Below, piece after piece: positions 1-64,000 of a DNA stretch of 64,000 nucleotides (its first letter is position 1; the number at the start of each line of letters is the position of its first letter). The position numbers were made by a program, and so were the translations under genes. The notes under the pieces are model-generated. The model made no database searches, was not told the origin of the DNA, and saw only the letters and a program-made list of their open reading frames with translations. The stretch comes from Bugula neritina (Eukaryota > Animalia > Bryozoa), in contig OZ037768.1 of NCBI GenBank assembly GCA_964035545.1, positions 18,583,700-18,647,699 of the forward strand, given 5' to 3'.

Positions 1-791
1 CAAGCATAAAGAAGTAGAGAACTCTATTGCTGTTTCTGCATCCAATACCTTGAATGAAACAGATGAGAAGCTTGATGAATCTTCATATGTGTGTGCTGTA
101 CCATTGTTGACACAATGTAAGTAATTTTAGATGCTGCCTCCCAATTTTAAAATTACTTATCAATTTGAAATACATCAAATACACTAAGAAAAAATTATTT
201 TAAATTGGCAGGCCAGACAGAGGTACCAAGCATTTTGCCTAAGAAACTTCAACAAAAGAACACAGTTACTGGTATGTTGCTTTAAGTATGGTTATCATAC
301 ACATATAACATACTTATTTTCAGTAACATAAGTTATAGTCATTTAGATTTAGAAAATAGAACCATGCAGCTACTATAATGACTTCAGGGCAGCCAATGCA
401 CTCACATGTAATCTGAAATAATTAGAATCACCCTGGTGTTTTACAGCATATATTTCTGCCCACCTTACTTGCAATCAGTTGCTTTTCAATTTTAGATGCT
501 ATGAGGAGTCTATGGCCTTACAGTAAAACGATTTTAGAAAGCTTTCTTTCAGCTAAACACCGGTTCAAACAACATAACTCTTGCGTTAATAAATTAATGT
601 TGAAATCTGCAAGCCATAAAGTAAAGCCATATTTCTTGAAATTTGTTAAAATATTAGAGGAAGAAGAAAAAGCAAAAACCATAAGCAAGTTCAGAGATAG
701 AGGACTGATTTCTATGGAAAGTAACTCAGAAGACAATTGGAAGATTAAAATTATTAATTATTGGTTGAATCAAATTAATGAGTTTCTATAA
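1..791 (+). CDS. 3' end of an unidentified protein-coding gene (exons <1-116, 212-271, 496-791)
   Basis: Open frame KHKEVENSIAVS... ends at donor GTAAGT (117). Phase-1 splicing through 212-271 (donor GTATGT) and acceptor TTTTAG (495) joins in frame to ORF 501-791. AATAAA at ~789 and 841. Confidence 0.7.
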
Positions 792-2823
792 TAAAATTAT
801 TCGCATCCTTTTTTTCTATTTTTTTTCTAACTTTAAGAAAAATAAACCTAAATGTGAAACCAAATCAATATCAAAAGATGAAACTATTTTTTCTGAAGTG
901 TAATTCAACATCACTAAACATGTTTGTTCTAGTTCAACATCATTATGATTAATATTATGACATGAGTCTTACAGTTAGTGTTATTGATACTCATACTGAT
1001 ACTCAGTCTCATGTCGATACTCATAGCATTAGCTGATGACTTTTATTAGATACGTCATTGCCAGTAACAAAATGAATACAAATATATAAAAAAATTAATG
1101 AATAATAATTATAATAATAATATACATTATATTAAATTAAAATAATACTAATAGTATTAGTAATAGTAAATAATAAAAAATTATTATTAAAAATTACTAA
1201 TAGTAATATATTACTATTAGTATTAGCCGTAATGCTAATACTAATAACTATAAGATCATCACTATGAATATTATGTGAGTATTTGCTGAAAAATTTACTT
1301 ACCCTGTCCCACAAAAAATACTTTCACTGTTGTATAATTCCAATCTCAGTTTGTCACTTGGAGAGTGAGAATAATATAAACACGCAGACGGTACCCAGCT
1401 ATCGCACTTTGTACACTGTATAGGTCGCGAATAATGAGCCAATGTAATGGATTCTCATCCTCATTATTATAATTACTGTTGCGTATGTTTTGAATGCTGT
1501 AATTGTAGCTAAGTTGGGCTAGCTTTCTAATGCCTTATTATTGTGATTGTTGTTAAAGCTTTCAGTATAATGTAATTTTCATGAAATACGCATTCCAGAG
1601 TTATTTTCTCTTTCTGCTATTTTATCGTTTTGCATTAATACTGATACTGGAAATTTGTGTGGCTTTTATGAATACCTTCAATACATAGGTTGGCCTATTG
1701 AATTATTCGTTTTCCTTTGTCTACTTTTCTTTTGTTTCTGTCAAGCTTAACTTTCTTTTGTCTGTTGGAACATTCTAGATGTGAATTCTTGTGTATAAAA
1801 GCAGGCGAGTTTCCAGTATAGTTCAGACTACTACTGGAGCTCGCTGGTAGTTGGGCCCTAAGCTGTATCTGATACAATAAAGGTTATCCTTATTTGTACT
1901 CAAATACTTGGCTTATTCTCTCTAACACAAAGAGTATGTTCAGGCACTAGTTGCATTCATAACCCACAGTTTACTACACCATAAATACAGCAATTTGCTT
2001 GAAGTCTCAGTATGTTCAGGAGTGGATGTTTCATATTTTATAACCCCCCCCCCATTCAATATATAAACTCCCCATTCTAATTTTTTACTTTTGCGTTGTA
2101 TTTACATGAATTATATTACGTTATTTAAATAATAATAGTTTAAGAATTATAAATATTCTGCAATTTTAGATAAAGTTACTTTTTCTAAATTAGGTTATTG
2201 TTTACTTCTCCCCCTAGCGTCACGACATCCTACGCGCTCTTTTGACATCAGTACAATCACGCATTCAAAGCTTATCATAACATTGTCAACATTGCATTGC
2301 ATAAGCAGAGAGCTAGTAGCTAGTAACTAGTAATAAGTGCGTTGGTGTCTTCTCACCTCTACGTGTTCAACGAAGCGCGAAGTGATGCGCACTGCTAATT
2401 CCTCAGGGGAAAATATAGCATTTTCAGTGTATAAATCACTAATTTATGAGAAATCTAGTAAGGTTATTGAAAAAATAAAAAAACTTACACTGGAGAAATA
2501 TCTCAGGATTCCAACCGTGCAATTTTTATTCAGATACCATGTTTTACTGCTGAGATATTTTACTGGTACTGAAAAGTCAGCTTTTCAGCCAAAATTGGCC
2601 AAAATTGGGCAGTTTTTTGTCTATAACTTTGCAAAAAAAGTGAAAATTGAAAATTCCAAAAAAGTTGCACTGAAGAAAAAGAAGATCTACAACATAGTTT
2701 TTAAATTTTGGCTCTAGCACAATTAGGGGAGATTTTATTTTACTGGTACTGAAATCTTATATGATTACAATGCAAACCTCAGTGAGGCAGTTGCAGCTAA
2801 AAGGTTGCCCTTAACTATCCTGT

Positions 2824-2919
2824 GTAGTGAAACCACTGTATGTATTATGTATACTATATATGTATGTATTATAATACATACATATATAGTATACATAATA
2901 CATACAGTGGTTTCACTAC
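2824..2919. repeat. Perfect 96-bp spacerless palindrome, followed by ~2 direct copies of its 24-bp internal unit (2933-2982)
   Basis: gtagtgaaaccactgtatgt...tatta|taata...acatacagtggtttcactac; the two arms are exact reverse complements. Confidence 0.9.
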
Positions 2920-3036
2920 TTACAATCACATATATGTATACTATATATGTATGTATTATGTATACTATATATGTATGTATTATGAGCTCTCATATTAAGC
3001 TATTTTGTTGCCAAAACATAATAATATAATATTTAC

Positions 3037-5271
3037 CACCAAATGTTGCTTGCTGAGGTTTTGAATCAGAGGCTGTTGTGTTTATTGATTCCCCGTCCAA
3101 ATCTGCAAAATAAGTGAAGTTTTATCTGGTCTAAAATCTGATAAATTATGTATAATTATTTTTTTATCAGCTGCAAAACTATGCAATATAAAGTGCTTTA
3201 AACGTCTTAAAATTAATTTACATATTTTTAGATTGTTTTAGAGTTTAATCAATCGATCAAAGATTTTATAGCAAAAGGCGGCAACAGATTTGAGTATTTT
3301 ATATCACAAAATATAATTATTTTGTAAATTGATGTCTTGCAGCAATTGCATAAGTTTCGTATTTTATAATGACTGCAAGAATACAATTAGACAACATAAT
3401 GCTGAATATGTTTTAAAAGATATATTTTTAGGTAGGAAGGCACAACTAAATTTTGAAAAGCAAAAAGTTGCATTAAACCTCGCATATGTAGCCATTTTAC
3501 ACCTTTGCTCTCCTATGTCATGGAGTCTGTTCCTTTAATATATGAATAATATATTAGGGTATAGATACCAAACATCTTAAGATCTCTAGTGGCACTGAAT
3601 AATGCCAAGTGGCAGAAGCTTTTCACTGTTGTTCCAATGCATGCATGCAAATATATTTTCGACCATTATATTATATACCGATAACTTTAGAGTTTTTGTT
3701 ATAATCATACGGTAAATTGTGTTTTATAACTTACTACCATGATTTCTGTTATGATCATGGTTATTTTCATAGTTATATGACACATTGCTGATAAAACCGC
3801 TTACCTTTATTGTTCATGGATTTGTAGTCTTTGTACTTCAGCGCCACTACTACCGCCACCACTATTGCTATTACAACCACACTTCCAAATATAATCCCAA
3901 TAACACCGCCAATAGGCATCTTAAGGGTGTTAGACTCCTTAGACTTCTCAGGACTTTTTATGCTCTGTTTTTCTGGTGTGGGAGAGGGCTTAATTGGGCT
4001 GCTCATTTTGACGGCAGGTTTGGTAGTTCCTTTAGCTTCATTAGTTGTTGCTGACTTTGACTCCAATTGGCAGCTTCGGTTCAAAAATTCTTAAAGCAAA
4101 ACCAATTACAGTTGTAAATACCTGAGCTATTCAATGAGCCATTAGCAGAGATAAAATAAATCATTCCTTTACTGATAGTGGCTAGTCAAGTAGTTAAATC
4201 AAAAGCTCGAGAAATATTGTATTACATTTTAGAATGCTTCTTTAGTTTTGAATTATATAATGATGGTTATATAAGATTTTCAGGCATCGCAGTTTTTATT
4301 ATCTCAACTAAAAGTAACTTTCTTTAGATCTCCTATAAGCTTGCGATATCATAAATGAAAAATAAGTTACAGTTCATTAGTTCTGCAAAAATAATAAATG
4401 AATAAAACTTTACCACAGATTGTTAAAATTTAAAAAATATATTAATCTGAATTATCTAACTTTGCTGAAATATATAACATGTACATGAGAGTAATACCTG
4501 GACAAAATGATTTACAACGAGCTTCATTTATTGAGGATTGAACCACGCCATCGCATATTTCAGAACATGGCCGATACTGGGAGAAGTGTTCAACATAATA
4601 GCAGTAGGTTTCGTTGACTCCATGTAGCCCAAGCTGGTTGCACTGTACAAATGTTATTTCATTCGCTAGCCCAGAGCATCTCCAAATTCTGCTGTCTGCT
4701 GGGGCGGCCATCCCAACCATTGACAGGTAAGCGACATGCAGTAATACCGAGACTATCCTACAATAATCTATGGCTTATAGGAGGAGTATGAAAAGGAGGA
4801 AGAGCAGCGGCAGCAGCAGCAGAAACCTATCTTATAAATTTTAACGTCTGCTGTATAATCTCTTTTCTTCATTGCTTTAAGACTTATTTTTTTATTTTGT
4901 GAACATTTCTGATATATATTGCTATAGAATATAAATGATTGATTAATGAGGCATCTGACACTTTTTCTAGTTTTAAAATATGAAATCAATAATAATTACT
5001 TGACATTGATAAATTTAATTTTTTAAGCAAGATTTGAAAATGAGTCTAAATTTTTTTTAAACAATACATCGAAATAAACATGGTACTGTGAATAATATTT
5101 GGTTAGCATACATACTGAAATTATTACTGCTGATATAAAAATCCAAGTTATTAAATATCTTTATTTTGTGTAGGTAAAATGTAGATTAGCAATATTTAAG
5201 CTGCACTTCATATGCAATAGTCATTATATGTGATGCAGCTAATTGTTGAATTATATATATAATTATATATA

Positions 5272-5346
<75 letters not shown>

Positions 5347-7480
5347 GTATTTGTATAGCAGCTTAGAAGTTTGTTATCAATTGATATCAGATAATCAATG
5401 AGATAGTGAAGACACTAAAACCAGTGAGGCTAATAAATATGTGGAAATGTTTGGCACCTGCCTCTTTCTATAGCATCAAAGCCAGGTGGCTCAGCAATGT
5501 CTTTGTATGCATGAAAAGTCATTGAATATAGTAATGACTTATTGGTATGCCAAAGTCATTCCATTGGAATGTAAAGGTGAAAGTCTAGCAAATTTTGTAA
5601 AGAATTTAGCATGACAAAGGTCAATGAATCAAAATAATAATCTTGGCAGTATTTACATTGTATAACAGTGAATCACTTCCGATCGGATTTAATAGCTCCT
5701 TTTATAGAGGTGTAACCTGCATCTTTCAAGCCTTTATACTTGTCTTTCACTCAATTTAAGCAGATGCAATCTATGCATCTGATACACATTTATAATTTAT
5801 ATTGAGTTTGAATCTAAAAATTCCATAAGGTGTGACTATCACAAGTGCATGGGTGGTTTGATTCTCGTTTCAGTCTATTGTCTGAGAAGTATGCAAAGGT
5901 GTGCACAAAAACCATGTTGAGGCGTGTGAAGCTTCCAAAGATAGTTGAATTAATTGTTCAGGATTAAATTTGTTACTTTGCATCATGCTAAAGAAATTGC
6001 TGGAATGACAAATGTGTTGCATTTTTTGTATTGATTATCGATGTGCAGTCAGTTGGCTCAATAAAAGCATAGAAAAAATGTGCCTATCTGACAAAATATG
6101 ACTGGAAGAATAATGACGAAATTATAATAATCACATGGCTATTACAACTATGCCAAGTGTCATGGCAATATATAAAAGCAGCAAAATTTACTAAATGCCA
6201 AAACTAGATTCAAAAGAATTTTAGTAACAGCAAGGGATAGTATTCTATATAGTTATTGAAATTGTGCCACAGCTATTGCTTCTATACAGGTGGTGAACAG
6301 TAGACTTAGTGCTCAACATTACAAAATGGAATTGTAACTTATTCATTATGTTATGCAATTTGCACTTATTTGAACTTTTATTTTTATTGCAGACTTGAAA
6401 TTGTTATAAGGCTCTTAAATAACTTGTCAGTGAGTATAAAAAGCAAAAATAAAAAACCAATGTTAAAGTTTTTGCTGTTCTGCCAATGAAATCTTAATCT
6501 ACTAGTTGCAAACACAACTCCAGCAGTATGTATAGTTTGCTTCATTTCAGATTGATGCTTTATTGTAACAGTAAAAGAGTCTTTAGTATAAAATAAATTA
6601 GTAGCAGGTTAAACTTTACAAAATACATAGCTCTATTGACAGATAGAATTTTCTCCTTGTCCGTAAGGGAGGGGGGGGGGGGAGATGACACTTTAATGTA
6701 AGGCAGGACAAATATTTAAACAGCTTATAAAGTAATTCTAAATAATCTTTTTATAGTTTATACTGTATGTACCCATGCAAAAGTAATTATATGACAAGGG
6801 TGACACTCACACTTGTACACTAAGTAAACTGTTACATAATTGTAAAGACAATTAAAGGTTTTGATAAATATGGAAACTGAGGTATTAATTAAAAGATAAA
6901 GTAAATTTAAATCATTTCTCACTAACACGCACCACAATAGGTTTTATAATATCTGTAGTATTAGACTCTATAAGCTTCTAAAATTTTGAAGAAGTGATCG
7001 AAAAATTCCAATATAGGCTAGATTTTTAAAATTTTGAATCCTTGTTTTACTTAGAAATCTTATCAAGTCACATTCTTTCACAATATTTGTTATCTTGGGC
7101 ATAGGTTTATCTTAAGGTTTCTATTTTAATTTATATGTCTGCATATATAACTTTAATACACTTGTATCTTCTGCTGTCTATAACTTTCAATAAAATTAAA
7201 GCAATTTAATCTCAAAAAATTAATCATCTGTTTAAAAGTCAATCAAATCCAATTAAATCTATTACATAGTGCCTGATGCATAAAATTTGTATGTTCTTAT
7301 ATGACATGTGTTTATCATTTACCACTAATCCATGTTCTTTTACTGGGTCAAAGCTGTGCACCAAATACTTGATTGGCTGCATAAACACGTTTGGTAAGCT
7401 TACCTCTGTTAGCTCATAGCAAATAACGCAGAGTAAAGTACAAGGCAAAGTCATTGTACTTACCACCTGTGATTCACCAT
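3037..7480 (-). CDS. Single-pass type-I membrane protein, TNF-receptor-like (Grindelwald-type single cysteine-rich domain). Exons 7480-7464, 4757-4498, 4089-3805, 3102-3037; terminal exon uncertain (possibly 1868-1858). ~210 aa
   Basis: All junctions are GT-AG and phase-compatible. Product: signal peptide MVNHRWIVSVLLHVAYLSMVGMA; Cys-rich domain C-x11-C-x12-C-x8-Y-RPC-SEIC-x12-C-KSFC; S/T/P/K stalk; TM IGGVIGIIFGSVVVIAIVVAVVVAL; short tail containing PQQAT. Confidence 0.75.
5250..5341. repeat. (TA)n microsatellite
   Basis: Visible directly. Confidence 0.95.
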
Positions 7481-7639
7481 GCTGAAGGAGGTTGCAGCCT
7501 TTTCCTTGTAAGCTCAAAACCAGACTAAATTCTTTTGAAAGCAGTGGAACATTCTTTATGAATCACGGTTATCCCTCATATTCCCAGTAATTGTGAAGGT
7601 GGAATTTTTGTAAACTTTTGTCTTAGTCATAACAAAACT

Positions 7640-7800
7640 GCTAAATATATACCATTATAATAAGCTCTGAATGTATAGTCCGTGCAGATACTGGGAATTT
7701 CTAAGCACTGCGTTCTTGCTGTTGGAATTTCCCCAAGGCGCGTCGCGGTGATGTGTAAATAAGCCAAGCGAATCGGCGTCACGCGACAGTGATCACACGA
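7640..7800 (-). promoter_or_regulatory. Putative promoter of the TNFR-like gene with NF-kB sites
   Basis: GGGAAATTCC on the minus strand (7724-7733) is a perfect GGGRNWYYCC match; GGGAATTTCT at 7693-7702 has one mismatch. TATA-like TATATA at ~7646-7652 and a local CpG cluster at 7735-7800; the kB sites lie about 210-250 bp upstream of the ATG. Confidence 0.55.
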
Positions 7801-8099
7801 TAAAGCTAATACTTATCGTTATGATGGGTACATTGCCCGTTTGTAACTCTATCCTATTATACTGATTATGACTGGCCCAATTAGTAAGTATAAACTAAAG
7901 TTACCAATTTAATGCATAAAACCCCTGAAGTCTAATGTATTAGAGGCTCTCACAATGCAGCTAAGCAGTTTGTGCTGCAAAAATGTAAACTCTATAATAA
8001 AACATTGCACACTATCCAGTATTTAACGTCTAGCTGAAATAAATATCTATAGCGTGGATATAATATATTTAATGCACACACAAGCCCAGCAGTGTACAC

Positions 8100-8260
8100 A
8101 TGTGTGTATGTTGTGGTGTTGTGGTGTTGTGGTGTTGTGGTGTGTGGTGCTTGGGCGAGTGTGTGGTGTGTGTTTACATATAGTATATGTATATAGTATG
8201 TATATGTATATAATATGTATATAATATATGTATATTATACATATACATATAGGTATATGT
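8100..8260. repeat. (GTGTTGTG)n and TA/TG-rich simple repeats
   Basis: Visible directly. Confidence 0.85.
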
Positions 8261-8357
8261 GAGCGATTTAAAAATGTTTTTGAGAAAGTTTATTTTCCGT
8301 TACAGTAGGGGGTATGCAGCTGATAAGATTATTATAATTAATTAGTATCCATGTAAT

Positions 8358-11300
8358 TTATTGAAATATCTTATCTACATAGTATATGTATGACAGTACA
8401 TAGAGAAGCAAATTTTCACCTTTGTTCACCTTTTACCTCCATGTCCTGACGATAACATAGAGCAGCAAAGAATTATATGAATGCTATATCACATACTATA
8501 TTATTGATAAAATACATACATAAGGCAAGCTAGTGAATAACTTCAAAATGCTTAACCAAAGGGTTTCTTCTATAGGTTGAAGTGTAATAAAAAGGCATTA
8601 TTTTGAACACGCCGTATTATTGAAAAAGTGTACTGAACAGTAATTATCACACCACTTACTGGTTGGGGTACACATAACTCGTATTTAAAAGAAAATATCT
8701 AGAGCCCCATAATCTATGATTTATAAACAAATATGATACAAACACAGCAATGATAAAGAATACATATATATGTATATATGTAAACTTTTTACTTATTGAA
8801 ATATAATTTATTATTAAACAAGAATTGATAAAGTTTATGGCTGTTGAGTATATAATATATTACACAGTATAATATTGTTATATGAAGTCTATATAGCAGA
8901 TGGAAGCTATTTTACTGATTATATTAAGCTATACTTTATATGCTAATTATATAGCAAACTTTGACGGAAACATCTAGGAGTTCATTGTTAGATCAGGCAT
9001 TCAGAAGTCAAATTAGCAAGATGCTCTGTAACCACAGAAAAATCGAATGCAAAATGCTTTTCAGCCCCATGAGTCCAATTTACTTGTGAATCTTGTGATG
9101 TATGGTCAATTATTTTAACCGGTTCTCTAACTAGTATACAGTATCTAGAGCAGTTGTGGCTCAAAGGGTTTGTGTCTGTGGATGCTGCCATTCCACCTCT
9201 TGGAAGAAGCGAGACAAACTGTAAAACATCATTGCAACAATTTTTGAAAACAAGTCAACAGCTATATGCAATGACTTGATGCTTATTATTTGTGATAACT
9301 CGCCCAATCAATAATTATATGTAATGCAATTACATTCAAAGTTCCTTTTACAAACCTCCCAGCATTGGTACATAATAATGCAGTGGATTGCATGTAAAGC
9401 AGAAGTAATGACTGCATCACACACTAATTAAATTAATTTTATAATTTTTTGAGAAGAATATATAGAAGGCTGATACATCTTAGGTAAATTAACAAAATAA
9501 TAGCAACAGCTAATAAATATTGTACTTGCTTGATCTATTTATAGAAATTACTGATAAATTCAAAGACTTAGGCCTTTTGAGTTATCACAAGTTAGTAACT
9601 ATTGGCATCCAACATTTTATAGCATAAAAGATATTCAAATAGTACGCGCTTTGTCAATCTTTTGGAATTTTTAATATAACGATTAACTATAAGACAATTG
9701 CACAGATAAACTATTACACTTACCAACAATAAACATAGCACGCATTTACCACTTCCTGCCATCTCCTGATGTTAAAAAGAATACAAAGAGCATTTGCAAG
9801 TAGCACTTGTAGTTATTACAGGTGAACTGCACATGAGTGCTTTGGGTCATAGCTGTTTTTGGTATATTTAATAAATAGTCTTATATAAAAACTCTGGTTA
9901 TTGTTATGTTGTTGCATAATAACAATTGGGATTGTTAATATCATAATAGTGATATTACTCATGTAAACTTAATAATTTTCCCAAAATTGAATTTATGCCG
10001 ACATGAGTTTTCCAAAGAATCTGGTGCAGCGTTTCAGGCAATTGCAGCTATAAGTGTAATGCACAAACTTAAAAGCTTGTATTTTATCCTAATAGTGATT
10101 CTTATAAGAATCATGCATACAGCCTTTGACAAAACATTATAAATTTCTAGTGCTGCATATTATAGAGTAAGCGTAGGACCACCAGGGCAACAGGCCAGTC
10201 TAGCCCAAAAATAAGCTGTCTTGTGCGGAATTTTTGTGCTGGTAATATGCTGCGCAGGAAGCGCAGAAAGCTTGTGCAGGTGTGATCTAATTGGCTAGTT
10301 ACCAGTACTTAAAATTTAGCTGAAATTAATATCAATAGCATGGACAATGTGTGTGTGTGTGTGTGTGTACTTTATTAAAATATTTTATCTATATAATATA
10401 TGTATGACAGCTAGTACATATAGAGAAGCAAATGAAAAATCTTCAGCCCAAATGTGTCTAAATGAGTCCACTTATTTCAACTGGTTCTCTAACTAGTATA
10501 CAATATCTAGAGCAGTTGTGGCTCAAAGGGTTTGTGTCTGTGGATGCTGCCATGCCATCTTTTGCAAGAAGATAGACAAACTGTAAAACATCATTTCAAC
10601 AATTTATGAAAAGCAAGTCAGCAGCTATATGCAATGACTTGATGCATATTATTTGTAATAACTCACCCAATCAATAATTATATGTTTAATGCTGATGGCA
10701 TATCAACATTGAAAAGTTTGCTTAGTTCAAAGTTTCTTTTACAAACCTGTCAGCATTAGTAGATAGCAAAGCAGTAGATTGTGCGTAAAAGAAAAATAAT
10801 GTCTGTATCACACATCATTTAAATCAATTTCGTAAGTTCTGAGAATAATATGCAGAATGCCACTACAGTTTTTGGGAAAACAAAGAACTAATTGCGACAG
10901 CTAATAAATATTACTTGCTTTCTTTCAGGATCTTGCTCTCTTTATAGATAATTGTTTATGAATTTAAAGACTTAGATCATTTGAGCATCGCAGGCTATAA
11001 GTAACTATTGGCACCCAACATTTTATAGCATAGAAAATATTCAAATATAGTATGCAGGCTTTGTCAATCTTTCCAAATTTATAATATATTTATAATATAG
11101 CAAAAAACTATAAGACAATTGCACAGATATTAGAATAAACCTTGACACTTACCAACAATATACATGTTTACCATTTGCTGCCATCTTCTTTATTGACGTG
11201 TTAAAAATAATGTAAAGCATATGCAGGTAGTCCTTGTAGTTATATGGGGGAATTATACTTAGATGCTTTGAATTGATTTTTTTTAGGTTATATATTTCAT

Positions 11301-11584
11301 AGTCTTATAGAAAAGCTGGTTATATTTGCCATGTTGTGTTATAACAACAAATAGGATAATAGCGGTATTACTCATGTGAACTTGACAGTTTTTGTAAAAG
11401 ATGAAATTTGAGTGGTTATGAATTTTCCATAAAAATCTGAAGCAGTTTCAGCCAACTGCAGTATAATGCACACGCTGAAAAGCTTGTAATCTAATAGTGA
11501 TTCTTATATAAATAATGCGTATACAACCTTTTACAAAATATAAACTTTATATTACTCAAAAAATATCTAATACAGCATATTAAA
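8358..11584. repeat. Diverged tandem duplication: copy 1 ~8358-10165, copy 2 ~10371-11584 (copy 2 lacks most of ~8415-9110)
   Basis: Collinear matching blocks, e.g. 9121-9240 vs 10483-10600, gtaactattggca at ~9595 and ~11001, taatagtgattcttata at ~10090 and ~11492. Confidence 0.9.
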
Positions 11585-12041
11585 ATGTAATTAATGAGTG
11601 ATGCTATTATTTTAGTGATCAAGCTCTAACCTATATCAATTTTCAAAATGTCTATAAATAATCAATGATTTGAAATTTGCTTAATTGCTATGCTCTATTC
11701 ATGTATGAACATTTGAAGTAGTACAAACTAAACATACAAGCTCAATACTCCAGATAGGTTTTAATTACATAGTGTTCATAATTCTTTCATGTGAAAGTTT
11801 GAAGTTGTCCCTGACCAATAGGTATTATCAAAAATAATAAATATATGCAGTGAGCTTAGAGGTGAATCCTTTCCAGTTCAGCATTTTATGGTGTTTATGC
11901 AAGACTGGCACAACTAAAACCAGCTATTAATTTCAATTTACGTGAACATAGCATAAACTTTCAAAAACCAATAAGCTGTTGTGGTAGGTGAGAAAATTGA
12001 GTTTGCAATTTCTAGTAGTAAATTATGTATTCTCTTAGTTA

Positions 12042-12245
12042 GGCATCTACACTAGGAAAGATTGCAATTGGCATCTATCCTAGGCAGATTTGGCATAGTT
12101 ACTAGGAGCATTGCTAATTCAACTAGGGGAGATCGCAATTGGCATCTCTACTAGAGAGTATTGTAATTGGTTTTTCTACAAGGATGAAAGTGCATAGTGA
12201 TTAGGTACATGGCCAATCTTACAAGGAAAATCTTCAATTAGAAAA
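12042..12245. repeat. Degenerate ~28-30-bp minisatellite (GGCATCTnnACTAGGnnAGATTGCAATT-like)
   Basis: Several imperfect tandem units. Confidence 0.65.
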
Positions 12246-12674
12246 AAAGCCAATTGTTACCGCTGCTGGTAGAATAACCAATTCCAAACAAAAAATTCCA
12301 GTTATGTACAGTAATCATCTAAGCTACAACTATATTAAGGTTACTGGTGACTCAGTCTATAAGTGGTTATAGATAAGCTTGAAGCAGTTATTGAAATTTC
12401 CTACTCAACAGCAGATGCAGAATAAATTGTTATTTTAATAACCAATGAAATGGCGAGTGCTGAAGCATCTGCAGGCCATAGCTTCGCAAGCTGAGTTATA
12501 ATAATCATTCTGTGACAAATTAATTTACAGTGTATCAATATATTATATATTATAGAGAGTTGGCAGAGATATTGCTACAATTGGTTGATCTATTGTTATA
12601 CTTTAAACATCTATTTGCCACATTTGACTTACAACTGAAAGTTAGAGCATGTCTTGTATAAAATAAATTTTTTT

Positions 12675-12750
12675 CTCACTAAAATTTGAACCCAAGACCT
12701 CCAGCTTCCAAGCAGGCACGCTAACCATTACATTATGGGGTTCACTGGAT
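12675..12750 (-). mobile_element. tRNA-derived SINE head (same family as 54632-54720)
   Basis: Minus strand reads ataatgtaatggttagcgtgcctgcttggaagctggaggtcttgggttcaaatttt, with A- and B-box-like motifs, and aligns by eye to the 54.6 kb copy. Confidence 0.7.
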
Positions 12751-14399
12751 AAACTCATCACTACACCTTGTGCATAAAGCAGAATGACTTGATGTTTTCG
12801 TATGACCCAGCAACACAAGAGTGGTTGCATATACCCAAAGAGACAAACAAGATTTGAAGCTAGAAGTCCATATCTGATAGAATACGGAAAAGGAGCTTTC
12901 ACCTGGAATTAAAGACTGCTGACTAGTATATCTAATAGCTTTTTTCTTATTGTGTTTTTATTTATGGCCCTGATTTACTGATGTGTAAAGCAGTTTAATT
13001 TTTTTCTCTCACCCACCAGTACATTGCATAAACATGTGAAATACTTGAAAGTTGTTATAGCACAGTATGTTTAAATGAGAAAATTTATTTTAGAGCTATA
13101 TGCAGGTATACTCTATAATATAATTGTTGTAAGCTTAAAAAGCTGTGTTAATCAACCTCTAGCATAATTCTCAGTTTATTCTAAATAAAATGTTTATATC
13201 TATGAATTAGTATTACATCAAGCACTGGTATCTAGTAAATAGTTTTAGTACGCAGCTATAGCTGTTACATCATCATAAAATTATCATGATATTATTATAG
13301 TGTGAACTTAAAGGTCAAAAGAATGTAATTGCTGGATGTAAAAAAAAATTCCAAATATAAAATTAACGTAAGCAAAGAAGCTTAGCTAGTTTATAATAAT
13401 GTAATATGTATATGTTTTGATGCCAGCCATTATTGTTTTGCTATGACTATGCAACCACTATAATAGACCTTTGTTAGAAGGAGAGATAATTTCTATAACA
13501 TACTCTAAGCAGTAAGTTTAGACTGCTATAGATGCATCATCAAAATTTGATATGCAGAATTGCTCTATGCTTGCTCCTGATATTTTTATCAAGGTTAGCT
13601 TAAATAAAAATCGGCTAACGGAAAGTACTTCAAATATTAACTTTCTTATAACCTATACTCTACAGAATTTTAAAATTGTTTTTTGTTCTTAAACTTACTG
13701 GCATAATAATATTTTGCTCTATGGTTATATATATTTTTAAACATTTAATCTACTTTTTCAGTGTTTCTTCTCTCTAATGCACCCATCTCCATGTAGCATA
13801 TTTTACTTATATAATGCCTTTAAAGGTTAAAAAAAATTGAGAAATATACATTTTTATCAACTTTTTTTCGACATATTAAGATAAATTAATTCTGTTAAAC
13901 TTTTCATAAAACCTTAAAAATTACCAGAAGACTTTTTTTACTAAAATTGGTCATATTCTGTAATGCTATTTTTTGCATTATTGTGTCACTTTATAGTACA
14001 ACCTGAATATATAAAACTTTGCACGGAGCTATATAAATTATGCATTAGATATTAAAGTATATGCAGATAATTTATTGAATATAAGAATGATAAAAATATA
14101 TACTATTATTAATAATAACACTTAACATGCTAGATGAATAACTAAAAACTGTTTGATTCAGCATTTAAAATACATTACTCAAAATAGTTTTCCTTGCATT
14201 GACCAAACGTATTAGAAAAATTGTTTAAATGTTAATTGGTAATTTTACAGTAAAGGGCTAAAAGTTTTATCAAATACATTAAACTGCTTTGTCTGTTCCA
14301 TTAAATAGTTGGTGAACAGATATAATTTTGCCAAATGCGTTTAATCGTATTTTAATGGTATTTCCCCAATATATGCATTTTATATGATTATAGCTGAAT

Positions 14400-15472
<1,073 letters not shown>

Positions 15473-16719
15473 CTGAAATAGTAATATCAAAAATATACCA
15501 TTTGCTTAATTACCTACTAAAAGAATAAAAAAGAGTTGTGGTATAGTGGTTCAAGCAATGCGTAGCAATTTGAAGGCAAATACGCACAAAAATTGCGAGT
15601 TAAAAGCACATTGCAAAATTTATTGAAATATAATGTTTTAATAACAAAATTATAATTAAAAATTGACTTGTTTTCTAAAAAAGCAAGAGAAGACAACTCA
15701 TTACTCACCATTGACAGACATCTTACACATTTTATTATTTCTACTCACTTCAGGTAAAATAACAAATAAATACTCTAAAAATTTTTTTTTTAATAAACAG
15801 AAGGATTATAAGATAAAGGTGTTGAAGCTTTAAAAAGAGTAGAAATCTTAAAACAGAGAATTATAGCTTAGAAAGCCATATATAGAATTGGTACTAGCAA
15901 ATTTAAAACTCAAAATAAAAAAAACAAGATAAGCTATTTAGTAGCTGAAAGCTTTGAGGATGTATTTACAGAGAAGCAGTGATTGATGGGCTGCAGATTT
16001 TATAAATTATTTCCTGAACTTGAATGACAAATCTTTTGCAACTGAGTGATATCGGTATACTATATTTCCAAAACATGGTGGTGATAACTCTCAAGATCCA
16101 TTACACTATTATATGCCTAGCACCACACCAGCACCAGAAACTTAGCTTAAATCTCTCTGTTGTTCAGAGTAGCAATGTAGGGATTCTGATAAACTGGTTT
16201 GAGGTCTAGCTAAAGCACAAATGGTTGACCTTTGAATTTTTCAACCTTGAGTTTTAACTCTAACGCAGTAATATTTCATAGAACATGATATAAAATATTA
16301 TGGCTTATTAGCAGATGTTTATAAACTTTACTTTGTGAGTTCACAGCTCAAACATAATGTAAATTTAGTAAATAAATAATGTTTGGTGCCCATTTCAACT
16401 ATTTTATAAATTATTATAATCCTATTGGCGGATTGTCTTTAGAAATAAAAGTTTTTATCAGTTAATTTGTGAATGATTTCTGAACTGTGAGCTACTATAA
16501 CAGGCAAAGGCTTATTTTAAAAAATAGATGTGGCAAGACTGCCTCTTTATTGTATAGTAGCATACTAGTTTTTAATAATTGATTTTAGAATTTCATCTAA
16601 TTTTAGCAAGGTGTTTTAGATGTTCTAGATTTTTAGATAATATTCAAGTTTGCTAAACACCTAAAATATATATGACCAAGAATTGACACAATTGCAATAG
16701 AATATAGAATGATGACAAC

Positions 16720-19700
16720 CTAATTAATTACAGGTAAGAGATCAATGAAAATTTTCTTGCTCTTTTCATTTACAGAGTAACACAAGTTAAAGTATTGTTT
16801 GGATTGAAATTTTTCTCTCAAAACCCCAGCTACATCTGTTAGCAGATCAACTAGCTCTACTCTCTGTACAGATGGGTGGTGGACAGGAAGGCTGTTCAGG
16901 ATTGATTCTCTAAATTTCTTTATCTCTGTGCCTGTTTGGAGCTTAGAAGCTCTACTGTTGGTGACTCCTGAGAGATGTTCAGAAAAGCATTTGAAAAACA
17001 TTCCAGCTTTCGATCTAAAGAATGTCAAAAGAGAAAAGACTGCATACATTCTAAAAACAGAATTTTCCACTATTTCTAAAATACAGCTCAACTCATAACA
17101 GTTGCTTCAAAAATGTAGTTTCTCACGATACCTGCTGTCTGGTAAGGTTGTGAAGCAGATGTAGCAATCTATTGGTACGTTTAAAGGCCTGAAAGATTGT
17201 CTATCCCATTCTTGAGTTTTAATCGCAGAAGGTAATTGTTTTTGGGCTGGTTTATATTGCAGCTCTATCTCATTCTCAGGCCAAGGGAACTCATCGGTAG
17301 ATTCAAAACTATGAGGAGCTCTGTTGTATATGGCTGAAATATCTCCTCTGCAGCAAGAGAGGAACAGTAGCTAAAATATTTAAGATATTTTTTCAAGTCT
17401 CAGCTAAGTATTATAATTACACTTTAGGTGAACTTAAGAAACAATTGACAAATCACAGATATTTTACGTGGTACCCACAACGATTAAAACGGTTTTGATG
17501 AGAAACGGAATGAATCATAGATATATACTTCAATAAGTGTTTTTTAAACCTAAACAAGTAAAGCTCTTCAACTAAGCTTATACTTTAGGAATATTCCTAA
17601 CATGTCCAGAGTTAAAGTGATTCACTACTTCCTGTACTGGACAGTTAGACTCGCCATCATGTCCATAAATCATTCCATCTTTACCGTGAGAGAAGATAGC
17701 AAGAGCAGCCATTGCACCATGTCCTTCTGATTTAGAGAATTCTGCTATGAAGCTGAGCATTTCATCTGCAGGTACATTGCACTTAACATCAACCTAAAAC
17801 GTTAAAATGGTATGACTGGTAAATTATTATAATAAGTAGCTAAAAGGAACCCACAGCGTTAATTATGCTAAAGTTGCGTTTATACTTTCACAATTTTCAG
17901 TCAGAAATTCAACTTTAAAGTTTTTAGTGCTAATAAATTAAATATAAAACAATGAAAGAAGACAATACACATTTTTCTTCTTTCCATTTTTATTTCATAA
18001 GTAAAATTTTGGGCATAAACACAACTACTTTGTATTTATTACTCACAGCAAATCCAAAGTGGTCAGTTAAGATTTTTTGGGCAGAGGTTAAAGTTTCAGA
18101 CCGTCTTTTAGAGATTGTTATCTCATGTGATGTTGCATTAGAAGATATTTCTAAGTTGTTACAGATTATCAGAGCTCTCCCTCTGTTGTTTTCACTTATG
18201 ACCATTTTGTTCTCCAACGACTTTCTCATTTCACCACCGTCCAATCTACTCGGCTTCTCATCACCAGACTTTCTCTCTTCACCATCAGTAGTTGCTCTCA
18301 ATACACCATCATCTGATGTTATTTCACCAGAATCTGATTTACTTGCTCTACCATTATCTGGTCGATTCTCTTCACAATCATCTGTTGAAACTTCTTCACC
18401 ATAATCTGGTGTACTTGTTTCACTTGCTTCATCTGCCAGACACTCATTCCTATCTCTGATGTATCTCTTGCTCAGAGTTGAGTTTACACTCACTTTCTGA
18501 ACATCAGGATCACAGCTGAACTCATCGATCAGGGAGTGTATTGACTTGTAACGCCATAGCTCTGGTACTGAGTGACTATAAATTTTGGTAAACATTATAA
18601 GCATTCACTGTCCACTATTTTTTGTAAACAAACTATATTATTGGTGTTACCATACACAAATAAAGTTGCCAATGATTTATACAGTATAAATTAATAATGA
18701 CAATTATGAGTGCCAATTAAAAAATTATCTGATGTTTTTCGATAGCTAAATATTAAGTGGTACCTTCTTTTGCTTTCTGCCGTGTTATACTGTACAGAGA
18801 GCATCAGGTAGTCAGGTCCAGGTGGTACTAGGTTCAAATCTGCTTCTTTTTCAAAACTTTGTATCACTGCTATCTGACAAATATAATAACATATATTTAT
18901 AAATTTCCATATACTATATATGTTTGTAAAAAGAATTTTAAAAACAAAAAAAATGTTTATTTTGTACCTTAGGCTTTCCATTGTATAAAGGCAAGTCCAT
19001 ATCATTTAGTTGGTTCTGTATAGACACCTGTTTAGGTTCTTCCACAATGTCTGTGTTCATGACAACAAGCAGGTGATCTTCTGCTCCAATTGTTGTCTGG
19101 TAAAGCAATATTATTTAAAGTGAATTAGAGTAGCTTTGATCTTTTGTTTATTAAACTCTGTTTTGTCAAATAAAATTTAGAATTTTCTTGAAACAAAACA
19201 GTTTAGGAACTGGTTTAATTGCTAAATACACTCGAAGCTATTATAAACAACTGAATGGTCTTTAGTTAAACTTTTTATCAAATGTAGTTATATTAATAAG
19301 ACATTCTGCACCTAATGTTTTCTTTAGAAAAATAATTTGTTTACAAATAGAAGAATACTAACCATGTAATGCAAAACATACATGATATACTGTAATACCA
19401 TAATAATATAACAACATGCTGCAATTAAATATGGAAAGATCATAATGTATTTTATAAACATTAATGACATTCCACAACTTACTATGTCGCCAAACTTTCC
19501 ATTTGTTGGAAAAGACAAGCTAGCTGATTTCTGTCGATTAGCAACTGAAGGGTGTGAAATGGGTGACAGTAGACGGGCGGAGTCAAGCAGTGAATATTCA
19601 TTTAACAAGTATTTTAGCACTCTGAGAATAGTGTCAGTATATTGGTAATATCTTTCAGGTAATGAAAGTTGTAGCGGAAATTCTACGCCAGTAAGCATTT

Positions 19701-21840
19701 CTATTATTTTGTATTTAGATTTCAAGCTCAAGTTTGTGTAATCACCGAGCACCTTCTGGATATAGTACATCTCATGAAATCCTTTTCTATGGATTATCTG
19801 TCCACAATCAACCATTTGTGTGTTTGGTGACTTCTCAATGCTTTGTCTTGCTGACAAAGGAAGATGTAGCATAAAGTCAGCAAATACTTTGGTGTTGTAC
19901 TTGGCAGCAACATAGTGAAGTGGTGTGTTACCGTATACATCCGGATACATCATGTCTATTATGCTCATATAATGTAAATAATCTTGCAGCAATTCGTAAA
20001 GCTCTTTCTGAGATGGAGACAAGGCCATAAGGTGCAAAATGTTCTGGCGATATTTGTTATGCTTTTGTAAGTGAAGGCGCATTGTATTTAAGTCAGATAT
20101 ATCTGCTACCTGCTCAAGAAGCTCATCTAGGGCATTAAATTTTCCAAACCTGATCAGTGAGAGAATGGGAGTATTGCCCTCCTTATCTTCACAAGTGATT
20201 AGTTTCTTCACACTTTGGCCATGAAGCTGTGAAGTGAGAAGAATTTCCACAACTTTCTTGTTATAAGCAATGTGCAACGCTGTTAGGCCATTCTTGTCTT
20301 GTAAATAAATCAGGTCATCATTTTCTGAAAACAATTTACACAGATATTCTACAATACCAGTCCTACCTTCAGCAGCTGATACATGCAATGCCGTGAATCC
20401 ATTGTTATCGGTGGACAACAAATATTCTTTCTGTCGGTGTGGCCTAACTGATTCCACAAGTACTTTTGCAATCCCTTTCTTACTAGCAAAGTGCAGCGCT
20501 TTCCAACCATTGCTCGCTTTCATCTGTACAAGTTTATCATCTCTTGGATATAAACTACAGAGATACTCAACTATGTCAGCTTTACCATAAGCTGCTGCCA
20601 TATGTAAAGCTGTACAATCATTCTCATTAACGGAAAACACCAAATTTTTTTGACTGTTGGCATCTACAGACTCGACAAGTAGCTTTGCTATTTCCCGATT
20701 AATTGCTACGTGTAAAGGAGTTGAACCTTCTGAATCCTTCATCAGTAAAAATTCACTGTCACCGGGATACAGACTACACAAGTATTCTACTATACCTGCT
20801 CTCCCAGCTGCAGCTGCTCTATACAGGGCTGTGCACTGATTATTGTCAACAGATTTTACAAACTCACTTCGCTTATCTGGTGCAACAGATTCCACGAGCA
20901 GTTCTGCTATTTTTCTATTTGTTGCAGAATGTAGAGCTGTGCAGCCATCACTGTTTTTTGTAGCTGCTAGGTTATTGTAGGTTGGAAGTAAACTGAGAAG
21001 ATATTTTACTACATCAACTTTATCTAACGCAACTGCAGTATGTAATGCTGTAAATTGGAGAGATGTGACAAATGAAATTGAATCGATTTGTCTTTCTGGT
21101 GATACCGACTCTATAAGTAGCTTTGCTATGGCTTCGGTTTTGGCATAATGTAGAGCTGTACTGCCATCACTATTTTGTTTTAGTATTAGCTCATCATTTG
21201 GTAAATACAAACTGCAGAGATAGTCTACTACATCTGTTCTACCCATTGCGGCAGGCTCATGCAGCGCTGTACACTGATACTTGTCAGCAGACAGAACCAA
21301 GTCTTTCTGCCTATCTGTTGTTACTGACTCTACAAGTAGTTTTGCTATTTCACGGTTACTAGCATAATGTAGAGCTGTTTTACCAACCTTATTTTTCTTT
21401 AATATCAGTTCATCATTATTTGAACATAAACTGCAGAAATATTCAACCAAATCAGTTTCCTTTGTGTCACTAGCTAAATGTAATGCTGTACATAGATATT
21501 TATCAGCTGATAGAATGTATTCCATTCGTCTTTCTGGTGTGACTGACTCTACAAGTAGCTTTGCTATTTCTTTAGTCTTCGCATAATGTAGAGCTGTTTT
21601 GCCACACGAGTCACTTTTTAGTATCAATCCATCGTCAACTGAATCTAAGCTGCATAGATATTTCACCACGCCAGTTCTATCATGGCTAGCTGCTACATGT
21701 AATGCTGTACAGCCTTCCTTGTCAACACGATCTAGATATTCTCTTCTCTCCTCTGGTTTAACTGACTCTATAAGTAGCATTGCTGCTTCCTTATTTTCAG
21801 CATTATGTAGATCACTACCAAAACCTGTCCTGCTATTCAT
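16720..21840 (-). CDS. Ankyrin-repeat/caspase (peptidase C14) fusion protein, ~1289 aa. Exons 21840-19483, 19096-18968, 18873-18764, 18575-18047, 17793-17584, 17370-17132, 17014-16720
   Basis: Seven GT-AG, phase-compatible exons give a 3870-nt uninterrupted frame. N-terminus has ~17 ankyrin repeats (TALH/TPLH). C-terminus has the caspase motifs in order: NRGRALIICN, HFGFAV, AIFSHG, IPKLLFLSCCRG, VPIDCYICFTTLPD, GMFFKCF, ELVDLLTDV. Confidence 0.88.
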
Positions 21841-22497
21841 ATTGGAGACAAAACTAGCATTCACTTAGCATGACTTACAGCTGAAACGAATTATATACAC
21901 ATGCGTAGCTATGACTCTACACTGGCTAGTTTATTTCCTTATACAACATAATATACAGAGGCTGTAGATGGCTTGATGTCAGGGCTGAAGAGCCACTACA
22001 ATTGCAACAATAAGAATGCCCTATTTGCTTTATCTCAAACAACCTGTTCAATTATATTATGCAAATATTGGCTTTCAGAGATGAGCTGTGTAAATATCTT
22101 GTTCTATTTAAGCTTAAAAAGTTCAGCTAGCAAAAATACTTGTCTATTAATCATAGAGGGTACTGGTGTAAAAAGAAGCTAAAAAAAAAACTGCAAAGAG
22201 AGTAGCTAGTATTTATGGTGTTGAAGAAAATATGCACATACCTATTTTTATTATTGCAACATAGATAATTGAGATACATTTAGATAGCATAAAATTCTAC
22301 TAAAATTTGTCAACCATTTAACATAAGCTGGTGCAGTTCTACAGCAAACATTTTGGAAAATCATTAGATTCAACCTGTCACACTGTTTATAGCCTGTGAT
22401 AAATTGACTAGTTGATGTGAAGGGGAGTAAGCTTTCTACTCAAACCAATAAATAAGCAGAGGCTATAAAACTGGCAAAGTTCCTGAATAATGGACTG

Positions 22498-22639
22498 GTT
22501 CTATAAGCAGCTCTCAGTTGGGGTGAAGGACGAATTTAGTTTGGGGGTCCCAAGTTTTGAGCTAGGTGCCTATTTCCAAACTTTAGACCCCCCAACTAAA
22601 ATCATCCTTCACCCCAAAACTCGGAGCTGCTTATAGAAC
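22498..22639. mobile_element. Hairpin/MITE-like element with long imperfect inverted arms
   Basis: gttctataagcagctc...ggggtgaagga...tttagtttggggg pairs with cccccaactaaa...tccttcacccc...gagctgcttatagaac. Confidence 0.75.
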
Positions 22640-24063
22640 AATTCTATAATGATTTGTTGTGCTACATACTACATTACATATTCTACTGCCTAGCAATACA
22701 TGATGCCATGCCAGCTGGCAGGCTTTGCTGAAAGAACTAATATGAGTAAAAAGCCCTATATGTGTTATTTTAATTTACAGCTACCACATGCCATCTATAT
22801 AAGTTAGTCAACTGCTATACAGGCTGAAATGGAAGTATTATTGCAACATCCATGGCTCAACTTGTTTTGTTACTTTCATGAGCTAGAGATTTTAATTTGC
22901 CTAACTTTGAAAAGAATGTTGGCATACTATTGAGTTTGCCATATTGACTAATGCATATTCCAAAGAACTGCATTCTATTATTCACAAAATTGTTGAATGG
23001 TTTTAGGTAGACTATAGTCCCCATTTCAGATGGGGCATTGAAAATGGGGTAAAAGCAGGATAAATTTTAGACTTTATCCATGAAGTTACTTGTTAAAAGA
23101 GACTAAGCTCTATGTAAATTTTAAAAAGTATAAAAAGTATAGTTTATACACTCTCTGCTGTGGTCAAGACTCAAACCAGTTTGCATTGCTGACAGACTAA
23201 CTGTAGATGTTGCAAAATGACTTTGAAGTCAGCATCTTTAGAGATCTTATAATGCTGTGAAAATCATAATTAATAATAAGATTAATTTATATCGCCTAAT
23301 TAACACGATCTATTAATAATATATAACTTCTACATACTTGGTTGCCCTGACAACCCTTACTCAACTGCTGGAAAATTTTTATATACAATATGTGCAGGTA
23401 ACTCCAAACTCTGCAGAAGACTAGAGCAGTATTCAATATAGAGTCGGTGAAAGACTTTGCAAATAGATATTCAAAGCATACATATACTCCTTTATTGGTA
23501 TATATATACAAATGTATATATACTTATACTGCACAATATATATATATATAATTATATATATGCTGATTTAGCCGACTGGCATGCAACTAGCTTAAATATC
23601 TCAAGAAAATGGAGTTGTCTTTCCAAAGTACCATGTTACTATCAGTTTAGTGTAGGAGTGGTCACATTTATGTATGGTGTAACTATAAAGATAAATACAA
23701 ACATGAGTATTTAGCTAGCTACAATTTATGAGAAAATTTAATTCATGGTGCTTGATCTTTTTTGTTTATAATGTAGTCGTAAAATAGAAAATTTTATTGT
23801 TCATATAATATTTATTATTTAAAACTAAATATTCGTCGTGCAAAAACACAAAACTATTAGTGAACATTATTTATATATTTAAAACCCTGGATGGTAACTG
23901 TTATAGGCAAAGTTGCATAGAAAACTATATAGAAAAATAGTTATATATTTTTGGTTAAATCATATCCGCAGCAGAAATGCCTTTGACCATTTGAGCAATA
24001 ATATATTAATAACACATAAATTCTTTTTGACTGAGTAGACACTAAGTTGAATAATATCTTTTT

Positions 24064-26531
24064 TTATTCTTGCTTCGGTTTTCCGTCTTCAAGCTGTTGA
24101 AATATAAAAATTTAACCTTCAAACAACTTATACATTAAGTTAACCTTTTGAGAGCTTAACACACCAAGATGTGATCAACACTAAAAATGGGACAACTCCT
24201 AACTGAATGTGGAATGTGTGGAGACAAAGTAGCAAACTTGAAGGTAATTTTTGATGTAAACACACGATATGTTAGTGTTTAATACAGATTAAAGTACAAT
24301 CAATTTATCCGAGTGTTTAAAAGAGTAGTACAGCATACATGCATCACAAGAAAAATGTAAACTTATATCCAGAAAACTTGAATTTAAAGTTCTGTTTTTA
24401 CTCACCGTAACCAGAGCTCTGCCAACCGTACCAATAGTTATTCCACCAGAGAAATACAAACATAATACCCAAGATCTCATATACATAAAGTCTGGATCAG
24501 AATATCTGCAACATAGAACACAACATTAAGTTATAAGTATCAACAATGTCTGGGTCAATATGAACAAATGTAAGAATCAACTGACAAACAAGCGATTGCT
24601 TTGACATAGCCAAACAAATTAAATATTGATAGTGCAACGTTGGAAAATAAATTGAACACTCTATGGGCTGATTAAAAGTTACTGGGTGTGACACACCCCT
24701 TGACAAAAACTACACTATTAGTAATAATCAACAGAATGCCGCCAATACTTATACTGAGAAGGCAACAGCAGAGTTTCTCTAATGCTTACCCAAAAACACC
24801 AAAGGCAACGAGGCACTGAGTCACAATAGCTGCTACCACGGTTACTGCTACTCCAACTCCCAAGCCAGGTAGAGATTGGTCAAAAAAGTACCACAGTCCC
24901 AAGCTAAGCAATGCAAGGGTGATGAATAGATGAGTATTGCTATCAAATGCAATTTTCTGTTTTCAAAATTAAGGAATTGTAACTTTGTCAGTTAAAAAAA
25001 ACTATTGCACAGTACAAGCATAGAAAGCCAATGTAAAAATCCAAACCTTCATGAAAGTTTATTGTGTTCTTGCTAGAAATTATTCTAACTTAACAAAAAA
25101 CATGAATATGTTTTGCATAAACCTGGGAGCTGAATATTTTACAACATACACTCCGTGTGTGATCATCCCAATTCTATAGTCACCTTCGCCAGGCACAGTA
25201 AGACAACAACTAACATTGTAAGACATAAAATTAATCTGCTATTTGAACAAGAAACTAAAGTTTTGCTTTATTATGTACGCTTGAAAACAAAATGTCAATC
25301 GCAGTTATCAACATGAATTTTGAGAAACCCAAAACTAGTAAATAATTTGCAAACTTCCAATTATACAATGAACACTAAATGTTGAGAGTGTAAAGGATAC
25401 AGCACTAGCATGGTTGATGCCAACAAAGGTTGCGATGCACCTCATGACACTAGACCAGTCCTGATGTTTCTCACCATATCCAAAGAGAGTGTCTAGCTTA
25501 GGGTATAGCAATCCAATTACAGCTAAAATAGAAATACAAGTATTACCATTACTGAAATACTCATAGGGCACCCTATTATTAAACTATGAAATTGTAATTA
25601 TTAGAAAGCAAATAATAACTCGGCACACTTACCCGCAGCCAGTCCGAATGTGGGAGGCACCCACCAAGCAGAGTTAAGTTTGTCAGCAAAAACACCCGGA
25701 GGGAATACAGTTACTTTGTTTTGTATTTGGAGAAAATTCAGCAGGACTGCAAACATCATTCCCAGAACAAAGAGTGAGATGAAGCGTTTGCTCAGTGGTA
25801 AGGATGTTGATATTCTGTAACTCTTGCAAGTATCCAACCTTAAAAATGTACAAGAAAAGATATATTACAACTCAAACCTTGAGCTAGAGTGAGTAAATAT
25901 TATGAGACGAGTGTACACAGCTGAGTTTAGGTAGTTAACAGAGATGTAATTCTCAAGATTTGAGAAATTGGATAAAAACTGTAAATTTTATAATGATTTT
26001 TAAATTAAAATTGCAATGGCTTGACACGTATAGACCACCATGCCTCTAGGACTTTTATGCAATATTGCACATGTATTTAATCACTAATGAAATTTGGTAA
26101 TAGTGTTCAAACAAACATGAGAACTTTTGAAATTTCCAAAAATGTCTTATGCAATCGGAAATCAAACCAGAAATTAGTAATAAAAGTAGCAAAAAACCGA
26201 AAAAAATGTCTCAACAAAAATTATACCTGCTGATGTTGGGAAATTTATTTGACGGTTTGCCAATATCTGTTGGTTGATCATTTGACGGTTGATGATTTTG
26301 TTGAGATAAATTTATACTAGATTTAGTAAAGCCAGTATTGTCTAATTGAATGTCTGAAATACTGTGCCAACGTTTAATAAGAGAAGATGTCTGACAGTGG
26401 CTCTGGGACGACAAAGGTGAAGGATACTGTCCATCTGGACAGCTGTAGCTCCTCCTATTACGAGCTCGAAACTTTTGTGAAATCACGCATTCTTGACATT
26501 CTAGCATTATGCTTTCAATTTCAGAGTTCAT
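24064..26531 (-). CDS. INSIG: Insulin-induced gene protein (INSIG), ~309 aa. Exons 26531-26227, 25838-25633, 25522-25401, 24956-24790, 24505-24406, 24093-24064
   Basis: Hallmark segments SAWWVPP, AVIGLLYP.LD, WSSVMRCIATFVGINHASAK, GLWYFFDQS, YSDPDFMYMRSW, FSGGITIG; frame is continuous. Confidence 0.95.
24957..25400 (-). other. U12-type (minor spliceosome) GT-AG intron in INSIG
   Basis: 5' splice site GTATCCTTT; branch-site TTCCTTAAT close to the 3' AG with no polypyrimidine tract. Confidence 0.9.
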
Positions 26532-27489
26532 GATTTATATGGAGCAATCAGAATCTATGCCCTGTAATGAAAAAATTGCAAATTAAATCCTTTTTATCCA
26601 TCTACAGCGTAAAAAATTTAAATAACAATAATCTTGACTAGCTTTCCAAGTATTAAGTTAACATGGAGCTTATCAACAAGTGCAATGCTCACAACACATA
26701 TCTACCATGAAAATTTTGACTTAATCTTTTTAACAAGAAGTTCCATAGAACGACTCTGTTTCAATTATAGTTACTCCTAATGTAGAAAACCTGTTGAGTT
26801 TTACACTAATTTAGTATTGGCCAACTAATTACAAGCAATAAATTCAGATTAGATAAAATTAAATTTAAATAACCATAATGGATCTCATAATATTTATACT
26901 AAATAAAAATGCAACACAAACACGTAAAACTAAATTCGATTTTCATTATAATAATAATTACTACTAATACTATGGCATAATGTCTACCTAGTTCTACACT
27001 ATGATATCGATTCATGATTGCCATAACAATAATGATACTCGTATCAATATCATATAGTTATATTATAAGATAAGTGTAAGTTATAAATTTATTATATTAA
27101 CAAGAAAAAAAAACTTAATACTAATAGTTACAAATAACAAAATTATATTATCATAATCATTAATGATTATCATATGATTATGTTCAAATCATAAAATTAA
27201 ATGCTTCAATTTTATTTATAATGAAAATTAAAATGTTAATATTCAATTATTATTATTAAATTTAATAATTTTGAAAATCAAAACGAATATCAATATACTA
27301 TATAGTTAAACACTTTTCCTAAAATTTAAATAGTAAGTTACTAATAGTAATAGTAATACTAATACTAATAGTAATAGTAATAGACATAGTATTAGTAATA
27401 GTAATAGTAATATAACTTAAACTTGCGTCAAATTTTAAAGGTAATCTTTTTTGATTATAAAATACTAATAGTAATCGTATTAAACTGAT

Positions 27490-28130
27490 CTTACTTGAAG
27501 ATTTGTACTTCAGTAGTAACAGCAAAGGGTTTGGTTATGAGAATGAAGAGATATGGTTAATGACAGGACAACAGAGTTCATGAGAGTTCAGAAATCGCCT
27601 GATAGCGAAATACTTTACATAAATGCAAGTTCGAGCGGACCAATGTAGCTATCTATCTATGTTTAATAATAGTCGAGTTCTAAGTCAACGTAAAACACCT
27701 CATGTAATGTGGCTGATCACGCGTGTTAAAGTTTCACATTCTGGCGTGATATCGTTTGGCCAATCAAAATTGCAGCTTTCTCTACTGAAGCATGGCGTTT
27801 GTTTATAGTCAATCGATAAGCCGATACTATCATCAATGGTTATTGTTGTTGCGTTATGGGCATTAGTTGAAGCTAGAATAACTCCGCACTAACATAAGTT
27901 TTTTAAAGAGAGAATAACTCTTAAAAAAGAAAAAAGGGTTTGTTGTAAGTCGAAACTAGTTTCAGAATTTATATCGATATAACAATGATATTGAGGATAG
28001 AAAATAACAGCGCGGAATTCAAGTGAGCAAAGCTGAAGCTTAATTTATTATTATTGATAATTTAGTGGAGCCAGCAGTTCAGGTTCTAGCAACTATGAAA
28101 ATAGTTTTGCAGTGATAACAGGCGTAGTCA
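27490..28130. promoter_or_regulatory. Putative bidirectional promoter INSIG(-)/TRAIP(+)
   Basis: CpG-enriched patch between head-to-head genes. CCAAT at 27640 and 27760; SRE-like ATCACGCCAG (minus, 27741-27750); ATCACGCGTG at 27716; TATCGATA at 27972; GCGCGGAA at 28010; minus-strand donor GTAAGA at ~27494. Confidence 0.55.
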
Positions 28131-28989
28131 CGGTTGTTACATATAATACTCATTGTAATGGTATATTAATATTTAAATATTTATAATCAATTTAATTTCA
28201 TCATATGTTTATAATTATAATGATAATCAATGTCTTGTCTATGACTTTATCAGTATCAGACTCAGTTTCAGTCTGAGTCTTGTATAATCATTAAATTTAA
28301 TGAATAAATTATTAAATATAATGATTATCATTTTGATAAAGTAATAAACTAAAACTTAAAGTTAAACTGTTACTGTTAGTGTTACACTTAGTGGCATAGT
28401 GCTAGTGTTACTCTTACTATTAGTATTAGAGTTAGTGAAACTGAATGTGATAGTGATACTAAGTCTAATACAGTGAATGACTCAGTGATAGTTGATAGTG
28501 ATGGACCGTTAGCGTCAGACTTTAGAGTTAGACTTAGTTATGCTTATACTTATAGTTATAAGTTAAACTTAAAGTTAGTGCTCTCTGCTATCTGCTAATA
28601 TAAATTATAAGTACAACATAAACATTGACTTATATTTATAATTTTTAACTATAACTGTATAAGATTAAGTATCAGTAGTACTATTAGTATTAGTATACTT
28701 AGATCTCTAACTAAATTGTGTCATCTGAGTTGTTTGAATGGATGCAGGTCATTTCGTACACAAGTCATTTCGTACACAGTTAGTGAGAAACTTAGTCAGT
28801 ATCTTTTATATAATAATCAGTAACTAGCAATTTTTAGATTGTCACTAAGTCTAACTTGTCTTTGCCTTTGGTGAGGTTAGCAACAGATAAAAATATTAAT
28901 TTTGAAATTTGTTTTCTATTTGCAAGATTTTAATTAGAGTCATTTACCAGGAACTAATTATTTTAAAGGTTGATCGTTAAAATAAGGAT

Positions 28990-31900
28990 ATGTTTGGAAG
29001 TGCTGTTTGTCAGATATGTACAGACCAGTACGACGCAGAGAAACCCATTGCAGCAATGCCTTGTGGTCACACTTTTCATGATGACTGCCTGAGTCGCTGG
29101 TTGCTAACTACAAGAAACTGCCCATCCTGCAGAAAGCCATTGAAAAAGAGTCAGAATCCTATTCACCGGGTGAGTTACCATGGGTTACAAACACTAATCA
29201 ATAAATATGTGTAGAATAACTCATTAACTAGAATGTTTTCTCTTTCTAGCTGTTCTTTAGCTTAGAGCACAGTGGCTGTTCACCTGCTGGAGCAAGTCAA
29301 AAATCTCAAGATTCTGCACTGTTAGAAAAAAATAGAAAATTACAAGTTCAAGTGACATCTTTGCAAGCTGCTATTGAAAAATTTAAAGTGTAAGTCTTGC
29401 AACCAATCAATTTCTACAGTAGCTCAATCTAGTTCATTACATGGAAAATTATTTCAAAGGACATTGCACAATATATGTCAGTTCAAGTAACTTTTAAAAA
29501 TTATTTGCTTCAACAAGTAACGAAATACTTTTCTGTTATCAATGTTGTTACAGTAAATATGTCTTTTTCCATTCAAGCTACTAGATCCTTTATTTTTAAT
29601 TTTAGAAACCAGGCTGGTTTAAAAGTTCACCGTTTAAACTTTCAGGCTTGCTTAATAATTGGGTTGTGTGGTGCAGCAGCTGAAAATGACATGCAGTGAA
29701 AGTTAGCTATAATTAGTAAAGGTTTTATAGTAGCTGTAAAGTCAAACGTCATAGACTGCTAGCGATCAAAAATCCCAAATCAATTCATCACATCAGCAAA
29801 ATTCATTATAAAACAAAATTGTTTAGGCATACAACTTTAAAACAGTATATAGATGGAAACTAATACATGCAAGAATATTTTAATACTGCATAAGTGAAGT
29901 GTGTCAGGGATTCTTTAAGGAATGCAACTTGAAGTAGATGAGTGATCCTCACCCTTACCACTATTAGACCTATAGCTTCAAGTAGCAAAACTACCCTCAT
30001 AATACATAATGTTTGCTGTCAGAACATTTTATGAAGCATCGCTATATTATAATCATGTATCAAACTATCTGTTGACCTTCGTTTTAGACATCACAATACA
30101 ATTCAGACTATTGCTGACTGCATCTTTGGGATAAATTTTAAAATGTAAACTTCTTTGGTATATAATACAATCAGAATCAGTTTAGTTAACCCTATTTTAT
30201 TTTGAACACCACTTTTATAAATATATTTTTATGTATTCTATCAGTGAAATATTTTATAAAAACTTATAGAGAGTGTCAAGACGCTGATAGTGAGAAGGCT
30301 GCTCTATCTTATGCACTTTCTAACAAGAGCAGCGAAATAGAGGTTAGTATAAACATGTGTTTTCAAATATTTTCAAATAATAAATCCTATAGCTCTTTGT
30401 GAGAGTTGTCTCATATTTAACAAAAGTCTAATAAGGCACGTAAGTTCATGTTGTGTATTTAAAGATTTAAATGTACAATTAAGTTACTCATGTTGAACAT
30501 TACATCACATCAGTTTTTAATCGATAATTAGAGTTTTTCTGCTTCCAATATTGGATTGATTGACTGGCACAAGAAAAAGCTTTGTAAATTTGACATTAGA
30601 AAGTTGTCTTGTCATTGTGTGATTTAGGTGTTGGAGAAAACACAAGAAAAGTTGAAAAGAAAAATACGAGAATTCACCGTCAAGCAATCAGAGCTGGTGG
30701 GGGTAAAAGATGAGTTGAACCATCTCCGTAATGTCCAGACAATAGTTCAAGGTGAGCAACTTTTAGTTGCTCATTTTTTAGTTTAATTTTGAAAGATATT
30801 GTTAAAAAGATCATTTTGATTGTCTGAATGTTTATTGAATTACTTCAATTATCTTAAGGTGTTGAAAAAGATGTGGTGAAGATGCTGGAAGAGAAAGTAG
30901 GTTATACCCCGCAGCAACTGACCTACGTGGTTCTCCTTCGTCAGCAACTCAGCAATTCCAAGAAGACTTGTGAAAAGTTGAAGCGGGAAATTGGGGAATG
31001 TCGGGAAAGCCTTCTATCCTATCAAAGGTGTCTAATAAACAATATTAAAATGCCAGAAGAGTCATTTTATATTAAAACCAACTCTAAAAAAAAAATTTTA
31101 TACATGTATTTTACTTTTGGTTGAAAATTGCAAAAGTGCCTTAGATTAGGTGGAATATTCGAACATGTTTTTAGAGGAAATTTGCGAGACAGTCAACTGT
31201 TGAGATATGTTTTGTGACATCATTTTGTTTACTCAATTTCTTAATTTTGTGCAGAACTTTGTAAGAGATTTATGGCTATAGTTGTTAATAATACACGTGT
31301 TCTTCTGTTAGGCATGATGCATGTATATGTTTATACTTCTGCATATATTGCAGGAGTGTAAACTTATACATTATATTGCTGAATCATCATTTAGAAGTGG
31401 TTTTTTTAGAGACTCGGTTAACTTTCTGGTTGTTTTCTTGGCGTTCAAGGACAGTTTAATCACGGTGTGCAAGCATTGCATTTCTTTATCTTTCGAGAGA
31501 TGCTTTTAAGTTGTATCGAAGTATTTTTTATTTTAGAAAGTATGAGTCAAGTGAAGCTGAAATAAACTTGTTGAAACTGGAACTCGCAAAATCTGAAGCA
31601 CACAATCTTGCCCTTGAGAAGTAAGTCAACATAACTAGCTACAATTTGTAAAGAGAATGTGTACCTCAATGCATTGGCAGTTTTTTTCAGAAGTTTCTAT
31701 TATATACAGTCACTCTTGTGGTGAAAGCAAATTGTCGTTTTATGTGTTTATGTATTTATTGGGATTCCATCTTGTTAGGAAGTGTAAAAAGCTGATAAAT
31801 TCAATAGACAGTCCCAGTGGAGTTTCTGCAAGTCTGGCAAAAAGAATTGTACACCAGAGTCCAGCCCCCATGTTTATAACTCCGTTACCTTCTGAGAAAC

Positions 31901-34535
31901 CTCTGAGTGTGAATGAGAAGTTGAGTGAAGGTGGGTAGATTTTAGTATAAGTAAAGAATCAGTTATACTACTTTGCTAACTTAATGCATTATTGTGTTTA
32001 TAAGGAGTTGTTCCACCTGCTTTTACAAGTCCAATTTTTTTCATCAAGTCACATGTTTTTTCCTAATTATTCAGCTACTTCTGATTGCAGACTGTTACGA
32101 AAAAACCGTAACGGTCCGCAATCCAAATTACCTAAATAAATAAGAAAAAACATGGGAAATTAAGCAAAATTAAAAAGAACCTTGATTATTTAGGTGTATT
32201 TATTGATATTTTACTAGTTTTGGGCAAAAACCCATGTTCATTAACAGCTAAATTGTGAAAAATAGCTAAAAACTGAAGATTTCCAGTGTGTACTAAATTA
32301 AGTAAAATGACCCATAGGCTGCAATACCATGGAATGATTTAATTTTTGAAATAAATATATAAGGCTTTACGTTTATATCCAATGAACGTTGTTTACACGC
32401 AATATCTTTAGTTTTTAAATTGTAAACTACATAATGATTAGTTGAAAGTGTTTATAACATTCAGCAGATGACAATCCTAAAACTCGCCTTAGTTATGGTA
32501 ACAATGATGATGAAGAGAGTTATATGCCTGTACCAAAAGTCGCAAAGAAATCAAAATATATTGAATCTAAATCAAATCTAACTCAGGGCAGGAAAGGTGA
32601 CTGTTTTATTCTACATTATATATTCCTATTGGATCAGCATGTTTAGTGTTTTATTCTATTACTAAACTGACATATTCGTTGGTTTACACTACTGTATTCT
32701 TTGTAATAATTTTTGTTGGCTGTTGAAACTTACAATGCGTTAGTTGCAAAGTATTTTATATACATTTTGTGATATTAAAATATCTTGTTATTGTGAAATA
32801 TATAATTTAGTTATTTTATGTTTGTGGAGCTGGTCTTTTGCATTGGCAAAACTAGATTTTTATTTACCATTTCAATCATTTGAATGGTTAACCTCCATGT
32901 TTGTAGTCTAAGTATGTGTTGCTCTGCTATTGTTACATGTGAAATGAGTACAGCATATAAACTGTATTCACTCTTAGATGCTGGAGATGTCACTCCTCCA
33001 GTTAACCAATCAGCTCTGCCCATCAAACCAAACAACTCGCTCAAGTTCAAGGCATATCGACGGAAAAATGTGTTACAAGAATTTAAAAGGTTGAGGCATT
33101 ATTTTATATTACTTGATCATTATAATTCATGTTTCCCTGTATAGAATAATGTGAAAACACGCTTTATTATTAATAGGAGCTCTCTGTTATACTCAGTCAT
33201 GTGCAGACGACTCACATGTTACACTTCCAACTCTCAACCAATAAACATGTGCCTTTTCTCAATATTTATGTATTCCTTGCAAATATTTATGCGACTGCTA
33301 AATTGCTTCTCACGTGCAGCTAGTCTAGATAGGTTTGGTTTGTGTTGTGAAATTAGCTATCAGTAATTGATTTGAACTTGCCATTTCACTGTTAATTTCC
33401 TGTCATGCATCTTACAGGAAAAGTTTTATGATTGTACTTGTATTTAGCTGATGATATTTTCCTAGGCATCCAGTTTCTGGTAAACATACTTGATGTGAAA
33501 ATAGCTTGACATTTCTTTGCATAAGAAAGGCTATAGTGTCACTTGAATATGCTGTTTGATTTTTTAGGAATAAAAATAGTACTTATGAGTCCAAATATTT
33601 CAGACATGGTTTTGATGGCATGGGTGGGCAAACACAATCATGTAAGTTAATAAGTTAAATGATATTTTCAGATATACAAACTGCTTATTTATAGTATCAT
33701 TTTACTTTGCCAATTAAATAGCTCTTCTGCATATATTAATTGCCATGCATCAAGCTTGAAGTTCTAACTTTTTACCACGTTAGCTTAGCAATTGTAGCCA
33801 ACTAAATGCACAGCATTTCAAATAGATTCCCTTCATTTATTTTATCATATAAATTTATGTTACCAATAAAGATGTCTGGCTAATGTATAACTTGTTTTTT
33901 AAAATTTGAAGAACTTTGTCTGCAGTGAGGTTTTTAAAATTTTTACTGTTTGAGTTTTTCATTTTCAAAATGAAGTCTTTGGTTTAGCAACTTTTAAAGC
34001 ATATATTTTCGTTTTTTGCTGTGTTTTATAATGCAATCAACAAATCTTCTTCATGATCCGTGATGATAGGGCGGTGCTTATGAGTTAACAATCTTTCACT
34101 AAATATTAGCACCAGCTAAACAAAATATGCTGGAGTGTCAAAATTGCTTAAATAGTTGCAGTTCTCAGCAGATCTGTTAAGATCTGGAAATTGAATTGAT
34201 CCAATTGGAGTTAGAGCTGTGACAGACAATCAGTTTCCATAATTTTATACATACTAAAGCTACGGCACACAGTCATTATTATATTTAGATAGTGCAATAA
34301 GTCTCATTGATTAAATAAATGTTATATTCATTCTTGTTGGATATATGCTTATATAATGTTTAAAATGGTATGGCCTTGTACGGAACCAAACAGTTTCAAT
34401 CTCTGTTCAATTGTAGATAATCGTACACAAGATGCAATGCAATTCAACATCTTCAAAAAGTCCGCAAAGAGACAGGAGAAGACAATCTCATCAACTCACA
34501 AATATATCCCAGAAGAGGTCATACTTATTGAATAA
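28990..34535 (+). CDS. TRAIP: E3 ubiquitin ligase TRAIP (RING-H2 plus coiled coil), ~452 aa. Exons 28990-29169, 29250-29389, 30270-30342, 30628-30751, 30859-31027, 31537-31620, 31779-31930, 32465-32596, 32978-33089, 33568-33641, 34417-34535
   Basis: N-terminal CQIC...CGHTFHDDC..W....CPSCR followed by IHRLFF, a coiled coil, RIVHQSPAP and FRHGFDGMGG, matching the TRAIP motifs NKLFF, ESPAP and GFDGLGG. Confidence 0.88.
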
Positions 34536-34764
34536 GTTTATTCATGATAATTTTAATTTATGCGAGTATATTCAGATTTTGATTACTATATTTTTCTTAA
34601 GTATTGTAATACTACAAATAAACTTTAGTATACTAAGAAGCTATATTGTTCTTGATAATAACAAACTTCAGACTGCTGTTGTTGATAAGTATAATTGTAT
34701 ATAGTGTAGCTGACAAATAATACATCTTGGTGGATCAATATAAATAGATAGTATCTCAGCAGAA

Positions 34765-36145
34765 CTAACTTTTAAGCTCAGCAAATACACTGTTGAATTC
34801 TGAACTAAAATTATAATCTTGTGTGAGTCCTCTGCTTTCCCCCAAATACGAGGTTACCTGTGTCATATTCACCACTGGATTGATTCTCACAGTGGGAGGT
34901 GATGAGGGTAACAATTGTCCCTTTTTGTTCATGGATTTCAGTATTGATTTGCATGGATAATCAAGAATTTGAGTGTCATCTTCCACGCCGGAGTATTCCT
35001 CCCCTGCATGTAACTGTCTATGTAATATCTTCATCATTGCTACTATTGAGTCTGCGGTTTGCTTGCTCATAGAGAGCAGCTCTGAAGCTTTATCATGGTC
35101 TGTCTCATTCTCCGTACTTTCCTTGGTGGTGACCGTACTCCTCAACTGCTTCCGACTACTTGTTGGACTAACAGTCTGGTGTGGACATAGTTCAGGAATT
35201 GCATGTTGACTAGTGGTTGAATTTTTCTGCTGCAATGGCAATAAACTATTGTTACTTTTATATAAATCATGATCACTGATGTTTTAAAAAAGACTAGGTA
35301 TAGAGTATAGACAGTACAGCTAGTGTAATCTAATTGATCCCATTGCTGCTGTCTTTAAATGTAATGAAAACTTCATTTGCAAAATTAACTGATATTTTAT
35401 AATAAAGTTCAATACAATTATGTATAGAAAGTTCTGGAGAATTAGAGGATAATAATGTATTTTTGTAGGGTCTACCGACAATATTATATTCGCTTTGCAT
35501 ATGAACCATAGAACCATAAAATACATCACAAATTTCACTTGGGCTTGCCATATGAGTAAATATTTTTGCTTGCAGCACCCACACTGTGGCCAGACTTGCA
35601 AAAAACTGATGTGCACAAAATTTAGCTTTAGATTATAAAATGTGCTAGCTGTAAGGGTATGAAAACTTTTGAAATTGAACACACCATTGCACAAAATTTT
35701 TATCTAATTAACTGAGCTGGTTGGTTGCAGAAACATGAGAATTTTATTTTATCAAGTCTCACGACACATGTGTATAGTCAATAGTATTCTAATGAGCTGT
35801 TAAAGTGTTACTCACTGTGTTGATGTTGGGTAGACAGTCACTATGAGTTTGTTTGGGTGTGTCTTCTTCAAGGAGAACTAGTGGTAAACTCGATCTTCGG
35901 ACATTTTTGCTACTCAATCTTGGCAACCTAAGAAGTGATAAAATCTCATTTGAGATACAACCTCACCTGTTTTCTAGAATAAGTTTGGTGATTGCTTTAT
36001 AAACCAGTAAAGCTCCAAAAACTCACCGATCATTTGTTATTTTCTTCATCTTATCATTATCATTAAAAAAATTTTAAATCTCAATCAAATCTTAAACAAC
36101 TTATCCTTACCTTAGACCATCATGAGTTTGGCGTCTCTGATGCAT
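34765..36145 (-). CDS. Uncharacterised ~203-aa disordered protein. Exons 36145-36111, 35927-35816, 35229-34765
   Basis: Strong donors (GTAAGG, GTGAGT) and phase-compatible splicing into ORF 34765-35241; contains KSILK. Confidence 0.6.
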
Positions 36146-37614
36146 GGTTTCGTTTGGTGTTGTTAATGCTTTGGTAAACTACCTCCTACCAAGCCCTGCT
36201 TTATACCTCCCTAAGTCTCTTGTGATTGAAAACATTTATATCAAACTAAAAGCCGCTATTGGCCACTCAATACTATGTCAACAAATTAAAATTGATGTAT
36301 CCATTACAAATCAACTCAAACATTCGGCTATTGGTTTATATAAAAGCTTAATTTATGTAAAGTCAGATTGAGCTGCTTGTTTGTTTGTTCAAACTGCAAT
36401 TCAATTATTGGTATCTTGGATCTTATCAAACACTTGGTGCCTTCAACTCACTATCAGTAACTATAATTATAGTACTTCACAGACAAATATCATATATACC
36501 TATATATAGTAACACTATGACTTAAACTTATGATTTATTACTTCAGTTTACCAAAATAAGTTCTCACCACATCAATGTATTTACGTAATTAGTGTAAGTC
36601 ATCTTAATTTATTGCTCCAATGTCCAAAGTTTATGACTATTTGGATACTATCTTGGTTTGCAGGCTTGACGTACGCTATGTCTCTTTATCAGCCAACAAT
36701 ATTGTAATTACGACAATTCCCAGACAGGGCTAATCTATCTGCATGAAACTTGCTTTCGCTTTGCTTTTACTTTGTACATGTGATACGACTTGTAAGAGTC
36801 GCACTGCTCTACTCCAGTATCAGCTGATAGTTTTTACAAAGACTGTACCAACAAAGTATATTGTAAAGGAAAAACAATGTATTACATATCATCAAAGTAT
36901 AAGAATATAGTGCCTTGCAACTGTTCATAAAAACACAAAGTGTAAACACTTCTTCCAATTTCTCAAGTACATGTTTTGTATGCTTTAATAAATATCTTGA
37001 AGATACTATGTAAATAAAATATCTGGTATTTGAGTGTTGACAACTTACTACATTGAACTGACGTCACGATTAGTTCTAAATAATATTATAGCTAAAAATT
37101 TTGTTTACACATTAACACCAATAATTTGCACAGGCTATTTGTATAAGTGTAAGAAAACAATTAATTTTAAACACTCAAGTGGTAAAAGTATTAGTCAATT
37201 TGACAAGGAGTCTGATAAATTACGTCAGCAATTATTCCAAGTGTTTACAATATTTATGAGAAAACGTCAGTTCTTATTGCATGATACAAATGAAGGTGAA
37301 GTTAACAGAAACACATTGCTGTTATTTTTTAGTTTGATGTAAGCATAATATTATTTCATCCACTTTACATTAAACATTTTTCACTGCTGACAAATTAGCC
37401 AGCTATTATATTAAAAAACAATGTAGATAAAATATAGGTTTTTGGAGTTGATTCTAGGGCGACAGTTGCAGCAGTGACTGGCTTGCAACTCATAATCTAA
37501 TACTATATTTAGTAATTATGTATTTCATCTTTACTATTCTAACAAGAATTCTCCACTCCACTACACAGAAGACTAAAAGTTTTGTTGATATATATGATAA
37601 CTTATACCAAATCA

Positions 37615-40600
37615 TCAGATCCACCAAGGCTTATAGGGCATCAAGTGGCTCCCAAATTGAGTCGTCTGATTGGCTGTTGCATAACCTAGAAGCTCCATTG
37701 CTTTAGCACATACTTTCTCTGCAATCTCATTTACATTATATTCTGTATCTTCATACAATAAAGTGATATCCACTTTCGACATTGGCTCTGTTATTTTTCC
37801 CAACTCTTCGGTGACATTTAGCTAAAATGCAAAACAGACATGTTTTGTTTTTCTGATTCTTAAATAACTTCGGTGTAACTAGTGAGAATGCTGAGTGGGG
37901 TGAAAATGAGGAGCTTGAGTACTTTCACCTTATAAAACTTTTAAAACTTCAAATTCATTGTTTACTCACTTTTCAATTTGTTACTATATCACTACCATCA
38001 GGACAGTACTGATGGGTTTAGCTGCAGTAGCAGGAAAATTGCATTAGCCCTTAAGCAATGTTTTTGCATTTGGTTTCTTAAAAATAAACATGATAGGTTT
38101 GCTAGAACTCTTATCTTTACAACCAGTCATTTTACACTTGCCTGACTTTGTATGTATCCTTAATTATATAGAGTATGGAGGTTACCATATGCCTGCTGTT
38201 ATATTTAATATGATGTAGCAACAAAGCTTTCTAACTAGTAGTGGTAAATATTCTAAATAACATTTTGACACATTTTTAATACTTATGATATCTCAATTTC
38301 AACTGAAACATTAGATTTTAACTTCAACTTTTGTTGCATTTCAAGAATTAAGGTCTTACCCTATTAGGTTTCTAAAATTGACCACCTGCCTTCAGTCTTA
38401 AACTCTTTCTTTAGGATTGAAATTATGTAACGCCCTTAACACTCTGTTAAACTGGTAATAACATTTCAATTAACCTGATATTTTAGAAAACTACAAAAGA
38501 CACAAACTTTTACAAGTTGCAACATGTATAAATAAATTAAAGGTAACATATTTGATGTGTTATTCATACAGCTGATGTTTTTCACTATCTGCATGAAACT
38601 ACTCTTAATTAACTAAAGCAAGGTTTAGCTACCAGAAGCAATGTTTTATATACCATCGGTTAGCTTCTATTTTATTGCAAATGTAATTTTTTTTTTTAAA
38701 TTTATTATTTTTTTCCATATATGCAATTTAGAACATTTACATGCCTTTTCTTAAAAAACCACTAGGTGTATTGTTTTATTGAAAGAAGTGAGAGTCTATT
38801 TGTGAACAAGTAAACTTTAAATACTTTGTATTTGCATATTGTTGTTACACTGTATAGGCTATCGCCGTTCAGCACACAGTATTACAAAATAAATTCCAAA
38901 TGTATAAAGTAGATAAAATGGCATTGATCAAGTTTCAGCAGCTGTATGTTAACAATTTTTCTCTCCAGGGTTGGTTTCTTTTTGACTGGAACCTTTTATG
39001 AACTGAGGAATATTTCTCTATAACCTATGTGTGTATATAAACCATGGCCTGCAATAATCTTTCCATGTACATCATATGCATGTACGTGACTGTATGCATG
39101 ATTCTTAGTCTATTAGTGATACCTCACACAATGCAAATAAACAATAAATATTTCTTGACCTCGGTATTACCAGTCTACAATATATAGTTAGAGTTATCAG
39201 CCCTCCCCATAGGACGGTTTCTTTACGGATTTCTTCTTTAGTACTTATTTGGCCAAAACTCGATAAAAAAGCCAAGTAGTAAAATTTTTATGTATACAAG
39301 TGGTTTTTGCATTGTTTCAGTGAGTTAGATATTACGTGATGTTAAAAAGTATTAAAATTAATGAGAATTAGAGTTTTTGCAATTATATGTTATTTTCAAA
39401 TGCAGTTGTTTCAAGTTGCTTTTAAATAACCTAACTAGCTAAACTTTTATTTCTTATTATAGATAAACTGCTAGATATATGAGTTACCTTCAGAAAGTCA
39501 AGTATCTTCTCCAAAGATTCTGTAGGGTTTTCAATCATATCCTCATATCTTGTAAACAAATATTTGTGCGAAATATCTAATCCACCATTTTTTAAAGAAT
39601 TCTTCAACTTTCGCACTGCTTTTATATCTCTTGTTAGTCCAAGGCAGTATTCTCTAGCTATATCTACAGCTATTGGTTTGTCCTACACATGTAAGACATG
39701 AATTTAAATTAGTCAACAACTAAAAATGAATAGCTCAATATATTCTAAATATAAATGTTTTCTTTGTTAGAATTAATTTCCAAAACACCTTTTATTTTTA
39801 TTTTTAATCTTGAGTCTGGGGTATTTCATGAAAAAACTCTTAGAGAAAAAGAATTTATTCTCTTAGTTAGTATAACATTACAAATTATCTCCACATTGAA
39901 TAATTCTATCATTTTTGTAATAGCCTGCAGCAGAAATAGATGTGTCAAACTTGTAAGAAGGAAATGATTATAATCTAAACTTGCTACTTGGAGTGGATGT
40001 GCAAATAAAAATGACTCATGACTCGTGGCTCTTTTATATTAACTATTGATTAGTTCATTGAAGAGAGCAGGTGTAGTGGTTAGAGTGCTGGCCTAGTAAA
40101 CACAAAGTCAGTGGCTCAGCCCAAACATTGGCGGTCATGTTAAGAAGTGCATTCAGCCATAATAACCCATGCGCCACAAATTAAAAAAGTTTAGCCCTCT
40201 TTACAAAACCCTTTTCATCAGGGGTTCTTACAGGGATGGCGACTATAAACTCACATGACTGAGTTTATTGAGGGGCTAATCTACCATCAGCCTAACAATT
40301 CTGTGTTGAATATACATCTAATATTTAGTTCAAATAAATAGAAGTAAAAATGATATGCAAACCTGTAGCAGGTTACTTTTGTATGTTACCTTGATGACGG
40401 AAAACGCGTTGGTGTCATCTCTCAAGCGCTGCCATAAATTTAATATGACAAACCTCGGATCCGCTGCCAGGTGGACAAACTGGAGTGAGTCATTTAGAAA
40501 CAGGAAGTCCTGAAGTTCTAAGCCGCTGGTTTTGTAGATGTCCACCATCCTCACCGCCCTAGACTCACATCTGTGTAACACACCACACTATGATTGGTTA

Positions 40601-43371
40601 TTGTTGAAAAGGCATAATATCAAATCTTAATAGTATTAACAAATATCTACTACACCATAAGTCATAAAAATATGTACCAAATATGATGTTAGAGTCAAAA
40701 TAGTATTGTATTACAGCAAATATACAGCTTATCATGTACATAGAAATATTAACATTGTGATGGATAAATACTTCAAAGTACATTTTGAAGTAATTAAGTA
40801 CTATGCATTAACTTATGATTTTTGGAATATAAATTTATAAAAGTACATGCAGCTAGAAACGTAACACTTATATCTGTATGCCAAATTAGTATTAACTAAC
40901 CAGCTAGTTTACAAATTCAAATTTGCCCATGCACTCACAGCTCTAGTAATTTAGTACTACACTCAAATGTTCACCTTTCACCTTTCACTCAAATATTTAC
41001 CTTTAATTCAAATTTTCAAGTTATATCAAACCTAACCCCGAAGAAAATTGAATTACAGTAATAAATAATTTATTAATTTATGCAAAATCAAAATGTTCAA
41101 AAAGCTCTTCTCTACTTGACAAGTATACATTTGTAAATAATATTATAGAACCGAAGTTATGGAATAAGCTCTGTAATAAAAAGAAAACTATAGGTTCCAG
41201 CACTGAGCCTTCCAGCAGTCTAATAAACTATAATAATTGATAAAATAATAATAATTAAATATTTATCATAAAAAATAGAAATAATCTTGCTTTTGGTCTT
41301 TTTATAAAAGCCATGCAATAGTTTCTTCAAGTTTTAACGTACGTTGTTGTGTTGAATGTGCAGCCAGCTCTGTGACAGCCAGGTGAGTGATGTCTTATGG
41401 TGTGCCCATCTGGTTTCTGCACGGAAGCTTGTAACTTGTGAAGCAGATTATGGTCACATGACAGCAAGTCATCTGCGTATTGCTTCATGTTGTGTTGGTT
41501 GAATTTAGGGAACGCTGGTGAGACTTTAGAAATCCAACTAAAGTATACAAACTTTATATTCAATTTTAAATAATATATGCATTTGATGTTAGACCCAAAA
41601 TATTCTTATATACTGCAGCAAGTCTTATATAACTTACCATGTGCATGTAAAGAATGTGAAAACGCTATGTAGATACGTTGGCTATATTTCATGTAATTTT
41701 ACAATGTAAAATGGTAAATATGTATAATGGTATCTATCTGCATACAGTATATATATCTGCGAAATAAATTCTTATATACAACAAATATATATTTTAGAAA
41801 ATTTTATAACTAATGGCTCATATTACTTAGCTATTTTTTACAAACACTTTAAATATGCAACATTTTGCTGACACTCTTGCTAGGAAACTAACCTGTTTAT
41901 TTTTTTATATTATTAAGATTGAGGATATTTCGCATCAAACAGCGCACTGAGATTTAAGGGTAAAGCAACTCTTAAATAATTTATGCAATGCATAAATATT
42001 GCAGTTTTGTAGATGCTTTGATAAAACATAGCATTTTAAATTTGATAGAAAAATTATTTGACAAAATTAATGTCAATGTACACAGTTATATACAAATAAG
42101 GTAAACTCTTACTAATCTAGCTGATGGATATAGTATACGTCGGGATGGTTTCGTAGCAACTGGGTAATTGCATCACCATGAGGAAGATTTTCAATGCCCA
42201 GGTACGAGTAGAGTACAGCTTTAGTTCGAAGTATGTCACTTGTTTCATTAATCGGAGTTACTTTTGTCAAATTTTCAAGCTCACTGCAAAAACCTTCAGT
42301 GACATCACTTCCAGGTTTTGCAGCCATATTGTTTGGATGTTCCGTGATGTCATCCTTTAGCTTCTTGATAGTACTATACCAGCTAATGGTGAAGTAGATG
42401 TGCACCACCTGCACCACTAATCCTGTTATTACTAGAGCTAACACGGCCTTCAAAAGTATCTCTAAAAAGAAATATTTGGCTATAAACATAACAATAATCT
42501 AGTAGAATATTTGACTGTTTGTTACACCTCTAGGCTAGCCTTTGAACATTAAACACAAGTTATAGGTGTCCATTGTTCAGGACTATATAGCAATGATCAG
42601 TATCAATTATAGAGTTGTGGTAAGAGAATGAAAATGCTCCAAAATGTAGCTCTGTGGAAATTTTATAGCTTTGCGAAGTAATAGAAGTTGCATCACATGA
42701 CATTCATATACTGCACATACAATTTTGCTATTTGATTTCATACAACAAAGATGAAATTATTGATTTATTAATACCTTGTTTGCAAAATCACTTTGTCACA
42801 AAATTAATTTAAATTGAACTTTCTCTCTTCACTTAAAAATTTTAATTGTAAACAGTATAATATTATAGGAAGATACTATTGTGTAGGTTATACACATATT
42901 ATTCTTTGTTAGCGAAACCAACTCCCTGTTTCTACACCATAGCATGAAAATTGGGTTATCTTTATGCAGAGCATAATCTTAATACCATAATTATGTGCTA
43001 AAAGTTAGTTTGAGAAGAATTTTGAAACATACTAAGATTCAAATTTTGCTTAATAAAATTTAGGTTGTATAAAGAACAAAATCAATATTTTTATTGAACA
43101 TCAATGGCATAATTTTGGACACTAATGAAACTAAAAATTTGAGTTCATCCACAATTTTTTTGGCATTATAACTTCTTTCCTCACCACAGCCATGCTACTA
43201 GCACGTGTCTTCAAAAATTATGACTTAGGATAAACTTACTGCATCAAAAAATATTTTATAGGTACCTTATCACACTTGCATATAAATGTTTGTTTGCATG
43301 ATGCCATAAAAATTATTACTCTCACCTTTTTTAGGAGAACAAATTTTTATTCTGTTGTCATAAGCTGGCAT
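37615..43371 (-). CDS. Carbohydrate (Gal/GlcNAc-6-O) sulfotransferase-like type-II membrane protein with degenerate PAPS motifs, ~390 aa. Exons 43371-43326, 42461-42113, 41537-41343, 40570-40390, 39682-39488, 37821-37615
   Basis: N-terminal TM anchor, then QLLRNHPDVYYI, FVHLAADPR, YLFTRYEDMIENP...ILDFL and EKVCAKAMELLGY, in CHST1/3/4-family motif order. Confidence 0.8.
40065..40260 (+). mobile_element. Decayed tRNA-derived SINE (second family)
   Basis: A-box-like ggtgtagtggttagagtgctggcc, then aagaagtgcattcagccataa, which resembles a conserved SINE central-domain motif (recalled, not searched). Confidence 0.45.
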
Positions 43372-45774
43372 TTTTGCAACTTTATGGCAGATTTGCACAA
43401 GATCAACCGTAAGTTTTTCTTTCTTCCATATCATAACTTGTGAAGTCTATTTCCAGCATTCAGAAAGCTCTGTGTGCATGTGAGCATGTAAGCACCTCTA
43501 AAAATCTAAAAAATAATATAATTACATAATATTATTGAAAAAAATGGCTTTAAAACTAAATTTTTAACTTATTAAAAATTAGCTTCATATGGTTTGTATA
43601 TATAAATTGTTTTTTAATTGATATCACTGTTATGGGTTAATATCATAAGTATTACAGCGCAATTAATTTCTTCAGCAACATATTTCTAATGAAGAAGTAA
43701 TACCAAACAACCATAAACCTATTTTCAAGCTGCAAATTTTATTTGTGCAAAAATTTGCCTGCTTATAATTTTAAAATAAATACTTTCTAACATGAATTTT
43801 AATATGTTGTTACAAATACTTACCATAAAGGTTGGGGAGTCTACGGCAGAAAATCTGGTGCGCTACTTTCTCGCTTGCTGATCAAAGTGTGCTACGATCA
43901 GTTTTGTTATATTATATTATAGAACTTGGGATAGATTAAATTTCTTGGCTACTAAATGCCATTAGACATCATGAAGATGAGAGTATATATACGTGGAGTT
44001 TGACTACACTCTACATTATCCTCTGAAACTTCTAATAGAGTTAGAAGTGATTAATAAGCATTATTTGTTAATAAACCCTAGGGGTTTAGCAGCAACACAT
44101 TGATTATTTGCCACTAGCTAAGGCAGTGTTGACCATCACAGAACAATCAACTGTGTTGCAAAATGAACACAAATTGTTAGTAATATTTGACTATTTGACT
44201 TTATTTACAATTAAACAATAGCTGTGATAATTCAAACTGCTTTCTTTGTTGAGGAAGAACGAAGTATAATACTCATATATATGCTATTACTTGCAATGAT
44301 AAGAAATTACTGCAAATTCTTCACCTATCATGCATGCCATGGCAAAAATAAGCTGTAATTGATTAGAGAAAAGATAATATAATATTATGGGCTATAGATG
44401 AAGTCGATGTATTTTTCCAATGCTACTGACTAATCCTATTAATTACTTTGCAGTTGATGGACAAGTTTATTCCGCAGTTGCTGGCAAAGACTAAAACGCA
44501 TTTATAGATAACACAGAGGAGCAAAAGACATTACAGCATTTTATTAATAGAAACATTTTGTAAGACATCAGCAACCATAGCAGGCTAATAACTATTAACT
44601 TTAAACATTGCGGTCAATTAAACACTGTTTATTAAATATATTGATATAGAAGTTGTATTAGAAATAGGTGGTAAGCAAAACGAAACTTAACTATAGCTGA
44701 AGTAAACTCTTAAAGGCAAACAGTTGTGAATTTGAACAACATTCTTGCTTTGTCTGTATTAGATGTGTTGTAAATTGTCAGCTGCAGTTGCAAACCTCCT
44801 TGTTTCTGGAAAATATATAATAAAGAAATCAAGCAATGTATAAATTAGTTTTTGAAAGACTTATTTAAATGCACTAAGCCAATTTTGAAGTGAGTATAAT
44901 TAATATGTCAATATTACTCTATCATGCATTTTTAGATTTAGAAAATACTTTTTAATAGCCTAGAGAGTTTTTTACTTTTAAATAAAGTGAGTTTAAAATT
45001 AACCAAAGGCATCAGAAAGCTTATTATAATTATCACAGCGCAAGTAAAACTTTTGCAACATTCAAGAAATGATCAATCATGAAAAACAGCAACCAACTCA
45101 TTTATGTAGGCCATTGTATGCAAGATAGTATAAAAAAGACATGTACATTGCTTATAATATCTGTCTCAGCTCACGATTTTGCTTATAGAGCTAAATTTGA
45201 TTCCATGCAAAGTTTGATATGCTGTTTGTTAGCTCATGGTATGTTAAGGCAAAAGACAGCATAGGCTGAAAACTAATAGCAGACTTTTCATTCATTTTTT
45301 GAAAAAAGTATTTTTTCTCTTAGTTTCAAGCAATATTTTAAACCCTAGCAGTATTTTTGCTAGGATTTAGAGCACTTTGAAACAAAGATTTTAATTTTTG
45401 AAATTTGAAATGAACTCTAATATAAATTATACTGTTTTTGCCGACGAGAGCTTTGCAGCAGATAGAAGCTTTACTATGAAAGAACGTCACATTTAAAAGC
45501 ATCAACAACTAGAATAGTTTTGGTTGCAAAATTTTATAGCATACAGAACTTGCAGTATTGTTTTTAGAGGTTAACTTTCTATAAAGAATAGCTAAAAACA
45601 TGTCATCTTCATTATTTCAATCTTTTGCAAATCATACTGTATAATATGGTAAGATGCTCTACTTAAAGAGATTGAGTAGCTAAGAAAGCAAACAACTGTT
45701 TAGGTGTGCTTATATACTTTTGCTGAAACAAATGTTGAGTTTCAGTTAATTATGTGAAAATATAAGTACACCTT

Positions 45775-48700
45775 TCAATAGAGAAGATATCTGGCTATGG
45801 GGAAGTACTGCGCCAGGTTGTCACTGTCATACATGTACGTCTTCTCCTTGTCCTTCGGGAATACATCTCTGAGGTACGCTGAGCCAGGTAGATTGTCTAC
45901 ATCGTACAGGTAACTTGAGTGTGCAGGTTCACTCACCTCTCTAGCGCCTGAAATGTTATTATGAGATGCAGTTAATTATAGAATACATCTTAATTAGCTT
46001 GAATATGTATACCAATAATGAATTAAAAGCAACTAGCATTGATTATAAATATCATTCTTATATTGCATAATAATGTACTTTTTCAGTATTTTAAAGAATA
46101 TAGTTTTAAAGCATATATGCTAAAAAAATTATTCGAAAAATAATGAGTGAAAACGTTTACATCACAACAAAAACTTATTTATTTAAGAAATTGTGCAAAC
46201 TGTAAATAAAGCAATGATTATACGATTGAACTACACGTATGGGAGCTTTGGATTTCAGCAAACTTATTCTAATTAATTTTAACTTATTTATAATTTTGTA
46301 GGTTAGCAGAGATCATAAACATATTCTAAAAGTATAATGAACTTATAGAATCAATATCATATACATCTTGTTTGGTATAACAAAGGTCATCATATTTTGC
46401 ATAACACACAAACGCACGCACGCACATACATGACCAATTCCTGTACATTTCAAACACAGTTGCCTTTTTGTAACAGCTCCAACTCTCCAAAAACAGAAAT
46501 ATTTATAAAAGTTGAAAAAAGTTTTCTGAACAGGAAAAACCCTCATTTGATAGAGAGTTTATTGCTAGAGTGTTTATTTATTAGTATTCGAAAAGATTTA
46601 TTGCTTTCTCAATCACAATAATATACATGTTTGGTTATTTTATCTAACTTAACAAATAACTTTATATACTGTGTCTAAACCAGCTCTAGGTTTTGAGTTG
46701 AAAACTGAAATGTATGCTTAGGATCAATTCTCTAGTATTATTAGTGTCTTGAAACAGCTCTACAGAATAATATGAGTATGTTTACTTCAGCAAACTTTTA
46801 CTAAGTCATAAAGTTTGCTTCATCTAAACAGTTTTTAAATAACATGACACTCTAATAGCTGGTACTCTGCAGTGCAGATGTATCAACATACCTGTTTTAT
46901 GTTTGTACCGATTAAATATTTCATATGCTTTTTCTTCAAGTTTTTCTAAATCCAAATTCATATAGTCTCTCTGAACAACAGAATTTTTTGTGTTACCTTT
47001 CAATCGGCTCTTTTCTTTTGCTGGAGCCATTGCCTGAAGCACAGATATCACTTTCAAATTTTCCTGCTCATCAAAGTTTTTGTATAAATTGATTTAGTAA
47101 TGAACAGTATTCAAGGTTTATAATAATTGTTGACAAAGAAAAGCCTAATTTTTAATGTTTAATATACAGAGTATAATTTATTTCATAGACAATAAATTAT
47201 TACAATATAACAGTCACTGTTATTAAATTAATTTTATATATATGCTCATGGCTGACATTTAACTTAGTTTTTGAGCCAATACAGTGTCTTGTTGATATAA
47301 GTACATATTATTTATGAAACAATATTTAGGATCATCTCAAGCTCTCAAGGAGAGGGGCTATAAGATATAAATAGACCTGTTGTATTATTGGATTCTACTC
47401 AACTGTCATATACTGTAATTATTATAGATTATGCTTATAATATGATAAGGAATGTTTTGACTTGGAGTTGCCCCTACTGAGCTGATATGCACTACCTTGA
47501 AGCTGTTTTGCACTCTACTTATATTGTACTGGTTATGTAATCTATTTATGTTCAATTCCTTCTGTGTAAGATAATACAAACATGTTGGTGTATTGTTTAA
47601 AAATTCATACATAGTACTTTAACTTCTTTAACATTTTTTCTAAATTTAAAGCCATTTATTGCATTACAGAGCAGACCCAAACTTTTTCATATTTCATCAT
47701 TTTATGAAATTTTTGCTTTGCGTATGAAATTTAATGAACAATAAAATACATCCTTTTAACTATTTAAATAACTAAAATATGTGCTTATATATAAAGGAAG
47801 TTTCCCAAACCATGCTGTCTAGCACAGCATACTATATTTAGCACACTACAGTACTATCTAGCACCTGCAGTGTACTGTGTAGCGCTATACTGTTTAGCAA
47901 ACTGTACTTTTAAAAATTTAGTGAAAATTCGAATATATTCATGCATTACAATAAAATATGCTAGAACTCATAACTTCATCTAAAAGATAACATATTAGAG
48001 TATCGCTAGCTGCATTACCCCTTAGCAGTGTAAATTCAGTCTAAGCTAATCTTAGACAATGATGAGAACTAAAATAATGACAAGCATCTAATAATGCACA
48101 TTATCAATGTAACATAATATTCTGCAGTACCTCATCAATCTCTCTTTTCATCCTCAAATCTTCTGCATTCTGCAACATACGCTTATATTTGTCACTGCTA
48201 CTGCTTTCTTGGCAATATTCTTTAGTTTTCCCAATACTATTCTCTTCCATCTCTATGGCTGCTCTAACTTTACCCAACTTTCTCAATAATTCTTCTTGCT
48301 GTTTTACCAGTTTATTAGCCGTTTCGTACTATATAGCATAATATTAGAGTATAAATTATTATTTAAATGGGTACCCTTGCTTATGCATTGAAGCAAAGTA
48401 AATTTCTAACCATATGAACTAATCCCAAACTTCATCTAAACTGTTCAACAACACAAAATACCCCCACAAGTTGTTAATCTCAATAAATAAAACTTGTGCA
48501 GTTTATTTAATTAGTGTCATTGCATTTATATAGACTTGTAGGTCATGGCTATGCAATTCATACAAAACAACAATTAACTTTATATAAGAAATACATATTA
48601 TATAGATCGAATAGGTATCAAAAATCTACATAAACATTCGCTATTGAAGAGCAAAAAGCTTACCTTGTAGTCACGTAGAGCTCGGTTGTTAGTGAGATGT

Positions 48701-48795
48701 GACAGCATGTTATGACTGCGGGGCATCTCGTATGACCCCCCACACATGGACTTGACAGCCCGAGTACGAATCTGACTTGCAGTGTCACTACTCAT
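45775..48795 (-). CDS. Uncharacterised ~224-aa protein with coiled-coil middle. Exons 48795-48664, 48328-48131, 47063-46892, 45947-45775
   Basis: Four GT-AG, phase-compatible exons link ORFs 48598-48795, 48104-48286 and 46824-47057; E/K-rich helical segment. Confidence 0.7.
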
Positions 48796-51700
48796 TGTTT
48801 GGTAAAGCTGGGCTATCTTCAGAGAGAACTATGAGCGCTGCTAATATATCCTACTACCACTACCATAGCCTGCAAGATGTAGAGTACTGCTAAGTTCGCA
48901 TTTAGTACGACTTGATACTTTGCTTTAGCATGTTACAGGCTTCTAGTATAAAATTTAATTAGCATTTATATTTATAAATTTGACCATCAAATTAATTCAT
49001 TATATTCGAATTTGTTTCAATTATTTAAATACTTAACGGAAGTATGATTTATAAAAACGTACAATTTAGAAAGTAATTAAATAATACAAAAACAGAATTT
49101 TTTTCAAAGATATCGTACCTTTGCAACTAAACAGCGGTAAGCGCTGATATTACGTACATATAACTACCTGTAAACAGGTGTACCTACTAAATAATATTAT
49201 AGATTCCCTCTAATAAATGCATTGGACTGTCTAATTATAGTGATAGTATATTGATTACCAGTGTTTATTCTATGTTTCGTTTGAGTGCATGATTCACTCC
49301 AAACATTGAGTTCCCCTGCTGAATACTTATAACAAGCCAACTTTCATTATACAATTTATATTCTATGATATGAGCTGCTGCCAAGGTGCTGCTGTATAAA
49401 AAGCACATGTACTTCTTGAACAGCTTTGTTGCCGAAATAACTTTGAAGCAACCTCTTGGACAATGCTTTAATAACTATTTTTTGTTATATTACATAGTAT
49501 AGAGATGTGTTGGCATAATTAATTTATTCCACGGCAATAATGAATATTGTAGATTATTATGGATCTTTATAATATTATATTAACTGTGAAACATTGAAGT
49601 TTAAGAATACTCAAAACCTTTTTCTACCGCTAGCATGTTAGTTATAACATACCATGGTAGGAATGACTCATGGCACAGCTGTTACTCAATGTCAAGGTCA
49701 CAAGCACTCTTGCCCTAACTTTATTTTAGTTTTATAACCTATAAAAAATATATTAGCCGTTAATGCAAGATATTCATCATGTACAAGTGTACCACCCAGT
49801 GTAGAGACATCCACTTGCGTAATTGCTACAAAACTACTTTAGCTTTTTCTTTACATAGGTAATATATATTTTAATTTAATAAAATAATCACAATACTTCA
49901 ACAAACTATTAATTAAGTCTTTCTTAGGGAATTATTGCTGGTATAAATACATAACAAGATAATTTCAATGGTCAGATCTCGTTTTGGTTAAAATCTATAA
50001 TTCTAAAGTAAATATACTAAAATGAATATACTTGATTACAAACCTTACCAGCAGCTAGTATGTGAAGTTAAAGCCCAGCCAGCAACAACTCTATCTAAAT
50101 AAGTGTAGTGGCATTTGCCTCTACACAGCAATGCATCCATGTAGTTTATTCATAGATAATCATAGTATTATTGTGCGTAGATGTGAAATAGAATAACAAT
50201 TAGAACAGTGAGATTACTAGCACAAATAAAACTCAAACTACAATTATACCATTAGCTATGCTTACAGCAAAAGAAAAAATGTGAAGTGCAATTTGTCAAT
50301 TTAACATGATAAAATGTTGAACTATATTACTTCATTTACATTATTATACTTTTATTATAATTAAAAAGATGATAATAGTTATAGTATATTTATTCGTATA
50401 ATTAGCATATAATCCATATGATTATAACATAATTTGTATAATTATTATATAATTTACCATATATAACTTGCTTTGAAAGCCATATCTTGCATTAAGTCCT
50501 AATAGTAGTTTAGTTTTTTACACTTGAGTAATGTTTGCATTAGATTATTGGCCATTGGCAACTCATGAGTTATTTCATAGTACAGACTCTCAGTACATAT
50601 TTTATTATTGCTTGTCAAATTTAGCCCAATAACTAAAAATACTAAAATGTAGTGGGAGATAGGTGCGAAAGTGCCATTTTCAAACATGATTTGGCAATTT
50701 TGGTAACTACAGAAACTGTTTTGCTGCTTTTCTTACCCGAGTGTGGACCCATCGAAAGTTGATATTACAGCTGTTTTAATGTTATTGGATGAACCACTTT
50801 GAAATTTACGCAACCAGCTGAAATATGTGTTGTTGAATTCATAATCAATAGTAGATGCTCCGTAACCTTTTACGGGTATAGTTCACATTATCACTTATTT
50901 TGCGTGCGTGCTGTTTGTGTGCAATTACATGTGCTTGTAATTGTAGCTTTTGCAGGTTTACTTTAATACAAATGAATGGTTAATTTTACTTGTACTTATT
51001 ACTGTTAAATGTAACAAATTTTACATTGACACTTACTGTCAAGGGAATGATTATGAACTATAAGCAGCATACGCAGCAAGTAACCACTTTTCCTACACTA
51101 CTGAGTTGTTAATTTAGTAGTTGTCTTCCTTCAAGACTGGGATGCATGCAGGTGTACTAGAATAAAAAGTGCAGGATTTCATGTGTAAACGTGTACTGTA
51201 TATTATAATGATACACAAAGTATATAAAATATGTTGCGGCCAAAGGTATGAATGATTTGGCGAATGATTGTCCCCACTTAACCTACAACTAGCAGAACCA
51301 ACACTATTTCCCTGTAAATGTTTGATGAAACCATATGAACCTAAATTATGAAAATAACAATCTATGATTACGTCATGGTAAAAGAGTGTTCACAACTGAG
51401 CAACATAACATAACAAAATACATAACAATGTAGAATAAAACAGTGTTAAAAACCCCACACAATATAAAGTGTGCACAACTCTAATGAATCCTCCATTCAG
51501 ACCAGCTGAAATATATAAAGTTAAAGAGTAGAGAACTAAAAAATAAATATAAGTTTACAATAACAAAATACTTTTGTAATAAACAAAAAAGGAACAAAAA
51601 TAACTTTTTAGTACAAAACAAAACATTTCAAGTTCTAAGAATTGTTCACATCCACAAATAAAATTGAAAAAAATATAGAATTAATATAAAACAGATAACA

Positions 51701-51819
51701 TTCGGGTTTTATTGTTGTAGCATAAAATTACTAATTAGACACTAGAACAGGTTCCACCTGACCACAGCTGCAAAGGTGCACTTTGTTTATGAAATCAGTC
51801 TATTATCAACAAATCCATT

Positions 51820-52077
51820 TCAAACAAAGTTAAAGCACGAGATACCACCAGTCCTGGGCTGTGGCCCCATAACCATAGGTACTTGGTTTTTATGTGTAAC
51901 TGCCACCTACATAATAAATATATAAGGCAAAGTGTAAATACTGACACAGTGTTATTTTCATTTGGTCTGTAATAAACAGATTACATAAACAAATTATTTC
52001 CATAACCAAGCTTAAATGTGCAGTTAACCTTTTTTGAATAAAACCAGTACTAGCTTGCAGTTGATAATAATAATAAT

Positions 52078-52117
<40 letters not shown>

Positions 52118-52131
52118 ATATATATAATAAT

Positions 52132-52207
<76 letters not shown>

Positions 52208-52294
52208 TTTTACTATTGCGAAGGTGTGGGCCATGGTACTCTGTTCTGTGCTGATGAGGGGACAAATCCCGAAACAGCTGCTGTCCACAGATTG

Positions 52295-52336
<42 letters not shown>

Positions 52337-52347
52337 GCGCGCACACG

Positions 52348-52395
<48 letters not shown>

Positions 52396-55300
52396 CACAT
52401 AATATGATTTATAAAAGAAAAATAAAACCAATAAGAGACTGAAATGTTATAAGCTTACAGTACAAGGTGGTTGCATCCAAGGTTCACCGTCAATCTGCAT
52501 TGGGAGTCGTTTCCTGCTTCTTATAACGACAGAAGCACACTGAGCCAGTCGTCTGCAGTTACTCCTCAGTCCCGTCTTGACAGCCCCTAAGTGAATGCAT
52601 TTCTCCATACCAACGACCTCTATTAGCCCATCCCCGATGTCTTTAAATATGTAATATTATAAATAAGGCATGCAAAACTTTTATAAAAGAATAAAAATAA
52701 AAAAAATCTGCTCATTTGCTATATGTGAAGAAAAATACTATACTAATAAATAGAATGAGATAAGATTGCATGCAAAAAAAAGAATAAAATTAATTATGTA
52801 CATTACTCTCACTATAAAGTTTAAAATAGAGATTATGTACTTGAGCACTTAAGCAGCGGCAAGCAGTGTGCATTGTGCTAATGAGGAGACAAACCCTAAA
52901 ACAGTTACTATACACATATTAAGTTACATATATGTGTGTAAGCGCGTGTTTGAGTATATACACACACACGCGCGCGCGCACGCACGCACGCACACGCACA
53001 CGCACACACACACACACGCACACACAAATGTTCACCTTGAAATGCAGTTGTGAGATCATTAATGTCTGATAATTCCCCGTCACGAGATTTTGATAAACGG
53101 CGAGTTTGACTGTTTTCCCCCCACAAGTTGGACCCCGCATGTGCACTCGGTATGTTCAGTAAGCATATTCCTTCCAAACTAGGTCCGTTTGCAAGATTTA
53201 AAGCTACGCCATCACACTAAACACACAACAAATATTTTTGTAAATAACTTTATATGCAAAATTTTATGAGAAGCAAACGAAAAAAATTGATCCATAAATT
53301 CCTTTGTAACTTGTTTTACTATAATTTTTATTATTTATTTGACTATTTTAGTCATTAAGAACTTTCTAGAACTCTATTATAAATTTAGCTCTATTGATTC
53401 ATTTACCATGACATCGATATTCTCATGCAGGTTCTTGCAGGTGGCAGATATGGTTTCTGCCGACCAGAACTCCAGGTACCAGAGTTTGTTTCTCACTCGG
53501 CTGTTGAATTTCTCCGGATGTTTTTGTCTCATCATGTGAAACTGGTGCGCCACCTGTGCATCCTGGAAAACAGAGATTGGTATATCAGGTCCTATACATT
53601 GGCAGCAATAAATAAATAAGCAGAAAACTGTTTTAAAGATAGCATTTCTTAACCAAATTAAACATCGCTACTAAGAAATAAAAAATCCATGCTAAATAGC
53701 TTCATATCAATTAAGTTTAGAATCATTTTTAATTAGTACCTTCATTATAATAATCATTTTACAACAATTCATTATGAGAGAACATCATTAACCACATAAT
53801 TATTAGATAATTAAAATATTACAAGTTGATATACAGTTTATGCAGAAAATAGGAAATAATTAATTATAATTTTTTAAAACAAAAAGCTGCCATACATTTT
53901 AAAAATGAGCAAGCATATTTACATCCATCAATCTCACAGCTGTGGAATAACATCAAAAACATAGTACTGGTGGTTTAAACTAACAGATAATAGATAATAA
54001 TAGAATAGAACAAATAATATAGAATCAAGATATATAATTAAGGCATGTATCACAAATATATCACATAATTATAGATAACATATTATTATATTGCGTAAAT
54101 AAATTTACTGTAAGAGACATATTAAAATATTTATTTAATCAGACAGAACTTTGGACCATAAAATTAAATGGCCATCTTCAAATTTTAAACTAAAGATGGT
54201 CATGTTATATCATGACAAAAAGTGGTTTGTTTTAACATGTTTTTTAAAGTAAATTTTCCTATCACAAACTATCATGAGCTTATACAGACACAGGACTATA
54301 CTTACTACACCAATACTGAAATAGTTATTGAATATATTGCAGGGTATAGGATCTCCTTTCTCTTCCTCTCCATCACCAGAGTTGCTAAACTGAATGTGCC
54401 ATCTATCTAGCATTACCGTGTGACCTAGACTAACTCTCTTCAAGATCTTGATTATACTCTCTCCCTCATAACCCCCGCCCCAGCGTAGACATCTAGCCAT
54501 GTCATTACCTGTGCCCAGAGGTAACACTACCACTGGGGGTCTTTTGGGCAGATCCAGCTTGTCTAGAAAATAGCATCGACTTAAAGCAAACAGAACTAAA
54601 TACAGCAATGGCATTGTAGTGTTGAGATTACACAGTGGTCCCTGTGGTGTAATGGTTAGAGCGCCTGCTTGCAAGCTGGAAGTCTTGGGTTCGAATTTCA
54701 GTGGAGGCAAAAATTTTATAGGCCTGAATAAATTAACAATAACTACATATTAGTGATATAATTAATTAATTTGCATTTATAATGAAAATTTGTCATTAGA
54801 CAAAAATCTTTGAGGGGTGCCGCTCTATATGCATTTGATAAAAAGTAGGAAGTTGAAATATAGAAATGACACCAACCCATAGTGTCAAGGAGCCAACCAA
54901 CTGTGCCATCGCCTCCACACACCATCACTCTGCAGTCAATATCCTGAAACTGTTTCAACGCAACTGAGGGTCCACCATCTTTCAACATGTTGAATACTTG
55001 ACGTGGGTTGAGAAGGTACTGAAACTTCTTTAATAGCCTCATACCTTGCTTGCCGCCACTCTTTGGGTTAATGAATACAACAAGAGGGATGGCGGATGGC
55101 GGAGGAAGAATGTGAAGTGAACTAGATGCAGCAGACATTGAGACAGTCGAGTTCTGCCGGGAGAGACGACCTTGTCTGTCAAGGACACTCGGACTGATGC
55201 AGGTTGGAGGTATTATATGCTCTCTCAGATCTCCAAGGTCACATTCCAGTGGAATCAGAGAGCAACATTTATTGTGAACCTGAAGAGTAGTGAGTGCAAA

Positions 55301-58300
55301 TATTATGTTAAGTAGTTACAGTTCATTGAGAAGACAACTTTAGTATGAAAGGCAAGTTAGGAAGCGTCTAAATATACGAGAAAAAAGTTAACTTAAACAA
55401 AAGACGCTTAATTGATTTCTCTCTGCAATAAATTTAAACATAATTGTTGTGTATTTTGCATGATTGGATAAAAATAAACTTTAACACTTTGAATGTTCAC
55501 AAGCATGTGCTAAAGAAATCATTGTTATCAACAGCTGTAATGTATGCAACAAGTAAATATCTAGAAAAAGAAGTTTCTAATAAACAAAATGCTACATAAA
55601 TACTGTCTTATAATGAAATATTTCGTAAAGTAAAGTTTACCAGACTTACATTAATCTGACACCATCTGCAATGCAGACCAGTTATTCCAGTTTTTATTGT
55701 CTTTCGACACTTGAAGCATTTGCCAGCACAATTACCTTCCACCCAGTGATGCAACATCGGCTAAAATATTATGTTAGTAAAAATTTAAACATCAATAGAA
55801 TTTCTTTCAATGACAAAATTGCAAAAGATGTTACATTAAACCACATGATAATTAAACATTGAGGATTATGAAAGAAAAACATTCTAGTTGATAAACCACG
55901 ATTGGGTATTCCTAAAGAGTAGACAACTCTCTAACAGCCTACAGATCAATCTATATATTCATATAAAAGTGGGAAATATACTGATTAGCCTAATGCGGGA
56001 GAATTGACATATAGAGGTGAAGCAGGACCCTGAAGTACAGAATATAAAGTGTACATGTGCACGCAGTACTTACAATGTTTATGTACATAACTACAGTGTG
56101 TATACAGTAACAACATCTATGCGTACCTCTTTGTCACTACTGTTGCTCTAAGATTTCACAAATAATAAAAATAGAGTGTATGACACACTAAATATTAGCA
56201 AGATAATTTGACAGGAAGGTATTTAGACTGTTATCTGATTTTCTCTGCTGCCTAGACCAGCTGACACTGTGTCAAGGCCTTCTGAAACGCAGCACTTGTT
56301 TTAGCTATCACATTCTAGACAGTATGATAAAGTTTTGCATCCTGTAAAAGTATATTATACTGAAAATTCCAGAAAAAATATCCTTTAACCTTTCATATTA
56401 TGTTCAAATAACCCTAACCGATTAAGATAAACAGATGATGCCTGGTGAACTATTGCTTTATCAGAGAAATTGAGATGTCTAGCCATACAATTAAAACAAA
56501 TATTTTAAAGAACTATCAACTGTGAAAATAGATTCCATGAAAAACTTTTTAAAAAAAATTAAGCAATTTTAAAAGTTAGAGCTAGAAGAAATAGCAAATG
56601 CACATAGCATTGTTCTGTTCTTGCAAACTCTATGTTACAACTTCTCTGTTATCAAAAGTTTTGGTTGATAAGTTTTCTTTATAAAACACTTTAAATGTTT
56701 GCAATCAAAAAATTCGAGCACAAAAATTTTATGTACTCAAGAAATCTTTATATATCTACTAAAGCGTTACTTGATAGTGGCCCAAAGTCAGTTGGAAAAA
56801 TTGTGACTTTAAAGTAGCTATACCTTTCGTGACAAAATCAAATCTAATTCATACTAACATATTTTTAAATGCAGCAAAAAGTATAAATGGTGGACTTACT
56901 GGAGTATTCTTTCTAGATTTGGTGTAAGTAGTAATACAGCATGCAGGAGCACGTGAAGCACATCTTTCATGGACAGTATATTTACAGACTGCAAAACAAC
57001 GAGACATCATAACACATACACATGTGAGAACGTGAAAGTAGACCAAATTACAAGCGATAATTAGCACTAAACTCAAAACCTGGTTAGTAAACTTGCCCAC
57101 TTGTTACTGCGCATAGCAAATGCAAAAAACATAGCAATAAAACTTCCTAGTAAAGGAAAGTTAGAATTTTTGAATACATTCTTCAAAGAAAAGCTTACAT
57201 TTACAAGAAAGTCCTTGTTTGCCAAAGACAACTAAAAGATTACGACAGAGATTACAGTATGCTCTTTTAGTGAAGTGTTTAAGACGCCAGACATGAGAGC
57301 CATCATCTTGAACATTCTAGAAAGTAGAGCATATGCATAACATCTGTAAACAGCAGTTATTTCAGGGTTTGTCTCCTCGTCAGCACAGAACAAAGTACAA
57401 TAAAACAAATTAATGATTTTACGAAAGCATGTTATACTAAAACACTGCACTATTCTACTGTATAACATGTAAATAGTTCCTCTTGACTTTGGCAAAAATA
57501 TACACAAATTGAAAAAAGAAAACTATCTCTAAAAGCCTCAACAAGGTAGTTTACTGACAATAAAATGCAAACAAGTTGATTATCACACCCAGAATAATCC
57601 ATAAACAATTCCCAAAGCTTAAAATATTTTCAGATACAAAAAAAGTAAAGAAATTCATCTGAGAATGAAATATTTCCTCTGCTACTCACTGCCTATATTT
57701 TAGTTTGAAAATAACATTTGCTATTCCCCATAATAGAATAGGAGAGGAAAGGACAAAGCGGAGATAGGTGAGAAAAATAATAGAAAGCAGTAGAAACCTT
57801 ATCAAGTCCAAGTAAGACCAATAAAGGGATGCTAGTCATACCACCCCTCTTCCACTCTTCAATAGTAACCATACCATCAGAGTCATAGTCTATCTCTTGC
57901 ATCATTTCCTGAAGAATCTACAAACCACGCCCATCTGGTGAATACAATTTTGTACCGTATACTCTAGTTGACTTTTTATCACAAAAATAAAAAACGTTGT
58001 ATAATCAGGCTAGCTGTAAACATAAATTAGATCAAATTTTAAAAAGTCACTCCAATTTAATTCAGACAGGAAAGTTCATAAGTTCATCAATGCATTTAAA
58101 AATAAACAATATTCTAACAAATTTTCTTCAGACATAGTTCGAAGGTGACAGTTTAATTTGAGAAATCATTCATAACCAAGCTAAGACTATCATAATTTAG
58201 AAATAAAGGGTGCATATCAAAGAAAGTTGCAAAAATAAAATTATTTGCTCCTTGGTAAATACACACATGTTCATGAGAAACAATTGAACGTAAAATAAGA

Positions 58301-61300
58301 TTAAGGTGATCTCTATATAATTAAACTTTTTACAACATACAACATTTCTTTCAAAAATAAAATTTTAGCAGTATTTTTTTAAATACACAAATTAAAGCTG
58401 AACGCTATAATAACTCGACACAGTACTTAGATCACAGCCATTATTTTTTATGTGATGTATTGAGATGTAAGGATCACTTAAAATGTAGGCAAATATCATA
58501 ACAGATAGATGGGCAGAAAAACTGCAGAATTGATAAAGAAGAATACTTTTCTATCGGCTGCAGCTTTCACAATGTCGTATAAAGCACTTCTTGGCAGGTA
58601 AAGTTGGCCCTAATTACACAATACTAAATGTTAAGACAAAAAGGCACAAATACTATCTCCGGGTTAATTAAGCAGAACCTTATGTTACAAGTGTTTAGAT
58701 TTGCATTATGCAGCATATTTCACTAAAACTGAGTAAATCGGACACTATTTGCCATCCATTCTTATCTTATAATACCATAAGCATAGGACTTCCCCAAACA
58801 AGCTATTGTCAACATGGGGGGCTTCCCTTACCGGCTCCAACTCTGAGACATCCCATCCAAGATATTTTGCTACCAACATCATTTGGTTAATAATGTTATC
58901 CACCTCCTGAAATAAACATCAGAACAAATACTATAATCCTTTTTATAATATAATTTATATATTACATCACTTTATAAAAGTGCCTTCATACTTTTTAGAG
59001 AATCTTATTCGTGTAAAAGCAGTATACTTGAACAGCATAGTCAAAAATAGATATATAGTTAAATAAAATCAACACCTTTAGGGCAGACGTCAAAATCTAT
59101 ACATTTTCCAATACTTTTCACCCAATTAACTTATGAGCCGGCAATGTGAATGGGTCACCAACTCTTTAATTAGAATGTTGCACAAGTCAGCTGGCAGTTG
59201 CAACACTAATTAGCATGGATATTGAATTTATTGTGGGCGACAAGTCACGAAGAGAATTTGCATATTTCAATAATCTTCGTTTCATATTAGTTAATGATTG
59301 CTGAAGCTACTTAAGAAACCGCATCACATTTTCTTTGTATACTACACTGATGCAATATACGATCAATACGGCCCGTACAAAATAATTTGCTGTACAGAAT
59401 CAAAATGTTGAAATGTGTAGCACATGGGTTTATTTGAATGAAAATACTGACACACTGTTATCAATTCCATATCTAAAAAAGTCTACGTTATATCTGAAAT
59501 ACATATAATACAGTTTCCTTTAAGTGCAGTAATAAAATTTTTTAACAGCCTAAGTTTTTTTAAATTCCTTAGTTTTGGTTGGGGTACAAGGTGAGAACAT
59601 AATCTATATTTTTCATCTAGAACACAGGCTTTTCACAAATATCTCCATCACTGCACCCCCTCTAGCATTTCTAATGTTTGATTGAACTAGCAAAACCCTC
59701 TGTTAAAGTAGTTCTATTATTAGAGTGTACAGTGTACAGGTAGAGGAGGCAGTATTCCTATTATAAGAGAGAACTAAGGGTGAGAATAAAGTTACCTTGC
59801 TATCCAGTACACCATTGCCATCAGAGTCGTACAACTTGAAAGTAACTACAAGAAAAACAGAAGAAGATATATTTCTTATTTATTGAGATAGCTTGAACCT
59901 TTCAATGTTGTCATTGATGTACATTTATTGTCAGAAACAAGCAAGTAGCCACATCGTCAGCTTTACACAAACACTTTATATATGACAGCAGTATCTAGGT
60001 TGCAGATAATGCTTAGGTTTATGCAACATAATTTAATTAAAGGTAGTGACATGTCTTGAAAATGTGTCAAAAATACTAGATTCCATTATTCATTCTCACA
60101 TCTCTATATTCTAGAGTGACACTACGTGGGCAAGAGGCACAGGATCGTATTGCACATCCTTTTCAAAACTTTTTTGCCAAAATACTAGTCAATTTTATTT
60201 GCCTATGTCTTCATCTGATATGAAATCATATATCCAACACATACTATAATGATATTACAAAATAAATATTACTATATTACACAATATACGGCCATTCAGG
60301 GTTATTTCCCCAAACAGTAGTTTAAGCAAATGTTAACTATCAGAGTTAAGGGCAGCTCTTTTATCTAGGTGATTTCACCAGCGTAGTAATTATTAGAAAA
60401 TGATGAAAATTTGGAGCTTACAACTCCAGGGTGTCTTTTTCCCCAAAAATGATTCCAAATCAAAATTTTAAGTACGACAAAATATTACAAGATTTATGCA
60501 AACATGATTAACTATCCCATGATGCTGTTTCTAAAAAAATACTTAATTGCTTCATTTTCTTTGCAAAGAATAGTTGCAAAAAAGCATACCCAGAGTGTTG
60601 TCTGCAAATACTGGAACAACAGGCTGGGTTCTCTTACCCCCTCATTATACTTTATATGGCAAATAGAAACTACTGCCAAGCTTTCTAATTCAATTAGTAA
60701 TAAGTTAGTTAACCCCTTTTCTATTTATAAGTTGGCAAAGTGTTAGCCCTTATATGATAGCATGCAGGTAGGGGTGCTATGATTACTTTCTGATGAAAAC
60801 ATATTACTGATGGGGGAATTGTAATAACTATAGCACAGTGTAATGTAGAGTATAATAGTATAACTATAGCACAGTGCAATGTATGGTAGAGTACAATAGT
60901 ACATTCAAGTTTCTCTTCCACAGTTCCAGCCTCCAGGAGAGACATGTAGCAGATGACATCTTTAAGCATGATAGTTCCTGATTTAAGTGCTAAGTCGGCC
61001 ATTGTTTTTGCTAGTTCTTTAGATTTAGAAGGTGTATTGGAATGTCTTCTAGAGCGACCTTCAGGGTCCTGCCCACTGAAAGTACTGCTTTTTGAATCTG
61101 TAATAAAAATACTTTTTACAAAATTAAAGAAATTTTAAGATAAATTAGTCATATTACTAAATTGGATAAAATTTATGCTATTGTTCTTCACAGGTAAACT
61201 ATTAGTTCAGTGAACATTTAAAGTATTGAGTGAGCAGAGACTTCAATAACTGAAACTCATTACAATTTAGACTCAAACATATTATTATGAGTCAGACTTA

Positions 61301-62141
61301 AATTGATTGCACAAGAATCGTTAGTTTTGTTCTCCAACAAATGTTCTAAGCTAGTGGCTGCTTAATATATAGTACTCTTGTCTAGCAAAGCCTTAGGCGT
61401 AAATCAGAATGAAAAATTATAAACTCCACTCCAATTTGCAACTTTAAAAATACTGCAAGAACTTGAGTTATGGAAATCACGTTAGGCTAATTGAATGTTA
61501 CCTGCTGCAGGTGCTGCTGCTCTAGGTATGCTGCCACCATCTGGTTTTATAAACGTTAGGAAAAGGCCTTGACATAGCTCTTCAGGAAAGTCAGTGTCAA
61601 AGTAAGACTGCATAAATACCCTGAATCCCTCGTAGTCAATAGGCTACAACACAGTCAAGCATACTGGGTGTTATACTGTTATAGTCATTTTAACAATACT
61701 AATGAGTACTGGAATATACCATTGATTACACATATCACTACTATGAATGTAGCAAGCTGCATGTTGTACCACTATCCCAATATTATATAGGTATGTTAAA
61801 TGTTATAATAATATGTTAAAAACCTTCGATAGTTCGAAAGTTATTAGTATATTGTAACTGCAAAAAAGTTTAGATGTTGCTTGATTGAGTCTAACATCTA
61901 AAAATCCACTCAAACCTTTCACTATATAAACATGAATGTTGCATCAGTATTGCGTGCAAAGGAGGATGTTTGGTCAACTCATAGAGTGGGAGGCACCTGA
62001 CCAATGTGTCAGAAGAGGCACCAAAACCAGACAAGGAGGTGGAGCAAACAAGTTCTGCAAGTACCTGTTCATGGTTATATCTTGACATGTTGCCAGTTCT
62101 TTCAAACTCTGCCAATACATCTGCCAGTTTGTGTCCAGTAT
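51820..62141 (-). CDS. DGK: Type I diacylglycerol kinase (N-terminal RVH region, 2 EF-hands, 2 C1 domains, catalytic and accessory domains); first coding exon not identified in the window. Exons 62141-62065, 61643-61502, 61097-60903, 59845-59796, 58906-58832, 57917-57798, 57316-57199, 56988-56900, 55760-55650, 55279-54877, 54562-54306, 53562-53407, 53216-53036, 52640-52459, 51906-51820
   Basis: [110 protein letters not shown]. Confidence 0.95.
52064..52395. repeat. Compound (TAA)n/(TA)n/(CA)n microsatellite enclosing a ~90-bp insert
   Basis: Visible directly. Confidence 0.95.
52245..52291 (+). ncRNA. Minimal type-I hammerhead ribozyme (Penelope-like element/retrozyme type)
   Basis: UCUGUG-CUGAUGA-GGGG acaaa UCCC-GAAA-CAG cug CUG-UC-CACAGA. 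All core nucleotides and stems I-III are present; GUC cleavage triplet at 52283-52285. Confidence 0.8.
52870..52920 (+). repeat. Decayed copy of the hammerhead-bearing repeat
   Basis: ttgtg CTAATGA ggagacaaaccct AAAA cagttactatac: core mutated; followed by a (CA)/(CG) microsatellite at 52960-53025. Confidence 0.65.
54632..54720 (+). mobile_element. tRNA-derived SINE head in a DGK intron
   Basis: A box TGGTGTAATGG, B box GGTTCGAATT, poorly paired cloverleaf; second copy at 12.7 kb. Confidence 0.7.
57342..57392 (-). repeat. Partly decayed hammerhead copy, sense to the DGK pre-mRNA
   Basis: ttctgtg CTGACGA ggagacaaaccct GAAA taactgctgtt tacaga: core intact, stems II and III mismatched. Confidence 0.7.
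60820..60895. repeat. Short tandem duplication (taactatagcacagtg-aatgta)
   Basis: Two adjacent near-identical units beside a DGK donor site. Confidence 0.7.
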
Positions 62142-64000
62142 CTGCAGATAGAAATTGTCAAGAAAGCTTTATATTTAGAAAACTTTCGCAACACTGGCGT
62201 AGCTAGGTGATGCAGATAGCCAAGGTGATATTTTTTTAAGGATAAATTGTTTATAAACACAGAAAAGCATATGCAATTTTATATCAGGACTTCAACGCAG
62301 TTTGCAAAATACTTTATGGTAGTAAATTAGAAAAAACTTTTATTTAAAATGAACAACCCCACTTAGTAATGCTATGCAAGCAGAAGCAGTAGCCAGCAGT
62401 ATATAGATGCCCGACATCTCCCAGTGCCATGTACTATGAAAATTATCAAAATAAATCTTGCTGAAAGCATTTTAAAGTAACATAAAATAAAATAATTGAA
62501 GCAAGCAGCTGCCACAACAATGCAGCACTATCTATTACCCAGCACAGTACATATCCACAAATACTCCTCCAATATGATCATCAAGTACCCACTATGTTTT
62601 TACAAACATCTAAATGCTGATTATTAGAAAGTGGGTGTAAAAATGTGAGTCTATTTTATTAAGACTGCAGTACTTAACATTTCCTATTGTAAATCTATCA
62701 ATTAGCTAACTCAGCTAAAGCCAAGAAAATAATTACAACTATTGTTTCTGTGTTAGCAGCAGCTGGTTTGCAGCTTGTACTAGTAGTTTCTTTTAACAAA
62801 CACTGCGTTGTAATAACATCTATAGTATAAGGCATGATAGGTTTAAAAAAACTGGCAATTGCATGGCAAAGTATAAACACATTAACACATTAGTACATCT
62901 TTACGTACTACATATTTCGACAGCATGTAACTGAAAAGCTGGCAAGAGTTAAGCTAATCGTGAATAGCTGCTTTACAAACATATTACTGACAATGTATAA
63001 CCAGTGTATAAACTGTGCAGTTGCAGGACTTCTACAAACCTATTTTCTATAGTTTGTACTTTTGTAAATTAGAATGTTACTAGCAAAAAGCTGCCGAGGA
63101 GATTTTTTTAACCAGAGAAAAAATGTGGTTGGAATAATTCAGATTGCTTTACCAAAATAATAGAGTAACTCTAAAAATGCTTGTTTTTTAAAAAACTTGC
63201 TTCCTATTGGCTTATATTAAAGCATGCTTGTTATCTATCATTTGATTAGCTGGGCTGATCAGCTCCATATGCAGACCGCACTACTTCTGTGCACAGGTTG
63301 CACAATTCTGTCTGCACATCCTTTGAGACTGTCTGCTGCAAACGACTTACTGCTCAGAATACTGAGATGAAGTAGATACAGTTGAACTTAGAAACTAGGG
63401 ATGGTCACTAAATTTCCACAAAACATCATATCAAATAGGAAATATCAACTCCCAGTAGATCATTCGTCTGTAGTTTTGTAAAAAAGATCTATAATGATTT
63501 GTTCTGTAAATTACTTAAGAAAAATCATTAGAGAGTAAAATAAATAAATTACTATTAGTGCAGAGGGAATAGGGATGTTATAGATTCAAGATTTTGAAAC
63601 TAGCAATAGCATTATAATTGCTAAGGTTTCCTCATTGCATAGAGGAAAGACGTGATTGAGACGCTATTTATCTGAGAGTGGAGTGATGAAATACTCGTAG
63701 ATCTATTTATATAATGCTTGACTTGCACTGCTTTATATAGTTGTAGGAACATTATAAACCTGGATCTAATCAAATAAGGAGATAATGAGGATATATTAAA
63801 ACAATTGACTTGGTATTGCAAGCACTCACTCTGAGCCCATACAAAACATAATTCTGTCCAGTCTAGTTATCACATTGATATATTTTATGACTGTGCTTTT
63901 ACTAAAACATTGCTAGTGCTACTATGTGGTGGAGGTGGGAACTTAATGATAAGAAAATAGATATTCTTTCTTCTTAGTTTTAGAGGAGAAACGTCTTCAA

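Follow-up and report, generated by a model that had tools for sequence, protein, structure and literature searches.

The bryozoan Bugula neritina encodes a protein of 1,289 aa in which a long ankyrin repeat array and a divergent caspase are joined in a single chain. The gene lies on the minus strand of a 64,000-nt stretch of the genome (hereafter the window; contig OZ037768.1, positions 18,583,700 to 18,647,699), at positions 16720-21840. We put at roughly 60% the probability of the explanation that we favor as a whole, namely that this is a four-part ankyrin-caspase protein whose array stands in for the death-fold pro-domain.

Gene Structure and Transcription

The gene runs from 21840 to 16720 and is composed of seven exons totaling 3,867 nt (1,289 codons). 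All of its introns are of the GT..AG type and their phases are 0, 0, 2, 0, 0, and 2, which bears out the proposal of the preliminary description that seven phase-compatible exons form one protein of about 1,289 aa. Exon 1 (21840-19483; 786 codons) is a single ORF that begins with an ATG at 21840 and encodes the regular ankyrin array followed by degenerate repeats and a helical tail. Its frame is closed upstream of the ATG by an in-frame TAA (21867-21865), and its N-terminus is conserved with the paralogs P0004 and P0026. Exons 2 (19096-18968; 43 codons) and 3 (18873-18764; 110 nt) encode most of a putative dead caspase-like module, and exon 4 (18575-18047; 529 nt) is one open frame that holds the end of this module, an acidic spacer and the start of p20. 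The p20 core including the catalytic His is in exon 5 (17793-17584; 70 codons). Exon 6 (17370-17132; 239 nt) carries the catalytic Cys, the intersubunit region and strand 5 (DCYICFTTLPDS), and exon 7 (17014-16723) carries the p10 part (SKAGMFFKCF...VELVDLLTDVAG...), followed by a TAG stop at 16722-16720.

Transcript evidence across the junctions, proposed in the preliminary description as a check on the model, was found for most of them in RNA-Seq contigs from another colony or lineage (about 96% identity to the window). A single contig of 2,722 nt covers the ankyrin exon (21917-19484), crosses the joints 19484/19097, 18968/18873, and 18764/18575, and enters exon 4 down to 18335; a second contig crosses the joint between exons 6 and 7 (17132/17014), and another covers 18362-18180. 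The depth over introns 1 and 3 is approximately zero in the RNA data. The exon 5/6 joint appears only as an RNA contig with 26 unmatched letters, matching the expected 22 + 4 nt. None of the RNA rows listed crosses the exon 4/5 joint, and a search for a spliced database protein bridging these two exons found none. We accepted this joint on the basis of homology, since the junction FGFA/VDVK restores the canonical LGFxVxxxxDL strand and the identical joint is present in the NCBI model P0013. The intron in question (intron 4) contains a high-copy repeat (17868..17912), outside the protein, where many loose ends are found; depth in the bin 17853-18031 reaches 7,382 (X1), 1,046 (X2), and 20,823 (X3), compared to about 130 nearby in X3.

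In the RNA contigs, 1 nt is deleted at 20123, and this deletion, if real, would break the frame in that allele. An independent DNA contig (about 95% identity), which does not include position 20123, has 0 indel columns over 1,103 exon nt vs. 51 gap columns over about 775 intron nt, and shows no indels in exon 4. The same exon matches P0013 by BLASTP (6e-25) with both of its ends covered. An inactive or decaying gene copy was rejected: the region is an intact bugulid bryozoan gene, the ortholog of which is transcribed and spliced alike in another colony, and the encoded 1,289-aa protein is cytosolic, with its four parts in one chain.

The fusion could in principle be an artefact of the gene model, with neighboring ankyrin and caspase genes expressed separately or the caspase transcribed from an internal promoter. 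This would fit with the absence of the exon 4/5 junction from the RNA rows listed and with the public models P0005 and P0032, in which only the caspase part is annotated. However, one RNA contig leads from the ankyrin exon through exons 2 and 3 into exon 4, whose open frame holds the first p20 strand; the same order and strand are repeated at 17 loci and in Watersipora; and no separate start is present for the caspase part at p20. Moreover, P0005 begins with the very sequence in which a 1,013-aa ankyrin ORF (P0004) ends, showing that this public model is truncated. We thus find an artefactual fusion very hard to credit, and two separate genes were rejected on the strength of the RNA contig that reaches exon 4 and the layout at the 17 loci and in Watersipora.

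The Ankyrin Array and Its Tail

Pfam searches with exon 1 matched Ank_2 in 12 stretches (E = 1.2e-70) and Ank (E = 3.3e-61). The regular array (20176..21732) comprises 14 repeats, arranged as seven alternating pairs of A (37 aa) and B (36 aa) units, and contains 14 TALH anchors spaced by 36-37 aa, as expected for tandem helix-turn-helix repeats. Within it, the variable positions cluster ahead of the TALH motif and right after the His. About three degenerate ankyrin repeats follow, together with a helical tail (19483..20175) that includes the family-specific motif VLKYxLNEYSLLD. The 14 regular and approximately three degenerate repeats agree with the earlier estimate of about 17. The stretch 19483..20175 is matched at 18 places in the genome, with 28-100% identity, and also matches the B. 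neritina caspase models P0005 and P0013. The tail is predicted by AF2, based on residues 100-240 of a paralog, to be helical with modest confidence.

Pfam detected no family of the CARD, DED, or Death domain type, whether on the exons (E <= 1) or on the paralogs (E <= 0.001), and the conserved N-terminus opens directly with the ankyrin array, in line with the earlier observation that a death fold is absent; the helical tail is barely covered by the structure searches.

The Caspase Domain

Judged by its sequence, the C-terminal domain is a divergent caspase with an intact catalytic dyad and a putative protease. Its p20 subunit begins in exon 4 (about 18199-18047; NRGRALIICNN...SKRRSETL...HFGFA), where the first strands align to P0013. 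The catalytic His (AIFSHG; codon 17688-17686, exon 5) is aligned to the SHG of CED-3 and caspase-2 and the catalytic Cys (LSCCRGD; codon 17352-17350, exon 6) to QACRG; both codons lie exactly where the preliminary description had placed them. These motifs are retained across the genome: exon 5 recurs at 18 loci, with SHG kept in 18/18. Exon 6 has 19 matches, and xCRG is kept at every one of the 17 recovered loci for which the alignment extends this far.

When searched alone, exon 5 retrieved CED-3 (E = 7.8e-5) followed by caspase-2, -3, -6, and -7, with SHG aligned; exons 4 and 7 alone returned nothing meaningful from PDB sequences. By BLASTP, exons 6 and 7 match P0005 (3e-36 and 1e-32, respectively), and exon 7 aligns with the canonical p10 helices (alignment A2). 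Pfam gave no hit for the caspase exons of the window searched singly because they are too short, and the evidence for the fold comes from natural paralogs, 50-75% identical, that serve as proxies (P0005, P0013, and P0032). P0005 and P0013 score 52.9 and 45.5 bits against PF00656, both above the cut-off of 21.4 bits, and the p20 of P0013 matches CED-3 at 8e-10. The AF2 model of P0005:372-632, a region 49-73% identical to exons 5-7 of the window (alignment A2), has a pTM of 0.70 and matches caspases only (best 1.2e-5), over up to 275 columns and through the C-terminus. The complete p20 + p10 caspase fold claimed at the outset is thus predicted by proxy for the window protein.

The composition of the S1 pocket is partly conserved. 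In caspase-1 numbering, the equivalent of Arg179 is present (SKRRSETL), and the Arg of the S.RR..L motif is kept in most of the 14 loci for which the exon 4 part was recovered. The position of Gln283 is occupied by Ser, and the Gln of QACxG is Ser in the window protein and Ser or Cys in all paralogs. A candidate for the Arg341 equivalent is the split-codon Arg of LPDS-R (Arg or Lys in the paralogs), in a region where the alignment is unreliable. Given the replacement of Gln by Ser and the uncertain placement of Arg341, specificity for Asp is not assured.

A Degenerate Caspase-Like Module and an Acidic Spacer

The preliminary description had assigned the region between the array and the protease to a linker of about 300 aa. 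In its place we find a helical tail, a putative degenerate caspase-fold module without the catalytic His and Cys, which had been missed, and an acidic spacer. The module is suggested by several lines of sequence and modeling evidence that are each individually weak. The putative dead module spans exon 2, exon 3 (IAVIQSFEKE...DYLMLSVQY), and the start of exon 4 (18575 to about 18440). Exon 2 contributes a helix3/strand4-like motif, SIQNQLNDMDLPLYNGKPK, which hhalign aligned to the canonical EI..LFN..CP.L..KPK, and in exon 3 a Phe occupies the would-be position of the catalytic Cys (alignment A1). The hhalign comparisons of the module gave P = 0.003 with canonical caspases and again with the caspase domain of the family itself, in an identical register each time.

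Structural comparisons point in the same direction. For P0005:236-375, nearly all of the top 50 Foldseek matches are caspases, although with E-values of only 0.03-0.3, and ESM Atlas reported PF00656 in 29/30 feature hits, with a structure TM-score of 0.67. By VIA, the module reached a Z of 5.4 with the protease-like domain of cFLIP and of 5.0 with Sf-caspase-1. An ESM Atlas shape search with the modeled linker recovered generic Rossmann-like rows only. The Asp-rich spacer that follows (about 18439-18200, within exon 4) is probably disordered.

A Family of Paralogs

A paralog count, another check proposed earlier, yielded at least 17 loci in B. neritina with one layout, in which a tail ORF is followed on the same strand, 2-7 kb downstream, by caspase exons. 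The ankyrin ORFs of the paralogs range from 609 to 3,025 aa (about 14 to about 60 or more repeats), and the genes occur in tandem clusters, on C8. A matching layout was found in Watersipora, where an unannotated ankyrin ORF of 721 aa lies directly upstream of an annotated caspase. Since public bryozoan gene models cut ankyrin-caspase genes short, surveys of caspase architecture that rely on these models will miss them.

In one recent duplicate pair, the ankyrin array had a dN/dS of 0.28, compared to 0.19 in the tail and 0.17 over the caspase exons. One reading of the family is that each array makes direct contact with a ligand of pathogen, symbiont or allogeneic origin and that this contact alone switches on the caspase, so that the genes would form a repertoire for innate immunity or allorecognition. 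The wide range of array lengths and the tandem clusters could both be taken in this sense, as could the variable repeat positions of the window protein, which are the usual target-contact sites of ankyrin repeats, and the dN/dS of 0.66 at putative binding-face positions vs. 0.20 at framework positions in the duplicate pair, for which we chose the position classes ourselves. However, dN/dS stays below 1 in the single pair measured, and host proteins are equally often bound by ankyrin arrays. On balance we hold such direct sensing of non-self to be possible, though we would not favor it. A fuller version, in which a colonial animal has a repertoire of single-chain receptors whose fast-changing arrays (14 to 60 or more repeats) recognize non-self directly, the dead module acts as an intramolecular partner of the live caspase as cFLIP does for caspase-8, and a single molecule with bound ligand could fire with neither adaptors nor an oligomeric platform, seems unlikely to us and is offered as speculation.

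Alternatively, the array might sense nothing and instead tether the caspase to a scaffold of the cytoskeleton or a membrane, where it would serve in programmed tissue turnover; the cyclic regression of polypides is one example. Classical ankyrins are scaffold adaptors and bryozoan polypides degenerate recurrently; the purifying selection over the whole gene and the very large caspase complement of the genome (at least 177 PF00656 exon matches) would suit a developmental or housekeeping protease of this kind. Such a role leaves the retention of at least 17 paralogs with very different array lengths unexplained, and we regard it as improbable.

Proposed Activation and Significance

If the array indeed takes the place of the death-fold pro-domain, it would play the role that CARD and DED pro-domains have in ordinary initiator caspases. 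By analogy with the workings of other caspases, we infer activation by proximity followed by autoprocessing in the spacer. The array would dock the zymogen on protein partners or ligands and raise its local concentration, or it might lift an inhibition exerted through contact with the dead module. Dimerization of the caspase domains could follow, with self-cleavage in the Asp-rich spacer and the intersubunit region, and the active p20/p10 protease set free in this way would, with no need for death-fold adaptors, trigger cell death or some other proteolytic response. The idea put forward in the preliminary description, that sensor and protease are combined in one chain, is plausible.

Initiator caspases are the textbook case of activation through death-fold adaptors. 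The family described here indicates that an animal lineage has independently exchanged the death fold for very long ankyrin arrays, with a putative dead caspase module inserted, and has multiplied this design to at least 17 genes, each with its catalytic residues intact. As a natural test case, the family would lend itself to three questions: by what means a caspase is coupled to a recognition module built of repeats, whether animals evolved one-piece sensor-proteases akin to those of microbial immunity, and what part the large bryozoan caspase complement plays, be it in polypide turnover, colony fusion and rejection, or symbiont control.

Comparison With Known Caspases

The architecture as such is already on record, which in part goes against the preliminary description, for which a described family would have been a refutation. 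"ANK caspases" have been named in parasitic flatworms (Genome Biol Evol 2024; PMC11463336) and were first noted in Schistosoma; bryozoans were outside that survey. Our searches for ankyrin and caspase in bryozoans, cnidarians, and domain-architecture papers found no description of the bryozoan family in the searchable literature, and the family is phylogenetically separate. The flatworm proteins, examples of which we recovered from Cichlidogyrus (P0185), Schistosoma japonicum (P0193), and Macrostomum (P0202 and P0203), likewise lack a death fold and carry their caspase at the C-terminus, with an ankyrin pro-domain at the N-terminus where CARD or DED would otherwise stand, and are proposed to act as initiators through ankyrin-mediated protein binding (PMC11463336). 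In contrast to the bryozoan proteins, their ankyrin repeats are few, their caspase domain is canonical (PF00656 E = 1e-25 to 1e-57), and they form a monophyletic clade that is sister to the DED caspases (PMC11463336). The bryozoan proteins instead combine arrays of 14 to about 60 or more repeats with the putative dead module and an SCCRG motif, and their genes form a set of at least 17 paralogs. In our tree, P0005, P0013, and P0032 form a clade of their own (support 100/98) on a long stem, set apart from flatworm ANK and DED caspases. The AU test rejected a topology that unites them with P0185 and P0193 (p = 0.0081), based on partial domains, in the presence of the long stem, and with the group named after the first tree was seen. 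As far as these sequences indicate, the bryozoan ankyrin-caspase family arose separately from the flatworm ANK caspases.

Other caspases in which a recognition module is fused in place of the death fold include the DSRM caspases of oysters (PMC7836458), one of which was recovered in our searches (P0080), and the annelid caspases with Z-binding, TIR, kinase, or ROC pro-domains (PMC11463336). These have been read as possible pathogen detectors; they occur singly or in small groups and their pro-domains are small, in contrast to the very long array and large family of the bryozoan. Ankyrin repeats also lie directly N-terminal to a caspase domain in a predicted protein of the jellyfish Sanderia malayensis (P0067). 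That protein has 4-5 ankyrin repeats and a canonical caspase domain, with this arrangement occurring twice in tandem, and it takes a separate place in the tree; it may represent two adjoining genes merged by the predictor.

The pairing of a dead caspase-fold module with a live one recalls cFLIP-L with caspase-8, and among caspase-type structures the dead module matches the protease-like domain of cFLIP best (Z = 5.4). In separase, a pseudo-protease domain and an active caspase-fold protease lie behind a long region of helical repeats; the bryozoan protein resembles separase in this combination without any relationship in sequence. Unlike in cFLIP/caspase-8 and separase, both modules of the bryozoan protein would reside in one chain of a true C14 caspase.

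Gene Structure and Transcript Evidence

The window is AT-rich eukaryotic DNA (G+C ~31%), and in the whole 64 kb only two ORFs exceed 170 aa, both on the minus strand: an ankyrin ORF of 846 aa (19324-21864) and a second ORF of 204 aa (17990-18604). The preliminary description had proposed a seven-exon gene encoding a protein of ~1289 aa, and direct reading of the minus strand bears this out. Exons E1 to E7 lie at 21840-19483, 19096-18968, 18873-18764, 18575-18047, 17793-17584, 17370-17132 and 17014-16723, the last followed by a TAG stop (16722-16720); all introns have GT..AG borders and compatible phases, and the exons total 3,867 nt, or 1,289 codons. The codons assigned earlier to the catalytic His (17686-17688) and Cys (17350-17352) were found at those positions. 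The start codon is the ATG at 21840; a TAA (21867-21865) shortly before it shuts the frame, and the N-terminal sequence (MNSRTGFGSDLHNAENKEAAMLLIESV...) aligns with the starts of the paralog ORFs P0004 and P0026. Thus, the protein opens directly with the ankyrin array and has neither a signal peptide nor an additional N-terminal domain. The 5' leader (21871-21837) holds two tiny upstream ORFs, the first 'atgctaagtgaatgctag' (21871-21854) and the second beginning at 21860 and overlapping the main ATG at 21840; in this region an RNA contig runs colinear with the genomic sequence as far as 21917.

Transcript evidence comes from a single 'symbiont metagenome' sample, in two runs that carry the label metagenomic RNA-Seq, both yielding contigs ~96% identical to the window. 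One contig of 2,722 nt starts at 21917, crosses the ankyrin exon and stops within E4, with joints at 19484|19097, 18968|18873 and 18764|18575, and RNA contig depth is near zero over introns 1 and 3. The precise removal of introns shows that the contigs derive from RNA. Of the chain of junctions predicted from 19483/19096 to 17132/17014, the E1-E4 joints are thus confirmed, as is E6/E7, whose joint (17132|17014) is carried by a second RNA contig. The E5/E6 joint is deduced from a contig with 26 unmatched letters between 17606 and 17366, exactly the 22+4 nt expected across a spliced junction. The E4/E5 joint is not among the RNA contig matches listed; it is supported because the rebuilt motif FGFA|VDVKCNV fits the canonical LGFxVxxxxDL, because at least 14 paralogs have the same boundary, and because the NCBI model of a paralog (P0013) agrees.

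An independent JGI metagenome DNA contig, ~95% identical, has no indel columns in 1,103 exon nt; its introns have 51 gap columns in ~775 nt. The RNA contigs, which represent another lineage or colony, lack 1 nt at 20123, a site outside any homopolymer, and skip 189 nt of the array at 21475/21665, with 2 letters between. If the deletion or skip is real, that allele is frameshifted between array and tail; both could instead be mis-joins or assembly errors driven by the repeat array. Within intron 4, a very high-copy repeat (17868-17912) collects many loose contig ends, and contig depth there reaches ~7,400 and ~1,000 in the RNA-labelled runs and ~20,800 in a DNA run, against ~130 in its surroundings.

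Domain Architecture

Exon E1 matched ankyrin families alone in Pfam (E = 1e-70). The array consists of seven pairs in which 37-aa and 36-aa repeats alternate; after it come roughly three degenerate repeats, in agreement with the ~17 repeats first counted, and then a helical tail. For the caspase part, folds and trees were computed on natural paralog proteins, and the window exons were searched individually. The short caspase exons, searched singly against Pfam, gave no match. E5 alone matches CED-3 (7.8e-5), caspase-2 and caspase-3/6/7 with the SHG motif of the catalytic His aligned, and the caspase exons align end to end, at 30-63% identity, with two Bugula neritina proteins bearing PF00656, the Pfam caspase family. 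An AF2 model of paralog P0005 (residues 372-632; pLDDT 70.6, pTM 0.70) has only caspases as structure matches (best 1.2e-5), and their alignments extend to the C-terminus, so the p10 part is a caspase small subunit. This part has a family-specific insertion, and the catalytic Cys motif is SCCRG in place of QACxG.

The ~300-aa region between array and active caspase, described previously as a linker, is present but is more than a plain linker. P0005:100-380, modelled with a 38-row family alignment in which the window exons were entered as separate rows (pLDDT 64), is predicted to comprise three parts: a helical tail; an alpha/beta module, equivalent in the window to E2, E3 and the beginning of E4; and a stretch that is acidic and rich in Asp and, in paralogs, contains repeated EERETD(G/D) units. 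Caspases make up almost all of the 50 best Foldseek matches to the alpha/beta module (E = 0.03-0.3). VIA gave Z = 5.4 for the cFLIP protease-like domain and 5.0 for Sf-caspase-1, in a tie with DegV and EIIA folds. The segment SVQNxLNxMDLPxYNGKPKIAVIQS was paired by hhalign with helix 3 and strand 4, both in canonical caspases (P = 0.0029) and in the bryozoan family's own caspase (P = 0.0036), and a PDB profile search found caspase-1 on the same segment at E = 0.5. In the ESM Atlas, PF00656 appeared in 29/30 feature hits, with a TM-score of 0.67 to caspase-7-like models. Thr stands at the His position and Phe at the Cys position. These five lines, each weak, agree, and the module is probably a dead, partial caspase module.

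An Expanded Bryozoan Family

The B. neritina genome (216 Mb; window at C4:18,583,700-18,647,699) contains at least 177 exon-level PF00656 matches, many clustered on contigs C1 (32.8-35.5 Mb) and C6, a very large caspase complement for its size. Matches to the E1 tail, E5 and E6 occur at 18, 18 and 19 places, respectively, and at 17 loci caspase exons lie 2-7 kb downstream of a tail ORF and share its strand; the interval C8:7.33-7.58 Mb carries nine such loci. Three places (C2:8268809-8269213, C1:66189-66413 and C1:29660962-29661177) comprise one tail-like match without a nearby caspase exon and two caspase-exon sets without a tail match. Ankyrin ORFs among the paralogs range from 609 to 3,025 aa (an ORF of 1,603 aa has 35 repeat anchors, and one of 2,453 aa has 58). 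SHG is kept in all 18 recovered loci and xCRG in all 17 with an E6 alignment extending to the motif. In the recently duplicated pair at C8:8.69 and 8.70 Mb, every part is under purifying selection (dN/dS 0.28 in the array, 0.19 in the tail, 0.17 in the caspase exons); within the array, putative binding-face positions have a dN/dS of 0.66 and all others 0.20, for this one pair and position classes of our choosing.

Public gene models shorten these genes. In Watersipora subatra (locus L019, 6536-9324, from OY755159.1), the annotated 263-aa caspase XP_067930803 has directly upstream of it a 721-aa ankyrin ORF that lacks annotation and shares this tail and module, and the B. neritina model P0005 is a truncation of the 1,013-aa ankyrin ORF P0004; both RefSeq XP_067930803 and GenBank EB796_014620 cover the caspase end only, without the ankyrin ORF upstream. 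Among 1.84 billion representatives searched exhaustively with HMMER, only 135 matched, mostly as exon-sized fragments.

Possible Mode of Action

The preliminary description read the protein as a one-component sensor-protease; the single chain, its parts and the conserved catalytic residues are established, and the interpretation is otherwise partly supported. By analogy, the array would replace a death-fold pro-domain and gather zymogens on a partner or ligand, dimerisation would switch the protease on, and the activated protease would cleave the Asp-rich spacer and the intersubunit region, steps proposed because caspases are known to be activated in this way. Alternatively, the array might hold the dead module against the live caspase until a binding event, with the same dimerisation and cleavage to follow. 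As to what is bound, the variation in array size, the gene clustering and the raised dN/dS at the putative binding face would fit an array that senses non-self directly.

Relation to Known Caspases

A literature search for a bryozoan-type ankyrin-array caspase found no description, the nearest initial precedent being the DSRM caspases of oysters (PMC7836458). The architecture, whose novelty the preliminary description left unconfirmed, proves to be already named: 'ANK caspases', first noticed in Schistosoma, were named for parasitic platyhelminths and one annelid, placed beside DED caspases and proposed as initiators, in a survey from which bryozoans are absent (Genome Biol Evol 2024, PMC11463336). 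Our search limited to long caspases returned such proteins from Cichlidogyrus (P0185), Schistosoma japonicum (P0193) and Macrostomum (P0202, P0203), which differ in having a few ankyrin repeats at the N-terminus and a caspase domain of canonical type. ANK caspases were described as confined to parasitic flatworms (PMC11463336); the proteins of the free-living Macrostomum lignano, predicted at 1,536 and 1,099 aa, combine ankyrin repeats with a C-terminal caspase and sit on a very long tree branch. In the jellyfish Sanderia malayensis, one 1,127-aa EukProt model (P0067) contains, twice over, a unit of 4-5 ankyrin repeats and a caspase, with active-site motifs DACRE and NACRE, and may be two adjacent genes fused by the predictor.

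When 32 caspase domains were placed in one tree, the proxies representing bryozoans made up a clade of their own (support 100/98), with a long stem, amid CARD, DD, DSRM and effector-like caspases; the ANK caspases of flatworms grouped with DED caspases, and the jellyfish protein was separate. Uniting bryozoans and neodermatan flatworms in a single clade was rejected (AU test, p = 0.0081). These separate positions and the AU rejection indicate that the ankyrin-caspase design arose more than once. The bryozoan family is an independent, much enlarged version of a known but little-studied ankyrin-caspase type, and public models leave it unannotated.
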